Shown: piece after piece, positions 1-38,821 of the stretch | Position numbering within the stretch: position 1 is the first letter of the stretch | Layout of the letters: each line of letters begins with the position of its first letter | Source: Fibrobacterales bacterium | GTDB lineage: Bacteria; Fibrobacterota; Fibrobacteria; Fibrobacterales; JAOPTW01 | Assembly (NCBI GenBank): GCA_051532055.1 | Contig: JAOPTX010000026.1 | Location: 1 to 38,821 of the forward strand | Direction: 5' to 3' | Length of the DNA: 38,821 bases | Program-made: the position numbers and the translations under genes | Notes under the pieces: model-generated | What the model was told of the DNA's origin: nothing | The model's database searches: none | Seen by the model: only the letters and a program-made list of their open reading frames with translations

Positions 1-451
1 TCAGCGCCTCCCAATCAGATTCAGTGGGAGTTTTTTTCCAAACGATTCCCCCGTCAGAAGTTGCATAGAGGGTACTGGTTGTATGATCTTTATCGAGACC
101 GTTAATGCGGCCTGCCACTGAATTTGGACCTTTTTCTACCCAGTAACCAGATACCATGCCATCGGCTATGCGGGAATGGTCTCCAGGGGCAGGAGCAGGT
201 ATCGGTGTTTGACTCGTATTGGGTTGCTGACCTAAAAACCGCTCTGTGCGGAGTGCGGCATCAATTGAGTCGATATTTGTTCCCGGAGCTGCAACTTCGA
301 AGTCGTTGCGCCACTGAGCAAATGAGGCTTTGTGTCTCCGTTTTTCAAGTTTTTTGCTCCAATGGTGCCGTGATTCAAGGGATTCTTTGATTATAGGAAA
401 CCAAAGAGAAAGTGCTCCTAGGGTAAGGAGTAGCGCAATTGTTTTTTTCAT
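1..451 (-). CDS. Partial (runs off window) secreted BNR/Asp-box, VPS10-like beta-propeller protein
   Basis: Not in ORF track. Manual translation from ATG at 451 is open to position 1: MKKTIALLLTLGALSLWFPII (signal/anchor) ... GYWVEKGPNSVAGRINGLD...TLYATSDGGIVWKK, resembling the WxExGP..GRI..LYA..GG.W start of such propellers. Confidence 0.75.
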   Translation of the reverse strand, partial: MKKTIALLLTLGALSLWFPIIKESLESRHHWSKKLEKRRHKASFAQWRNDFEVAAPGTNIDSIDAALRTERFLGQQPNTSQTPIPAPAPGDHSRIADGMVSGYWVEKGPNSVAGRINGLDKDHTTSTLYATSDGGIVWKKTPTESDWEAL

Positions 452-737
452 AAAGTATGGTACTTTTTGTATGCCTCACCTGTGTCCCAGTGTGTGTGTG
501 AGGTCGCTGGTAATATATGTTTTTTAGAGTGGGAGAGGAGGTTTTAGAGGTGATTTTGGTATTAAATTAAGAGAGGGGGCAGTCAGTTGTATATCGATAA
601 TTCTCTTCTGTCTTGTGCACTGTCTGTATGTTGAAAGTTTACTTGAGAATCTGTTATGGTAATTTTAAGTTTATACTCAGAAAGATGAGGCTTTTTAGGG
701 GGGCCTCTATACAGTTGTTAACAATAGGTGACTCTTC

Positions 738-2369
738 ATGATACAGATACTTTTCCGCGATCCCACTCGAATATTCTTCATCATTGTTCTATGGTTGATT
801 GTTTTTCTTACAGCATGCTCCGAAACCGTGCTGACTGATACAAATACTGACCGCAAGAGCTCTTCTTCAAGTATTTCGGACGAGAGTTCAGAGCGGAGTG
901 AGGAACAGAGTAGTAGTCTTCTTTCGGGTGCAGAAGAGGGGGTCTCATCTACTGTAACTCTAGAAAGGAGCAGCAGTATCGTAAGTTCAGATGCTGCGCT
1001 ATCAAGCTCAGCTATGCTATTTAACTCATCTGACGAGGGATCTTCTGTAGATCTATCTTCTGATGATAGTCCAACTATAAGTAGTGATGAAGAAACTGCA
1101 ACAGAACGCCGTGACCGCATGAATGCCGAAATAGAGCATGTCTTTGACCAAGATGAGTTGCGTGTATATAATATTATTATTGACTCTTCTGATTTGGCTG
1201 CTATGGACTCCGATCCATCTGCAGAAATTTACTATTCAGCTTCTCTTGAAGTTGAAGGAGAGCGGTATGATAATGTTGCAGTACGATATAAAGGCAATTT
1301 GGGGGCATGGTGGACATCATATGCAGAGCACTGTTTAAGTGGCTTGGGTATAGTTGCTGGAGAGTTTATTGTTGAGGGCCACCGTACGTGTCAGAAACTT
1401 TCTTTGAAAATTAAGTTTAATACCAGTTCTGATCCGGATAGGAGATTTTATGAGCTTAAAAAGTTACAGTTTCATAGTATGAATGGCGACCGGTCTCAAG
1501 TCAGAGAACGCCTTGGCTATTGGCTTTTCAGAGCAATGGGTGTTAAGGCCCCCCGTGCAGTCCATGCAAAAGTTCAGATAAATGGCAAAGATAATGGGCT
1601 GTATGCTCTCGTTGAACAGATAGATGGGCGTTTTACACGGGCCAATTTTGATAATGGAAAAGGTAATCTTTATAAAGAAATTTTACCCATCGACTCAGAT
1701 GATCAGCCACACAATGCTCAGGAATATTTAAACGCACTGAAGACCAATGAAGATGAAAACCCCTCTGTGGCGCTTATGGAGGAATTTGCAGAAGATATAA
1801 TTGCTGCGGATGAGAGCTCTATCAAAGAGGTGATTGAGCAATGGATGGATATTGATGAAATTATTGCACATATGATGGTTAATCGTTTGATTTGGCATTA
1901 TGATGGTCCGTGGAGTCCAGAGGGATTGAAGAACTATTATTTGTATGAAGACCTAGATCGTAAGAAATTTACCCTTGTGCCCTGGGATATGGATCATATA
2001 TTGCATGAGGGAGAACTATGGCCAGGTGTTGATCAGGCTGTAACCCCGCACGCAGGGAGCGCTCAACCTGAGTACCTCAATAAGTTATTGAAGGGGTTCT
2101 CTTTGTTTGAAACAGAGTATCGCCAAGCAGTCATGAAATTTCGTGATGATGTATATCCAAATATAAATGAGAATATTGTGCAGTGGAAAAACCAACTGAG
2201 TCCGGTTACCGCGGAACTCAATACTACATTGGGTGATATCCGGCCATGGCTTCCAAAGGGAGTGTATGGCGCTCCATCTGAGAATGATTGGTTGAAGGAA
2301 TATAACCAAATAGAGTCAAATATAGAACGGTATTCCCTCCAGATGATTGAGTATCTAAACGAGCCCTAG
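738..2369 (+). CDS. CotH kinase family lipoprotein with Ser-rich N-terminal linker
   Basis: Lipobox-like FLTAC, Ser/Asp/Glu-rich linker, CotH-type motifs RYKGN, SLKIKF, LVEQID, YYLY, PWDMD. Confidence 0.85.
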   Translation: MIQILFRDPTRIFFIIVLWLIVFLTACSETVLTDTNTDRKSSSSSISDESSERSEEQSSSLLSGAEEGVSSTVTLERSSSIVSSDAALSSSAMLFNSSDEGSSVDLSSDDSPTISSDEETATERRDRMNAEIEHVFDQDELRVYNIIIDSSDLAAMDSDPSAEIYYSASLEVEGERYDNVAVRYKGNLGAWWTSYAEHCLSGLGIVAGEFIVEGHRTCQKLSLKIKFNTSSDPDRRFYELKKLQFHSMNGDRSQVRERLGYWLFRAMGVKAPRAVHAKVQINGKDNGLYALVEQIDGRFTRANFDNGKGNLYKEILPIDSDDQPHNAQEYLNALKTNEDENPSVALMEEFAEDIIAADESSIKEVIEQWMDIDEIIAHMMVNRLIWHYDGPWSPEGLKNYYLYEDLDRKKFTLVPWDMDHILHEGELWPGVDQAVTPHAGSAQPEYLNKLLKGFSLFETEYRQAVMKFRDDVYPNINENIVQWKNQLSPVTAELNTTLGDIRPWLPKGVYGAPSENDWLKEYNQIESNIERYSLQMIEYLNEP

Positions 2370-2553
2370 AGTTAAAAGAACAGAAAAAGCATAGAGGGAT
2401 TGACTCCGTGGCAATTGACTTCATTATAGAGTTGGTCGTGAGAGTAAAATGGTGATTTAAGCCAATTTCACTCTTTTTTTTCCATAAATGAGTGGCTTAT
2501 TCTATGATTAATAGTATCTGTAATTATGCTGAAATGTAAGCAAAGGCTTCGTA

Positions 2554-4590
2554 ATGCACTCGTTTGAAGAAAAATCAAAAGATCAGTTGATTAGTGAACT
2601 TATTGCCGCCAATGAAAAACTTAAATATTCAAGTGAAGTAATTAATTTAAAGAATAGTGAACTTGAGTCGGCTCATATCCAAATTGAGTCGAATGAAATA
2701 TTACTAAATAAAACAGGTGAGATTGCGAAGGTTGGTGGTTGGTGTATTAATCTGAGTTCTAATACTCTTACATGGACCGATGAAGTATATCGGATTCATG
2801 AACTCGAGCGGAGCTATGAGCCTACGGTAGAAGAAGCTATTAATTTTTATGATCCGGAGTCAAAAGATATCATTCAAGAGGCTGTATCTCACGCAATTGA
2901 ACAGGGAGAGCCCTTTGATGTTGAGCTTGGCATTATTACAAGTAAGGGTAATAACATAGCCGTGAGAGCAATGGGAAATGTTCAAGTTGATGGCAATGGC
3001 GATCAGCTCGTTGTTGGCGTGTTCCAAGATATTACGGGTGCCAAAGACATTAAAAATCGGCTACAGAATATGAATGAGCAACTTCAGCTCGCTATGAAAT
3101 CGGCTAACATGGGTATTTTGGAGTGGGACATTAAAAGTGATACTATAACCTGGTCTGATGAAGTTCTGAGTATTTTTGGCGTAACTAAGGAGTCATTTGG
3201 TGGTACGTTTGATGACTTCCTTGCATTACTCGCTCCTGAGTTTCGTACATCTGTAACTCAACAGACTGAAGAGTTTATGGCGACATCGAAAGAATCTGAT
3301 GTGTTGTTCCTTGAATATGAAATTGAGAAACCCAATGGACAACGAGCGTGGGTCGATGCACGGGCTAAGCTCTATAGAGATGAAAATGGTGAGCCTCGTC
3401 GGTTTATTGGAGTCTCCTCTGATGTTACGGTACGGAAAAAAATGGAAAACCGTCTATTGACTACAGAGAAAATGGAAGCTATTGGACAGCTTGCAGGGGG
3501 GATTGCCCATGATTTTAACAATATCCTTGGAGCTATTATTGGCTATGGTGATCTTATCTGTAGCAAATCAGAATCGGGGAGTATTATAGGGAATTACAGT
3601 GAACAGATTCTGAAAGCAGGAGATCGTGCAAAGGGACTTGTCTCACAAATCTTGGCTTTCAGTCGGCAAATTCAAGAGGAGAAGGTCGCGTTGAGGTTGC
3701 CTCCGATTATTGAAGAAACCCTGGTAATGCTCAAGGCAAGTCTCCCTTCATCAATAGAATTTAAGTGTCACTGTGATGAAAACTCTTATCCCATTCTTGC
3801 TGACCCCGTAAAAATTCATGAAATAGTGTTCAACCTTTGTATCAATGCAGCCTATGCTATGGAAGATAAAGGTGCATTGGAAATGGCGTGCTATAACACG
3901 GAGGTAGATGAGGAGTTTGAAGGGCGTTTTGGAATAATCGTACCAGGGCGATACTCGGTAATAAGGGTAAAAGATAGTGGCTGCGGTATGTCAGAAGAAG
4001 TACTTAAAGCAATATTCGATCCGTTCTTTACCACTAAAGAGGTTGGAGAAGGCACCGGTATGGGCCTCGCAGTAGTATTTGGTATTGTACAGAACTTTGA
4101 AGGGAATATTGTTGTTACTTCTGCTCTGGGTAACGGTTCGACATTTGAAATATATTTACCGGCAACCGAAGTAAAAATTATACCGGACGAAGAAAAAGAA
4201 GGTGACGTTATAGGGGGTAAAGAACATATTCTTTTGATCGATGATGAGTATGTTTTGGGTGAAGTATTTGCTGAACAACTTATGGATTTAGGGTATCGTG
4301 TTACGGTATTTAATGAAAGTACAAAGGCGCTTGATGCATTTACCTCTGATCCAGAATCATTCGATCTCATTGTGACCGATCAGACCATGCCTCACCTAAC
4401 AGGGGTCGAGTTGGCAGCAAAAGTTCAAGATATAAAGAGAGGTGTTCCCATTGTGCTTTGTACTGGTTATGGAAAGATGATTGATGAAACAACCGCCATA
4501 CAAAGTGGTATTAAAGGATTTTTAATGAAGCCGTTTCGTAATGATGAATTGGCAGAAAAAATTCGGAGTGTTCTTTCAGAGCGCATATAA
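2554..4590 (+). CDS. Cytoplasmic hybrid histidine kinase (two PAS/PAC, HisKA, HATPase, receiver)
   Basis: PAS segments (WTDEVYRI, WSDEVLSI), H-box AHDFNN, N-box NLCINA, DSGCGM, GEGTGMGL, receiver LLIDDE...TDQTMP...KPF. Confidence 0.93.
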   Translation: MHSFEEKSKDQLISELIAANEKLKYSSEVINLKNSELESAHIQIESNEILLNKTGEIAKVGGWCINLSSNTLTWTDEVYRIHELERSYEPTVEEAINFYDPESKDIIQEAVSHAIEQGEPFDVELGIITSKGNNIAVRAMGNVQVDGNGDQLVVGVFQDITGAKDIKNRLQNMNEQLQLAMKSANMGILEWDIKSDTITWSDEVLSIFGVTKESFGGTFDDFLALLAPEFRTSVTQQTEEFMATSKESDVLFLEYEIEKPNGQRAWVDARAKLYRDENGEPRRFIGVSSDVTVRKKMENRLLTTEKMEAIGQLAGGIAHDFNNILGAIIGYGDLICSKSESGSIIGNYSEQILKAGDRAKGLVSQILAFSRQIQEEKVALRLPPIIEETLVMLKASLPSSIEFKCHCDENSYPILADPVKIHEIVFNLCINAAYAMEDKGALEMACYNTEVDEEFEGRFGIIVPGRYSVIRVKDSGCGMSEEVLKAIFDPFFTTKEVGEGTGMGLAVVFGIVQNFEGNIVVTSALGNGSTFEIYLPATEVKIIPDEEKEGDVIGGKEHILLIDDEYVLGEVFAEQLMDLGYRVTVFNESTKALDAFTSDPESFDLIVTDQTMPHLTGVELAAKVQDIKRGVPIVLCTGYGKMIDETTAIQSGIKGFLMKPFRNDELAEKIRSVLSERI

Positions 4591-4612
4591 CTACTGCGCT
4601 CATTCACAAGTA

Positions 4613-7018
4613 TTACAGCACGGGAACAAGTGCATAACGACTGCTTGTGCCAAAAGCAACTTTCACCAAATATAAGCCTTTATTATAAGTGTTTATCACC
4701 CAAAGTCCAGCGTTTTCAGATAGAGGTGAGTGGATTTGTTCCTTCACGCGCACTCCATTTAACGTGTATAGAGAATACTTAATGGGTGCAGTGATCTTCT
4801 CTTGAAAATGAGTATTGATACTAACTCGAATCGTAGTGCGCTGCACTGACGTTTGGATTGAAAAGAGAGATTGAGTGAGGGGGCTCGTATAAATGTCGGT
4901 TATGATAGGGGGAATGCTGTCAGTGTTTCCGGTGCTCACTGCTTTTGGAACCGGAGAAGAAAGATACCATTGAGGGCTTTCTGTTGTTCTGAATATTTCA
5001 GTGCCCTTTGAAACCATGTGTGAGTGGAGTTCATCATAGGCTTTTTGGGCTCCGTCTATATTTACCCGAGCTGCAATCGCCATAACATAGTGAAGAATAG
5101 TTAAATAATCATGTCCACCTTTGGGAGCGGGCCATTCTGATGGGTGAGATTCTATTCTTCCATCAAAATTCCAACGGTAGAGTTCAGACCAATCCGTGGG
5201 AAGAATGTAATCCTCAGTAGAACATTCATCACATTTCATCGATTGTAAAATTCTATAGGCGCTCGCATCATACTTGTTAAACTGTGGATGGTTCGACAGG
5301 GTACCTATAGGGAATTTGAGCATATGATCTCTCACTACAGCCATCTCATTAAAACCGAGGCGCACCATTTGATCAAGAGTTGCGATGTAGTAATTGTTCA
5401 TCCACGGGCTACAGCCATGCTGTATTGTGTCATAGGGGAGCGGACTGTTGGGGAAGTCTGGTTCACGGTGTTGACCATTTAAGGTGAAATATCCGAATGG
5501 GTTATTTTTGTAAGCGGTATCCAAATGGGCGACATTATGGTCTATTGTATTTTTAATTTTTTCATTAAAGTATGCCTGTTCCATAGAATTATCAGGGGCA
5601 ATGACTGCTGATTCAACCATGCTGCGGAGACCCCACGCTGCTGCTCTTTCTGAGCCTTTAACAATACCTTTTTCTTTTTCTCTGGTATAGACATAGTGGT
5701 ATAACAGTAGAGATGAGTTACCCCAGAACATCTGTTCTTCCATATAGAAGTAATCACCTGTTATGAGATAGGGGATTAATGACAACGATGGCTTGTGGGA
5801 ATTATCGAGTGTCATAGGGCTATTCATATCACCCTGTTCAAATCCATATAAATAATCTCCCCCTGCCCAGTTGTAGGGGTTTTTCTTAGGAAAGTCATCG
5901 ATGGTTGCGATGAGTCCCGTTGCTCTATTCCGTATATGAGCGGGAAAGCTCCCTGCTTGTTCACCCAGTCGAAGGACGACTTCTTCTGCCCGCCAATCCA
6001 TTGATTGCAGATAGGTGACAGCCCATCCAGGTAATACACCCAAATCGGCTCTTCCGCCTGCCATACCCATTACTGGGGAGATCAACCCCCAGCTCATGAT
6101 CTCTTTGGTACCCTTTTGCCAATGAGTTTCATTATCCCATGAGGTATAGATCTTATCAATGCTTTGTTCGGCTACTCCCAGAGCGGTATCGTACGGGGGA
6201 ATATAGCCTGTAGAAATCAAATATTCTAAATCGTACTGTACACTACTGCGAGGGGGTTCATCACCAATCCAAAAAACGCGTCTCCACCGGGAGTCATGGT
6301 AATGCTTGACCTTTTCTTTAGCAAATACCTGGGTGGGGTTGGAGTGGCCCAATTGTAAATCAACATCATAGTAGACATTGCCACGGGTGTCATGCCATGC
6401 ATTTTCTGCAACTACTGATACTCTCGTGCCATTCCAGCCAGGGTATTTCCTGACCTGATATTGAATGTTGATACTGTTGTGTGGATTAAGAGATGCATCT
6501 TGAATAAGAAATTCAGTGACGATTTCACCTGCAAGCCAAGCTGTATGGTCGGATGACTTTTCGAGTATGGCTCTACTAGAAGTAGATGCCGTTAACGACG
6601 ATTGAGACATTATTGAATCTGGATAAAAATCAAAGGTTACGAGGGCTTCGAAATCACTTTCTAAAAGGTCTCCTTTTTTTAAAGAGTAGGTATTGGCGTT
6701 GCTGCCTCCACTAAATAATTGAACTGAGACACTGCTATTGGCTTGTAGTTCTGGGACAATAAAACTGATAATACAATGACGAATGGTTCCATCAGTATAG
6801 GTGACTTTAATGTCAGTCTGTGTTGGAACTGGAGAACCATTGATATACGCGGTGACTGCATCGCGTGCATCTCCTTGGACCAAGGGGAGGCCCATGGTTA
6901 CGGGGTAATTTAATGTGCTCGTACCAGAAACTTCATTAATGGTCACGGTGGTAATGAGGCTTTGACCAGTTAATATACTGTGAAAACAGAGGAATATCAG
7001 TAATAATCTAGGGTACAT
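4613..7018 (-). CDS. Uncharacterised secreted protein, possibly polysaccharide-lyase-like, with C-terminal T9SS-type sorting-like domain
   Basis: Signal peptide; N-terminal PVTMGLPLVQG beta-rich segment like PcRGLX/YetA N-termini; aromatic-rich core (HKPSLSLIPYLITGDYFYMEE); tail LYTLNG...KGLYLVKV. Confidence 0.6.
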   Translation of the reverse strand: MYPRLLLIFLCFHSILTGQSLITTVTINEVSGTSTLNYPVTMGLPLVQGDARDAVTAYINGSPVPTQTDIKVTYTDGTIRHCIISFIVPELQANSSVSVQLFSGGSNANTYSLKKGDLLESDFEALVTFDFYPDSIMSQSSLTASTSSRAILEKSSDHTAWLAGEIVTEFLIQDASLNPHNSINIQYQVRKYPGWNGTRVSVVAENAWHDTRGNVYYDVDLQLGHSNPTQVFAKEKVKHYHDSRWRRVFWIGDEPPRSSVQYDLEYLISTGYIPPYDTALGVAEQSIDKIYTSWDNETHWQKGTKEIMSWGLISPVMGMAGGRADLGVLPGWAVTYLQSMDWRAEEVVLRLGEQAGSFPAHIRNRATGLIATIDDFPKKNPYNWAGGDYLYGFEQGDMNSPMTLDNSHKPSLSLIPYLITGDYFYMEEQMFWGNSSLLLYHYVYTREKEKGIVKGSERAAAWGLRSMVESAVIAPDNSMEQAYFNEKIKNTIDHNVAHLDTAYKNNPFGYFTLNGQHREPDFPNSPLPYDTIQHGCSPWMNNYYIATLDQMVRLGFNEMAVVRDHMLKFPIGTLSNHPQFNKYDASAYRILQSMKCDECSTEDYILPTDWSELYRWNFDGRIESHPSEWPAPKGGHDYLTILHYVMAIAARVNIDGAQKAYDELHSHMVSKGTEIFRTTESPQWYLSSPVPKAVSTGNTDSIPPIITDIYTSPLTQSLFSIQTSVQRTTIRVSINTHFQEKITAPIKYSLYTLNGVRVKEQIHSPLSENAGLWVINTYNKGLYLVKVAFGTSSRYALVPVL

Positions 7019-7152
7019 AGGTAAGTCACCTCATAGGTTCTGTCACATGTCGGGATAGTAAAAGTATGTATCTATTAAAGAGTTCTCAGTGTATATGTAG
7101 ATCGGATATATATGAGCGTACACTTCTATGTGTACGTAACGAAGTGAGGTAT

Positions 7153-7950
7153 TCAGTGCTTTACCCAAATGTCTTTTTGCTTATCGTATCTACCAGACTC
7201 CATATCTTTGAACATTTGGTCAAATCTACCACTTTCCTTTAATTTATTAAGTCCCGAATTGAATTTTTCGAGGAAAAACTTCTTGTTCTTGCTTTTATTT
7301 GAAATAAAAAGGTGGAGAGTGTTAGGATTAAAAACTTTTGGATGGTGAGTAAACTTTTGAGCAATATCTGGGGAGAATGTATTTCGGATTTGGGCATATC
7401 CTACTATTGGATCATTAGGGAATATATCGAGTCTGTCGAGGAGTAGTTTTTTTAAGTTTTGCTCGTCAGTAGGCACGAATTCAATGGGTATTTCTTTGTT
7501 CTTTATGGCGGTCATTAAATCGAGACCATATTCATATCCTCCTGTACCACCCATTCTATAACGCTTCAGATCATCCATGGTATTCCATTGGATGGTGCGA
7601 CTTTTAAGGTGAAAAAATACAAATGACGTAGAGACTACAGGTGTTGAAAGGAGAAAATTACTGCGACCATCCTCACTATCCCACCAGACTGCAGTGGCAT
7701 CCCACTCTCCATGTTTTGCCAAAAAATATGAACGTTTCCAGGGGAAAAACCCCCATTCAACGGTGATTTCTTCAAGTCTAAAAGCCTCTGTTACAATATG
7801 AGATGCTAGTCCGTATTGATAGCTATATTCAGATAAATAAGGTTCCCATTCCCCATTGGTAATGCGAATGACTGTATTTGAATATGCTATGGATGAAAGC
7901 ATTAAAATAATGGCAATGGAGGTAATTGCATTTCTAGTACTATACATCAT
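7153..7950 (-). CDS. Family 3 periplasmic substrate-binding protein (orphan)
   Basis: Signal peptide, GEWEPY, FFPWKR, LLLDRLD, FNSGL motifs. ATG at 7950 preferred over the track's TTG at 7971. Confidence 0.85.
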   Translation of the reverse strand: MMYSTRNAITSIAIILMLSSIAYSNTVIRITNGEWEPYLSEYSYQYGLASHIVTEAFRLEEITVEWGFFPWKRSYFLAKHGEWDATAVWWDSEDGRSNFLLSTPVVSTSFVFFHLKSRTIQWNTMDDLKRYRMGGTGGYEYGLDLMTAIKNKEIPIEFVPTDEQNLKKLLLDRLDIFPNDPIVGYAQIRNTFSPDIAQKFTHHPKVFNPNTLHLFISNKSKNKKFFLEKFNSGLNKLKESGRFDQMFKDMESGRYDKQKDIWVKH

Positions 7951-8201
7951 TTTTTGATTCTTATTAAACAAAAGAGGCTTCTCAAAAAATAGCTGAAGGT
8001 ATGAGATATGATACTATTAAATAGGGCGTATATACCTGTACTACTCGAAAATAACGACCTTTTCTCAATGGTTATATCAATTACTCATTCTCTGCAAGTA
8101 TTGAACGATATTGAAATATTCTTAATATATATTAATTTGGGTAATCGGGTTTCGCTTTCATAACATGAAAGGATACCACAATATACTATAAAGGAGTATA
8201 G

Positions 8202-9833
8202 ATGCACAGTTCTGTTGCTGATCAGTCTTTGGATTTTTTGTTTGTTCATGTTCCCAAACCAAGTAATTATTACAAACCCTTAGATGAATTTACCTTTATC
8301 AATTATATACCCATGGGTGTCTTTGCAATCTGTGACCTCTTAAATCGTCATGCGGTACGGTCACGCATTAAACATTTAGGTCTCGAAACAATTTTAGATG
8401 AATCCTTTTCTATTGCCGATTGGGTGAACGAACATAAAGTCCCTGTGGTTGGACTCTCGCTCCACTGGCACTATCAGTCCTTTGATGTGATTGATGTCGC
8501 TCAAAAAATTAAAAGAAAAAATCCCGATACGGTTATTGTACTTGGGGGCTTGACTGCCAGTCGCTTTGCCGAAGAGATACTTAGTGAATTTGATTATATC
8601 GACGCAATTATTACCGGAGATGCTGAAGGAGGAATTGTATCATTTGCTCAAACAGCGGTAACCGAAAATAAGGATTTTGAAGCGGTGAAGAATTGTGTTT
8701 GGCGTACAGCATCTGGAGAGGTTATTCATAATGGTACAACCTATGTGGCAGATGGAGCGGCGCTCAGTGCATTGGATTATGCCAATCTTGCTCTGTTAGA
8801 TAATGCACAAAAGTATAGAGAATATTATAGAATGCCTATGTTTTGGATGAATCACGAATCGGTTTCTCAAAACTTAAAAATGCGCTTAGGTGCTGAGTCT
8901 TTGTTCCCGTTAGCGCTCGGAAGAGGGTGCCCTGCAAATTGTACTTTTTGTGGGGGAGGCAGTGATGCACAGAAGAGTATTTGTAACCGTACCGATTTTA
9001 GTGTGCGCAGTGTTGATTCGGTTATTGAGACTATGAAAAGTGCAATCGATCATGGGTATACCGGTTTTATAACCTGTTTTGAGCCGACTCCTGTGGATGA
9101 TCGCTGGAACCTCGAATGGCTTAATGCTATTGGGGAGAATGGAATAGACTGCGGTGTTACTTTTGAATGCTGGGGACTCCCTTCTGAAGCATTCATTCGT
9201 ACCTTCAAAGAAAATACTCAAGGTAACCGTTCGCTCATTGCTCTTTCTCCTGAAACGGGGTCCGAAAAAGTGCGCAGAGAGAATAAATCATTTTATTATA
9301 GCAATGAAGCGTTGTACAAAACTATGGAAACCTTGCTTGAATGTAATGTGTCAACCATACTTTATTTTACTGCGGGAATTCCCGGTGAGAGTGCTTCTGA
9401 CATACAAGAAACTGTTGCGTTAAGTAAAGACTTAAAGAAACGGTTTGGTAAAATTATTGATGGCATTTTCTGTTTACCGGTGCAAATTGAACCCGGTGCT
9501 CCCTTGTTTGAGAATCCAGAGCAATATGGCGTTGATTCAAAACGCTCGTGCTTTTTGGATTTCTATAACTCTCATGGACGGTGTGATTCTGGCCCGTATG
9601 ATTACCTTGGGTATGTGACTGATGCGCTCAAAGAGGCAGATGGAGATCTTGATACTTTTAACAAGCATATTCAAAAAGTACAGTGTAAACATTTTTGTAC
9701 TGCAACTCCGGCAATTATCAAGAAGCTTGGGTTAGAGTTCTTATCACCGCACCTCTGTAAAATGAGGCATAAGCAGTGGAAGAAAAGGGGGCTTGGGAAG
9801 GTTGCGACGGAGAGGCGGACGTTTAGTTCCTAA
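8202..9833 (+). CDS. Cobalamin-binding radical SAM protein
   Basis: B12-binding region (VGLSLHW...VLGGLTAS...GDAE) and RGCPANCTFC CxxxCxxC motif; SD AAGGAG upstream. Confidence 0.9.
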   Translation: MHSSVADQSLDFLFVHVPKPSNYYKPLDEFTFINYIPMGVFAICDLLNRHAVRSRIKHLGLETILDESFSIADWVNEHKVPVVGLSLHWHYQSFDVIDVAQKIKRKNPDTVIVLGGLTASRFAEEILSEFDYIDAIITGDAEGGIVSFAQTAVTENKDFEAVKNCVWRTASGEVIHNGTTYVADGAALSALDYANLALLDNAQKYREYYRMPMFWMNHESVSQNLKMRLGAESLFPLALGRGCPANCTFCGGGSDAQKSICNRTDFSVRSVDSVIETMKSAIDHGYTGFITCFEPTPVDDRWNLEWLNAIGENGIDCGVTFECWGLPSEAFIRTFKENTQGNRSLIALSPETGSEKVRRENKSFYYSNEALYKTMETLLECNVSTILYFTAGIPGESASDIQETVALSKDLKKRFGKIIDGIFCLPVQIEPGAPLFENPEQYGVDSKRSCFLDFYNSHGRCDSGPYDYLGYVTDALKEADGDLDTFNKHIQKVQCKHFCTATPAIIKKLGLEFLSPHLCKMRHKQWKKRGLGKVATERRTFSS

Positions 9834-9837
9834 ATTG

Positions 9838-9853
9838 AGGGGCTTAGGCCCCT
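9838..9853 (+). terminator. GC-rich hairpin just after the radical SAM stop (possible terminator or stabiliser)
   Basis: AGGGGC-TTAG-GCCCCT; no clean U-tract follows. Confidence 0.35.
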
Positions 9854-9948
9854 GGTTGTGAAGTTATTCGCTCTATCTCATCATTATTAGTTCGATTTCC
9901 ATTTCTATTTATCTTCTCATTTGTTTTCCTTTTTTCCTTTTTATAGAG

Positions 9949-10852
9949 TTCCCAGCGCGTCTTGTACTGGTCGCAGATGAAATCTGCTGCTCGTACATGC
10001 AACCGCACTGGAGTCGGCCCAACCTTTTTGATGTCAAAAAGGTTGGATAAAAACCACTCTTTGCAGAGAGCAACATTACAAATGCTTTGTACATCTGGTT
10101 CAGGTTACGCTGATCTGTACCTATCATGAGTTGATTGGTTTCTCGGTTACTGAGTATAAAATGTCATCAAGCACATGGTGTAGCTTTAACCTTTCAGTTG
10201 TGTGCGGGCTAGTTTGTACTTCTTTGTATGGTGTCGCTATGCAAGGGCGCGGTTGTAATGTAAAATGTGCTCCGCAGCATCGGTGCTAAGTATTTACCAC
10301 AACATATCCGTAATGATTCCTATAACATAAGTGGCTCAATTTGAACCTGTTTGAGAGTATAGAGCACGCCCAATACCTTGCCACAAAACGGTTATGGAGT
10401 TATAATAATGAACGACCGCATAAAGCTAATGGTGGGCTACCGCCCAAAATGATGCTGAAGGCGGCTTAACCTCTACTTATTACGTCAGTTAATAATGAGG
10501 TTGCACTTCACCCGACTATGTGTAATCTTTATCACGGATGAACTGACTGATAAGGATATGCCGATGGTGATGGGGCAGTTGCCGGGGTAAGGAGTGGGGA
10601 GTTATATTGGACGGTAATCTCTCTTGTAATATTCACTAAAAGAACTCTTGGTAATGTTAAAGTTTTAAATAATTAAAACCCGCTATTGGTACGACCAACA
10701 AGGTAGATTAGCGCGAAGAGCGGTAATTAACATCTCACAAACATACAGTGTATGTTTGTGTGTGTATTACGCGTGATGGGATTACCTATTCTGTCGCCCC
10801 GAAGTGTGGTGATCCATGAGGATCAGTCTACGGAGGGTTAACTATCTACTTG
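9949..10852 (+). ncRNA. Candidate large, highly structured non-coding RNA (~900 nt), class unassigned
   Basis: No credible ORF; more than 20 hairpins and long-range stems seen by eye, including perfect 12-bp (10019-10046) and 11-bp (10736-10760) stems and a closing stem 10699-10708/10844-10852; repeated G-U pairs on the + strand. Boundaries approximate. Confidence 0.65.
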
Positions 10853-10882
10853 CCTGCCTATTTTATAATATATGGAGAACGT

Positions 10883-11773
10883 ATGGATAGTATGCTAAAA
10901 AACGATGTGATGTCATTTGAAAAAAATCTAAAATCTAAGATATATACGGTCAGGGGCATACAGGTGATGTTAGATAAAGACATTGCTGAGTTATATGGTG
11001 TTAAACCAATTCGTCTCAGAGAGCAGGTAAAAAGAAATATTGAACGATTTCCTTCTGATTTTATGTTTCAAATCGGCGATTCTGAACTAAAATCAATGGT
11101 ATCGCAATTTGCGATACCACCAGTTAAATATTTCGGCGGTACGAATCCTTATTTTTTTACTGAACAGGGAGTTGCGAGTTTATCAGGGGTGCTTAAGAGC
11201 AAAAAAGCAATTGAAGTTCATCTTCACATAATGAGGGCATTTGTAGCACTTCGTCGTAATAAGGAAGTGAATACATTAGTCCACCATAGAATTGATTGTG
11301 TTGAGGCAAAAGTTGCTAAGCATGAGCAGTTGTTTGAAAAAGTATTTGACGCTTTAAGTTTGCAAGAGTTGCCAAAACAAGGTGTTTTCTATGACGGACA
11401 AGTATATGATGCACATAGATTTAGTACAGACCTTATTAGATCAGCAAAGCAGTCAATAATTGTTATAGATAACTTCATAGATGATACGGTATTAACTCTC
11501 CTGTCAAAACGTAATACCGATGTGAGTGCGAAGATCTATACCAAAAAAATATCTAAGCAAATGGAGCTGGATCTGCAGAAGCATAATGAACAGTATCCCG
11601 AAATAACAATTAGACAGTTTTCCCAGTCACATGATAGATTTTTGATTATTGATAAGGATGGAGTGTATCACATCGGAGCTTCACTTAAGGACTTAGGTAA
11701 AAGCTGGTTTGCTTTTTCAAGAATTGAAATGGATGTTAAAGATATTCTAGATAAGTTACCTTATAGTTCCTGA
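10883..11773 (+). CDS. ORF6N domain DNA-binding protein with C-terminal PLD-like domain
   Basis: IYTVRGIQVMLDKDIAELYGV...VKRNIERFPSDFMFQ...FTEQGVA ORF6N signature; C-terminal HDRFLIID...YHIGASLKDLG. ATG 10883 has SD GGAG (10874-10877) and is preferred to TTG 10850. Confidence 0.9.
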   Translation: MDSMLKNDVMSFEKNLKSKIYTVRGIQVMLDKDIAELYGVKPIRLREQVKRNIERFPSDFMFQIGDSELKSMVSQFAIPPVKYFGGTNPYFFTEQGVASLSGVLKSKKAIEVHLHIMRAFVALRRNKEVNTLVHHRIDCVEAKVAKHEQLFEKVFDALSLQELPKQGVFYDGQVYDAHRFSTDLIRSAKQSIIVIDNFIDDTVLTLLSKRNTDVSAKIYTKKISKQMELDLQKHNEQYPEITIRQFSQSHDRFLIIDKDGVYHIGASLKDLGKSWFAFSRIEMDVKDILDKLPYSS

Positions 11774-12033
11774 GCATGAGAGACAACCGAAACTGATAGT
11801 TTGGCTAGGTATCAATCATAGTAGCTAGACATTTTGACCTAAAACAAACTTCCTCCCTCAAATAACTCTATAAACACCACCTCAATTGTAAACCACTTCT
11901 TTACAGAACAACCCTTCTTGTTTAATATACATTTAGTATGGACATACACAAATAGCTCAATCATATTCTATGGGGATGGAATGTGTGAAATTAAAGAAAG
12001 AGTCGTGTATGCATATAAACAAACGGGGACATT

Positions 12034-15000
12034 ATTAATATTTTACAGTTTATTACATCATTTTTACTGTGCGCTATGGTTTCTGTTAGTGCAAATGGCT
12101 ATACCGAATATTGGGCAGCAATACCTGATTTAGCCTCCGGTCATGGAAAGGCGGATTATAGTCACGACAGTCATGCTGTACTCAGGTTTGCTTCTCTTGG
12201 TGATGCTATTACAGTTACTATTAAAATGCCCGCAGAAAATGATCGTCTTGTGGGTACTGTAGATATAGCTGCTGGTGCATCTGGTGAATTCTCTCTATTA
12301 GAAATTATTGGAAAAATAGACAAGGCAAAACACCAAAATGATACTAACTGGATTGAGAGTGGACTTCCTGGGCGAAGAGGTATTATTGATACCCGCGGAC
12401 TGTTTATATCAGCAGAATCACAAAACTCAGGGGGTGATGCCCGTTTTACTGCTTATATTGATCGATACGCACTATTGAACCGTGACATAACAACTCTCAA
12501 GGGAAAGAGTGCTGAAGGATATGCATTTACCGTGCCTGGGCGAGATCGTTGGGAAAATCATCAGAAATCTTATGATGGTCGCAGTGCTTTTGATATTGTT
12601 GCTACAGAAGATAATACAAAAATCACCATAGTACCAAAGAACGTAATTGTAAATGACAATAATGGCGTAAGTAGTGGTGTCTATAACGCTGGAGATGGAT
12701 TTATCATAACTCTTATGGAGGGAGAAACTTTTAACGGGTCGTCTGTTGAAATAGCTCTTAACGATACCGTTGATGTAATGCGGCCTGATGGCCATGTTGG
12801 CGGAAGCTCTATCACCTCTGATAAACCTATTGTCGTAATGTATAAAGATGATTCAGTTACAGACCCAGGGAAGTTAAGTGGGCAAGATACCATGGGTGAT
12901 CAACTCGTACCAGATGCATTGGCTGGCTCGGAGTTTATTGTTATTCGAGGAGAATTAGAAAATGCTCAGCGCAAATCAGAAGAGACAGCATTTATTACTT
13001 CGGTTGACGATGGATTAACGACGATTGTATATAATAGTGTTGAATATCCTATTAATGGGAAAGGTGTGGCTATCGGTATATTATTGGAACATGAAGCTAA
13101 TTATTTTTCGGTAAAAGAGCCTGGACAACGTGTCCACCTGTTTCAAGGGACTGGCTATTTTGATGAGGTAGGGGGGAACATCGTACCGCCTATTGTCTGT
13201 ACTGGCTCTCAGGATGTTACCCTTGTTCGTACCCAAATACCACTTGGTACGAATCTTATACCAATTGATACATCTCTTTCAACTAAAACGGGGGATTCCA
13301 CAGATCAATTTGATGTCAGCTTAGTTACAAGAAAATCAAATAAGGACAACTTTGAATATAGCATTAATGGTGGGCCCTTTACAAAAATTGCAAGCTCAAA
13401 CTTTACCGAAGTAGCGACATCTGGAAGTGATGATTGGTTCTATTTTAGTAATAAATCAATGTTTCGAGAACTACTCACTATTGGGTATACTCTTCGAATT
13501 AAAAACACAACAGCCTTAGATGATGGCGATGGTCTTTTTCACTTAGGAGTCCTCGAAGCAACTTCTGGTGGAGCCAAAGGCGGATACTTTTCTGACTTCG
13601 CATCCCTTTCAGGAGAAGCCGGTGTAAATAACTTAGGACACCATAACTTCACCCTTGCCTGCGACCTTAAAGTACCCCTAATCGCTTCAGGAGGGAAACG
13701 CTATACGTGGAGTAGCCCCTCTGGCCATATGCATATGTTGGGCGACGCATCAGCTGATAATGACACCTTGTACTTTACCCCAAATAGTAGAGAGGGGACA
13801 GGGCCCTTTGAGTTTGAAGTAGAGATCATCGGTAAGGAGTGCGAAGAGACCAAAGTGATTCCTCTCACTATTACTGTAGATATGCTCGATGAAGATTTTG
13901 GTGGTAATATATTTATGTGTGAAGGTGAGACGGATACCCTTAATAATGTCTCTTCTGATCCTGATGCGTTTACTGCAACTGATGATCGTTATACCTGGAG
14001 CTCTGATATACTCCTGAGTGACCTCAATATTATGTCTCCTATTTTTTCGGTAGGTACCGATGCAGAGTTCGATGTTCGTTATGATGATGGGCATTGTGCC
14101 GCTGAGAAAGTCATTTCTGTAACGACTGAAAATTGTGGAGAGTGTAACCTCATAGCAAAAGATACTGTTACAATATGCCCTAATGATGAGGTGACCCTAG
14201 GTGTAACAGGTCGAGGCTCTTTTGTTGAGTGGGTATATGAGAAATATGGTCAGAAGGAAACACTGACTAATGAACGACCCACAGTAAGTCCAGAAACGAA
14301 TACTGAATATACTGCTCGGTATAACGAGGCGGTTAAAAATGCTCCAGGAGAGGAATTTTCGGTAACTACTATTTGTGAAGCAACCACCACAGTGGTAGTA
14401 GATCCGTGCCTACCCGACCCCGATATTGTGAAGGCTGAGATCTTTGATACTGATAGTGATGGACGTGCAGAAACAATTATCGTTACCTTTGATCTACCTG
14501 TTTCTGAGTATCTCTTTGATTTTACCTCAATAGATTGGCCAAAAGAAGGAAAGAATAATGAAAAGGTTCGCAAAAGAGATGCGATACGCATTGACTCAGT
14601 GACGGTGAAGCTTGATCTCGAAGATGCTTTTGATGCGGCAACTGAAGCTGATGAAAATAAACCACCGTACCTCGATTATGGTGAGACTTCAGTCCTTATT
14701 GAAGATAGAGTGGGGCCGGTTATTGTCTCAATTGAAAAAGTTCCGGCAGAGATGGCCTATTTTGCAATTAGGCATGATGATGATTCGATTTCAACCCATC
14801 GTACTCCAGATACCTTGCTCATTACTCTTTCAGAAAAGGTAACACTCCCGGCAGAAGGGTGGGAGTCCCTCTTTACTCTGAATACCGAAGATGGAAAGAC
14901 GATCCCTCTGGTACTGTTAGAAATACCTAAATCTATAAATGAAGATGACGACCTATCTGAATCGAAACAATGGAAGCTTGTCCTTGATACGAGTAAATCA

Positions 15001-15702
15001 GCATCAGTAACGGGAGTTGGAGATCATATATCCTTTAATAGTACTACACCGGTAACAGATCAATTAGGCAACCCGGCTACCGAACGTTTTGTAGAAGTGG
15101 GTGGTGTCGAAGGTGCGGCAGCTTTGTTAAGCTCTCAATTTCGTGCACCGGTTGTTGGAGCAACTACAGCCGCAGCCCATGCTATACCTATTCACAGTAT
15201 TCCTCTCTTCGATGAGTCGGGTAAAGCGCTCAATGAGAGTACCTCCCAATCAATACCCTTTAATCCAGAGTGGGTTCCTCCCGTAGTCTATACAGCCACG
15301 AGTGGCGATGATGATGAAGGCGAGTGTGAAGACACACAAACTGCCGAACCATTTGATCTCAGTTGTTATGCTTCCCTGGCATTAGGAACCTATAAAGAAC
15401 AAGGGGCCTATACGGTGCGGGTATTTATATATGATCATCTGGGTCAATTTATCACTCAATGGTCCCAGCGATTTGGGGCGTGTGGCGAATTTGAAAACAG
15501 AGATCGAATCCGTCAAAGTGCTATTGAAAACTTATTTATTCACGATCTTGCGTGGGACCTCAAAGATGGCGAAGGTCGCATGGGAGGTACTGGCGTATAC
15601 TATTGGCAGGTCTCAGTTAGATTTGATAGTGGCTTGAACGAGAAGTTTACCAGAAAAATGGGTATAGTACGACATAGTGCTCAGTGCGAGGAAGAACAAT
15701 AA
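12034..15702 (+). CDS. Large secreted IgGFc-binding-domain protein with Ig-like repeats and Fibrobacter-type C-terminal domain
   Basis: FDIVATEDNTKITI, GSSITSDKPIVV, GDQLVP, PPIVCTGS motifs of bacterial IgGFc-binding proteins; C-terminal IYDHLGQFI...WDLKDGEGRMGGTGVYYW. Start uncertain: the frame opens at 12019 and the signal peptide begins upstream of ATG 12076. Confidence 0.75.
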   Translation: MNILQFITSFLLCAMVSVSANGYTEYWAAIPDLASGHGKADYSHDSHAVLRFASLGDAITVTIKMPAENDRLVGTVDIAAGASGEFSLLEIIGKIDKAKHQNDTNWIESGLPGRRGIIDTRGLFISAESQNSGGDARFTAYIDRYALLNRDITTLKGKSAEGYAFTVPGRDRWENHQKSYDGRSAFDIVATEDNTKITIVPKNVIVNDNNGVSSGVYNAGDGFIITLMEGETFNGSSVEIALNDTVDVMRPDGHVGGSSITSDKPIVVMYKDDSVTDPGKLSGQDTMGDQLVPDALAGSEFIVIRGELENAQRKSEETAFITSVDDGLTTIVYNSVEYPINGKGVAIGILLEHEANYFSVKEPGQRVHLFQGTGYFDEVGGNIVPPIVCTGSQDVTLVRTQIPLGTNLIPIDTSLSTKTGDSTDQFDVSLVTRKSNKDNFEYSINGGPFTKIASSNFTEVATSGSDDWFYFSNKSMFRELLTIGYTLRIKNTTALDDGDGLFHLGVLEATSGGAKGGYFSDFASLSGEAGVNNLGHHNFTLACDLKVPLIASGGKRYTWSSPSGHMHMLGDASADNDTLYFTPNSREGTGPFEFEVEIIGKECEETKVIPLTITVDMLDEDFGGNIFMCEGETDTLNNVSSDPDAFTATDDRYTWSSDILLSDLNIMSPIFSVGTDAEFDVRYDDGHCAAEKVISVTTENCGECNLIAKDTVTICPNDEVTLGVTGRGSFVEWVYEKYGQKETLTNERPTVSPETNTEYTARYNEAVKNAPGEEFSVTTICEATTTVVVDPCLPDPDIVKAEIFDTDSDGRAETIIVTFDLPVSEYLFDFTSIDWPKEGKNNEKVRKRDAIRIDSVTVKLDLEDAFDAATEADENKPPYLDYGETSVLIEDRVGPVIVSIEKVPAEMAYFAIRHDDDSISTHRTPDTLLITLSEKVTLPAEGWESLFTLNTEDGKTIPLVLLEIPKSINEDDDLSESKQWKLVLDTSKSASVTGVGDHISFNSTTPVTDQLGNPATERFVEVGGVEGAAALLSSQFRAPVVGATTAAAHAIPIHSIPLFDESGKALNESTSQSIPFNPEWVPPVVYTATSGDDDEGECEDTQTAEPFDLSCYASLALGTYKEQGAYTVRVFIYDHLGQFITQWSQRFGACGEFENRDRIRQSAIENLFIHDLAWDLKDGEGRMGGTGVYYWQVSVRFDSGLNEKFTRKMGIVRHSAQCEEEQ

Positions 15703-15762
15703 GACGATTAACCCGGAAGATAGTTTTCTTTGTATCTTTCGAGCGTTGTATTAAAATGAGCA

Positions 15763-16611
15763 CTGTACCTGTCGTATCCATTACTCATAATCATTGCAGT
15801 ACTCAGTGTAGGTCTCAGTCCAATACTCGTTAAGCTTGCTGGAGTTTCAGGGCTCCAGGTAACACTGTATCGAATGCTGTTTGCATCCATATTTCTCTAT
15901 ATTCCTATCATACTTAAAAAGCAACAACTCCTTCCTTCCATTAATAAGAAAGGTGTCGTTTTAGTGGCTTTTTTCTTTACAGCTAATATGGTACTTTGGA
16001 ATACCGCAATAGTGGAGGGAAGTACTTATAAAGCGACTCTGTTTGTAAACTCATTCCCTCTCTGGGTCGCCTGTATATCCATACTATTTTTAAAATTTAT
16101 TCCAACAGTACGGTTGGGGATAGGTACCGGTCTTATGATTTTTGGGGGCTATCTATTGTTGGGCGAGGGTGAGATGAGCTCTGATACTGCCCTGAGTCTG
16201 ACCGATATTTATGCACTGGCTGCCGGGCTATCCTATGCACTCTTTCTTCTTTTGAGTAAGTACCTAAGAAGCTTTTATGACGCATTTACTATAAGTGCAT
16301 ACACAATGGCTCTGGGGACAGGTATGGTCTCTATAATAATGGTATCACAGTCGGTGCCGCTGTTCAATGTGAGTCTCTATTCTTTGGGTATACTCATACT
16401 GCTCGGGTTTTGCCATGGGGTAACGGTAGTAACAGTGAATAGTTTACTTGCGATCAAAGATCCTTTTACCATAGCGACCTTTCTTCTTATCGCACCAATC
16501 ATTACCACTATTGTATCAGTGCTCTGTTTCAATGAACCATTCCATAGTATCTATATCGGGGCAATTCTATGTTACCTCGTAGGAGTCTATGTAATCAATA
16601 GAAGAGCGTAA
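15763..16611 (+). CDS. DMT/EamA family transporter; 5' end lacks a canonical start (CTG start or damaged gene)
   Basis: Hydrophobic helices. The in-frame region upstream of ATG 15874 encodes a typical first helix (LLIIIAVLSVGLSPILVKLAGVSGLQVTLYR) back to TGA 15757. Confidence 0.75.
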   Translation: MYLSYPLLIIIAVLSVGLSPILVKLAGVSGLQVTLYRMLFASIFLYIPIILKKQQLLPSINKKGVVLVAFFFTANMVLWNTAIVEGSTYKATLFVNSFPLWVACISILFLKFIPTVRLGIGTGLMIFGGYLLLGEGEMSSDTALSLTDIYALAAGLSYALFLLLSKYLRSFYDAFTISAYTMALGTGMVSIIMVSQSVPLFNVSLYSLGILILLGFCHGVTVVTVNSLLAIKDPFTIATFLLIAPIITTIVSVLCFNEPFHSIYIGAILCYLVGVYVINRRA

Positions 16612-16615
16612 AAAG

Positions 16616-17479
16616 CTAATGACGCTTTTTATAATTATACAGAAATAGAAACCCACTACAGAGCATGATACTTATGATCTCTTGTGGAGTGAGTTGTTCC
16701 CCTAAAAAGAAAAATGCAAGTAACGCGGTTACGCTGGGCACGAATGACATAAAGAGTGATGTTGTGGTAGACCCGAGATGCTTAATGGTATAGGCAACAC
16801 AGCTGATTGCTATCATATTTACCACAACCCCCTGATAGAATGATTGTAACACAATCTCACTCAATGGTGCGGTGGTTAAGTGAGATTCAAAGAGGAAAAA
16901 GAGAGGAGTAAACAGAATGACATTAATAAGCGGGGTGATTATAAGAATGTCTCGGTAGTGAAATTGAAAGGCACGCACCGATATAATGTGAATAGTATAA
17001 ACTATTGCAGCGGTAATGAGCATGACCCATGCAAGGGAAAAGAGAGTGCTCGTGCCTCCGGTAATCATGAGAGTGTTTGCTATAAAAATTCCGAGTATCG
17101 CTACTACTCTCCGCAGCGGTATGGTCTCTTTAAAAAGAACGAGGGAGAATAGTGCAGTGAATACAGGGAGTAGTCCATTGACGAGTACCCCCGCATTTGC
17201 AGCTTGGGTTTGTTTAAGTGCGTAAAAGCTGAGTAGGGTATAGGGGAACCCAACACCAAGTGCCATAGGGATACCTTGAATGATTTTTTTCCAGGTTATA
17301 CGGTAATGGATTCCAAAAGGGATCGAACATAGTCCCGCCGTGATGTATCTTAATAACGTGATATCAGCAGGGGTAAGGTGAGATTGTACTCCGAGCCGTG
17401 AGATGGTGATCCAGCCCGCCCAGATACAGATAACGAGTAGACCTGTGCCAATTGCTTTTGTATGGTGTGTAAGTTGCAT
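16616..17479 (-). CDS. DMT/EamA family transporter
   Basis: About 10 TM segments; IWAGWITISRLGV, LTPADITLLRY, AFFFLGE motifs. Confidence 0.88.
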   Translation of the reverse strand: MQLTHHTKAIGTGLLVICIWAGWITISRLGVQSHLTPADITLLRYITAGLCSIPFGIHYRITWKKIIQGIPMALGVGFPYTLLSFYALKQTQAANAGVLVNGLLPVFTALFSLVLFKETIPLRRVVAILGIFIANTLMITGGTSTLFSLAWVMLITAAIVYTIHIISVRAFQFHYRDILIITPLINVILFTPLFFLFESHLTTAPLSEIVLQSFYQGVVVNMIAISCVAYTIKHLGSTTTSLFMSFVPSVTALLAFFFLGEQLTPQEIISIMLCSGFLFLYNYKKRH

Positions 17480-17536
17480 TGCACAAATATAGTAAGGATG
17501 GGCTCTGACCTACTTTCAATTCAGGATGTCTGAGAG

Positions 17537-19480
17537 TTATTTCCCATAATATTTTAAATAGAATTCGTTGCAGTCTTGTGATAGCGTACCGAGTCGGCGC
17601 TTAATCAAGAAGAGCCCTGTGAGCTGTATGACTGTTTTGAAGTTTTCGACAAAACCTCGCTTTGTCCAGGTACGGGTACTGCATTCAACATATCCAGGGA
17701 TAAAAACGGTGTCTCCTTGCTCTTTAATAAGGAGGGCGATTTCAATATCTTCCATCAGTCTAAAAGGACGTAACTTAGCTTTAATTGAGGCCGTTCTAAA
17801 AAACTGAACTTGATCTCCAAATGAGATTCCGAGGTATTTTGCTCGGAGAGTATTCAAGAGTTGGGTTAGGGTAAACTTCATGGACGTATCAGTGTATCGT
17901 GCCCCAAGCGCACCTCCCTGTACGGCTGGTGATCGGTCGAGGGTTTCTATGATTGATTCAATAGCGCCACCTTTGAGTATAGTGTCAGCATGAACTACAG
18001 CAATAGCATTGCTGGTCGCTTCTTCAATACCCGTCAGTATTTGATTACCCCTGCCTTTCTCTGCTATAATAACTGAAACATTTTCAAAGGTACGGGCAAT
18101 ATCTCGCGTTTTATCATGTGAGCCGCCATCAACAACGATGATCTCTTCGATTCCTTTTTGATAGGTGAGAGAATCAAGACAGGCGGCAACATTTTTACCT
18201 TCATTGAAGGTGGGAATGATAACGCTTATTTTTGATCGTTTGAGCCCTACAGATGGCTCTTTAATTTGACGTTCGAATACGAATAGAGTTGCAAGAACAA
18301 AAGGAACATACTCTATCAGTTGCAGTATTAGTTCATTATGCCAAAAATTTCCACTGACCAAATCATTGTACCTAAAGACGAGAGGGATAACAGTAAGGTG
18401 GAGGAGGAGCACAGGGCGTGAGGGGTGGAGTACCAAAAATGGGGTAATCATGATAAGGTACCAAGGATGGAAGGTAGGGCTACAGAGAATAAATATGAGA
18501 GCAGCATTAAAAATTGCTTTTGAACGCATCGGCGTCACAAAGAAAATGGCGGTATACAGGAGCGCAGCAACAGGAAAGACAATGAGAGTCGCTATTTTTT
18601 CGCTGACGATTAAACTGATGAGAGAATGGAGGAGACCATTGTAGGAGAGCGATGTGGTAAATTTAGTTAGGCTTTGTATCAGTTCGATGGGTGTTTCTAG
18701 ATAGGCAAACATAAGGTAAAAGGGGATGCATATAAAGCTGAGATGTATGACATTTTTTCGATTGATAAAAAGCGGGAGGAATATGATGTAGGGTGCTTTA
18801 ATCATAATGGCGAGGCCTACAGAGATATAGAGCCAAATCCACTGTTTTTTGAGATAGAGGAGATAGGCGAGAACAATAAAAAAGAGCGGTAAAATTTCGA
18901 GGTGTGCTTCGCCCATTGTGTAAATCAAAATAAGTGGGTTTAATCCATAGAGGAGTAGATTACTCATGTGTTTTTTTCTGAGGAGAATTATCTGTCTGAG
19001 CATGAGGATCATGCCAACATCAAAAATGAGAAACAGAATACGGTAACTGGTTATCGAGCCAAATAGATCGTACATCACTTTAAAAATCATCTGTGCAAGG
19101 GGCCAATAGATTGTAGTGTAATCTTTATGATTTACCCTACCCCAAATACCATCTCTTAGACCAAGGAGCTCTAGGCTGTCGGGGGCAACGTCAAAGGGAT
19201 TAAATCCGTAGAGCTGTATTTTTCCTTCCCAGAGGTACCGAAAAATATCCCCGTTCACCGGAAAGAGAAAAAACCCGACTTTTATAACAATAGAAAAGGC
19301 GAGGATGCCGTATATAAACCTATTGGATATCCGTTGTTTCCATAAGGTAGTCATGGAGAAAAACATAATTATTGTAAAAAACAGCATTGAGGGATTGTGC
19401 TCAATAGTATCTAACTGAGAAATAAGAATACCAGATGAGAGTACGTAGGCAACAAGGGCGATAATAGAGGGCGTCTGCAA
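17537..19480 (-). CDS. Fusion of a membrane GT-C (GT87/DUF2029-like) glycosyltransferase and a GT2 (TIGR04283-like) glycosyltransferase
   Basis: N-terminal DIFRYLWEG, NPF..AP, TIYWPLAQ, LNPL, HPWY motifs; C-terminal SVIIPTFNE, VVDGGSHD, GRGNQ, HAD, FGDQ, LMED motifs. Confidence 0.82.
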   Translation of the reverse strand: MQTPSIIALVAYVLSSGILISQLDTIEHNPSMLFFTIIMFFSMTTLWKQRISNRFIYGILAFSIVIKVGFFLFPVNGDIFRYLWEGKIQLYGFNPFDVAPDSLELLGLRDGIWGRVNHKDYTTIYWPLAQMIFKVMYDLFGSITSYRILFLIFDVGMILMLRQIILLRKKHMSNLLLYGLNPLILIYTMGEAHLEILPLFFIVLAYLLYLKKQWIWLYISVGLAIMIKAPYIIFLPLFINRKNVIHLSFICIPFYLMFAYLETPIELIQSLTKFTTSLSYNGLLHSLISLIVSEKIATLIVFPVAALLYTAIFFVTPMRSKAIFNAALIFILCSPTFHPWYLIMITPFLVLHPSRPVLLLHLTVIPLVFRYNDLVSGNFWHNELILQLIEYVPFVLATLFVFERQIKEPSVGLKRSKISVIIPTFNEGKNVAACLDSLTYQKGIEEIIVVDGGSHDKTRDIARTFENVSVIIAEKGRGNQILTGIEEATSNAIAVVHADTILKGGAIESIIETLDRSPAVQGGALGARYTDTSMKFTLTQLLNTLRAKYLGISFGDQVQFFRTASIKAKLRPFRLMEDIEIALLIKEQGDTVFIPGYVECSTRTWTKRGFVENFKTVIQLTGLFLIKRRLGTLSQDCNEFYLKYYGK

Positions 19481-19621
19481 GGCTGCCTTTAATTGAGAGA
19501 TTGTATGTATCTAGTATAACAAAATATAAGGTACCAGATCAAGTAAATAGTGTTTGATTAAATGCAAAGAGAGCCAACACCGTTGAGTAGCGGTGCAAGC
19601 CAATTATATTTTTTTAATGAT

Positions 19622-20713
19622 CTAAAAAAGAGGGAGGTATTGAATGTAGCCTCGTGCCTCAAGCTCTTCTTTTGGTATAAAATCGATAGAAGCGGAATTC
19701 AGACAATATCTGAGTCCTGTGGGGGCTGGACCATCATCAAAAACATGACCCAAATGAGAATCTCCATAGCGACTCCGTACTTCAACACGCTTCATGCCAA
19801 GAGTGGTGTCTTCTACCTCGATTACATTATTAGATTCGAGAGGGGTATGGAAACTTGGCCAGCCTGTTCCTGATACAAATTTTGTTGTAGAGCTAAAAAG
19901 AGGTTCCTTACTGACAAGATCAACATAGATACCCTCTTTTTTGTTGTCCCAGTATTCATTATTAAAGGGGCGCTCTGTGCCATTATTTTGAGTTACTGCA
20001 AATTGTAAGTCGGTGAGTGAATCTTTGAGTGCTACTACAGGGGGGCGACTATAGGTAAATTGACTGGGGGTGGCCCAATACTTTGCGATAAATGCATCTC
20101 TCCCAGAGCCGGTACGATAGCGATAGTAGTGATCAGGGCTTTTTTTGTAATAATCCTGATGATACTCTTCTGCAGGCCAAAATTCTCCTACTTGGGTGAG
20201 CTCTGTTGCAATGGGCTTAGGAAAAGGGTTGTATTCACTGAGTTGAGCCATTGATTTCTCAGCAATCTGTTTTTGATGACTAGTATGGTAAAAAATTCCA
20301 GGTCGATATTGGGTACCCCGGTCATAAAAGGAGCCCCCTGCATCAGTTGGGTCATACTGTCTCCAGAAAAATTCGACGAGCTGATTATACGTAACGATGG
20401 TGGAATCAAAATAGACACGGACCACTTCAGTGTGACTTGTGGCCCCCGATGATACTTGAGAATAGGTTGGGTTTTGCTCTGTACCACCAGCATAACCAGA
20501 AATTGAAGATTCTACTCCTTCTAATTCATCGAAAACTGACTCAATACACCAGAAGCAGCCGCCGGCAAATGTGGCAGAATCATTTGCTTGAATCACATCT
20601 GAAGTTCCGATATCAGAGATATCATTTGCTTGAGTTGTTTTGGCTTCGACACAGGATGTCGCCGACAAGAATGTGGTGACTAATAAACTGAGAATTATTG
20701 ATGACGTCTTCAT
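19622..20713 (-). CDS. msrAB: Fused methionine sulfoxide reductase MsrA/MsrB, predicted exported lipoprotein
   Basis: [15 protein letters not shown] (MsrA); GWPSF, HLGHVF.DGP, RYCLNS (MsrB). From ATG 20713: [21 protein letters not shown] signal/lipobox-like. Confidence 0.92.
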
Positions 20714-21027
20714 ATTGAGGCTCACGCGGATGTTCATATAACTTTGTATGTTCATTAGGCTATCCCTTACAAACTATCTTCGAAGAGCCCTGTAAAAACG
20801 AGAAGATAGTAGCCTTTATGGATATAAACATAACTTATTTGAACAAATTTGATATGATTACATATTAGGTAAGCGTTATGTTTGTGGAGTAAAGTGGCTA
20901 TTATAGCTATTAAAGGCCAAAAAAGACTTAATTACAAGTTTTTACGAAGTTGGAAAATAGTTCAACACACTTTATAACAATATTGTTAAAATTTACTCTA
21001 CAGATTTTTCATAATGTGAAGGTAATT

Positions 21028-21609
21028 GTGGGAAGCTTTTTCGATAGTCTGGGTAAACTAAAATACCCTATAGTAATTGCGTTAGCAATCTTGGTTGGGA
21101 TTGGTATGTATACAGCATATCAAGCTCGAGTGTGGAGTTATGCGTCGAGCTCTCCAGAAACCTGTATTAACTGTCATGTTATGACGAGTGAATACGTATC
21201 GTGGAGAAGAAGTTCACATGGACGTTTTAGTACCTGTGTCGACTGTCACCTCCCGCAACAAAATATTGTCAAGAAAATGGCCTATAAAGCAATAGATGGT
21301 ATGGTTCATACTGCAGTGTTTACTGCACACGCAGAGCCACAAGCTATTACGATATCTCCAATGGGCAAAAAAGCAGTTCAAGAGAACTGTAAGCGATGTC
21401 ATGAGAGCCTCGTGCACGATATTGGTCTTCTGGGTCATGATAATGATGATTATGAGAAGGGTGAAAAGCGCTGTTGGGATTGTCATAGGCATGTTCCTCA
21501 TGGTACAGTTAAAAGTTTATCTTCCACTCCAAATGCAGGTATTGGAATCGGCCCCGCTGATCGAGTACCCGAGTGGATCAAAGAACATTCAAAAAAAAAC
21601 AATAAATAA
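21028..21609 (+). CDS. nrfH: Cytochrome c nitrite reductase small subunit (tetrahaem NapC/NirT family)
   Basis: One TM helix and four CxxCH (CINCH, CVDCH, CKRCH, CWDCH), directly upstream of nrfA. GTG 21028 (after AAGGT) chosen; start uncertain. Confidence 0.93.
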   Translation: MGSFFDSLGKLKYPIVIALAILVGIGMYTAYQARVWSYASSSPETCINCHVMTSEYVSWRRSSHGRFSTCVDCHLPQQNIVKKMAYKAIDGMVHTAVFTAHAEPQAITISPMGKKAVQENCKRCHESLVHDIGLLGHDNDDYEKGEKRCWDCHRHVPHGTVKSLSSTPNAGIGIGPADRVPEWIKEHSKKNNK

Positions 21610-21620
21610 ACAAAAATAAG

Positions 21621-23141
21621 GTGGTCACAGTGGCTAAAGAAAACAAATCAATTCTTGGATGGCTTCTCTTTTTTGCAATAATAGTTGCAATAGTTCTTGG
21701 AGGACTTCTTGCGTCTGATATTGTAAATAGAAGAGTAGAAGCAAAAGTTGCATACCGTCCGGTTAAACCGCTCAAACAGTTTGAGCCCCGTAATGAAGAG
21801 TTTATTAAACAGTATCCTCTCGAAGGAGAGACCTGGAAAGAGACTGCGAAAAAAGACTTCAAATCAAAACACAACGGTAATGTTGATATTGATATGCTTG
21901 AAGTTGATCCGCGCTTAGTCATTCTTTGGGCTGGTTATGGCTTCTCTAAAGGGTATAATCAATCAAAAGGTCACTTTTATGCGATTGATGATATTCATAA
22001 AATACAACGAACAGGTGCACCAATGAAAAAAGGTGATGGCCCTATGCCAGCAACCTGCTGGACCTGTAAATCTCCCGATGTACCAAGACTCATGAATGAG
22101 CTTGGTAAAGATGGTAAAGATGGTGTTGCTGAATTCTATAAAGGCAAATGGTTTGATAAAGGTGAAGAAATCGTAAATCCTATTGGGTGTGCGGATTGTC
22201 ACAATCCAGAAACAATGGAACTTGCAATCTCTCGTCCTGCTCTTGTTGAAGCATTTCAGCGTCAAGGCAAAGATATCAATGATGCGACTCATAATGAAAT
22301 GCGTTCACTCGTTTGCGCCCAGTGTCATGTTGAGTACTATTTTGATAAAAAAGTAAAACCTGGATCACCCTATCTGACATTCCCTTGGGATAAAGGAATG
22401 AGTGTCGAGGCGATGGAAGAGTATTATGATGAGATCAAGTTTAAAGATTGGACTCATAAAATTTCAAAAGCACCAATGCTTAAAGCGCAGCATCCAGGGT
22501 ACGAAGTACACCTTCAAGGAATTCATGGAAAACGTGGTGTAAGCTGTGCAGATTGTCACATGCCATACAAGACTCAAGGTGCGGTTAAATTTTCTGATCA
22601 CAGAATTCAATCACCACTCAATAATATCGCAAACTCATGTCAGGTTTGCCATAGAGAAAGTGCTGAAGAATTGAAAGCAAATGTCTACTCTAACCAAGAT
22701 AAAGTAATTGATGTTCGTGATCAACTCGAAATTCTTCTCGTTAAAGCACATCTCGAAGCGGGTAAAGCATGGGAAGTTGGCGCAAAAGAAGAACAGATGA
22801 AAGATATTCTTCAAGATATTCGTCATGCGCAGTGGCGCTGGGATTATGCAGCAGCATCACATGGTGCTTCATTTCATGCTCCTGTTGAAATCACTCGTGT
22901 AATTAGTACTGGTATCCAGAGAGCTCAAGAGGCACGCATTAAACTTGCGAAGCTCCTTCCAAAACTTGGTTTTGATGGAGAGGTTCCTTATCCTGACATC
23001 TCAACTAAAGATAAAGCACAGCGTTTCATTGGCCTTGATCCAGACAAAATGAAAGCTGATAAGAAGAAATTTTTGGAGACTATTGTTCCTGAATGGAATA
23101 AACGTGCCGCAGAACGCGAAGCGAAATACGACTCAAAATAA
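21621..23141 (+). CDS. nrfA: Ammonia-forming cytochrome c nitrite reductase catalytic subunit
   Basis: CWTCK (CxxCK) plus four CxxCH; CHVEYYF, KAQHP, RHAQWRWD, SHGASFHAP motifs. Confidence 0.97.
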   Translation: MVTVAKENKSILGWLLFFAIIVAIVLGGLLASDIVNRRVEAKVAYRPVKPLKQFEPRNEEFIKQYPLEGETWKETAKKDFKSKHNGNVDIDMLEVDPRLVILWAGYGFSKGYNQSKGHFYAIDDIHKIQRTGAPMKKGDGPMPATCWTCKSPDVPRLMNELGKDGKDGVAEFYKGKWFDKGEEIVNPIGCADCHNPETMELAISRPALVEAFQRQGKDINDATHNEMRSLVCAQCHVEYYFDKKVKPGSPYLTFPWDKGMSVEAMEEYYDEIKFKDWTHKISKAPMLKAQHPGYEVHLQGIHGKRGVSCADCHMPYKTQGAVKFSDHRIQSPLNNIANSCQVCHRESAEELKANVYSNQDKVIDVRDQLEILLVKAHLEAGKAWEVGAKEEQMKDILQDIRHAQWRWDYAAASHGASFHAPVEITRVISTGIQRAQEARIKLAKLLPKLGFDGEVPYPDISTKDKAQRFIGLDPDKMKADKKKFLETIVPEWNKRAAEREAKYDSK

Positions 23142-23160
23142 TCTAATTGTACATAATCTT

Positions 23161-23193
23161 AAAAGCCTCCTGTTTTTTCAGGGGGCTTTTTTT
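23161..23193 (+). terminator. Rho-independent terminator of nrfHA
   Basis: AAAAGCCTCCTG-TTTTTT-CAGGGGGC followed by a T7 run. Confidence 0.85.
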
Positions 23194-23270
23194 GTTCTTT
23201 TTCCTGAAAATTTGAAGAATTTAGAGTTTAGTAGTATAATGAGGTAAGTGTATTTAGAAGTGGATAGGCT

Positions 23271-24464
23271 ATGTTTATACTTCGGAAACCAACAATATTC
23301 GGGCTGCTTTTTGGGGTTCTTATAATCTCTCTCTGTTCCTGTAGTACTCAGGATGAAAAAACTCCTCGTGCAAAAGATACGAGTACTACTCAAAAGGCGA
23401 GCCCTGCTCAGCCTAGAGATACTAATAAAATATACCTTGGAGTTCTCGCTGCAAAAACAGGTGATGCGTCAAAAGGGAATCGTCATGTTTTCCCCAGTGT
23501 ACAATATGCTATAGATGAAATTAATCGTAGTGGTGGTATTAGGGGTAAACAGATTGAGGCAATTGAGTACGACAATGAGAGTTCTTCTCTGGGGTCAAAA
23601 AACGTTGCCAAGCAGGCGGTCAAAGATAATGTCATTGCAGTCATAGGTCCTGCTCGGAGCTCTTTTGCTATAGCAACTGCCGAGGTACTACAACAGGCGG
23701 GTATTCCCATGATTACCCCGACAGCTACAAACCCTAAGGTTACCCTTGTTGGGGACTATATTTTTAGAATACCTTTTCTGGATACGTATCAAGGTGAGGT
23801 TATAGCCAAATTCTCTTACAATGATTTGAAAGCGAGAACTGCGGTAATTCTTGTCAACGCAAACCGGATTTATAGTATTGAGCTCGCGAAATATTATAAA
23901 CGTCAATTTGAAAAGTTTGGCGGTACAGTATTATTGTCCTATGACTATCTTGATACTGAGACTGATTATAAAAAGTTTTTAACAAAAATAAAATCTCTCA
24001 ATCCTGATGTTGTTTTTATCCCAAGTGAGAGTCGCGATGTGGGTTTTATTATGAAACAAGCATTGGGTGTAGGCCTTAAATGTGATTTTGTTGGGACTGA
24101 CTCTTGGGGGGAAGACATTTTTGTTTTTTCGGGTGATATGAAATACAGAGGTTTTTATACCTCTCTGTGGCATAAAGAGTATAGCGCAAGTAAGAATTTT
24201 CTAACAGCGTATGAGACTAAAATGGGTGAACTAAATCACTCTATGGTACCCTTAACCTATGATGCGGTAATGGTACTCAAAAATGCCATTGAACGCGCTC
24301 ATTCATTTGATCGAGTTGCTATTAAAGAGAGTTTAGCCAAGACAAAAGGGTATAAAGGGGTTTCAGGTGTACTCACTTTTGATAAAAATGGTGATCCTAT
24401 AGATAAAGGTATCCCGATTCTTCAGTTACAGAAGCCACCTAAATTTGTAAAATACGTACAGTAA
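23271..24464 (+). CDS. LivJ/K-like (branched-chain amino acid type) substrate-binding lipoprotein
   Basis: Lipobox-like LCSC; AIDEINRSGGIRG, PMITPTATNP, YIFR, YDAV motifs. Confidence 0.88.
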   Translation: MFILRKPTIFGLLFGVLIISLCSCSTQDEKTPRAKDTSTTQKASPAQPRDTNKIYLGVLAAKTGDASKGNRHVFPSVQYAIDEINRSGGIRGKQIEAIEYDNESSSLGSKNVAKQAVKDNVIAVIGPARSSFAIATAEVLQQAGIPMITPTATNPKVTLVGDYIFRIPFLDTYQGEVIAKFSYNDLKARTAVILVNANRIYSIELAKYYKRQFEKFGGTVLLSYDYLDTETDYKKFLTKIKSLNPDVVFIPSESRDVGFIMKQALGVGLKCDFVGTDSWGEDIFVFSGDMKYRGFYTSLWHKEYSASKNFLTAYETKMGELNHSMVPLTYDAVMVLKNAIERAHSFDRVAIKESLAKTKGYKGVSGVLTFDKNGDPIDKGIPILQLQKPPKFVKYVQ

Positions 24465-24467
24465 GCT

Positions 24468-26336
24468 ATGAATGATTGGAAGGTACAAAAGAAGATAAAT
24501 GCAATTATTATAGTTGTGTTTATTGTTTGTACAGTTCTATTTACAGGTATTCATGTGGTGTATCAACAAAAAAGAGTTGAGGCGTTCACCGAAAAAATAT
24601 CACTTCTTCTCAATACTCTGGTCGAGCGGGATCGTAAAGCACTTGCAAATGAAATATTTGAGAGCCGGCTCCGAGCAATAAAAATTCGTGTTGAGCAGAT
24701 GAATCAGGTTCAAGGAATGCTCGCTATTACTGTATACAATACTGTTGGTGAAGTGCTCTATCGCTCTTCAGCAGGGGAACTCGCCTCAGAAAAACTCGAT
24801 AATCAATTCACCAACAGACTGATGCAGCATTCTCTTTCTGTTATTGAAGACTATAATGATCAAAGGTCATTAGCCTATTATCAGCGTATCTCTGTTGTAG
24901 GTGAAACTCTTGGATATATAAAAATGAATTACTCTATGCGCGATGTAGAGCTTGATGAGAATATCGCTTTTGGATTGTTAGCTCTTCAACTTATAATTTT
25001 ATTTGTTGTGCTCTTTTTTCTGATTAAAGTATTTATTTCGCGTTCTATTGTATTTCCTCTTAAAGAGTTAGAAAAAACAATGAGTAATCTTGAATTTGCA
25101 AAGCCAGGTAAAAAAGTTGTGGTTAGAGGTAATGATGAAATAGGAAAATTATCAAAAGCCTTCAACACTATGTCGGACGAACTATTAGAGGCGCAGGGGT
25201 ATATTGACAATATTATCAACTCTATGCCTTCAATCCTTATAGGGCTCAATGCAGAATGCATGGTTACCCTTTGGAATTCGAAGGTTGAACGGCATAGTGG
25301 TATTAACTCAAAAGAGGCCTATGGCAAAAATATTGTAGAGGTTTTCCCTGAGTTGGGGCCAATGCTCCCAATGATTATAGAAAGTATAGAGTCTGGAGTG
25401 GTTCACCAAAAATTACGCCAAGAGCATGCTGTTGAGGCTGCTATTCGGTATGAGGATATCACAGTGTATCCACTGATTACGGAGGCAGTTGTTGGGGCAG
25501 TGATACGTATTGATGATGTAACAGAAAAAGTACAAATGGATGCTATGATTGTACAGAGCGAGAAGATGCTCTCAGTGGGTGGTCTTGCCGCTGGTATGGC
25601 TCACGAAATTAACAATCCACTTGCTGGTATGATTCAAAGCTCAAATGTATTGATTAATCGGATCTACAAAAACCTTGAAGCACCCGTGAATAAACAGGTT
25701 GCCGACTCTCTTAACCTCGATCTTTCTGCTCTCAAGACCTACATGGAGCAACGAAAAATACCACAAATGGTTGAGAATATTAACAGCTCGGGCATTCGAG
25801 TTTCAAAGATAGTTGAAAACATGTTGAGTTTTTCTCGAATGAGTGATTCTGAGAAAACGACCGCAAAAGCGGGTGATATTATTGATACAACTATTGAACT
25901 TGCGGAGACTGATTTTAACCTCAAGAAAAAATTTGATTTTCGGGCGATTGAAATAGTAAAAGACTATGGGGATAATGTCCCTGATGTTGAGTGTGAGATT
26001 GCAAAGATACAGCAGGTACTCCTCAATATTTTTAGAAATGGTGCTCAAGCTATGCAAGAGGCTCATATAGAAAAGCCTTGCTTTACCGTTCGGACATATT
26101 TGGACGATACAGCGAATCAGGTGTGTCTCGAAATAGAGGACAACGGCCCCGGAATGAGTGAAGAGGTACGGAAAAGAATATTTGAACCATTTTTCACTAC
26201 GAAATCCGTAGGGTCAGGTACAGGACTTGGTTTGAGTGTTTCATTCTTTATTATTACTGAGCATCATGGTGGAGAAATGTTTGTAAAAAGTCAGCTTGGA
26301 GAAGGGGCAACATTCATCATAAAACTTCCCCTGTGA
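24468..26336 (+). CDS. Membrane sensor histidine kinase (2 TM, HAMP, PAS, HisKA, HATPase)
   Basis: DEIGKLSKAFNTM HAMP, AHEINNPL H-box, DNGPGM, GSGTGLGL. Confidence 0.92.
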   Translation: MNDWKVQKKINAIIIVVFIVCTVLFTGIHVVYQQKRVEAFTEKISLLLNTLVERDRKALANEIFESRLRAIKIRVEQMNQVQGMLAITVYNTVGEVLYRSSAGELASEKLDNQFTNRLMQHSLSVIEDYNDQRSLAYYQRISVVGETLGYIKMNYSMRDVELDENIAFGLLALQLIILFVVLFFLIKVFISRSIVFPLKELEKTMSNLEFAKPGKKVVVRGNDEIGKLSKAFNTMSDELLEAQGYIDNIINSMPSILIGLNAECMVTLWNSKVERHSGINSKEAYGKNIVEVFPELGPMLPMIIESIESGVVHQKLRQEHAVEAAIRYEDITVYPLITEAVVGAVIRIDDVTEKVQMDAMIVQSEKMLSVGGLAAGMAHEINNPLAGMIQSSNVLINRIYKNLEAPVNKQVADSLNLDLSALKTYMEQRKIPQMVENINSSGIRVSKIVENMLSFSRMSDSEKTTAKAGDIIDTTIELAETDFNLKKKFDFRAIEIVKDYGDNVPDVECEIAKIQQVLLNIFRNGAQAMQEAHIEKPCFTVRTYLDDTANQVCLEIEDNGPGMSEEVRKRIFEPFFTTKSVGSGTGLGLSVSFFIITEHHGGEMFVKSQLGEGATFIIKLPL

Positions 26337-26479
26337 AATGAGGTGAGTACAACTTTAAACAACAGGTTGTAAAACTGTTATAAAGCCGAGCATTTTACGT
26401 TCAAATAGTCAGAGATACTTATATTTATAATCATAACAACATTGAGAATTTAGGTTAAAAACCGGTATTAGAAGGTGAT

Positions 26480-27367
26480 ATGCACATTACTGAATTAATA
26501 GGGAACACCCCTCTTGTAGAACTACAGCGGATTAATACAAATCCAAATGTTAAGGTATTGGTAAAGCTTGAAGGGAACAACCCAGCGGGGTCAGTAAAAG
26601 ACCGTCCAGCCTACTCGATGATTAAGAGAGCTTTAGAGCGTGGTGAAATTGATGAGAATTCTAAATTGATAGAGCCCACAAGTGGTAACACTGGCATTGC
26701 ACTCGCAATGGTAGCGAGCATGCTTGGACTTACTATTGAACTTGTTATGCCGGCCAATGCTTCAAAAGAACGCGTTCTCACTATGGAAGCTTTTGGTGCA
26801 ACGGTTACCCTTACTCCTGCAGAGGGGAGTATGGAAGGTGCTATTGATTATGCCCATAAGCAAGTCAAAGAAAATGGCTGTGTTATTTTAAATCAGTTTG
26901 CGAACCCAGATAACTGGGTGGCGCATTATGAAGGTACGGGGCCTGAAATATGGAACGATACCAATGGAGATGTTACACACTTTGTTTCATCAATGGGGAC
27001 TACGGGAACCATTATGGGGGTATCGCGATATCTTAAGGAACAGAGTGAACAGGTACAAATTGTCGGGTGTCAACCAACAGAGAACTCCAATATACCGGGG
27101 ATTCGCAGATGGCCTAAAGAGTACCTTCCTAAAATATTTGAACCGGATAGAGTTGATGTCGTTGCTGATGTTTCAGAAGCAGACGCAGTCCGGATGACTC
27201 AGCGACTTGCCCGAGAAGAGGGGATTTTTGCTGGGATGAGTTCAGGGGGAGCGGTACATGTTGCCGTTGAGCTTGCTAAAACATTAGAGAGTGGTACCAT
27301 AGTTGCAATTATTTGTGACCGGGGCGACCGCTATTTATCAACCAATTTATTTGTAAACAAGAGGTAA
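26480..27367 (+). CDS. cysM: Cysteine synthase B
   Basis: IGNTPLV, KLEGNNPAGSVKDR, PTSGNTG, MGTTGT, IPGIRRWP, CDRGDRYLS. Confidence 0.93.
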   Translation: MHITELIGNTPLVELQRINTNPNVKVLVKLEGNNPAGSVKDRPAYSMIKRALERGEIDENSKLIEPTSGNTGIALAMVASMLGLTIELVMPANASKERVLTMEAFGATVTLTPAEGSMEGAIDYAHKQVKENGCVILNQFANPDNWVAHYEGTGPEIWNDTNGDVTHFVSSMGTTGTIMGVSRYLKEQSEQVQIVGCQPTENSNIPGIRRWPKEYLPKIFEPDRVDVVADVSEADAVRMTQRLAREEGIFAGMSSGGAVHVAVELAKTLESGTIVAIICDRGDRYLSTNLFVNKR

Positions 27368-27370
27368 AGA

Positions 27371-27676
27371 ATGTCATATCTTGACGATATAAAAGAAGAA
27401 ATTGCTGATGGTACAGCACAATTAGTTGATGTACGTGAACAGGAAGAGTGGGATGCAGGTCATGTTGCTGGGGCGCTCTTTGCCCCTCTCACGCAGTTGA
27501 ACCAGGATGTTATTCCTGATTCCCTTGATAAAACTAAAAAACTCTATCTCTACTGTCGTAGTGGCGCACGTGTTCAAATGGCTGCTCCTGTATTAGAAGA
27601 GCATGGCTTTGAAGAGGTAGAGCCTCTTGCTGAAGGGTTTGTTGACCTCATTTCACTGGGCTTCGAACAGGCTTAG
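27371..27676 (+). CDS. Rhodanese-like single-domain protein
   Basis: DVRE..EWDAGHVAGA and active-site loop YCRSGAR. Confidence 0.9.
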   Translation: MSYLDDIKEEIADGTAQLVDVREQEEWDAGHVAGALFAPLTQLNQDVIPDSLDKTKKLYLYCRSGARVQMAAPVLEEHGFEEVEPLAEGFVDLISLGFEQA

Positions 27677-27677
27677 G

Positions 27678-28091
27678 GTGGTAGAAGTTACTCTTAAAAG
27701 AGATACGGGATATAAATTTGTCGCCTCTAATGAAACGGGTCATCAAGCAGTACTTGACGGTCCTGCAAAAATTGGTGGCACGGATGATGGTCTCCGTCCA
27801 ATGGAGATGATACTTATGGGTCTTGCGGGCTGTAGCTCTTTTGATCTTTTATCTATTCTCGAGAAACAACGTCAAACGGTAGAAGATCTTGAGATTAAAG
27901 TACAAGGGAGTCGTGTTGATACTGTTCCCTCGGTCTATGATACGATTCATCTCATTTTTGATTTTAAGGGTGATATTGACCCGGCAAAATTAGAACGAGC
28001 TCTTGCACTTGCTGTTGATAAGTACTGTTCGGTTGCAGAGATGCTCAAATCTACTGTTTCGATTACCTATGCCTATACCATAAATAAATGA
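27678..28091 (+). CDS. OsmC/YhfA family protein
   Basis: RPMEMILMGLAGCSSFD, KYCSV. GTG 27678 just after the rhodanese stop preferred over 27627. Confidence 0.88.
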   Translation: MVEVTLKRDTGYKFVASNETGHQAVLDGPAKIGGTDDGLRPMEMILMGLAGCSSFDLLSILEKQRQTVEDLEIKVQGSRVDTVPSVYDTIHLIFDFKGDIDPAKLERALALAVDKYCSVAEMLKSTVSITYAYTINK

Positions 28092-28165
28092 TACAGACAT
28101 ATGGGGATTCACTTTGATGAGTTGTGAGAGTAAATTTCGCAGCTCATTTTTTGTAAGGCTATAGA

Positions 28166-29425
28166 ATGTCACGCATGTCACAAAAATCACTGCCCATTTG
28201 GGCTTACCCTTGGGGCTTTGCAGAGGGCTTTTTAATCTTGTTTGGGCTTATCGCGACAGGCACTCTTCTCGAAGTCATACTTCCTACATTAGGCGAGAGC
28301 TCCCTACAGTGGCCATGGAATGGTTTACTTTTCTTTGGGGTACTCTGTGGAGCAACACTCATTTATGGCCTTTTCAAAAAACACCCTATCATACAATGGT
28401 TGTCGGGTGCCAAAGCAGCAATTGTCTCAATATTTGGTGTGTGCCTCGTTGTGATGCTTATGGGGACCTTCCCTCAATGGATTGATTATGGGAATCACGA
28501 GTCACTTACTCATACATTAGGTTTTCGGTCAGTTCTCTCTACATGGTACTTTTTCTTTATTGTGTTCTTCTTTATACTCTCACTTACTTTTGCGACACTT
28601 CGAAATATTCTTCATCCTGCTAAACGGAATTGGGGAGTGGTCATGAGCCATTTAGGGCTTCTTATTGTCACTCTGTCACTTGCTTTTGGAGCAGGCGATA
28701 TACAAAAAGCACGAATGGAGCTTACGGTTGGTGGAGGTGTCTCGGATAGAGGAATCACTGATACTGGCGATACTATTGTCTTTCCTTTTTTAATTGAACT
28801 CACCGACTTTGCCGTCGATGAATTTAATCCCAAGCTCGCAACTATAGGCCCTCAGGGAACTATTATCAACCCTCAAACAAGTATGTACGAAATTATTGAA
28901 GGCAAGAGAGGGACCATTGGAAATTGGGATTTCACGGTTAAACGCTATCACGAGCTTGCTTATAGTATGGAAAATGGCTCGTATCAGCCTGTGTATCAGC
29001 CAGGGGCAGCACCTGCTGCGTTAATAGAATTAAAGCATACTGTTTCGGACACTACCATTGAAGAGTGGGTAAGTTGCGGGAGCCTCTCTGTTGCTCGTAA
29101 GGGTATCGTAGTAAATGACTCTGTGACTTTTGTTATGGCTCTCCCTGAAGCAAAACGCTTTCGATCTACTATCAATATTATAGAAGAAAAATCACGCTTT
29201 AAGGGCCTCTCTCTTGAGGTAAATAAGCCCATTAAGAGAGAAGGGTGGCTCATTTATCAAGTAAGCTTTGATACCCGTATGGGACGATGGTCACAGCTGA
29301 GTGTCATTGAATTAGTAAGGGACCCTTGGCTCCCCGTTGTCTATACCGGTGTTGCCATGATGCTTATTGGTGCGCTGTATCTTTTCTGGTACGGTAAAGT
29401 AAGGAGAGAAAAATATGTGGCTTAA
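28166..29425 (+). CDS. Cytochrome c biogenesis system II protein, ResB/Ccs1-like
   Basis: N-terminal TMs, SHLGL motif, soluble loop, VNKP, C-terminal RDPWLPVVYTG TM; overlaps ccsA. Confidence 0.8.
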   Translation: MSRMSQKSLPIWAYPWGFAEGFLILFGLIATGTLLEVILPTLGESSLQWPWNGLLFFGVLCGATLIYGLFKKHPIIQWLSGAKAAIVSIFGVCLVVMLMGTFPQWIDYGNHESLTHTLGFRSVLSTWYFFFIVFFFILSLTFATLRNILHPAKRNWGVVMSHLGLLIVTLSLAFGAGDIQKARMELTVGGGVSDRGITDTGDTIVFPFLIELTDFAVDEFNPKLATIGPQGTIINPQTSMYEIIEGKRGTIGNWDFTVKRYHELAYSMENGSYQPVYQPGAAPAALIELKHTVSDTTIEEWVSCGSLSVARKGIVVNDSVTFVMALPEAKRFRSTINIIEEKSRFKGLSLEVNKPIKREGWLIYQVSFDTRMGRWSQLSVIELVRDPWLPVVYTGVAMMLIGALYLFWYGKVRREKYVA

Positions 29426-30209
29426 TTTTCCTCTGTATGTCGTGGGCGCTATTGCGTGCTGGGTTTTGGGTTCGAGTATTATACTCAAATGGAAGGAAGG
29501 GAAGCGTCATTGGGTTGGGGTTTCTGTTGTCTCTATAGGTTCATTAATTCTCTTTTATTTTATAAAAGAACTGTGGGTTACTCTCGAACGGCCACCACTG
29601 AGAACCCTTGGCGAAACACGCCTCCTTTATGCAGCATTCATCAGTATTATTGGTTTGGCGCTGTATGTGCGGTGGCGCTATAGATGGCTACTTATATATA
29701 GCTACACTGTAGCGGCTCTTTTTTTAGGAATCAATATACTTCGTCCAGAAGTACTCAACAAAACCTTAATGCCTGCACTCCATAGTGGATGGTTTGTACC
29801 TCATGTTGTTGTGTATATCTTTAGTTATGCTCTACTCGGTGCGGCTTCTCTTTTTGCCTTAAAGGGATTACTGCTCCATCGCTCTCAGAAGCCTGTTGAT
29901 GATACGCTGCAGGATGCTGATAATATTGTCTATATTGGTTTTGCGTTTCTTACCCTTGGTCTTCTTTTTGGTGCATTATGGGCTAAAGAAGCCTGGGGAC
30001 ACTATTGGGCATGGGATCCTAAAGAAACATGGGCCTTTATCACCTGGACTTGTTATTTGATCTATATACATGTTCGATTCATTCCAACCATTACTCCGGT
30101 GGTCTCCCTGCGGATTCTTGCGTTGGCTTTTGTGGTATTGTTAATATGTTGGTTTGGGGTTAACTATCTCCCCGCTGCGCAAAGTAGCGTACACACTTAT
30201 ACTGAGTAG
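29415..30209 (+). CDS. ccsA: Cytochrome c biogenesis system II haem lyase CcsA/ResC
   Basis: WWD motif WAKEAWGHYWAWDPKETW, PALHSGWFVPH, C-terminal SVHTY. Confidence 0.92.
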   Translation: MWLNFPLYVVGAIACWVLGSSIILKWKEGKRHWVGVSVVSIGSLILFYFIKELWVTLERPPLRTLGETRLLYAAFISIIGLALYVRWRYRWLLIYSYTVAALFLGINILRPEVLNKTLMPALHSGWFVPHVVVYIFSYALLGAASLFALKGLLLHRSQKPVDDTLQDADNIVYIGFAFLTLGLLFGALWAKEAWGHYWAWDPKETWAFITWTCYLIYIHVRFIPTITPVVSLRILALAFVVLLICWFGVNYLPAAQSSVHTYTE

Positions 30210-30211
30210 TT

Positions 30212-30526
30212 ATGAGTTACCCTTTTACTTTTAATGAAGTTAAAATTGTTAATCAGATGATTCTTCTCTATTGCACAAAGAATCACTCCTATGACGGTAC
30301 CCTTTGTCCTGATTGCCGTACCGTTGCAGAGTACTCTGAGAAACGGGTCAAGTATTGTCCCATAAAACAAAAAAAGCCTGTCTGTAATGTGTGCACTATT
30401 CATTGTTATTCTGATGAGATGCGTAATAAAATATTGATCATCATGAGGTATTCTGGGCCTCGAATGATACTCTTCTATCCTGTGTCAGCACTACAGTATC
30501 TTTTCAAAAAATATATCTCGGGCTAA
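30212..30526 (+). CDS. YgbA-like (nitrous oxide-stimulated promoter family) protein
   Basis: MILLYC...H...LCPDC...CP...KPVCNVCTIHCY...IMRYSGPRM pattern. Confidence 0.85.
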   Translation: MSYPFTFNEVKIVNQMILLYCTKNHSYDGTLCPDCRTVAEYSEKRVKYCPIKQKKPVCNVCTIHCYSDEMRNKILIIMRYSGPRMILFYPVSALQYLFKKYISG

Positions 30527-30575
30527 CCTTACACAGGATGGGACACGGGTATGGAATTCAATGATGAGTGGACTC

Positions 30576-30935
30576 TTAAAAATACCCTTTGGTATTAATA
30601 GTCCACTTTTTCCCATTAGTATCGGTACCATAGAGATAAGTACCGATACATCTTTTGGTTATCCGGGTTCCACAGTTATGGGGAGAACGTATGGTGATAA
30701 TGTTGGTACTATTCTTATGAGTAAGTATGACAAAGACGGCATTCTTTGGAAATAATTTTTGTTTCAGTGTAGAGTTTAATTCATACCCCGATATAAATAC
30801 GGTATTTAGTGCTACTGCATCTTGGGACCCTATATTCGAATTTTCTTTAACATAACTGATTTGCAAATGTTTTGCACTGACTGTTGTTGTAATTAGTGTA
30901 ACTAATGCAATAGTTATTAGTGTGGCAAATTTCAT
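30576..30935 (-). CDS. Small secreted hypothetical protein
   Basis: SD-like AAGGG, signal peptide MKFATLITIALVTLITTTVSA, two Cys. Confidence 0.65.
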   Translation of the reverse strand: MKFATLITIALVTLITTTVSAKHLQISYVKENSNIGSQDAVALNTVFISGYELNSTLKQKLFPKNAVFVILTHKNSTNIITIRSPHNCGTRITKRCIGTYLYGTDTNGKKWTINTKGYF

Positions 30936-31102
30936 AGTGTGTCCCTTAGCTCTCTTACCATTCTAATAATATTTTGAGTGCTATACCATAAAAAAGTGCT
31001 TACGCCAGAGTAGATTACAATTATAAATGATTCGTGATAATCTAAATTTCGTTTGCTTACTGATGGAGTTACTACGATCTATAACGCTTCAATTCCTTTA
31101 TT

Positions 31103-31116
31103 TTGACTCAAATCAA
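31103..31116. promoter_or_regulatory. FNR/CRP-family binding site
   Basis: TTGAC-TCAA-ATCAA, one mismatch to TTGAT-N4-ATCAA; TATATT -10-like hexamer at 31139-31144. Confidence 0.6.
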
Positions 31117-31175
31117 GGAATTGAGCAGTCATATCAACTATATTGAGGGAATATATTTTTTAAAAATTGAGTATA

Positions 31176-31490
31176 ATGCATATAACACAGAATGAAGGAG
31201 AGGTAGTCTTTGATCAAAATGGCTGCTTGGGAATTAAGAAACTCGTTACGCATAATACGGAATTTGTAACATTAACTATCGAGTCGAGGGGAGACATGAT
31301 GAAGCATGCACTTCCTTTTGATGTAACCTTCTTTGTTGCTCAAGGTGGTGGCGTTGCAATCATCGATGGTACAGATGTTGAGGCGCAAGTAGGGGATGTT
31401 CTCACCGTTTCAGCAGGCAAAGAGAGAAGCTGGTTTAATGGATTCGATTCAACCTTGGTACTATTTGTCGTGAAACATCTTAATCCTTAA
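31176..31490 (+). CDS. Cupin domain protein
   Basis: Short beta-rich protein, [17 protein letters not shown]...GDVLTV cupin pattern; ATG 31176 or TTG 31167. Confidence 0.78.
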
Positions 31491-32475
31491 AAAGGGAAAG
31501 ATACTGCCCATAAGGTGAGTCACTCAGTTCCTCTTTTGAGATAAAACGGAGTGATGCTGAATTTATACAGTATCGCATTCCGGTTGGCGCAGGACCATCA
31601 GGGAAGAGGTGTCCTAAATGGGCATCTCCCTGTACACTGCGTACTTCAACTCGTTCCATACCATGGGAATGATCATGCACTTCTGTGATGTTGAGTGGTT
31701 CAATAGGGGAGAAAAAACTTGGCCACCCTGTGCCTGAATCAAATTTATCTTGTGAGCTAAAGAGTGGTTCACCCGAGATAATATCAACATAGATTCCTTC
31801 TTTTTTATTGTCCCAGTATTCATTTTGAAAAGGGGCTTCTGTTCCGTTCTCTTTTGTGACATGGAACTGAATCGGAGAGAGAGTCTCTTTAAGATTGGTG
31901 TTGTCTGTATTGGTTGATTGGTCTTTTTGCATTGGACGGTTCCAGTGTTCTTCGATAAATGTGTCTCGTCCCGATCCATGACGATATTGTTTATATCGAT
32001 TGGAGTTCTTTTTATAGTATTCCTGATGATGTGTTTCGGCAGCCCAAAATGTTGTAAATGGAGTAACGGCTGTTACTACGGGATTATCAAACCTTTCAGA
32101 GGAATCAATCTCTTTTTTTGTATTCAGGGCGATCTCTTGCTGGTGTTGGGAATGGTAAAATATTTCTGAACGATACTGGGGGCCCCGATCAAAGAACGAT
32201 CCACCCGCATCAGTTGGGTCAATTTGTTTCCAAAAAAAATCAATAAGAGCAGTGTAGTTGACGATAGAACTATCATAAGTGATCTGAATAACTTCTGCAT
32301 GGCCAGTAGCGCCACCACATACTTGTTCGTAAGTCGGGTTATCTTCCAGGCCACCTGAATAACCTGAAACAACTGATTGAACTCCATAGAGTGATGCAAA
32401 TGCTGACTCCATACACCAGAAACATCCACCAGCAAAAGTTGCTGTTTCTATTGGTTGGTTCTCGTTCATATACAC
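31480..32475 (-). CDS. msrAB: Fused methionine sulfoxide reductase MsrA/MsrB, no signal peptide
   Basis: [36 protein letters not shown]. Confidence 0.93.
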
Positions 32476-32596
32476 TCCAATTAAAGGGGGTTCTTCATTG
32501 AAAATATCAAAATTAAAAGGGATTGCTACCTTCTCGCTTCAACTCTTAAAAATAGTGTAAAGTTGACATTGAATATCTAAGAAGAGAAGAGGTGCG

Positions 32597-33637
32597 CTAC
32601 TCTCTATCGAGGCGAATTTGTTCAAGGCACGTTGCAATAAGGTGCCATTGAAAATACATTTGATCATCTATAGACATGGCTATGAGGCCTTTTTGATTTG
32701 CTTCATCTAGAATCTGATTACTCTCTAAAGAGCCTGAACGCCACTTAAGAATATCTTCTTTCCACTCCATCCCTTTAGGATCTGGTGGTCCGAGAATTTC
32801 GCCCACTCCAGGGGTAATGAAAAGAGGCATCTCTGACACAACCGTTAAGCAGTCATCACTGATCGAACGCATTACTTCCATAGAACTGGGGTAAAAACGG
32901 TCAGCTGTTGCGCTATCACCCTTTTCAAGGAAAAAAGCGCGCATATTATTAGAGTCAGGACGAGTACAAAAGCCTTTTCCGAGACGGAAAAAACCTTTTT
33001 CACCATTGCGTTCAATATCATGAACACTATATCCCTTTGTTGCAACTTCTGAAAGACACTGTTCTTTTAAAAATGAAATACGAGTTTGCCATTCGCTTTC
33101 CAAAAGGTACCACGGGCCTGCAGCAAAAGCCATTCCATGGAGTGAGGCATGAAGATCAAATGACTTATTTTGACTGATCCACCAATCATATATTTCTCTG
33201 TTCTCAATACGGGCTCCAGGGTCTCTTTCATCCCTAGGGTACCCAAATTCAATATCTTCACCAGGGAGCTCGCGTTGACTCTGTGTAAGGTAAGGAATCA
33301 GTTCAGCAGAATGGGCAGTGTCAGACCACCATTTGTCATTGTCTCTTTTACCATCGGGATTTGCATGGGGGATAATCGACCATGAGTAGTCCGTAAGGAG
33401 TGGATGATCACTCGGTATACTGGTGAGGTAGTTGACTAGTTTACGAAGGAGTTTTGGCCCAACGGGTTCATCGGCGTGAGACCCTGCAATGAGACTTACC
33501 GCTAAAGGACCGGTTCCAAAAGTGAATCCATCAATAGGATTGTTGTCTCTACTGTAACCAATAGGTGAGGCTATCCTGAGGGTATCGGTGCAAGTGCGAA
33601 TGGACTGTGATAAAGAACAAAGATCTTTGTAAAACAT
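32597..33637 (-). CDS. M14 family zinc carboxypeptidase-like protein
   Basis: IGYSR, HADE (HxxE), PHANPDG, HASLH; ATG 33637 with SD GAGG preferred. Confidence 0.8.
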   Translation of the reverse strand: MFYKDLCSLSQSIRTCTDTLRIASPIGYSRDNNPIDGFTFGTGPLAVSLIAGSHADEPVGPKLLRKLVNYLTSIPSDHPLLTDYSWSIIPHANPDGKRDNDKWWSDTAHSAELIPYLTQSQRELPGEDIEFGYPRDERDPGARIENREIYDWWISQNKSFDLHASLHGMAFAAGPWYLLESEWQTRISFLKEQCLSEVATKGYSVHDIERNGEKGFFRLGKGFCTRPDSNNMRAFFLEKGDSATADRFYPSSMEVMRSISDDCLTVVSEMPLFITPGVGEILGPPDPKGMEWKEDILKWRSGSLESNQILDEANQKGLIAMSIDDQMYFQWHLIATCLEQIRLDRE

Positions 33638-33754
33638 TAATACCTCAAATAGTATGGTTATATGTAGCAATTTGAGGGGGGTAAACTTCACTTTTATCTC
33701 GAGCCGGTCCGACCATTTACTATAATTTTTTCATATTCAATAATTGAGGTTTCT

Positions 33755-35188
33755 ATGAAAAAGGCTTTATTAGTCATAGCGAGTACCCTAGTAATTTTCA
33801 CTGGGTGTCTTACATCTGATGACTCTGGTTCGACAACAGCAGAAACAAATACCAATCCAGAACTTGTAGCAGCACAGGCAGAACTTGATAGTGTTAAGGC
33901 AGAATTAGACAGTGCGAAAATTGAACTGGAGGAGGTAAAGGAAGATTATGATGATGCTGTAGAGGACGATGCCGATTGTGAAACTTCTGAATGCCAAGAG
34001 GCGAAAACTGCTTTAGATACAAAACAGTCTGAAGTAACCGAGGCCGAAGCGAAAGTTGATACTCAAGAGAAAGAAGTAAAGGATACTGAAGAGAAAATTG
34101 CAGAGGAGCAAAAAGCAGCTGTAGAGGCTGCTCAAAATAGTGCTTCGTATAGTAATTCGTTCAATTTCTATGAAGAGAATGCTATAGAGTCTTACAATGA
34201 TGAAGTGCTTATTACATTGGAAATTTCAGATGATTGTGAAGAGGAAGAAGTTACGTATAAGTATATTTTGGACGATGATGAGTTAATAATAGAAACTGAA
34301 GAATGTGAACGTATTACTTATACGGGTTCAAGTGAAACGGTTGTTGGATATTGGACCTTTAAAAGCTGGGAATTTGATTCTTCTATCACATTTGGTTGTG
34401 ATGAGGATGCTGCAAATGCTTTTAAAGATACAGGTAATAGTGGCTCAATGACTATTACTGAACAAAAAATGATCATTGATCAAACGATCGCCTATAACTG
34501 CCTTATAGATATAACTACTACAGATGGAGATTTTGCGGGTGTTGACATGGAAAAAGTAGATTGTAATACGGTAAGAGACTCTCATAAGGGCTTTGAATCA
34601 GAAGTTAGGATTGATGTATCACAAGGCGTTATGTCTGTAAAGATGTCACAATCATATGATGGTACTTCTTGTGAGGTTGAGATGACAACAAGTATGGAAC
34701 AATTTGAATCCATAGAGGCATGTAAAGATGAAGAAACAGAAATGGAATCTCAAGCAGGAGAATTAGTTTGTATGATGAGGCTTAATCAAGCTTTTTGTAA
34801 GGACTTTCCAGACGATCAAATGTGTTCTGATGAGCTGGATATAGATAATTCAGGTGGCGATGGTGACAGTGATGGGGATAATGGCACTAATAATACAACT
34901 ACTGACCCTGATGATACGTATACCTTTCCTTCTGAAAAGCAAGGGAATGAATCGGCATCATGCGATTTTGGCATGTATTGTGCAACCTACCTAAATATAT
35001 CAAGTGAATATAAGCAAGCAATGGAGGCTCAATGCACTGGGACTAACTCGGCAGTGACGAGTTGTCCTGCCTCAAGCACCGCGTGTGAAACTCAAACAAT
35101 ACTGGGTAGCCTAAGTATGCAAATGTATGTACCGGTTAATTCAACCTTTACTTGTGAGATGATTTTAGAAAGTATGGAAGAGAATTAG
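33755..35188 (+). CDS. Acidic, Cys-rich hypothetical lipoprotein with N-terminal coiled coil
   Basis: MKKALLVIASTLVIFTGC lipobox, Glu/Ala/Lys heptad segment, many Cys, Gly/Asp/Asn/Thr linker, SD GAGG. Confidence 0.8.
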   Translation: MKKALLVIASTLVIFTGCLTSDDSGSTTAETNTNPELVAAQAELDSVKAELDSAKIELEEVKEDYDDAVEDDADCETSECQEAKTALDTKQSEVTEAEAKVDTQEKEVKDTEEKIAEEQKAAVEAAQNSASYSNSFNFYEENAIESYNDEVLITLEISDDCEEEEVTYKYILDDDELIIETEECERITYTGSSETVVGYWTFKSWEFDSSITFGCDEDAANAFKDTGNSGSMTITEQKMIIDQTIAYNCLIDITTTDGDFAGVDMEKVDCNTVRDSHKGFESEVRIDVSQGVMSVKMSQSYDGTSCEVEMTTSMEQFESIEACKDEETEMESQAGELVCMMRLNQAFCKDFPDDQMCSDELDIDNSGGDGDSDGDNGTNNTTTDPDDTYTFPSEKQGNESASCDFGMYCATYLNISSEYKQAMEAQCTGTNSAVTSCPASSTACETQTILGSLSMQMYVPVNSTFTCEMILESMEEN

Positions 35189-35226
35189 TCGAGCCATTTG
35201 CATTAATGACATTTTATCAGTTTAAT

Positions 35227-35263
35227 AAAAAAGAGCCTATCCCAAGAGAATAAGCTCTTTTTT
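35227..35263. terminator. Bidirectional rho-independent terminator between convergent genes
   Basis: AAAAAAGAGC...GCTCTTTTTT inverted repeat with A- and T-runs on both sides. Confidence 0.8.
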
Positions 35264-35290
35264 ATATCTTGATTTGATACTGGCTTTACA

Positions 35291-35989
35291 CTATAGGTTT
35301 AAAAAACGTCTACACACAGTGCTCAATATACTGTTTGCTTTTTGCATATGATGGAGAGCACTTTCACGAATTGCCGACTCAGTCTGAATAAAAATACCAT
35401 CAACTAATTCATCTCCACAGTGGGTAATAAGATTGTCGAGGCTTTTACCGGTGCTTTCAATATGAAACTGAAAGCCGATGACTTGGTCATTATAAATAAA
35501 ACCTTGGGTGTCGCACCCTTCTGAGCTAAAGAGTGATATCGCATTTTTGGGTATTTCAAATTGATCGCCATGCCAATGCATAGCTACCATAGAATCGGGG
35601 ACATCGGCAAAATAGGGATGAGTCTTTGCCCCCATAAGGCGCTCAATTTGGAACCAGCCGATCTCTTTCTGAGGGCCTGGAGCGACTTTTGCACCAAGAA
35701 CATCGGCAATAAGCTGTGCACCAAGGCAAATTCCAATCATCTTGGTTCCTTGATCTATCTCTCGTTCCAAAAACTCTTTTTCAGCTTTCAGCCACGGGTA
35801 CTCTTCATAGTCATAAATGCCCATAGGGCCACCCATAATAACGAGGAGGTCAGTCTCTAAAAGATCAGGGAGTCTCTCGCCATCATAAAGTTTTGTGGAA
35901 CTAATATCAAACGAGTGCTCTTCAGCCCATTCAAGAATGTATCCAGGGTCTTCAAATGGTACGTGCTGTATATAATGTAATGATTTCAT
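35291..35989 (-). CDS. Class I glutamine amidotransferase-like protein
   Basis: QHVPFEDPG, MGGPMG, GICLGAQ, WHGD, QFHIE catalytic triad motifs. Confidence 0.92.
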   Translation of the reverse strand: MKSLHYIQHVPFEDPGYILEWAEEHSFDISSTKLYDGERLPDLLETDLLVIMGGPMGIYDYEEYPWLKAEKEFLEREIDQGTKMIGICLGAQLIADVLGAKVAPGPQKEIGWFQIERLMGAKTHPYFADVPDSMVAMHWHGDQFEIPKNAISLFSSEGCDTQGFIYNDQVIGFQFHIESTGKSLDNLITHCGDELVDGIFIQTESAIRESALHHMQKANSILSTVCRRFLNL

Positions 35990-36049
35990 ATTTTAAAAGT
36001 ACAAACAGAGTACTGGCTTGTATAGGCTAAAGTTGTATTTTAAAGGGCT

Positions 36050-36610
36050 CTAGTAAGTAGTGCACGGATCTATTACTGGTTCTATAACAGAAGAGAGTAT
36101 ATCCTTAATGGAAAGATGATCCCCAATATCTGCTCCATAATGTGCAGTGAGAATAGTTCCATCACCATCAATTAAAAGGTCAGCTGGAAGTCGAGTGAGT
36201 GTTGCATCAATCTTTCCGGGTAAAAAACCTTTTGCCATAGCCTTGATAAATTGTTTCCATTGTGCTATAAAGCTCCATGCAAACTTTGAAAGGGACTTTT
36301 CGGAACCGTACTTCGAGTAAATTATTTGATCTGGATCGGCAATGATTGTAAAAGGAATGGAGCGTTGACCGAGTGATTGAAGAACAGAATCGACAGGTGA
36401 TTCAAATACAGCAACAATATCTATTCCAGCGGTTTTAAATTCATCGTAAGCGGAAACAAGTTGGTGTACCCGCAAATTACACATAGGGCAGCTTGCATAG
36501 CGAAAGAGTGCAAGAAGGGTTGGTTTATTAATAGACGAGAGAGAAATCTCTCTGCCATGAATATCTTTGGTTACAAAATGTGGGGCCTGTTGGCCTTTAA
36601 GGAGTTTCAT
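36050..36610 (-). CDS. Peroxiredoxin-like AhpC/TSA (redoxin) family protein
   Basis: [21 protein letters not shown] motifs. Confidence 0.85.
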
Positions 36611-38702
36611 ACTGAGGAAGAACCTGTTTCAATACATCTGCAACTTTTGTCGTCGGTAGATCACAAACCTTACCACGACAGACGTACATAGTTGTTTTTC
36701 CTGCAACTAATTTATGTTCAAGGAGTGCAAGAGTGCCTTCACTTTCGCCACCGAGGAGAATAGTATTAGGTAGATAATATTGGGCTAATTCATTTCTGAC
36801 TTTCTCAGCTTCTGGACCAACAATGGCTACCTCATAATGGGGGGCAGTGTGGTACATGAGTTGTCGACTCCAATTAGAGTAGTAGTAGCCACCTTTAGGA
36901 AGGTTGCGATAGACGACGTTGACCATGCGCTTATGCATTTCATTATAGCGAGTCTTATCTAAAAGCGCACCAAGTTTAAAGAGGTTCTCTGCAAGAACAG
37001 AGTTTGAGGCAGGAGTCACATTATCAGCTGACTCATATTTGTCAGCAATTAACTCATTACTCTCTTTTGGGGTATATTGAAAAAGGTGGGCTTTATTATC
37101 CCAAAAGTGTTCAATGGTGTAGGCCATGAGGGTGTCTGCTTTGGTAATCCATTGCTCATCAAAGGTTGCTTCGTAGAGTTCAATGAGAGCTTTAATGACA
37201 AAAGCATAATCATCAGAAAAGCCTCTAATTGTGGGAGACCCTTTTTTGTAATTGTGATACAGTCCACCATCCGATGTTGCGAGAGAGTCGAGGACAAAAG
37301 TTATAGCGGTCGTAGCTCGGTGCAGAAAAGAAGGTTCGCTAAAGGCTTCATAGGCAGCGACGAGGCCCGAAATAGTCAGAGCGTTCCATGAGGTAATAAT
37401 TTTGTCATCAAGCGCCGGAGAGATTCGCTTTAAGCGGGCATTATACAGCAACGCTTTATTCTCAAGAAGTTTTTGATGGAGGTCTTCTAGGGGAACCTTG
37501 TGTTTTGAAGCAAAGTGCTCAAGGTGCTCATCGCGGTGGATAACATTTTTGCCGTGTTCCCAATTTCCTCGTTGACTGATAGTGTAAACCTCTTTAAAGA
37601 GAGGGGCATCAGTTCCTAGAATACGATCGATATCATTGGCACTCCATGCATAAAACTTTCCTTCTTCGCCCTCACTGTCTGCATCGTATGCTGCGTAAAA
37701 GGCGTCTTTGTCACTACTCATATCACTATTCAGAAACTCTATTGTCTGATAGACGGTTTCTTTGTAAAGAGGGTTTTTGGTCTGTTTATATGCTTTAGAA
37801 TAGAGTTCAATGAGCTGCCCATTGTCGTAGAGCATTTTTTCAAAGTGGGGGACCTTCCAATAGCGGTCAACGGAGTATCGAGCAAATGCGCCACCGAGTT
37901 GATCATAGATGCCTCCCATAGCCATTTTATCAAGAGTGAGTGAGACTGCTTTGTGAGTTGATTCTTCTCCATAGTAATAGGAGTGCTGGAGTAAAAACTC
38001 AATACCAACGGGCATAGGGAATTTGGGAGCGCCTTCGGTACCACCATGAGTCATATCCATTCCACTCATTATGTGAGAATGAATCTTTTGAATATCTTGA
38101 TCCATAAAAGTGTGATCACTATAATCCCCTAAACGCGCAAGATCACCCCGCTTAATTCCATTGGTGATGTTCTCGGCTTGCATTAATACTTTTTGAGGGT
38201 CGGTGGCATAGATAGTGTCAAGTTTCTGTAAAAGTTCTAGCCACTGCTTTTTAGGGTAATAGGTGCCGGCATAAATGGGGCGTCCGTCAGGGAGGGCTAT
38301 TGCATTGAGGGGCCACCCACCACTTCCTGAGAGAAGGTGCACGGCATCCATATATATTTGATCCACATCGGGACGCTCTTCGCGGTCAACTTTAATAGAA
38401 ACAAAACGCTCATTCATCATTTCAGCGGCAGTGTCATCAGAAAATGTTTCGTGTTCCATGACGTGGCACCAATGGCAGGCGGCATAACCAATACTGATTA
38501 TAACCAACTTGTTTTCTGTTTTTGCTTTTTCAAAAGCTTCAGTACCCCAAGGGTACCAGTTAACAGGATTATGGGCGTGCATTTGTAGATAGGGGCTTGT
38601 TTCATTAATCAGTGCATTGGTGTGCTGCATTGTGTCTCCGCTTGATCTACATCCAAACAGTGCGATAGATGCCAAAATGAGTGTTCGGGGTAGGGTAAAC
38701 AT
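36597..38702 (-). CDS. YyaL/SPATA20-like thioredoxin-domain protein (DUF255 plus alpha/alpha toroid), with lipoprotein-type signal
   Basis: [57 protein letters not shown]-terminal LFGC lipobox-like; SD AGGAG. Confidence 0.92.
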
Positions 38703-38821
38703 ATTATTATCTCCTAATGTTAGATTATTAGTCTTAAAATACCTGAAAGCCTTACAGTTTCTACAAAGTTGAATGGCGTTACATCAAGATTGTGGAGATG
38801 GGTGTATTTCAATTATGTAAT

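Follow-up and report, generated by a model that had tools for sequence, protein, structure and literature searches.

A gene-free gap in a marine Fibrobacterales genome is probably a patchwork of a structured interspersed repeat, two gene relics and a promoter region

The window analysed here is a 38,821-nt stretch of DNA from an uncultured Fibrobacterales bacterium. Between ORFs of at least 100 aa, it contains only one gap longer than about 300 nt, namely the 1016 nt from 9834 to 10849 that separate a B12/radical SAM gene (8202-9833) from an ORF6N gene (start at 10850 or 10884, end at 11773). An earlier note had called this the only gene-free gap of about 1 kb in the window, which is borne out, and had read 9949-10852 as one ornate + strand non-coding RNA of about 900 nt, either akin to GOLLD, ROOL, OLE and HEARO or of a new class. 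Right behind the stop codon of the radical SAM gene (9831-9833), a terminator-like GC hairpin, AGGGGC-TTAG-GCCCCT, occupies 9838-9853 on the + strand. The sister species (G001) has the same hairpin, with a different loop, at the orthologous position, and a consensus terminator scan did not flag it.

Piecewise similarity searches traced different parts of the gap to different places in this genome (G000), the matching parts being 10008-10321, which is similar to six other contigs at 65-81% identity, 10326-10444 and 10508-10646. Judged from these matches, the gap is probably an end-to-end patchwork of a repeat copy, two gene relics and the promoter region of the ORF6N gene, and not one gene. Its first segment (9905-10325, the 5' limit being approximate) is a copy of a composite, hairpin-rich repeat, with a 44-nt palindromic mini-insertion in the first hairpin and the 3' end gone. 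The second (10326-10469) is what is left of an insertion sequence, namely the final ~45 codons of its DDE (rve_3) transposase, and the third (10508-10618) comes from a type I restriction R-subunit-like gene, of which it is the broken tail. The last (10619-10883) comprises the downstream spacer of that gene and the conserved ORF6N promoter region, with a 63-nt hairpin insertion within. The analysis also drew on contigs of a DNA run and of a small metatranscriptome, both from the same sample. RNA-library contigs at a depth of about 3-5, which cannot give ends or strand, lie on 9028-9329, 9591-9788, 10455-10609 and 10975-11188; none lies on 9812-10415, and since these are contigs at shallow depth, neither their presence nor their absence is informative about a transcript.

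Taken as a whole, the region folds better than its shuffled versions, with a z of -3.82 on the + strand and -4.15 on the - strand (0 of 20 shuffles as good on either). The stems that we checked by hand lie where they had been reported (CCAG 9952/CTGG 10008, TGTAC 9963/GTACA 9993, GCAGAT-GAA-ATCTGC 9973-9987 and a 12-bp stem at 10019-10046), and most of the stems are present in the MFE fold. Folding beyond chance, however, holds for the whole region and for both ends but not for the middle. The z was -2.36 on the + strand (1 of 100 shuffles) and -3.24 on the - strand (0 of 100) for 9948-10325, and -3.95 for 10621-10852 (1 of 200 shuffles as good), whereas 10326-10620 gave only -0.92 (37 of 200 as good), so that the fifth to eighth of the stem groups proposed there are at chance level. 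The fifth would also link the tail of the repeat (10307) to the transposase relic (10391), which argues against a near-complete pairing as one RNA. The + strand, which had been deduced from G-U pairs, is likewise not indicated. The two strands have equivalent z values, and the lower absolute energy on the + strand (-287 vs -249 kcal/mol) is paralleled by the shuffles (-250 vs -218). In the supported helices of the repeat described below, 21 cells pair only on the + strand (G-U), 15 of them in one column pair, against 16 that pair only on the - strand (A-C).

A scan of the entire window against Rfam, including its RNase P, tmRNA and group II intron families, gave no match at gathering score, which speaks against a divergent member of the GOLLD, ROOL, OLE or HEARO families. 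A lax scan of 9700-11000 returned four hits, all with E values of 1.2 or more and with 14-20 bits against gathering scores of 49-81. The whole-region z, the many stems and the sole long gene-free gap had all favoured a single RNA, yet shuffled sequences fold as well as the middle third, the - strand folds equally well, and 10326-10618 is former coding DNA of two unrelated genes. Moreover, the segments have their relatives on different contigs, and the orthologous locus of the sister species is common only over 8454-10261 and diverges thereafter, so one evolutionary unit across the full length was rejected. With decayed genes inside it, a finding that the note itself had counted against its proposal, and with piecewise homology, the 900-nt ornate RNA is refuted, and we regard it as extremely improbable.

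The transposase relic (10326-10469, + strand) corresponds to the C-terminal end of a transposase of the DDE type (integrase core, rve_3) and runs to its own stop codon. The Pfam rve_3 profile scored 31.3 bits against a cut-off of 26.5 (E 1.8e-7), and a genome scan with rve_3 gave 30 bits with one TAA inside. The match covers profile positions 27-67 of 67, and the complete catalytic core is absent. Another relic, on contig C42, shares 32 of 42 amino acids with it (tblastn E 1e-20), and 10326-10444 is 83% identical at the DNA level to C42:163352-163470. In the remaining reading frames, Pfam hits were at chance level only, including DpnI with an E value of 0.0057, below the cut-off. Between the transposase stop and the point at which the R-subunit-like gene is cut lie 38 nt (10470-10507) with the hairpin AACCTC..TTATTA/TAATAA..GAGGTT; a similarity search of the genome found no relatives of this stretch, which is possibly the end of the dead insertion sequence.

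In the window, the repeat and this relic share their orientation and meet at about 10325/10326, as would be seen if the repeat were the non-coding end of the insertion sequence that left the rve_3 stump and all copies were then solo ends. Against this, an rve_3 match was found beside the window copy only, among all seven copies of this genome and some of those of the sister species, and the relic on C42 has no adjoining repeat. The relic is also the 3' end of the transposase gene, with the repeat occupying the place of the gene's 5' two-thirds, and no intact element that begins on the left with the repeat and encloses an rve transposase was seen in the loci examined. We therefore consider a solo-end origin highly unlikely.

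The second relic (10508-10618, + strand) resembles the C-terminal tail of the R subunit of a type I restriction enzyme. It consists of two pieces in the same frame, with about 71 codons lost between them, and has one in-frame stop. In tblastn against a 220-aa ORF on contig C31, the two pieces gave 15 of 17 identical residues (113-129) and 13 of 18 (201-218), and the DNA of 10508-10646 matches C31 as well. Over its last ~205 aa, a 1090-aa DEAD/DEAH helicase gene on a Shewanella plasmid is 66% identical to that ORF, and the name R-subunit-like rests on this match, the plasmid gene coming after hsdM- and hsdS-type genes; Pfam, NCBIfam and PDB sequence searches assigned the 220-aa tail to no family. 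The helicase/ATPase body is absent from the relic. Both relics share clear C-terminal sequence matches with the systems after which they are named, the rve_3 transposase and the type I R subunit. Since the catalytic and helicase parts are gone and only the last ~45 and ~35 codons are left, neither can be functional.

Behind this tail, a spacer (10619-10766) includes two hairpins, a small one at 10685-10697 (TTGGTACGACCAA) and one of 11 bp carried by a 63-nt insertion (10704-10766). In the sister species, at G001:C104, the counterpart of 10682-10703 abuts the equivalent of 10767, and a metagenome DNA contig likewise joins 10703 to 10767. The conserved block upstream of ORF6N (10767-10883, + strand) follows, with TATAAT, GGAG and an ATG at 10884. 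This block is 93-96% identical to two loci of the sister species, compared with 74-76% in the ORF6N coding part, and the order of tail, spacer and ORF6N gene is repeated at two loci there. The gap illustrates how genome debris can give a stem-packed stretch free of genes, here through a repeat with structure, small palindromic insertions and pairing by chance in former coding DNA.

The first segment (9905-10325, + strand) is a truncated copy of a composite interspersed repeat, in which a pyrimidine tract is followed by the hairpins P1, P2 and P3, by a core that a long-range helix closes and by a 3' tail, here cut short. It was recovered by an nhmmer profile with an E value of 8e-80 and by a covariance model of 239 positions (R1; 258.5 bits at 10024-10263), and by BLAST it is similar to a copy on contig C115 from 10008 to 10321. 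Members of the family are about 330-560 nt long and follow the order tract, P1, P2, 74-nt module, P3, core and 3' hairpin, in which modules of 44 nt and 74 nt are optional. Indels between copies are 1-2 nt, read as non-coding, and the G+C content over the modelled core is 0.38-0.46, no lower than that of the surrounding window. Rfam searches of five other repeat loci gave no match to the repeat at gathering score; what they returned was one tRNA, one SRP RNA and one weak hit to a miRNA model (23 bits against a gathering score of 117).

The nhmmer profile found seven copies in this genome, on seven contigs. The covariance model matched seven times here and 14 times in the only sister species; the 149 other genomes of the order and 150 other genomes of a phylum sample yielded no match, and BLAST detected the repeat in 2 of 157 genomes of the order. 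On the genomes searched, the repeat appears to be confined to one marine Fibrobacterales genus. A metagenome scan with a degenerate motif matched at least 118 stretches, and none of the 80 examined was related by the nhmmer profile, the motif being too degenerate. A narrow literature search on Fibrobacter intergenic repetitive elements found no published description of the repeat. Copy numbers of 7 and 14 are low for a parasitic repeat.

P1 (CCAGCGC... / ...GCACTGG, 9951-10012) has a GC-rich stem whose sequence differs among copies: 17 of 20 copies form an MFE hairpin at this place, with at least eight different stem sequences. A TA-rich box precedes P1 at a fixed distance in most copies. In the loop of the window's P1 sits a 44-nt palindromic insertion (9961-10004), the inner part of what had been reported as the first stem, which is missing from the orthologous copy of the sister species. 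A metagenome DNA contig carries a shorter form of P1, in which 9961 is joined to 10023. Near-identical 44-nt insertions occupy the P1 loops of two other copies in the sister species, and related units stand in tandem at C30:40670-40790 in this genome. P2 (10019-10046) is a perfect 12-bp stem and, with the AAAA linker after it, the most conserved part of the family; 96.3% of its cells are paired, and four of its 12 pairs are changed on both sides. P3 (CTC..GAG) lies at 10057-10068; at its column pair 230/241, 11 copies have C-G and seven have U-A.

The core is closed by a covarying long-range helix, which joins CATTACAA.TGC (10074-10085) to GCG.TTGTAATG (10249-10260), two segments about 170 nt apart, with 6 of 11 pairs changed on both sides. 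Its 5' strand can instead pair locally, as 5' arm of a hairpin with TTTGTA (10086-10091) that is mutually exclusive with the helix and in which 4 of 6 pairs are changed on both sides. Over 18 copies and 31 pairs, 93.5% of cells are paired, compared with 31-46% when the partners are slid. In the same copies 11 of the 31 pairs are changed on both sides, a count reached in 0 of 500 shuffles and one drawn from about 20 related copies of two genomes, in which kin sequences can beat shuffles without any structure. A model-fitted alignment of 21 matches, which leans towards structure, gave 13 of 27 such pairs. RNAalifold on noisy alignments of all copies returned P2, P3 and small helices only, and a brute-force helix screen, otherwise too permissive, ranked the long-range helix top. 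The three hairpins and the long-range helix keep their pairing through compensatory changes, on account of which secondary structure is conserved in about 9948-10325. Of the earlier note's proposal, conserved structure in the first ~40% therefore stands, as part of a multi-copy family that would be an RNA only putatively. Recombination among copies could move both strands of a helix together.

The genes around the copies are housekeeping genes of unrelated kinds. Of 12 copies, 10 have a co-oriented upstream gene within 130 nt, three pairs among these 10 being orthologues, and tail-to-tail copies exist as well. Because most of them sit right behind a co-oriented gene, the copies are probably co-transcribed and would fold in the 3' untranslated region, where a folded repeat could stop or stabilise the upstream transcript. 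One ancestral copy has complementary partial deletions in the two species. The cores of three orthologous pairs are 97%, 57% and 61% identical, and these low values together with the deletions suggest that many copies are not maintained. By eye, no terminal inverted repeats or target-site duplication were seen at the family ends; two sites that might have been empty turned out to be partial remnants, and a clean empty site was not found. Searches of this genome (94% complete) and of the sister species (91% complete) gave no match to the Y1 transposase PF01797, which a control search found in 6 of 14 reference genomes, and none to TnpB (PF07282).

We infer that the repeat belongs to the general kind of BOX, BIME and ERIC, being non-autonomous and largely selfish, and that its copies have been reshuffled by recombination between them. 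The near-invariant P2 and the variable, always paired P1 may have been retained as needed for the spread or maintenance of the repeat. A long-range compensatory helix, two exclusive covarying pairings and a 97%-identical core would also suit a functional structured RNA.

Such a reading takes the repeat as a real multi-copy structured RNA, either small-RNA genes with their own promoter (the T-rich tract and a TATAG-like box a few bases before P1) or a cis-acting element of the 3' UTR. The long-range helix, and a switch from it to the local hairpin and back, would then be what the function depends on. It gains from the covariation in both the long-range helix and its competing hairpin, from a P1 that stays paired despite its different stems, from the box fixed before P1 and from the position of copies behind co-oriented genes. 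Conservation points the same way: the best-kept orthologous core is identical at 206 of 213 positions (97%), compared with 322 of 459 third codon positions (70%) next door, and P1 and P2 together are 81-94% identical in the three orthologous pairs, where third codon positions of the adjacent upstream gene reach only 63-76%. On the other hand, neither the one-strand-only pairs nor the fold z favours the + strand, two of the three orthologous cores are poorly kept and copies lose parts by deletion, the family occurs in two genomes only, and Rfam has no match. On balance we consider a structured RNA unlikely. We put forward only tentatively that the repeat represents a new class of structured RNA, large (about 330-560 nt) and multi-copy, with a conformational switch between helix and local hairpin and acting in the 3' regions of preceding genes or in trans; this is, in our view, similarly doubtful.

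Returning to the interspersed-repeat reading, there is a close likeness to BOX of Streptococcus pneumoniae. As far as the cited account goes, BOX elements have modules in fixed order, some optional or repeated, and extensive secondary structure; they are intergenic, co-transcribed with their neighbours and limited to the species and its closest relative; and they have no transposase of their own and are judged largely parasitic with slow turnover (PMC3049150). The fixed module order, the optional modules and the restriction to close relatives are shared by our repeat, as are the ample secondary structure, the location between genes and the lack of a transposase of its own; it has no sequence relation to BOX. 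BOX, by the same account, is typically shorter than 200 nt and far more numerous, and terminal inverted repeats are proposed for BOX/ISSpn2, whereas none were found here (PMC3049150); the covarying long-range helix is the repeat's own feature.

REP/BIME of enterobacteria and REPINs of Pseudomonas are alike in their GC-rich palindromes behind genes (here P1 and the 44-nt unit), in forming mosaics and in a possible role at transcript 3' ends. They comprise hundreds of copies of 20-40 bp and are partnered by a Y1 transposase (RAYT), whereas our repeat is a much larger unit in tens of copies. Membership in REP/BIME/REPIN was rejected, no cognate Y1 transposase being found in either genome. MITEs such as Correia and ERIC are, in the account cited, likewise non-coding, dispersed, highly base-paired and able to fold in transcripts, but they have terminal inverted repeats and target-site duplications, which were not seen in the repeat, and the repeat's G+C content, no lower than its surroundings, is also unlike theirs (PMC3049150). 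With GOLLD, ROOL, OLE and HEARO, the full-length repeat shares the size range, several hairpins and a long-range closing helix. It differs in being multi-copy, decaying and of one genus, with no Rfam match for the window copy or five others and no HNH/IscB or TnpB partner found with it. An IS200/IS605-derived element of the TnpB reRNA type was also rejected, with TnpB absent from both genomes and copies lying beside housekeeping genes.

On these comparisons, the repeat appears to be an undescribed, genus-restricted family of a known kind of interspersed repeat, composite in structure, found in uncultured marine Fibrobacterales and marked by unusually clear compensatory changes, those in the long-range helix and its competing hairpin among them. 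To our knowledge, almost no regulatory RNAs have been described in Fibrobacterota; should the repeat prove to be transcribed, it would qualify as a candidate RNA family or as a candidate element of 3' UTRs. Strains of these bacteria might also be typed by its copies, and recombination in their genomes traced with them.

The window has only one long gene-free gap (9834-10849), correctly singled out in the earlier note. It is flanked by a radical SAM gene with a B12-binding domain (8202-9833; Pfam Radical_SAM and B12-binding) and by an ORF6N-domain gene, and by sequence comparison it is a mosaic. The note had proposed one ornate + strand ncRNA of about 900 nt (9949-10852). We rejected this single RNA: the gap strings together four kinds of remnant, whose parts have separate relatives and which include dead coding DNA of two genes. 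When the genome's own assembly (181 contigs, the window being C26) was searched, 10008-10321 showed 65-81% identity to six other contigs, 10326-10444 an 83% match to contig C42, and 10508-10646 a match on contig C31. An Rfam scan, suggested in the note as a check, found nothing that reached a gathering score anywhere in the window; under relaxed thresholds, 9700-11000 yielded four hits (E of at least 1.2), all far under their gathering scores.

The folding z-score, another suggested check, bore out an excess of structure for the gap as a whole (z -3.82, 0 of 20 shuffles equal) without making it strand-specific. The opposite strand gave the same outcome (z -4.15), and the lower absolute energy of the + strand was equalled by its shuffles; it thus reflects G/U-rich composition rather than a + strand RNA, and the claimed strand assignment falls. 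By segment, 9948-10325 scored -2.36 on + (1 of 100 shuffles) and -3.24 on - (0 of 100), 10326-10620 scored -0.92 (37 of 200 shuffles equally good), and 10621-10852 scored -3.95 (1 of 200). Many of the eight numbered stems in the note recur in the minimum-energy fold, and a hand check of the sequence found stems 1 and 2 where they had been placed; stems 5 to 8, given the z of -0.92 in 10326-10620, are at chance level, and stem 5 bridges two unrelated pieces. The ornateness has three sources: the conserved hairpins of an interspersed repeat (stems 1-4), palindromic mini-insertions at 9961-10004 and 10704-10766, and chance pairing within dead coding DNA (stems 5-8).

The piece at 10326-10469 (+ frame) matches Pfam rve_3 (31.3 bits against a cut-off of 26.5, E 1.8e-7) and is, by homology, a transposase stump. 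Scanning the whole genome for rve_3 yielded only two sites, the window, at 30 bits and with one internal TAA, and C42, at 80 bits. The open frame that holds the C42 match has 115 aa, much less than a complete transposase would need; by tblastn the window stump and C42 share 32 of 42 residues. No transposase relic was found beside the other repeat loci examined. Within the dead fragment lies a near-consensus sigma-70-like site (10378-10406, +; TTGCCA, 17 nt, TATAAT; 11 of 12 positions) facing the ORF6N gene. Just 3' of it, an RNA-library contig of depth ~3 from one small metatranscriptome, whose contigs make up the RNA data, spans 10455-10609; their proximity may be coincidence, or the contig may reflect DNA carry-over into the RNA library.

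The third piece is what is left of the tail of a gene resembling type I restriction R subunits. Positions 10510-10560 correspond to residues 113-129 (15 of 17 identical) of a 220-aa ORF on C31, and 10555-10608 to its residues 201-218 (13 of 18 identical, with an in-frame stop); since both matches share one frame, ~71 codons have been deleted. Searches of Pfam, NCBIfam and PDB sequences gave no match for the C31 ORF. It shares 66% identity with the final ~205 residues of a 1090-aa DEAD/DEAH helicase; the gene for this helicase, on a Shewanella plasmid, stands directly 3' of DNA methyltransferase and specificity-subunit genes, the place of hsdR.

The order tail, spacer, ORF6N gene is also found at two loci of the sister species, G001. 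It is thus common to three loci in two species (window 10508-11773; G001 contigs C85 and C104); at each of them the tail matches in pieces only and may be broken at all three. Identity to the two G001 loci is 93-96% over 10767-10841, versus 74-76% for the ORF6N coding part. We read 10767-10883 (+), which carries TATAAT and GGAG ahead of the ATG at 10884, as a conserved promoter or leader of the ORF6N gene, whose start is likely this ATG rather than TTG 10850; the conserved block may act as an operator or a leader, or may mark where a mobile module ends. The G001 copies of the block (loci L177 and L178) contain 66 additional nt. An 11-bp hairpin accounts for much of the folding excess of this last piece; it lies in the 63 nt at 10704-10766, which are absent from G001 C104 and from a metagenome DNA contig in which 10703 directly meets 10767.

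A likely history is that an insertion sequence entered a type I R-subunit gene that preceded the ORF6N gene, that deletions then took most of both, and that these deletions brought the stumps beside a repeat copy already behind the radical SAM gene. G001 retains that copy at the corresponding position, followed by different DNA.

The repeat (window copy ~9905-10325) is the only part of the gap with real structural conservation. A profile built from its copies finds seven in the window's own genome, G000 (E 1e-89 to 8e-53), and BLAST gives 17 matches in G001; these are the only two genomes of their GTDB genus and family, and the only two of 157 in the order with BLAST matches. A covariance model (239 positions, 27 pairs) matched 7 times in G000, 14 times in G001, and nowhere among 149 other genomes of the order or 150 of a phylum sample. 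Copy counts are lower bounds, because the profile missed a remnant cut back at its 5' side to the last ~100 nt (G000 C3:61229-61330), which surfaced through comparison with the orthologous G001 locus; moreover, intact insertion sequences and further copies may have been missed, since the two assemblies are fragmented MAGs of 94% and 91% completeness.

The layout of the family runs from a pyrimidine tract through a TA-rich box, a GC hairpin P1, the almost invariant hairpin P2, an AAAA linker and P3 to a ~190-nt core, and some copies end in a long imperfect 3' hairpin. The window copy lacks the apex of this hairpin and stops at ~10325, where the transposase stump starts. Two modules are optional: a 44-nt palindrome in the P1 loop, present in the window copy (9961-10004) and absent from its G001 orthologue and from a metagenome contig, and, 3' of P2, a 74-nt block of two hairpins. 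This block occupies an identical insertion point in 5 of 20 copies (L010:5980-6053, i.e. G000 C37:88579-88652, and four in G001) and is 93% identical between orthologues, against about 62% for its flanks.

RNAalifold on 15 copies predicted a long-range helix pairing CATTACAA.TGC (10074-10085) with GCG.TTGTAATG (10249-10260). In 18 copies, a structure of 31 pairs (P2, P3, the long-range helix and a small CAG/CTG hairpin) had 93.5% of cells paired, versus 31-46% with partners slid by 1-3 columns, and 11 of its pairs changed on both sides. None of 500 shuffles, which ignore relatedness among copies from two related genomes, reached the observed value in four of five measures; for the fifth, further pair types, 34 did. 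The long-range helix alone changed on both sides in 6 of 11 pairs, its versions including CATTACAA/TTGTAATG, CAGTAT/ATACTG, CATCAC/GTGATG and CAACATAA/TTATGTTG, and recombination between copies can carry both strands together. The model-fitted alignment of 21 matches, biased towards the structure and misaligned at P2 in three rows, gave 13 of 27 pairs. MFE folding gives a P1 hairpin in 17 of 20 copies, built from no fewer than 8 different stem sequences.

A local hairpin (TACAAA/TTTGTA), covarying in 4 of 6 pairs, shares its 5' bases with the long-range helix, and the two are mutually exclusive. On a bolder reading, which we consider rather unlikely, the repeat would be a structured RNA family proper that has a switch built in; in the supported helices 21 G-U cells pair on + only (15 of them in one column pair), 16 A-C cells would pair on - only, and fold z-scores of the repeat segment show no preference for +. 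By analogy, the repeat is best grouped with the composite small interspersed repeats, among them the BOX elements of pneumococcus, which PMC3049150 describes as modular elements that fold strongly, are co-transcribed, occur only in close relatives and are judged mostly parasitic. It differs from BOX in being larger and rarer and in its covarying long-range helix; BIME/REP and ERIC are further analogues.

Copies lie beside unrelated housekeeping genes with no recurrent partner, one of them behind a tRNA-Phe gene. An upstream ORF (90 aa or more, ending within 130 nt) is co-oriented in 10 of the 12 copies that have one, the ten including three orthologous pairs. Inspection by eye showed no terminal inverted repeats or target duplication at the ends of the repeat, no clean empty site was found, and Y1 transposase and TnpB were absent from both genomes as assembled (94% and 91% complete). 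Three copies are orthologous between the species, with P1+P2 identities of 88%, 94% and 81% versus 70%, 76% and 63% at third codon positions of the gene just upstream. In the window's pair the core is identical at 206 of 213 positions, versus 322 of 459 third codon positions of the adjacent gene; the other two cores are only 57% and 61% identical. In the pair on G000 C57 and G001 C45, three long-range pairs differ on both strands at once, a pattern that suggests whole-core exchange between copies rather than stepwise mutation. One ancestral copy lost complementary parts in the two species, and another locus holds two tail-to-tail copies in one species and a P1 remnant only in the other.

What appears to be a second, smaller REP-like family consists of a ~41-nt palindromic unit (consensus near CTGGTCGCA...TGCTGCTCGCCCAAGCATCC) that is related to the 44-nt palindrome of the window copy; it occurs at G000 C30:40670-40790, G001 C11 (locus L026) and G000 C115:8407-8445, as three tandem copies at two places. 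At G000 C110:860-925, a (TTTG)n microsatellite of ~15 units adjoins a solitary inverted P1 remnant. In one metagenome DNA run, summed contig depth over the repeat core (9963-10264) was 4-5x that of the flanks, a level that would fit either many near-identical copies or the presence of related strains in the sample; the run also contains contigs of a second, G001-like strain.
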